A stretch of DNA of 5,640 nucleotides, from IMG/VR virus record IMGVR_UViG_3300045988_000385, positions 1 to 5,640 of that record, one strand, 5' to 3'. Of the stretch, positions 1-5,640 are shown in pieces (the stretch's first letter is position 1; each line of letters opens with the position of its first letter). The position numbers were made by a program, and so were the translations under genes. Origin of the DNA: a virus. The notes under the pieces are model-generated. The model was not told the origin of the DNA. It ran no database searches and saw only the letters and a list, made by a program, of their open reading frames with translations.

Positions 1-99
1 AGAGCAATTCACCTCTTTCTAAAATTTATTTTGTATAAATGGTTTTGTAAAATAGCACTTCTGTGCTGTTTAACTGTTTTGAGTTTACTAAAAAAAAAG
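1..99. repeat. Terminal direct repeat, copy 1 (identical to 5542..5640). It is the assembly overlap of a circular 5,541-nt genome.
   Basis: Base-by-base comparison shows 1..99 equals 5542..5640. The repeat cuts through a promoter/SD region rather than bounding anything. Confidence 0.95.
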
Positions 100-110
100 A
101 GGCTTGTCAA
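82..110 (-). promoter_or_regulatory. Candidate sigma70-type promoter overlapping the terminator of the 65-aa gene
   Basis: On the - strand: TTGACA (110..105), a 17-nt spacer (104..88), then TAAACT (87..82). The -35 is 6/6 and the -10 is 4/6 with T1, A2 and T6 kept. Confidence 0.35.
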
Positions 111-119
111 GCCTCTTTT
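95..119 (-). terminator. Rho-independent terminator of the 65-aa gene
   Basis: The - strand reads AAAAGAGGCTT-GAC-AAGCCTCTTTT followed by further T (9 consecutive T, 98..90). The arms are 119..109 and 105..95, and the TGA stop (109..107) sits at the loop. Confidence 0.85.
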
Positions 120-304
120 GTGAATTTTTCCCAGTCGAATGTTTGAATGTCTCCAGTTTTTAGGTCCGTCCATTCAAGCGTTGTGTTGTAATTCCCTTCT
201 GCGTCGATGTAGTCTATTAGTTCGTAGTAGTTTTTGCCGCATTTTGCGCATCCGTAGATTTCGAGTTTTCCTATGGTGTTTTCGTTCAGTCTAGGTTTTC
301 TCAT
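107..304 (-). CDS. Hypothetical 65-aa protein (orphan) with its own promoter and terminator
   Basis: ATG at 304..302 and TGA at 109..107. A consensus promoter lies about 30 nt upstream and a terminator at the stop. The SD is weak (AGG, 9-nt spacer). The protein has one CxxC (CAKC), an acidic C-terminal half, no hydrophobic segment and no family I recognise. Confidence 0.7.
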   Translation of the reverse strand: MRKPRLNENTIGKLEIYGCAKCGKNYYELIDYIDAEGNYNTTLEWTDLKTGDIQTFDWEKFTKEA

Positions 305-332
305 TTTTTATCGCCTGCCTTTCTTTGATTAT

Positions 333-371
333 ATTATATCACATTTTTGGAATTTGTCAAGAGTTTTTTTT
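333..371 (-). promoter_or_regulatory. Near-consensus sigma70 promoter with extended -10 and an upstream A-tract
   Basis: The - strand reads CAAAAAAAACTC-TTGACA(360..355), a 16-nt spacer, then TG-A-TATAAT (TG 341..340, -10 338..333). An A8 tract (371..364) lies just upstream of the -35, like an UP element. The predicted start is near 326, about 22 nt before the ATG at 304. Confidence 0.8.
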
Positions 372-388
372 GAAACTTTTTATTCGAG

Positions 389-454
389 GTCATGCGGTAG
401 GCGCGGTGCGCCGTGCGAAGAGCATGACGTGACTTTCCGGTTTCGCTCGCCGGA
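389..454. other. GC-rich compound hairpin element in an otherwise AT-rich spacer
   Basis: The outer stem is GTCATGC (389..395) with GCATGAC (422..428). It encloses an inner stem GGCGC (400..404) with GCGCC (408..412). A second hairpin pairs TCCGG (436..440) with CCGGA (450..454). Confidence 0.5.
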
Positions 455-499
455 CTGCCTTTAATCACAGTTTTCAACATTTTCAACACTTTCAACAGG

Positions 500-508
500 T
501 TTTCCACA
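500..508 (+). promoter_or_regulatory. DnaA-box match TTTTCCACA
   Basis: It matches the relaxed consensus TTWTNCACA at 9/9 positions. Confidence 0.55.
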
Positions 509-511
509 AAA

Positions 512-537
512 TGTTGCACAAAGGTTTTTGTGCATAT
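512..537. other. Hairpin formed by two inverted DnaA-box-like 9-mers
   Basis: TGCACAAA (515..522) pairs with TTTGTGCA (527..534), with loop GGTT. The arms lie inside TGTTGCACA (512..520, + strand, 8/9) and ATATGCACA (529..537, read on the - strand, 8/9). Confidence 0.6.
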
Positions 538-563
538 TGCTACACTTTCAACATTTCAACAAG

Positions 564-572
564 TTATCCACA
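564..572 (+). promoter_or_regulatory. Perfect consensus DnaA box TTATCCACA
   Basis: It is an exact match to the strict 9-mer consensus and sits inside the second copy of the 23-nt repeat. Confidence 0.6.
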
Positions 573-669
573 AAAGTATCAACATTAAAATTAGCCAAAA
601 AATATCGTTCCAAGGATAAAAATTCATAGTATTCAACATTTCAACACTCCCTATTACTACGACTACAAC

Positions 670-696
670 AAATTAATAATAAAATAATAATAATAT
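670..696. repeat. 27-nt A/T-only tract with (TAA)3-AA-(TAA)3
   Basis: The sequence is AAATTAATAATAAAATAATAATAATAT. TAA occurs at 674, 677, 680, 685, 688 and 691. Confidence 0.9.
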
Positions 697-737
697 CGTG
701 CGCGTGCGTGCGCGATTACGTGCGTGCGCGTGCATGT
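697..737. repeat. Two alternating pyrimidine-purine (CG/TG)n blocks, Z-DNA-prone, containing repeated 11-mers
   Basis: Bases 697..714 are 18 nt of perfect Y-R alternation and 717..737 are 21 nt. GTGCGTGCGCG lies at 704..714 and 720..730. CGTGCGCGTGC lies at 697..707 and 723..733. Confidence 0.85.
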
Positions 738-753
738 CAATATGAAATAAAAT

Positions 754-794
754 ACTCAGCCAAGTAGCTTTACTTGATAGTTACTTGGCTGAGT
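754..794 (-). terminator. Perfect 13-bp hairpin directly after the Rep stop, a candidate terminator or ssDNA structural element
   Basis: ACTCAGCCAAGTA (754..766) pairs with TACTTGGCTGAGT (782..794), with a 15-nt loop. On the - strand it is followed by ATTTTATTTCAT. The loop is long for a classic terminator. Confidence 0.5.
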
Positions 795-806
795 GACACC
801 AAAGTG

Positions 807-1826
807 TTAAAATACACCTTTGGCTTTGCTCATCTTCTTGGACATGGATGCTTCTTTGTCCTTTAGCTGCTCTGCGTATGACTTATCTGTTCCCGCGTTT
901 CTTTCGATTAGGGACGCAATGGCTTTTTCTTGCCGATACTGTTTGATTCTCCACGCTTTTTCAGGGTTCTCCGCTTCCAGTTTTCTCCAGTAGTATTCCG
1001 GTATGGCCGCTCTCTTGCCGTTGGTAAGCTGTATGTATCCCTGCTTCCAGAGTCGTTCTTGATGATCCTGGAACCATTGGTCTCCAAGTCCCGGTTTTCG
1101 GCTCATTGTGCAAAATGGTGGTATTAAACCCATTTTTTGGTAACGCTCTTTGTCGTTGCCGTATAGCTTTTTTGTCACGTACCCTGCAACATAATTATAT
1201 GTTTGTGGTACTGCTTGCGCAATGTCAACTGTACCTTGCCCCCAGATTTTGACCAGCTTATCACTTGTGTAGTGACCGTGTCTTGATAGCTTATGGATTG
1301 GTTTTAAGTCGTCAGGATGCCACCCATATAGTATCATGTGATAGTGTGGTCTTGCCGTGTTGTCTCCGTACTCTCCGGCTAAAAAGTACCTGAGAGGCTC
1401 TTTGACGGCCTTTCTGAGCCTTTTGATGAAGAGTTGGGTATCTTCCACGCTCAGCGTTTGCGTTGTTCTTGGACGCTCTGAGGTGCCTTTCCAGACGTTT
1501 ATTCCACCTTTGTAGATTTCTCCTGTTTCGGTGTCTTGCGTTGGTACATGGTCATCATCGTACGTTAGCGTGATAAACCAGATGCTTTCTTTGCTGTGTG
1601 CGTATGCTTCCAGCTCCATTCGTGTTGCCCAGTCCTTGCGTTTGCGCAGTCTGCACCCGGTACATTGTCCGCATGGTATCAACATTACATCTTTGCGGTA
1701 CATTAAATTTTCGTACGTCATTTTGGTCTTGTGTATCTCGTTAAAAGAGGCGAGTGAGTACACCCGCCCACTCGCCTCTCTGTCATGAGGTACATAAAAC
1801 CGGATTAGCGGTTTATTGCATCCCAT
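807..1826 (-). CDS. VP4: Replication initiation protein (HUH rolling-circle Rep), Microviridae VP4 type, 339 aa
   Basis: ATG at 1826..1824. Motifs are FITLTYDD, the HUH motif RPHYHMILYG, and paired tyrosines YVAGYVTKK (compare the Y-x3-Y active site of phiX174 gpA). The N-terminal cysteine cluster PCGQCTGCRLRK is as in gokushovirus VP4. The start overlaps the VP2 stop (TAATG). Confidence 0.95.
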   Translation of the reverse strand: MGCNKPLIRFYVPHDREASGRVYSLASFNEIHKTKMTYENLMYRKDVMLIPCGQCTGCRLRKRKDWATRMELEAYAHSKESIWFITLTYDDDHVPTQDTETGEIYKGGINVWKGTSERPRTTQTLSVEDTQLFIKRLRKAVKEPLRYFLAGEYGDNTARPHYHMILYGWHPDDLKPIHKLSRHGHYTSDKLVKIWGQGTVDIAQAVPQTYNYVAGYVTKKLYGNDKERYQKMGLIPPFCTMSRKPGLGDQWFQDHQERLWKQGYIQLTNGKRAAIPEYYWRKLEAENPEKAWRIKQYRQEKAIASLIERNAGTDKSYAEQLKDKEASMSKKMSKAKGVF

Positions 1827-2668
1827 TATTTAAGTTTTCCTTTCCAGAACTCTACGTTTTTGCTTCCGATGAAGTCTCTTCCTGGTTTGTATTCGAGTTC
1901 GTTTTTGGTTGGCTTTCTTCCTGCGCCGCCTGTGCCAGTGTTTAGGCTGTTGAGGCTATTAAAGACGTCCTTGAACTCGTTGAACGCTTTGTCTGCGCTT
2001 GTGTGCTGCCAACTTGTCGCGTCTCCGACCGCTTGCGCTGCGTTGTACCAGTTACTTTGGCTTTTGCTCCATGTGTTGTTATGGTTTTGGCTTACGCCTA
2101 GAGCGCTTGCACTTGCTGCACTACTGCTTGCCAGTCCCATACTTGCCCCGCTTATAGTGCCTTGTGCTCCACCCGGTGTACTTGCCCCGCCTTGCTGGTA
2201 TGCCAAAATAGGATTGATTCCCGCTTTTCGCATGTCTTCTACAGCTCTTTGATAAGCTGTGCTACTCATTTGCTCTTGCCATGCTCGATTTTTTGCTGCT
2301 TCTGCGCTGTTATACGCCATTGCTGCATTGTTGCTTATCTGGTTATATACGCCTTGCGTGATTGCTGCCATGGTGTTATAGCCCATCTGTTCGTATACGC
2401 TTCGCCGATTAAATTTCTGCTGGTTTTGCATGTTTGCTTGGATTGCTCCAAGCATACTATTCCAGTCTTGTAGATTTTGCCCTCTGTTTACGCCGCTTTC
2501 GCTGCTGCTTTGGCCTCCGCCTTGGCTATAGCTTTCGTTGTGCTGTTGGCTTCCTCCGCTGCTTTCGGTCATGTTTCCGCCTAGTAGTTTGTTTATCCCC
2601 CAACTTGCTACTGACGGTAGTACTGCCTTTCCGATTCCGAGCAATGCGCTTCCAAGTCCTGCTAGCAT
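1826..2668 (-). CDS. VP2: DNA pilot / minor capsid protein VP2, 280 aa
   Basis: I trimmed the tracked ORF 1826..3115 to the first ATG after the VP1 stop (2668..2666). The N-terminus is hydrophobic ([23 protein letters not shown]) and the middle is Q/N/S/G-rich. [29 protein letters not shown] matches the conserved microvirus VP2 core as I recall it. There is no clear SD next to the ATG. Confidence 0.88.
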
Positions 2669-2679
2669 AAATAAATAAA

Positions 2680-2698
2680 CCCGGGGTTTTGCCCCGGG
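2680..2698 (-). terminator. GC-rich hairpin between VP1 and VP2, a candidate partial terminator or mRNA-stabilising structure
   Basis: The - strand reads CCCGGGG-CAAAA-CCCCGGG followed by TTTATTTATTT and then the VP2 ATG. The 7-bp stem is entirely G:C. Confidence 0.6.
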
Positions 2699-2715
2699 CT
2701 TTCCCCCTTTCGTTT

Positions 2716-4398
2716 TTAGTGATGGTCTACAAGGCCGGGAATGCTGTACATCGGCATTGGCCGTACACTTGTGTTGTCGATGACGGTATCCATGATAAAC
2801 TGTGGTTCGTTGTCCACTGCCAAGGTTCTCTGAATTTCGGAGTCTCCTTCCTTCATCCATGCCTGACTGAGGCTTGGCACTGTTTTGTAGTTGTCGCCAT
2901 AGTGCCAGCTGTCCAGTGTTCCCGTTGCGTTGCTGCGGAATTTGCCGCTGATTCTGTTCGGCTTCATCCGGTACTCGGCCCAAGCTTCCTGATAGCCGAA
3001 CGCCTGTTCGTCGGATGCCGTGCCGGTCAGATACAATTCCTTTTTCAAAATTGCTTGCTCTCCCAGGTTTGCGAAGACCGGGTAATAGAAATCCAGATTG
3101 GTTTTCCGACTCCACATCCGTTCGAGTCCCTGCTGGTAGGTGTGGTCATGCCTGATGCAGCACACTCCGATAACATAGCCGTGTTCCTCGAAACTCTTTG
3201 TAAACATACTTCCGTTGTACGGCGTAACGCTCACTGCTGCGGTGTTGCCCTGCGGGCTTTCCGTCGTCGTGCCGCTGGTCTGGATGACTTGACTCATGTT
3301 GATGGTGATACGCGTACCGCCCAGATACTCCGGAATCTGTACGGTTTTGTCCGAAATTTTGGTGTGGAAAAGCGAGTAAATCATCTCGCGGTAGCGACTG
3401 CCACCGCGTGCCAGCTCTTCGTAATATTTCTGTACCTGGAAAGCCTGTCTCAGCTGGTTGATGGTCGTGCTGTTTACGCTACTCATGTCCGCGTACAGGT
3501 CCATGCTTGTGTTGTAGTATGTACCGCCTTCTTTACTCCAACCATTGATTGTCAGGGGTGAGCCTTCTCCGTTGATTACGTTTGAGTTTTCTCCGTTGTA
3601 GGTGATGAGGTCGATCGCTTTTGTCTCTTTTTCTTCTCCAGGGTACTTGTATCCGTATATTGGCGCGTTTCCGCTGAGCGGAATTGTTACTGACTCTTTT
3701 GCTCTCTGCGGTGCTGGTAGTGCTGATGTAAAGTAGTCGTGGTACTTGTTGACCGGAAGAGGTCTGCCGCCTTTGTATGCTTGTTGTAAGGTTAGTTCGA
3801 GGTTTTCTTCTTCTAACTGGTCGTCGTATCTTACAGTTGCATCTCCTGTCGTGTTTATTGCTGGATTGTCTAGGTTTTGGTCTCTAAACCACTCATTCCA
3901 AATTTTAACGTATGCTCTGACAGGCAGTGCGTTGATGCTGAATTGGTTTTCTCCACTTTCTGGTTTTTTTATTACCTTTGTGGGTATTCCCATGTAGTCT
4001 AGAATGCTTCCTTCGTATGGAGCCAGTTCTGTTATTGAGTCTTTATCCTTTTTTATGACTAACTGTGGAATATTGTACTCTACTTGCTGTACCCAAGGGT
4101 TATCTGTTACTTCTCCCATAAACTCCTTCCAATGTTCCCAGATAATTCTATTTGGGACAAAGAAGTAATAGATATCCATATAACAGTTGTCCATGACTGG
4201 AAAAATTGGCGTAGTCATTCTCACGATGGCTGCTTGGTCAACGCTGAATGTGTCCCCTGGAAGTACTTCGTCTACATAGAAAGGGATAAGTTTTCCTGCG
4301 TTAAGCGTTAACTTGACGTCCTGCCGCCGTTTGAATCGACTTCGCGTGATGTCCAGGCGCGGTACCTGGTTGAATCCTGCATCTTTGTTTCTGTTCAC
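2716..4398 (-). CDS. VP1: Major capsid protein VP1 (F-like), 560 aa
   Basis: GTG start at 4398..4396, preceded by GGAGG with a 7-nt spacer. The N-terminal signature [33 protein letters not shown] is typical of microvirus major capsid proteins. The length is typical of gokushovirus VP1. The start overlaps the VP3 stop (GTGA). Confidence 0.97.
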
Positions 4399-4892
4399 TC
4401 TTTAGCCTCCGCTGTTTCTGCTGTCTTTGTTGCTTCGGGTTCTGCTTTTTTTTCTTGGTAAATACCCAGATTTTTTGCCCATTCGACTGTGCCAAACGAT
4501 GCAATGAATTTGTCCACGTCGTTGTCAAACTTGAGCTTGATGTCTTTCGGCACCTCGTCCCAGATTTGCTCTGCTCTCATCATGATGTTCTGGAGTTCGG
4601 CCAGATTCTGCGGTGCTTCGGTAAAGTCTTGGATGCCGCCCCCGATGTCCGGTTTGATACGTGCTGCAATGTCCGGGTCGATGCTTGCCCGCCGGATGAT
4701 GTTTTCCAGCTTGGTTTCTTCGAGATAGCTGTCTATCTCGGCCTGCTGGTCGATGGTCTGGTCGAGTCTTAGCACTTTTTCGCCTTTTTCGTTGCGTTCC
4801 CAGAGGTACGTGCGCCTTACGTTTTCCCCGGCTTCGGTCGGTTTTGCTGTCGCGGTTTCCCGCCAGTTACTTACAGAGCGAAACGCCATCAA
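4395..4892 (-). CDS. VP3: Internal scaffolding protein VP3, 164-165 aa
   Basis: The start is TTG (4892..4890, 7 nt after AAGGAG) or the adjacent ATG (4889..4887, 10 nt after it). DFTEAPQNLAELQNIMMRAEQIWDEVPKDIKLKFDNDVDKFI resembles the conserved VP3 core. It sits immediately upstream of VP1. Confidence 0.85.
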   Translation of the reverse strand: MMAFRSVSNWRETATAKPTEAGENVRRTYLWERNEKGEKVLRLDQTIDQQAEIDSYLEETKLENIIRRASIDPDIAARIKPDIGGGIQDFTEAPQNLAELQNIMMRAEQIWDEVPKDIKLKFDNDVDKFIASFGTVEWAKNLGIYQEKKAEPEATKTAETAEAKE

Positions 4893-5109
4893 AGATGTTC
4901 TCCTTATTCTCGATGAATTCGCCGGTTTTTTCGTCGAACTTTGCCAGACGTACCAACCGGTAGTCGCTCGGCGATTTGCTCATAATGTTGTGTTCGTCGG
5001 TGAGTGCAATTTTGAAGTTGCGCTCTGCCACCTTGTCTTCTCGCTCGGTGAAGATGGTGATATAGCCCATCACACAGTTGTCGAAGATGCCGTATACGTT
5101 GGTGCTCAC
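4867..5109 (-). CDS. Small conserved microvirus protein of unknown function, 80 aa
   Basis: GTG start at 5109..5107, 9 nt after GAGGAGG. It overlaps the upstream stop (GTGA). The pattern VYGIFDN...F...SPSDYRLVRLAKFDEKTGEF resembles a small nonstructural protein I recall from gokusho-type genomes (Y-x-I-x-D ... P-x-D-Y-x-L ... FD-x-x-TG). Confidence 0.75.
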   Translation of the reverse strand: MSTNVYGIFDNCVMGYITIFTEREDKVAERNFKIALTDEHNIMSKSPSDYRLVRLAKFDEKTGEFIENKENIFDGVSLCK

Positions 5110-5225
5110 AGTCGAATACCTCCTCGCATTGCGCCGCTGCCAAGGTTGATTGCCTTGGTCTTTTTTGCGGTCTTGTTGTAGATTTTTGCGTCTTTGGATT
5201 TGCGGACTTTACTCCTTTTCGCCAT
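5106..5225 (-). CDS. Small basic DNA-binding/packaging protein (J-like / VP8-like), 39 aa
   Basis: I trimmed the tracked ORF 5106..5297 to the ATG at 5225..5223. The sequence is MAKRSKVRKSKDAKIYNKTAKKTKAINLGSGAMRGGIRL, with 13 K/R in 39 residues. The C-terminal MRGGIRL is a recurrent ending of this microvirus protein as I recall it. The SD-like AAGGG lies 9 nt upstream. Confidence 0.8.
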   Translation of the reverse strand: MAKRSKVRKSKDAKIYNKTAKKTKAINLGSGAMRGGIRL

Positions 5226-5436
5226 TGTTGATTTCCCTTCTGAGGATTTCCATCTCAATGCTGTTTGCTGCTGCTTTTTTCCTGAAGGCCATTTCAAGGT
5301 AAAACTTTGCGTCTTCGTACTTTGCGGCCTGTTGGAGCAGTTTGTATGCGGAATCGATTTCTTTGTAGGTTTTCGTCAATTCCTGCATGAGTTTCGTATC
5401 GGTCTGGTCTCTTGCGTTCCACGTTTTGATCTCCAT
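5209..5436 (-). CDS. Hypothetical 75-aa protein, probably all-helical
   Basis: ATG at 5436..5434, 6 nt after AAGGA. It is the first long ORF of the block and overlaps the next gene by 17 nt. I recognise no family. Confidence 0.65.
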   Translation of the reverse strand: MEIKTWNARDQTDTKLMQELTKTYKEIDSAYKLLQQAAKYEDAKFYLEMAFRKKAAANSIEMEILRREINNGEKE

Positions 5437-5438
5437 GG

Positions 5439-5543
5439 TTAATCCTTGGGCTGGTTGCCCTCTACTGCGTGATAAATCTTGTCCAGCATAGCCAAGATTT
5501 TGCGAATGTTGTTAAACAGCGCGTTGATTTCCTTGAGGGTCAG
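5439..5543 (-). CDS. Speculative 34-aa ORF with a non-canonical (CTG or ATT) start behind a strong SD
   Basis: GAGGTGA (5556..5550) is followed in frame by TGA ATT GCT CTG and then 33 sense codons to TAA (5441..5439), 2 nt before the next ATG. There is no ATG, GTG or TTG in frame near the SD. The peptide would be (M)TLKEINALFNNIRKILAMLDKIYHAVEGNQPKD. Confidence 0.2.
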   Translation of the reverse strand: MTLKEINALFNNIRKILAMLDKIYHAVEGNQPKD

Positions 5544-5640
5544 AGCAATTCACCTCTTTCTAAAATTTATTTTGTATAAATGGTTTTGTAAAATAGCACT
5601 TCTGTGCTGTTTAACTGTTTTGAGTTTACTAAAAAAAAAG
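5542..5640. repeat. Terminal direct repeat, copy 2 (identical to 1..99)
   Basis: Same as copy 1; the period is 5,541 nt. Confidence 0.95.
5564..5592 (-). promoter_or_regulatory. Candidate promoter for the main gene block (also present at 23..51)
   Basis: On the - strand: TTTACA, a 17-nt spacer, then TAAATT. This would start transcription a few nt before the GAGGTGA SD. Confidence 0.35.

What the first reader, a model, noticed from the sequence alone, without database searches (positions are those of the whole stretch)
471..646. Arrays of same-orientation DnaA-box-like 9-mers, including a perfect TTATCCACA, in a microvirus intergenic region
Reading 9-mers against the DnaA-box consensus TTWTNCACA gives the following. 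Array 1: 471 TTTTCAACA (8/9), 480 TTTTCAACA (8/9), 489 CTTTCAACA (7/9), 500 TTTTCCACA (9/9), 512 TGTTGCACA (8/9), 529 ATATGCACA on the opposite strand (8/9). Array 2: 545 CTTTCAACA, 553 ATTTCAACA, 564 TTATCCACA (exact strict consensus), 576 GTATCAACA. Array 3: 630 TATTCAACA, 638 ATTTCAACA. Eleven of the twelve point the same way and are packed head-to-tail with gaps of 0-3 nt. That is the geometry of the high- plus low-affinity DnaA site arrays in bacterial oriC. One specified 9-mer is expected only about 0.04 times in 2 x 5.5 kb of random sequence. The only other relaxed match I saw is a lone TTTTCCACA inside VP1 (3363..3371, - strand), which fits chance. I know of no characterised microvirus described as carrying a DnaA-box array. 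Possible roles are DnaA-dependent priming, DnaA titration to manipulate host initiation, DnaA-controlled transcription, plasmid-like persistence, or a captured host or plasmid origin fragment. Alternatively, TTCAACA may be the iteron of another protein.
Basis: partly seen in the sequence, partly recalled or inferred. Interest (0 to 1): 0.82.

Follow-up and report, generated by a model that had tools for sequence, protein, structure and literature searches.

The report
Chromosome-origin mimic inside a gut microvirus
This small single-stranded-DNA gut phage carries in its non-coding region a compact copy of the replication start site that Ruminococcus-type bacteria have beside their dnaA gene, so it probably recruits the host's master replication initiator, DnaA, which has not been described for this virus family.

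Summary
In detail: all twelve 9-mers are where stated, and 7 of 8 TTTCMACA copies in the genome lie in 472-646 on one strand (0 of 200 shuffles reach 8).

The DnaA reading is supported but needs correcting and extending.
- The conserved unit is TTTCAACA, not TTATCCACA. In relatives the two "perfect" boxes often read TTTTCAACA.
- TTTCAACA is the dominant repeat on both sides of dnaA in Ruminococcus, Oscillospiraceae and Clostridia genomes: 18.2 per kb against 0.52 per kb elsewhere. Canonical TTATCCACA occurs twice in that DNA.
- The DnaA proteins of those bacteria differ at three of six base-contact residues.

The key part lies just outside the finding. Array 3 (630-646) is followed by a 4-nt GC cluster, DnaA-trios (651-671) and a 25-nt all-A+T stretch (672-696). 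The dnaA-dnaN spacer of those bacteria has the same layout, which is the "basal unwinding system" of Firmicute origins.

More than 130 gokushovirus genomes share this module. It stays 92-96% identical where VP4 is only about 46% identical, and it works in either orientation and at two genome positions, so it acts on double-stranded DNA.

Most likely it loads host DnaA on the replicative form and opens it. What follows is inferred. No DnaA binding was tested.

The parts
471..520 (+). Distal DnaA-box array 1. Five same-orientation boxes at 471, 480, 489, 500 and 512 (TTTTCAACA, TTTTCAACA, CTTTCAACA, TTTTCCACA, TGTTGCACA), with start-to-start spacing 9, 9, 11, 12.
   Evidence: The array is nearly invariant in more than 140 related genomes. 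The same box types and the same preferred 9- and 11-nt spacings occur in host oriC.
515..534 (.). Palindrome TGCACAAA-GGTT-TTTGTGCA. It overlaps box 512 and the reverse box at 529-537. Its role is unknown.
   Evidence: I10. The DNA hairpin has z = -1.96. One large group of relatives has an unrelated palindrome, TTCGTCAnnnTGACGAA, at the same place.
545..584 (+). Distal DnaA-box array 2. Boxes at 545, 553, 564 and 576 (CTTTCAACA, ATTTCAACA, TTATCCACA, GTATCAACA). It has the same internal plan as the last four boxes of array 1.
   Evidence: D6: 490-511 against 554-575, 91% identical. In many relatives TTATCCACA here reads TTTTCAACA or TTTTCCACA.
630..646 (+). Proximal tandem DnaA-box pair (TATTCAACA and ATTTCAACA, sharing one base). 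This is the box pair of the unwinding module.
   Evidence: A tandem pair directly upstream of the trios is present in 132 of 141 related genomes. The host dnaA-dnaN spacers read GTTTTCAACAGTTTCAACA in the same position.
647..650 (+). 4-nt GC cluster (CTCC) between the box pair and the trios.
   Evidence: Hosts have CCCC here. A GC-rich gap of about 4 bp is part of the published description of the unwinding system (PMC8287927, PMC7561715).
651..671 (-). DnaA-trios. The + strand reads CTA TTA CTA CGA CTA CAA CAA, so the - strand reads 3'-GAT AAT GAT GCT GAT GTT GTT-5'. The - strand is the coding strand and presumably the packaged one.
   Evidence: In relatives the first three trios are at least 95% conserved as CTACTACTA, the fourth varies and the fifth is CTA. 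Hosts have (CTA)4-6 at the same position. The published consensus is 3'-[G/A]A[T/A]-5' repeated more than three times after a GC cluster.
672..696 (.). AT-rich stretch, the putative DNA unwinding element. 25 nt, 100% A+T, in a genome that is 54% A+T.
   Evidence: An AT-rich stretch follows the trios in the relatives listed, and in host spacers.
585..629 (.). Spacer between array 2 and the proximal pair (TTAAAATTAGCCAAAAAATATCGTTCCAAGGATAAAAATTCATAG). Conserved among close relatives; function unknown.
697..736 (.). Alternating purine-pyrimidine GC tract (CGTGCG-like repeats) abutting the AT-rich stretch. It flanks the module. Whether it belongs to the module is uncertain.
   Evidence: D4; 30% A+T. 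It avoids single-strand structure (z = +2.25). Similar tracts occur in most relatives.

Best explanation
Window 471-696 is an oriC-type DnaA module carried by a gokushovirus. It has:
- two distal clusters of DnaA boxes (arrays 1 and 2);
- a proximal tandem box pair (array 3);
- a 4-nt GC cluster;
- DnaA-trios;
- an AT-rich unwinding element.

The boxes are the variant (T/C/G)TTTC(A/C)ACA, which Ruminococcus/Oscillospiraceae-type Clostridia have on both sides of dnaA. These bacteria are therefore the probable hosts.

Proposed mechanism, all inferred:
1. The incoming single strand is converted to the double-stranded replicative form.
2. Host DnaA-ATP binds the boxes.
3. DnaA oligomerises from the proximal pair onto the trio strand, as in the basal unwinding system of Firmicute origins.
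4. The adjacent AT-rich DNA opens.

The most likely use of that opening is to load the host replicative helicase. That would start DnaA-dependent replication of the replicative form, alongside the VP4-dependent rolling circle that makes progeny single strands. Binding many DnaA molecules per phage copy would also compete with the host origin as a by-product.

Shown here: the sequence architecture, its conservation, its match to bacterial oriC, and its independence of orientation.
Inferred: DnaA binding, unwinding, helicase loading and the host assignment.
For: (a) Non-random, one-directional box cluster.

(b) Family conservation.
- Pattern scans of viral contigs returned 95 loci and more than 120 loci. 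Nearly all are 5-6 kb microvirus genomes.
- All 96 genomes of the first set carry the array 180-570 nt after the VP4 stop.
- Outside the search pattern the element is 92-96% identical to the window in genomes whose VP4 is 45-47% and VP1 about 53% identical at the protein level. It is only about 80% identical in genomes with 57% VP4 identity. This is a selected, exchangeable module, not shared descent.

(c) The C/A interchange at box position 6 in relatives mirrors the host box repertoire: TTTCAACA 210, TTTCCACA 51, TTATCCACA 2.

(d) Link to bacterial origins.
- A scan of 185,579 species genomes found the triple box in the dnaA-flanking intergenic DNA of 8 Ruminococcus/Oscillospiraceae/Clostridia genomes.
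- Pfam confirms the gene order yidC, rnpA, dnaA, dnaN.
- Box density is 18.2 per kb in that DNA against 0.52 per kb in the rest of the loci.
- Boxes are preferentially 9 and 11 nt apart in both virus and host.

(e) Unwinding module.
- 132 of 141 viral genomes have a box pair, a 4-nt spacer, CTACTACTA-nnn-CTA and AT-rich DNA.
- Host dnaA-dnaN spacers read GTTTTCAACAGTTTCAACA-CCCC-(CTA)4-6-AT-rich.
- The layout meets the published criteria (PMC8287927, PMC7561715, PMC6669920).

(f) The host DnaA proteins carry P423A, T435S and H439Y. These are three of the six residues listed as base-specific contacts (PMC7561715), which fits a variant box.

(g) Action on double-stranded DNA.
- The whole module is inverted in L109, L120 and L128.
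- It is inverted and moved to just upstream of VP4 in a distant clade.
- The box/trio strand is the coding strand in 13 genomes and the non-coding strand in 119.
- As single-stranded DNA the region folds no better than shuffles (z = +0.57).

(h) In Bacillus subtilis, distal boxes act at variable distance and in either orientation. Plasmids carrying the dnaA-dnaN spacer (incC) interfere with chromosomal initiation (PMC6669920).
Against: - No biochemistry: DnaA binding to TTTTCAACA has not been shown, either here or in the papers searched.
- The host link rests only on motif identity. No prophage, CRISPR or isolate evidence was available. Armatimonadota genomes (L216, L231) also have TTTCAACA clusters, so the box is not unique to one clade.
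- No sequence similarity between the virus module and any sampled host origin extends beyond the boxes. Capture and convergence cannot be told apart.
- In many relatives the AT-rich stretch is only about 12-14 nt before GC-rich DNA begins. This is shorter than in the hosts.
- The window's own trios are less regular than those of its relatives (CTA TTA CTA CGA CTA).
- Rolling-circle viruses have no known need for DnaA, so the downstream use (theta-type replication) is conjecture.
- The virus-specific invariant CTACAACAAGT at the trio/AT junction is not explained by a pure host-origin model.
Confidence: 0.6

Rival explanations
1. DnaA decoy or sensor without replication. The module binds host DnaA only to titrate it away from the host origin, giving incompatibility and a block on host initiation. 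Or DnaA acts here as a transcription factor that couples the strong promoter at 360-333 (- strand) to the host's replication status. Unwinding is not used to start phage DNA synthesis.
For: - About 12 boxes per genome copy, multiplied by a multicopy replicative form, would be a large sink.
- Plasmids carrying the B. subtilis dnaA-dnaN spacer inhibit chromosomal initiation (PMC6669920).
- A perfect TTGACA-16-TGnTATAAT promoter lies 110 nt beyond array 1.
- T5-like phages conserve 8 DnaA boxes in a region thought unrelated to replication (bioRxiv 10.1101/866236).
Against: - Titration or transcriptional control needs only boxes.
- The GC cluster, the phased trios and the AT-rich stretch are conserved in 132 of 141 genomes. 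These are the parts specific for strand opening.
- The position and orientation of the module relative to the promoter change between clades.
Confidence: 0.2
2. Opening aid for the phage's own nuclease. DnaA melts 651-696 so that the HUH endonuclease VP4 can reach a single-stranded nick site at or near the trio/AT junction, or at the nearby hairpin (754-794). DnaA thereby triggers rolling-circle replication rather than helicase loading.
For: - HUH nucleases cut single-stranded DNA (general knowledge).
- CTACAACAAGT at the junction is at least 95% conserved in viruses but absent from host modules.
- On the coding strand most relatives read AACTTG-TTG, which resembles the phiX174 origin core CAACTTG-A (from memory, not checked).
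- A conserved, covarying hairpin with loop ATCAAG(T/A)A lies within 0-150 nt of the AT-rich stretch in most genomes.
Against: - The module flips relative to the coding strand in 13 of 132 genomes, so a strand-specific nick site inside it would end up on the wrong strand.
- In the inverted genomes the AT-rich end lies more than 300 nt from the hairpin.
- The window itself reads CAACAAATT, not CAACAAGTT.
Confidence: 0.1
3. Iterons of a protein other than DnaA. This could be a phage protein or another host origin-binding factor that recognises TTTCAACA, with the DnaA-box likeness coincidental.
For: - TTTCAACA departs from TTWTNCACA at a position normally required for binding (general knowledge of the Schaper and Messer consensus).
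- Some module-less gokushoviruses carry unrelated iterons in their non-coding DNA; in L290 and L293 these lie upstream of VP4 (GTCTACCC; GTTATGGT).
- The reverse complement TGTTGAA is one base from the Spo0A box TGTCGAA (memory).
Against: - The same boxes are the dominant repeat on both sides of dnaA and sit directly against DnaA-trios in bacterial dnaA-dnaN spacers.
- TTTCCACA, which is 8 of 9 positions of a consensus box, substitutes freely for TTTCAACA in both virus and host.
- The host DnaA has changed contact residues.
- No DNA-binding family was found for the two small ORFs next to the array region, 107-304 and 5209-5436. VP5 (4867-5109) does match a PHROG annotated as a DNA-binding protein.
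- The element stays constant while VP4 falls to 37-47% identity.
Confidence: 0.06
4. Single-strand signal: a complementary-strand origin that works as a folded structure in the packaged strand. A DnaA-box hairpin of the 'A site' type is one possible form.
For: - Single-stranded phages need a priming signal on the viral strand.
- A DnaA-box hairpin that assembles a primosome on single-stranded DNA is known from plasmid R6K (Masai and Arai; memory).
- The trio strand is the coding strand in about 90% of genomes.
Against: - The region folds no better than shuffles as single-stranded DNA (z = +0.57, 138 of 200 shuffles fold as well).
- All boxes but one point the same way, so they cannot pair with each other.
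- No TTTCAACA occurs on the coding strand of the window.
- The module works in both orientations.
Confidence: 0.03

Closest known systems
Basal unwinding system of Firmicute chromosome origins: Bacillus subtilis incC and Clostridioides difficile oriC2 (PMC6669920, PMC8287927, PMC7561715)
   Same: - Tandem DnaA boxes in one orientation.
- A GC gap of about 4 bp.
- At least 3 DnaA-trios (3'-GAT-5') on the strand that runs 3' to 5' away from the boxes.
- An AT-rich element after the trios.
- Further DnaA boxes upstream.

The C. difficile trio region CACC-TACTACTATTACTACTA resembles window 647-665.
   Different: - It lies in a 5.5-kb single-stranded-DNA virus, not between dnaA and dnaN.
- The boxes are TTTTC(A/C)ACA rather than TTATCCACA.
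- The AT-rich part is short.
- A virus-specific invariant CTACAACAAGT follows the trios.
- The orientation relative to the rest of the genome is not fixed.
oriC (dnaA-dnaN spacer) of the Ruminococcus/Oscillospiraceae/Clostridia genomes found here (L177, L183, L184, L218, L223)
   Same: - The same box sequences, with the same A-over-C preference at position 6.
- The same favoured 9- and 11-nt spacings.
- The same order: box pair, GC cluster, (CTA)n, AT-rich.
   Different: - No alignable similarity outside the motifs.
- Hosts have 20-40 boxes spread over 1-2 kb on both sides of dnaA; the virus has about 12 in 180 nt.
- An 8-nt box spacing is common in the viruses and absent from the hosts.
DnaA-box cluster in the injection-stop region of T5-like phages (bioRxiv 10.1101/866236)
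   Same: - A conserved, precisely arranged set of DnaA and near-DnaA boxes (including TTATCAACA) in non-coding phage DNA.
- The cluster is conserved more strongly than the genes.
   Different: - T5 is a large double-stranded-DNA phage of Enterobacteria.
- Its boxes sit in inverted repeats.
- No trios or unwinding element were reported.
- The proposed role is arrest of DNA injection, not replication.
Plasmid and prophage origins that use DnaA boxes together with their own initiator (P1 oriR, F, pSC101, R6K; general knowledge)
   Same: Mobile elements that recruit host DnaA through boxes placed next to an AT-rich region.
   Different: - Those origins depend on iterons for a plasmid-encoded Rep, with DnaA as a helper.
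- Here no second iteron type and no theta-type Rep is present, and the layout is that of a chromosomal origin with trios.
phiX174-type rolling-circle origin and complementary-strand signals (general knowledge)
   Same: Same virus family. The non-coding region holds the replication signals.
   Different: - phiX174 uses a 30-nt site for protein A, plus a PriA assembly hairpin on the single strand.
- No DnaA involvement is known.
- The element here works in either orientation and shows no single-strand structure.

Membership tests
DnaA basal unwinding system (oriC-type module) | A DnaA box matching the species' own box motif | tested here: met
   The boxes at 630-638 and 638-646 (TATTCAACA, ATTTCAACA) match the dominant dnaA-flanking box TTTCAACA of Ruminococcus/Oscillospiraceae/Clostridia genomes. 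Against E. coli TTATCCACA they have 2-3 mismatches, which is within the limits used in PMC8287927.
DnaA basal unwinding system (oriC-type module) | Spacer of at most 16 bp from the better box to the first trio, including a GC-rich gap of about 4 bp | tested here: met
   The upstream box ends at 638 and the first trio starts at 651, so the spacer is 12 nt. The GC cluster CTCC occupies 647-650. The published peak is 10-13 bp.
DnaA basal unwinding system (oriC-type module) | At least three consecutive DnaA-trios, 3'-[G/A]A[T/A]-5' | tested here: met
   The window has 3'-GAT AAT GAT-5', then GCT, then GAT (651-665). Of 141 relatives, 132 have CTA at the first position and at three or more of the first five trio positions. 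In the consensus the first three and the fifth positions are CTA and the fourth varies.
DnaA basal unwinding system (oriC-type module) | AT-rich unwinding element immediately beyond the trios | tested here: met
   672-696 is 25 nt of 100% A+T. In many relatives it is shorter, about 12-14 nt.
DnaA basal unwinding system (oriC-type module) | Additional distal DnaA boxes upstream that support the proximal pair | tested here: met
   Arrays 1 and 2 (471-584) lie 46-175 nt upstream of the proximal pair. In B. subtilis the distal boxes tolerate variable distance and orientation (PMC6669920).
DnaA basal unwinding system (oriC-type module) | ATP-DnaA binds the boxes, oligomerises on the trio strand and separates the strands | not testable with these tools
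   This needs purified DnaA and strand-separation or footprinting assays.
Bacterial chromosomal oriC | Located on a bacterial chromosome, typically beside dnaA/dnaN, and serving as its origin | tested here: not met
   The element lies in a circular 5.5-kb gokushovirus genome between VP4 and a small ORF. It is oriC-like in design but is not a chromosomal origin.
Canonical E. coli-type DnaA-box array (TTWTNCACA) | Most boxes fit TTWTNCACA | tested here: not met
   Only 2 of the 12 boxes fit (500 and 564). In relatives these two often read TTTTCAACA.
Rep-specific iterons of rolling-circle replicons (CRESS viruses, pMV158-type plasmids) | Iteron sequence co-varies with the cognate Rep and lies next to its nick site on a fixed strand | tested here: not met
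   The box sequence is unchanged while VP4 identity falls to 37-47%. The module is inverted or relocated in some lineages.
Single-strand initiation signals (sso elements, primosome assembly sites, DnaA-box 'A site') | Stable, conserved secondary structure in the packaged strand | tested here: not met
   The DNA fold of 465-700 (- strand) has z = +0.57. The boxes are direct repeats, not inverted repeats.

The most novel reading that the evidence does not exclude
These gokushoviruses have two replication modes. One is a DnaA-dependent, chromosome-style (theta) origin that lets the double-stranded form multiply, or persist like a minichromosome in step with the host cell cycle. The other is the VP4 rolling circle, used only to make progeny single strands. 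The viral origin copies would at the same time out-compete the host origin for DnaA. That would be the first DnaA-only, oriC-type origin in any virus. It would also offer a mechanism for long-term carriage of microviruses in gut Clostridia without integration.
Probability: 0.3. Interest if true: 0.9.

Novelty: new variant of a known kind. Interest (0 to 1): 0.8.

Why it matters
Microviruses are taken to replicate by a self-encoded rolling-circle nuclease plus host elongation factors, with no role for DnaA. The evidence here points to a different, testable picture.

- **New behaviour for the family.** A complete, strongly conserved host-type origin-opening module in more than 130 gut gokushovirus genomes implies that a large clade plugs into the host's initiation machinery. 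In the literature searched, no paper holds both Microviridae and "DnaA box", none holds both gokushovirus and DnaA, and none of the titles returned for DnaA-trio with bacteriophage concerns a phage element.
- **Host prediction.** It gives a sequence-based host prediction (Ruminococcus/Oscillospiraceae-type Clostridia) for abundant gut phages that have never been cultured.
- **A variant DnaA box.** It exposes a previously unremarked DnaA-box variant, TTTTCAACA, with matching changes in the DnaA recognition helix. This is a natural experiment in initiator-origin co-evolution.
- **A minimal test substrate.** At about 230 bp, the module is a minimal natural unwinding substrate for testing models of origin opening.
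- **Possible tool.** If it supports autonomous replication, it could seed vectors for genetically intractable gut Clostridia.

Tried and rejected
- **Chance.** Rejected by shuffles.
- **Promoter -35 elements** (TTGAAA on the coding strand). Rejected because the array is inverted or relocated in several lineages while the real consensus promoter stays separate.
- **VP4/Rep iterons.** Rejected because the element is constant across VP4 proteins only 37-47% identical.
- **Single-strand origin or hairpin.** Rejected by folding and by the direct-repeat arrangement.
- **Xer/dif-like or attachment site.** A superficial likeness of ATTTCAACA to the XerD arm was considered. No prophage junctions were found in the species-genome scan: the only microvirus contig there, L197, is a free 5.8-kb contig.
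- **Spo0A boxes** (TGTCGAA against TGTTGAA). Considered from memory. Set aside because the mismatch falls on a conserved contact base and because the boxes sit next to DnaA-trios.
- **Recent capture from a sampled host origin or a plasmid.** blastn finds only the box repeats in host loci and nothing relevant in 72,556 plasmids.
- **Known RNA family.** None at gathering score anywhere in the window.
- **General feature of all gokushoviruses.** Rejected. Relatives with VP1 at or below about 47% identity lack both boxes and trios, and some carry unrelated iterons.
- **Attempts that failed.** The DnaA-DNA crystal-structure paper could not be read. The contact-residue list was taken from PMC7561715 instead. 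My first regular expression for the unwinding module was too strict, finding 14 of 141, and was replaced.
Full report
**1. What the window is**

The 5640 bases are a circular gokushovirus genome of about 5540 nt; bases 1-100 repeat at 5541-5640. All genes are on the - strand:
- VP4/Rep, 807-1826
- VP2, 1826-2668
- VP1, 2716-4398
- VP3, 4395-4892
- VP5, 4867-5109
- small ORFs at 5209-5436, 5106-5297 and 107-304

The finding lies in the 500-nt non-coding region 305-806. This region is downstream of VP4 and upstream of a perfect sigma-70-type promoter, TTGACA-16-TGnTATAAT at 360-333 on the - strand.

The nearest GenBank relatives are unannotated "Gokushovirus WZ-2015a" and "Microviridae sp." genomes from human, pig and monkey faeces.

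**2. The observation**

- TTCAACA occurs 7 times in the window, all on the + strand within 473-646. Expected 1.26; 0 of 200 shuffles reach 7.
- TTTCMACA occurs 8 times, 7 of them in 472-646. Expected 0.66; 0 of 200 shuffles reach 8.
- The strict DnaA consensus TTWTNCACA occurs 4 times, 2 of them here.

Arrays 1 and 2 are two copies of one plan: TTTCAACA repeats, then RG, then TTWTCCACA, then AAA, then one more box (repeat D6).

**3. Conservation**

A 22-nt pattern from the array hit 95 viral contigs. A box-only pattern, three TTTCAACA at 9-nt phase, hit more than 120. Nearly all are 5-6 kb microvirus genomes.

Three results matter.

*(i) The conserved unit is TTTCAACA.* In the box-only set, the position of the window's TTTTCCACA (500) usually reads TTTTCAACA, and that of TTATCCACA (564) reads TTTTCAACA or TTTTCCACA. 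The perfect consensus box is one variant among several.

*(ii) The element is far more conserved than the genes.* It is 92-96% identical in genomes whose VP4 is 45-47% and VP1 about 53% identical to the window's. It is only about 80% identical in genomes with 57% VP4 identity. That pattern is not tree-like and points to a selected, exchangeable module. It argues against iterons tuned to the viral Rep.

*(iii) Position and orientation vary.*
- Usually the array lies 160-570 nt after the VP4 stop, with TGTTGAAA on the coding strand.
- In L109, L120 and L128 it is inverted in place.
- In a distant clade (VP4 scoring about 150-175 bits against the window's VP4, whose self-score is 800) it lies just upstream of VP4, in the inverted sense.

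An element that works in either orientation acts on double-stranded DNA. Consistent with this, the region as single-stranded DNA folds no better than shuffles (z = +0.57).

**4. Link to bacterial origins**

One scan of 185,579 species genomes for the triple box gave 76 loci. Many are coding tandem repeats in unrelated bacteria. One group from Ruminococcus, Oscillospiraceae and other Clostridia genomes is different: dense non-coding clusters of TTTCAACA and TTTCCACA.

In eight of these loci the clusters lie beside dnaA. In seven they flank dnaA itself. The eighth, L183, covers the dnaN side only. Pfam confirms dnaA in five loci, dnaN in two, and yidC and rnpA in L177, which gives the classic Firmicute origin context.

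In the 14.3 kb of dnaA-flanking intergenic DNA:
- The commonest 8-mer is TTTCAACA (210 copies).
- TTTCCACA has 51 copies and canonical TTATCCACA has 2.
- Box density is 18.2 per kb, against 0.52 per kb in the rest of the loci.
- The favoured box-to-box distances are 9 and 11 nt, as in the viruses.

The DnaA proteins of all seven loci that include dnaA have Ala for Pro423, Ser for Thr435 and Tyr for His439 (E. coli numbering, aligned to sequences I wrote from memory). These are three of the six residues that PMC7561715 lists as base-specific contacts and describes as conserved between E. coli and the Firmicutes it examined.

The simplest reading is that this bacterial group uses (T/C/G)TTTC(A/C)ACA as its DnaA box, and that the virus arrays are written in that dialect.

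**5.

Immediately after array 3 the window reads:

| Coordinates | Sequence | Part |
|---|---|---|
| 630-646 | TATTCAACA / ATTTCAACA (sharing the A at 638) | proximal box pair |
| 647-650 | CTCC | GC cluster |
| 651-671 | CTA TTA CTA CGA CTA CAA CAA | DnaA-trios |
| 672-696 | 25 nt of pure A+T | AT-rich stretch |

In 132 of 141 related genomes the same order holds: tandem box pair, 4-nt spacer, CTACTACTA-nnn-CTA, CAACAAGT, then AT-rich DNA. The first three trios are at least 95% conserved.

The dnaA-dnaN spacers of the bacterial loci read GTTTTCAACAGTTTCAACA-CCCC-(CTA)4-6-AT-rich.

This is the architecture of the basal unwinding system defined in B. subtilis and predicted in most bacteria:
- DnaA box or boxes;
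- a spacer of at most 16 bp that includes a GC gap of about 4 bp;
- at least three trios of consensus 3'-GAT-5';
- unstable AT-rich DNA beyond the trios;
- help from distal boxes that tolerate variable distance and orientation (PMC8287927, PMC6669920, PMC7561715).

The C. difficile trio region quoted there, CACC-TACTACTATTACTACTA, is very close to window 647-665. All sequence-level criteria are met (see the membership table). The biochemical criterion cannot be tested here.

**6. Mechanism**

*Shown:*
- a non-random, conserved, orientation-independent module;
- boxes, spacings and box-GC-trio-AT order that match bacterial chromosomal origins.

*Inferred:*
- host DnaA-ATP binds arrays 1-3 on the replicative form;
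- it oligomerises from the proximal pair onto the trio strand (the - strand here);
- it opens 651-696.

I think the most likely use of that opening is helicase loading, and hence DnaA-dependent replication of the double-stranded form. The reason is that the parts specific for opening (GC cluster, phased trios, AT stretch) are as conserved as the boxes, whereas titration or transcriptional control would need boxes only.

I put about 0.85 on "DnaA/oriC-type module" and about 0.6 on the full statement including opening for replication.

Rivals kept open:
- pure DnaA titration or transcriptional sensing (0.2);
- opening that serves VP4 nicking (0.1);
- a non-DnaA binding protein (0.06);
- a single-strand signal (0.03).

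One feature a pure host-origin model does not explain: CTACAACAAGT at the trio/AT junction is invariant in the viruses but absent from the bacterial modules.

**7. Capture or convergence, and how widespread it is**

blastn between the viral element and the bacterial loci finds only the box repeats. The PLSDB plasmids hold nothing relevant. The module is therefore not a recent copy of any sampled origin.

Among relatives fetched by VP1 alone:
- Most of those with VP1 at or above about 49% identity carry the module. A few do not (L244, L248, L253, L260).
- Those at or below about 47% identity lack both boxes and trios.
- Some of the latter carry unrelated iterons instead.

The module marks a large clade or clades of gut gokushoviruses, not the whole subfamily.

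**8. Comparison with what is known, and novelty**

Full-text searches found no paper that holds both Microviridae and "DnaA box", and none that holds both gokushovirus and DnaA. None of the titles returned for DnaA-trio with bacteriophage concerns a phage element.

Precedents:
- a conserved cluster of 8 DnaA boxes in T5-like phages, proposed to arrest injection;
- from general knowledge, DnaA boxes as helpers in plasmid and P1 origins.

A chromosomal-style module of box pair, trios and AT-rich stretch in a virus, and in a rolling-circle single-stranded-DNA virus in particular, appears to be new. I class it as a new variant of a known kind: the element type is known, while the carrier and the implied biology are not.

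**9. Caveats**

- There is no binding data.
- The host assignment rests on motif identity alone, and TTTCAACA clusters also occur in two Armatimonadota genomes (L216, L231).
- The bacterial sample was seeded by the search pattern itself.
- The E. coli and B. subtilis DnaA sequences used for residue numbering, the phiX174 origin sequence and the Spo0A box were recalled from memory.

Noticed in passing
window 754-794 (- strand), just after the VP4 stop: Strong hairpin: DNA fold z = -6.5. In 119 of 141 related genomes the coding strand has a perfect stem of at least 10 bp with a loop containing ATCAAG(T/A)A. There are 35 different stem sequences, which indicates covariation. Only 1 of 141 has such a hairpin on the other strand. 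In the distant clade it lies upstream of VP4, so it is not simply VP4's terminator. It is a candidate rolling-circle origin or VP4 nick site.
   Followed up: partly
window 697-736: Alternating purine-pyrimidine GC tract (CGTGCG-like repeats, 30% A+T) directly abutting the all-A+T stretch. It avoids single-strand structure (z = +2.25) and is present in most relatives. It contains GCGCGTG twice, which from memory is the Lactococcus Chi sequence. Z-DNA potential or nuclease protection are untested ideas.
   Followed up: no
window 666-676 and related loci (consensus): The junction CTACAACAAGT between the trios and the AT-rich DNA is at least 95% conserved in the viruses but absent from bacterial unwinding modules. 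It shares CAAGT(A/T)A with the hairpin loop. On the coding strand most relatives read AACTTG-TTG, reminiscent of the phiX174 origin core (memory). The window itself reads CAACAAATT.
   Followed up: partly
window 333-360 (- strand): Perfect sigma-70 promoter, TTGACA-16 nt-TGnTATAAT (12 of 12 plus an extended -10), driving ORF 107-304. Together with strong GGAGG ribosome sites this fits a Firmicute-type host rather than Bacteroidota.
   Followed up: no
window 389-428: Imperfect GC-rich inverted repeat (GTCATGCGG...CCGTGCGAAGAGCATGAC) between array 1 and the promoter. It is conserved in sequence in many relatives, but its single-strand fold is not unusual (z = -0.54).
   Followed up: partly
window 515-534; L001, L006, L098 and others: The palindrome TGCACAAA/TTTGTGCA between arrays 1 and 2 is replaced in another large group by an unrelated palindrome, TTCGTCAnnnTGACGAA, at the same position. 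This suggests a second, interchangeable binding site inside the module.
   Followed up: no
L109, L120, L128 (module inverted in place); L106, L113, L118, L119, L121, L123, L130, L131, L135, L139, L155 (module moved to just upstream of VP4): The whole box-trio-AT cassette is inverted in place or relocated. In one group it is bracketed by GC-rich quasi-palindromes (GCGCGTGCGCG and CGCGCACAGCGC). These could mediate inversion and exchange between co-infecting viruses.
   Followed up: partly
L177 3096-4460, L189 561-1931, L214 2170-3540, L184, L223, L206, L218: The DnaA proteins of the bacteria with TTTCAACA origins all carry P423A, T435S and H439Y (E. coli numbering) in the DNA-recognition region. 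These are three of the six residues reported as base-specific contacts. This looks like an undescribed pairing of a DnaA-box variant with an initiator variant.
   Followed up: partly
L141 6519-6670 (14.7-kb viral contig): An unrelated phage fragment carries 8 same-strand TTTTCAACA boxes plus one inverted TTTTCCACA. They lie at the start of a very long, strongly strand-biased non-coding region. No adjacent trios were seen. Other phages of the same hosts may also use this box.
   Followed up: partly
L172 523-1108 and L181 2682-3266 (Ruminococcus genomes): A cluster of 15-20 TTTCAACA/TTTCCACA boxes with no dnaA within the 8-kb locus. This may be a second chromosomal DnaA-box cluster, or the distal part of the origin.
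   Followed up: no
L216 4851-5514 and L231 4099-4858 (Chthonomonadaceae, Armatimonadota): Clusters of TTTCAACA boxes next to a RecF-like ORF in a different phylum. The box variant is not confined to Clostridia, which weakens host assignment from the motif alone.
   Followed up: no
L290 680-880, L293 146-280, L283, L272 4389-4600; L274 and L275 about 365-500: Gokushoviruses that lack the DnaA module carry other iterons in their non-coding DNA. L290 and L293 have four to five GTCTACCC copies, in pairs around a GC-rich palindrome, just upstream of VP4; L283 and L272 (as the reverse complement) have the same repeat. L274 and L275 have four copies of GTTATGGT. Different clades may use different origin-binding proteins.
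   Followed up: partly
L197 (5840-nt contig binned with a Prevotella genome): A complete microvirus genome carrying the module sits in a Prevotella metagenome bin. This is probably a binning artefact and is not evidence for a Prevotella host.
   Followed up: partly
It is isolated and compatible with chance.
   Followed up: yes

What the first reader, a model, noticed from the sequence alone, without database searches (positions are those of the whole stretch)
512..537. Hairpin with DnaA-box-like arms as a candidate complementary-strand origin
TGCACAAA (515..522) and TTTGTGCA (527..534) form an 8-bp stem with a GGTT loop. Each arm is part of an 8/9 DnaA-box-like 9-mer, so in the packaged ssDNA the stem would present a duplex DnaA box. 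ssDNA phages need a host-recognised structure to start complementary-strand synthesis. In phiX174 this is the PriA n-prime site hairpin, and in G4 it is primase-recognised hairpins in an intergenic region. A DnaA-dependent ABC primosome that assembles on a ssDNA hairpin carrying a DnaA box in its stem has been described by Masai and Arai. This hairpin, flanked by the box arrays, fits that mechanism. As far as I know that mechanism has not been assigned to a microvirus.
Basis: inference. Interest (0 to 1): 0.62.

Follow-up and report, generated by a model that had tools for sequence, protein, structure and literature searches.

The report
Facing DnaA boxes in phage origin
The small hairpin is real, but it is most likely two host-initiator (DnaA) binding sites facing each other inside a copy of a bacterial chromosome-origin module carried by this gut single-stranded-DNA phage. 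It is probably not a dedicated start site for second-strand synthesis.

Summary
The 8-bp palindrome TGCACAAA/GGTT/TTTGTGCA (515-534) is there as described. It folds as ssDNA (-7.7 kcal/mol). It is perfect in 61 of 65 relatives that share its context, with 8 different loops.

Its setting changes the reading. Bases 461-696 are a roughly 235-bp module built like a bacterial oriC: about 10 same-direction TTTTCMACA boxes, two boxes plus CTCC, DnaA-trios (CTA TTA CTA CGA CTA), then an A/T-only tract. The same box variant and layout occur in the dnaA-dnaN spacer of Ruminococcus/Oscillospiraceae genomes. Those origins also carry head-to-head box pairs.

The module occurs in at least 119 gokushovirus genomes, in either orientation relative to the genes (91 versus 28). 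About half of them keep the left box but replace the right arm with an unrelated palindrome. Only 6 of 9 positions of each box lie in the stem. No compensatory change was seen.

The link to DnaA is therefore strongly supported. The specific idea of a DnaA-box hairpin acting as complementary-strand origin is not. I found no publication linking DnaA boxes or oriC with microviruses. This scan has already reported the same oriC-like module on four other gokushovirus genomes.

The parts
461..520 (+). Left array of same-direction DnaA-type boxes: TTAATCACA 461, TTTTCAACA 471 and 480, CTTTCAACA 489, TTTTCCACA 500, TGTTGCACA 512
515..522 (.). Left arm of the palindrome (TGCACAAA). It is part of forward box 512-520.
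   Evidence: (I15)
523..526 (.). Loop or spacer GGTT. It varies among relatives: TGGT, GGTT, GACT, GAGT, TACT, TAGT, AGGA, TTGT.
527..537 (-). Right arm TTTGTGCA (527-534), inside reversed box ATATGCACA (529-537 on the minus strand). It is the only reversed box of the module.
545..584 (+). Right array of same-direction boxes: CTTTCAACA 545, ATTTCAACA 553, consensus TTATCCACA 564, GTATCAACA 576
630..646 (+). Two abutting boxes (TATTCAACA, ATTTCAACA) that head the unwinding unit
   Evidence: BUS definition in PMC8287927
647..671 (-). CTCC spacer, then CTA TTA CTA CGA CTA CAA CAA. The window minus strand carries the DnaA-trio sense (3'-GAT/AAT-5'). The plus strand carries the TnnT (DRE-like) sense.
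   Evidence: PMC10201434
672..696 (.). A/T-only tract in the position of the duplex-unwinding element
389..428 (.). GC-rich hairpin on the promoter side of the module (-8.8 kcal/mol). It stays in place in genomes where the module is inverted.
   Evidence: (I3)
697..737 (.). GC-rich CGTGCGCG repeats on the Rep side of the module. They stay in place in genomes where the module is inverted.
   Evidence: (D8)
754..794 (-). Strongest hairpin of the spacer (-13.9 kcal/mol), just after the Rep stop. It is a terminator-like alternative candidate for an ssDNA structure.
   Evidence: (I1)
333..360 (-). Consensus TTGACA-16-TGnTATAAT promoter for the 65-aa ORF 304..107, downstream of the module on the coding strand

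Best explanation
The palindrome is a head-to-head pair of DnaA-type boxes: forward TGTTGCACA at 512-520 and reversed ATATGCACA at 529-537, with their ACA ends 8 bp apart. It sits in the DnaA-assembly part of a bacterial-oriC-like module at 461-696.

The module probably acts on the double-stranded replicative form. Host DnaA would fill the roughly 10 boxes. The two boxes at 630-646 would nucleate a DnaA filament on the trios at 651-671, and the A/T tract at 672-696 would open for helicase loading. This would allow DnaA-dependent replication or maintenance of the RF, with DnaA sequestration as a side effect.

The ability of the two facing boxes to fold into an 8-bp hairpin in ssDNA is then a by-product of their arrangement.

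Shown: the sequence anatomy, its conservation, its likeness to real chromosomal origins, and its occurrence in both orientations. Inferred: DnaA binding, unwinding, action on the RF, and a Ruminococcus/Oscillospiraceae-type host.
For: 1. A scan of 185,579 species genomes for TTTCAACANTTTCAACANNTTTTCMACA gave 19 loci, of which 17 are bacterial. In 7 of them the array lies in the dnaA-dnaN spacer. Nine show boxes, then a GC cluster, then CTACTACTACTACTA, then AT-rich DNA. This is the basal unwinding system of PMC8287927 and PMC10201434.
2. The window has the same order at 630-696.
3. Eleven of the 17 bacterial loci carry a forward box facing a reversed box right after the direct array, with 3-9 nt between them (for example L098 GTTTTCAACAGTCCAATGTTGAAAAC). 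The window has 8 nt.
4. The module is present in at least 119 unique gokushovirus contigs whose Rep is 34-100% identical. The trio run CTACTACTACnnCTACAACAA is recovered across these lineages. The distance from the left arm to the trios is fixed at 136 bp in 60 of 61.
5. The module lies opposite to the genes in 91 genomes and on the gene strand in 28. This fits a duplex element.
6. The left box is kept (TTGCACAA) in genomes that have no complementary arm. It is therefore conserved for itself, not for pairing.
7. The strict box-spacer-trio pattern is at one place per genome in 11 of 151 genomes of the family of L098, with no hits for the reversed control.
Against: No binding or replication data exist. 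The arm boxes (TGCACA core) differ from the module's own commonest box (TCAACA). They match the classical consensus at only 8 of 9 positions.

The box period in the left array is 9-10 bp, not the 11 bp of E. coli oriC arrays (the E. coli figure is from memory).

Rolling-circle phages are not known to need DnaA, so the purpose of an oriC-like module is unexplained.

A cassette 93.5% identical occurs in lineages with 45% Rep identity. Part of the apparent conservation is therefore recent exchange, not long-term selection.

The stem is perfect in 61 of 65 genomes with a freely varying loop. That pattern is equally what a selected hairpin would show.
Confidence: 0.6

Rival explanations
1. First reader's model, adapted to the likely host. 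In the incoming ssDNA the hairpin offers a short duplex with DnaA-box sequence. DnaA binds it and recruits the helicase loader, helicase and primase (in Clostridia: DnaD, DnaB, DnaI, then the DnaC-type helicase and DnaG). This would start complementary-strand synthesis, as at the R6K A site.
For: - The hairpin is the only element kept in the ssDNA centroid of 440-660 and is stable for its size (-7.7 kcal/mol, z = -2.76).
- The stem is exact in 61 of 65 genomes while the loop varies.
- A palindrome tolerates inversion of the module.
- In 91 of 119 genomes the strand that carries the genes, and so by the rule for Microviridae the packaged strand, also carries the DnaA-trio sense (5'-TAG/TAA-3') that DnaA binds as ssDNA.
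- The reversed arm can alternatively pair with the perfect box at 565-575 in 10 of 11 positions, with the mismatch at the box's N position (I5).
Against: - Only 6 of 9 box positions are duplex.
- The hairpin is absent from about half of the module-bearing genomes, which otherwise keep every other part.
- There are four uncompensated stem changes and no compensated one.
- In 28 genomes the packaged strand carries the opposite sense of the trios.
- The hairpin lies 117 nt from the trios.
- It is the weakest of six viral-strand hairpins. Every lineage has a 10-16 bp GC-rich hairpin beside the module.
- The same box arrangement exists in bacterial chromosomes, where no ssDNA origin is needed.
Confidence: 0.12
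2. The palindrome is the duplex binding site of another dimeric protein, either a host origin-accessory or regulatory factor or a small phage protein. The site is placed between the two box arrays. Different phage lineages use different palindromes for different factors.
For: A small palindrome occupies the same place in both module types. Type A is TGCACAAA-N4-TTTGTGCA. Type B has the core GTCA-N3-TGAC, usually TTCGTCA-N3-TGACGAA, with loop TTT, AAA or TAA. The window also holds a weak bulged remnant of the type-B dyad (GTGCA TAT TGC-T-AC, -2.3 kcal/mol). The arm core TGCACA is not the module's usual box.
Against: Both arms still match the DnaA consensus at 8 of 9 positions. A CTTTGCACA box also occurs in bacterial DnaA-box clusters (L089, L093). 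No candidate protein was identified. The 65-aa ORF next to the module has no Pfam match.
Confidence: 0.15
3. The hairpin is a weak intrinsic terminator or attenuator on the coding strand. It would stop read-through from the Rep operon before the promoter of the 65-aa ORF.
For: The consensus scan lists 534..515 on the minus strand as terminator-like: 8 pairs, 3 G-C pairs, tail ACATTTTGTG.
Against: - The stem is A/T-rich, and the tail is simply the complement of box 500-508.
- A far stronger hairpin with a T-run (794-754, -13.9 kcal/mol) follows Rep directly.
- In 28 genomes the module is inverted, and in the L101-type genomes examined it lies just upstream of Rep.
Confidence: 0.05
4. The palindrome has no function of its own. 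It is a chance product of a repeat-rich, low-complexity region, carried along with a recently exchanged cassette.
For: A perfect 8-bp stem arises in 8% of shuffles of the spacer. Much of the sample is closely related. A 93.5% identical cassette is shared by lineages with 45% Rep identity.
Against: Cassettes that are only 77-82% identical overall (L100, L126, L134) still keep all 16 stem positions while their loops differ.
Confidence: 0.08

Closest known systems
[quoted passage not shown]
   Same: An ssDNA hairpin with DnaA-box sequence in its stem. In principle it could let DnaA load a helicase on SSB-coated ssDNA.
   Different: The A site holds a whole R1 box in the duplex, whereas here only 6 of 9 positions are paired. 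The ABC primosome is an E. coli DnaA-DnaB-DnaC-DnaG system. The likely hosts here are Clostridia with DnaD/DnaB/DnaI loaders. The hairpin is missing in about half of the relatives that keep the rest of the module.
Basal unwinding system (BUS) of bacterial oriC, for example B. subtilis incC boxes 6/7 plus DnaA-trios (PMC8287927, PMC10201434)
   Same: Two abutting boxes, a 4-bp GC spacer, at least 5 trios of 3'-GAT/AAT-5' sense and an AT-rich tract, in the same order and polarity (window 630-696).
   Different: It lies on a 5.5-kb ssDNA phage, not next to dnaA/dnaN. The boxes are the TTTTCAACA variant. The trio run ends in a virus-specific CTACAACAA.
Chromosomal oriC (dnaA-dnaN spacer) of Ruminococcus, Oscillospiraceae and other Clostridia MAGs (L090, L091, L092, L098, L099, L104, L105)
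   Same: The same box variant, a direct array followed by a head-to-head box pair, then the BUS. The facing boxes are 3-9 nt apart, against 8 nt here.
   Different: In the bacteria both facing boxes are TTTTCAACA, giving 10-bp arms. In the phage they are the TGCACA variant, and a second 4-box array is inserted between the dyad and the BUS. There is no long stretch of sequence identity, so this is not a recent capture from the sampled genomes.
Complementary-strand origins of ssDNA phages: the phiX174 n' (PriA) site, G4 oriC hairpins and the M13/f1 minus origin (textbook knowledge)
   Same: They are hairpins in a non-coding stretch of the packaged strand.
   Different: Those are recognised by PriA, primase or RNA polymerase, not DnaA. 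No sequence likeness was seen, and none has flanking DnaA-box arrays or trios.
DnaA boxes at plasmid and phage origins (P1 oriR, F, pSC101, R6K, RK2; from memory)
   Same: Mobile replicons that recruit host DnaA through boxes at their origin.
   Different: Those combine a few boxes with iterons for their own initiator. Here there is a full chromosome-type box array plus trios, and the element's own initiator is a rolling-circle HUH Rep.

Membership tests
A-site-type DnaA-box hairpin (ABC primosome) | Stable hairpin in the single strand that enters the cell | tested here: met
   It folds at -7.7 kcal/mol with z = -2.76 and is kept in the centroid of the 221-nt fold. As a palindrome it forms on either strand.
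A-site-type DnaA-box hairpin (ABC primosome) | A complete 9-bp DnaA box lies within the duplex stem (PMC6127211: the hairpin contains the R1 box) | tested here: not met
   The stem is 515-522 paired with 527-534. Box positions 1-3 of both 9-mers (512-514 and 535-537) are unpaired, and each box has one mismatch to TTWTNCACA.
A-site-type DnaA-box hairpin (ABC primosome) | DnaA-dependent helicase loading and priming on ssDNA | not testable with these tools
   This needs a reconstituted replication assay or an ssDNA-vector assay.
A-site-type DnaA-box hairpin (ABC primosome) | Kept, with pairing maintained, wherever the surrounding element is kept | tested here: not met
   The stem is perfect in 61 of 65 type-A genomes. 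Four variants are uncompensated. About half of the 119 module-bearing genomes have no box-containing hairpin.
Bacterial oriC basal unwinding system | A DnaA box within 16 bp of the trios and a second adjacent box (PMC8287927) | tested here: met
   TATTCAACA (630-638) and ATTTCAACA (638-646) lie 4 bp from the first trio. Each has 1 mismatch to the lineage's TTTTCAACA box and 3 mismatches to TTATCCACA.
Bacterial oriC basal unwinding system | At least three trios of 3'-NAN-5', with GAT preferred next to the box | tested here: met
   The complement of CTA TTA CTA CGA CTA reads GAT AAT GAT GCT GAT. Relatives mostly have GAT five times.
Bacterial oriC basal unwinding system | AT-rich unwinding tract beyond the trios | tested here: met
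   672-696 contains only A and T. The equivalent tract is present in relatives.
Bacterial oriC basal unwinding system | Chromosomal location beside dnaA/dnaN | tested here: not met
   The element lies between Rep and a 65-aa ORF of a 5.5-kb microvirus. It therefore works like an oriC module but is not a chromosomal oriC.
Bacterial oriC basal unwinding system | DnaA- and ATP-dependent strand separation | not testable with these tools
   This needs a strand-separation assay with the cognate DnaA.
Head-to-head DnaA-box pair of Clostridia-type oriC | A reversed box directly after a direct array, with ACA ends facing and a short spacer | tested here: met
   Eleven of 17 bacterial loci show this with 3-9 nt spacers. 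The window has 8 nt.
Intrinsic terminator | A G+C-rich stem followed by a T-run | tested here: inconclusive
   The consensus scan lists it (8 pairs, 3 G-C, tail ACATTTTGTG), but the stem is A/T-rich and the T-run is interrupted.

The most novel reading that the evidence does not exclude
The oriC-like module also works on the incoming single strand. The facing-box hairpin, or its alternative pairing with the perfect TTATCCACA box at 564-572, would give DnaA a duplex foothold. From there DnaA would engage the DnaA-trio sense carried by the packaged strand in most genomes. In inverted genomes DnaD would engage the TnnT sense instead. Either way the host helicase and primase would be loaded. That would be a DnaA-dependent complementary-strand origin, a kind not known for any virus.
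Probability: 0.12. Interest if true: 0.8.

Novelty: new variant of a known kind. Interest (0 to 1): 0.5.

Why it matters
How gokushoviruses start complementary-strand synthesis and amplify their replicative form is unknown. So are the hosts of most gut microviruses.

A chromosome-type DnaA module on a 5.5-kb rolling-circle phage would mean these phages plug into the host's own initiation control. That bears on several questions: persistence in the gut (plasmid-like carriage of the RF), interference with host replication by DnaA sequestration, and host prediction. The TTTTCAACA box variant points to Ruminococcus/Oscillospiraceae.

For the hairpin itself, the result narrows the question. It is probably a facing-box pair of that module, and a clean mutational test can separate the box function from the hairpin function.

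Tried and rejected
- Folding the whole spacer or 440-660 as ssDNA gave no excess structure (z = 0.08 and 0.50). The region as a whole is not a structured ssDNA origin.
- Rfam at a permissive threshold found only chance-level hits, all far below gathering scores.
- I looked for covariation in the stem. There are 4 variant genomes, all uncompensated. This is too few to decide and gives no positive support.
- Iterons for the phage Rep or a phage protein: rejected as the main reading. The boxes stay the same while Rep drops to 34% identity, and the same boxes sit in bacterial oriCs.
- Recent capture from a sampled host: not supported. There is no long identity to the bacterial loci, and the viral trio run has its own ending, CTACAACAA.
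- Literature searches for DnaA box, DnaA or oriC together with Microviridae, gokushovirus, microvirus or ssDNA phage gave nothing relevant.
- L138, a 17.6-kb viral contig with the pattern, has three boxes only and no module.
It was redone through a handle.

Full report
**What the window is.** The 5,640 bases are a circular gokushovirus genome of about 5,540 bp; bases 1-100 recur at 5541-5640. All recognisable genes lie on the window's minus strand:
- Rep/VP4 at 1826..807 (PF23343)
- pilot protein at 2668..1826
- capsid at 4398..2716 (Phage_F, E = 2e-145)
- scaffold at 4892..4395
- ORF5 at 5109..4867

By the established rule for Microviridae that the packaged strand has mRNA sense, the packaged strand is the window's minus strand. 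This is knowledge, not tested here. The finding lies in the 502-nt spacer 305-806 between Rep and a 65-aa ORF (304..107) that has its own consensus promoter.

**The observation.** The arms 515-522 TGCACAAA and 527-534 TTTGTGCA are perfectly complementary around GGTT. The 9-mers 512-520 TGTTGCACA (+) and 529-537 ATATGCACA (-) each miss TTWTNCACA by one base.

As ssDNA the hairpin has -7.7 kcal/mol (z = -2.76). It is the only pairing kept in the centroid of 440-660. The region as a whole folds no better than shuffles (z = 0.50 and 0.08).

A perfect 8-bp stem with a 3-8 nt loop turns up in 8% of shuffles of the spacer. Taken alone it is marginal.

The three outer positions (TGT and TAT) cannot pair, so the hairpin does not display a whole duplex box.

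**Relatives.** Megablast against GenBank phages showed that several gokushoviruses share nothing with the window at DNA level except 470-586 (H12-H18, 84-88% identity).

Eighty genomes fetched through Rep gave the same picture. Genomes whose Rep is 56-58% identical in protein still match 470-584 at 82-87% in DNA.

In 133 unique viral contigs I found the core of the element in 119.

**The context is a copy of a bacterial origin.** I scanned one genome per prokaryote species for TTTCAACANTTTCAACANNTTTTCMACA. This gave 19 loci, of which only two are microviruses. The other 17 are bacterial contigs, mostly Ruminococcus, Oscillospiraceae, Acutalibacteraceae and other Clostridia MAGs.

In seven of them the array lies in the dnaA-dnaN spacer (Pfam on L098 and L105; tblastn). 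Nine show a direct array of (G)TTTTCAACA boxes, then two boxes, a C-rich spacer, CTACTACTACTACTA and an AT-rich tract.

That is the basal unwinding system described for B. subtilis and other bacteria: two DnaA boxes next to DnaA-trios of consensus 3'-GAT-5'. The complementary strand carries TnnT repeats bound by DnaD (PMC8287927; PMC10201434).

The strict box-spacer-trio pattern occurs at one place per genome in 11 of 151 genomes of the family of L098, with no hits for the reversed control.

The window has the same thing in the same order:
- TATTCAACA and ATTTCAACA at 630-646
- CTCC
- CTA TTA CTA CGA CTA CAA CAA at 651-671
- an A/T-only tract at 672-696

Upstream of these lie about ten same-direction boxes at 461-584. 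The viral relatives keep all of it, including the trio run CTACTACTACnnCTACAACAA, down to 34% Rep identity.

TTTTCAACA is thus best read as the DnaA-box variant of these Clostridia, and the phage element as an oriC-like module. Searches of the held literature found nothing that links DnaA boxes or oriC with microviruses. After reaching this reading I looked up the scan's earlier notes. Four follow-up reports on other gokushovirus genomes describe the same module, so this is a repeat observation within the scan.

**Where the hairpin fits.** In 11 of the 17 bacterial loci the direct array ends with a reversed box facing the last forward box, 3-9 nt apart. An example is L098, GTTTTCAACA GTCCAA TGTTGAAAAC. 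The window's dyad has the same geometry: a forward box, 8 nt, then the only reversed box of the module. In a chromosome such a pair is a duplex DnaA site, not an ssDNA origin.

**Conservation of the dyad.** There are two types.

Type A is the window's. It occurs in the close lineage (Rep at least 86% identical) and in lineages with Rep at 45-49%. Of 65 unique genomes with that context, 61 have the exact stem. Four carry uncompensated changes (TGTACAAA, TATACAAA, TTTGTACA, TTTGTGTA). The loop takes eight forms. The distance from the left arm to the first trio is 136 bp in 60 of 61.

Part of this is recent exchange. L116 and L107 (Rep 45%) share a 93.5% identical cassette with the window. However, cassettes only 77-82% identical (L100, L126, L134) still keep all 16 stem positions.

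Type B makes up about half of the module-bearing genomes. It keeps the left box (TTGCACAA) but replaces the right arm by an unrelated small palindrome with core GTCA-N3-TGAC, usually TTCGTCA-N3-TGACGAA. No box-containing hairpin of 7 bp or more is then present, apart from one genome (L110) with a different box palindrome, TGTTGAAAAC/GTTTTCAACA.

So the left arm is conserved without a partner, and the hairpin is not a constant part of the module.

**Orientation.** The boxes lie opposite to the genes in 91 genomes, as in the window, and on the gene strand in 28. In L068 and L081 the core is inverted between GC-rich flanks that stay put.

An element that works in both orientations relative to the packaged strand is most simply a duplex element. 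A palindrome is blind to this, so the hairpin idea is weakened rather than refuted. In the majority orientation the packaged strand carries the trio sense that DnaA binds as ssDNA. This keeps a small door open for a single-strand role.

**Other hairpins.** On the viral strand the dyad is the weakest of six hairpins, at -7.7 kcal/mol against -8.8 to -13.9. Every lineage has a 10-16 bp GC-rich perfect hairpin beside the module, with different sequences in different lineages. These are terminator-like, and they are at least as good candidates for an ssDNA signal.

The consensus scan also flags the dyad itself as terminator-like on the coding strand. I rate that low, because the stem is A/T-rich and the tail is simply the complement of the neighbouring box.

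**Verdict.** The specific mechanism, an A-site-like hairpin as complementary-strand origin, fails two of its testable defining features: a complete box in the stem, and constancy across relatives. It has no covariation support.

My confidence in each reading:
- Facing DnaA-box pair of an oriC-like module acting on the replicative form: 0.6
- Site of another dimeric factor: 0.15
- DnaA-hairpin single-strand origin: 0.12
- Chance: 0.08
- Terminator: 0.05

DnaA binding, unwinding and the host assignment are inferences. The experiments that would settle them are listed under next steps.

Noticed in passing
window 389-428 and 697-737; L068 and L081: The roughly 260-bp core (arrays, trios and AT tract) is inverted in some genomes, while the GC-rich blocks on either side (CGCGTGCGCG-type repeats and a GC hairpin) keep their orientation. 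The flanks may be the recombination points of an invertible or exchangeable cassette.
   Followed up: partly
type-B genomes, e.g. L066, L101, L133: The palindrome that replaces the right arm, TTCGTCA-N3-TGACGAA, fits TGNCGAA on both arms. From memory, that is the consensus of the Spo0A '0A box', which in B. subtilis overlaps oriC DnaA boxes. This is untested and may be coincidence.
   Followed up: no
L116 and L107 versus window 470-682: Genomes with only 45% Rep identity share a 93.5% identical module. The cassette therefore moves between distant gokushovirus lineages.
   Followed up: partly
window 333-360 (minus strand) and 304..107: A perfect TTGACA-16-TGnTATAAT promoter drives a 65-aa ORF that has no Pfam match. 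The ORF is followed by a strong bidirectional terminator at 95-119. It sits directly downstream of the module, so DnaA occupancy could also affect this promoter.
   Followed up: partly
L089, L093, L103 (Ruminococcus MAGs): Dense TTTTCAACA/TTTTCCACA box clusters with facing boxes and a CTTTGCACA box, but no trios. They lie upstream of a TATAAT-type promoter and, in L093, away from dnaA. This looks like a DnaA-box cluster with a regulatory or titration role.
   Followed up: no
window 754-794: The strongest hairpin of the spacer lies just after Rep. Its loop reads ACTTGATA on the window plus strand, as another first-reader note says. That is the non-coding strand, so likeness to the phiX174 nick site would be on the wrong strand if the packaged strand is the coding one.
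   Followed up: no
L100 and L101: Two complete microvirus contigs are binned in Prevotella and Bacteroides MAGs, although their box variant matches Clostridia origins. This is probably mis-binning, which is a caution for host calls from MAG membership.
   Followed up: no
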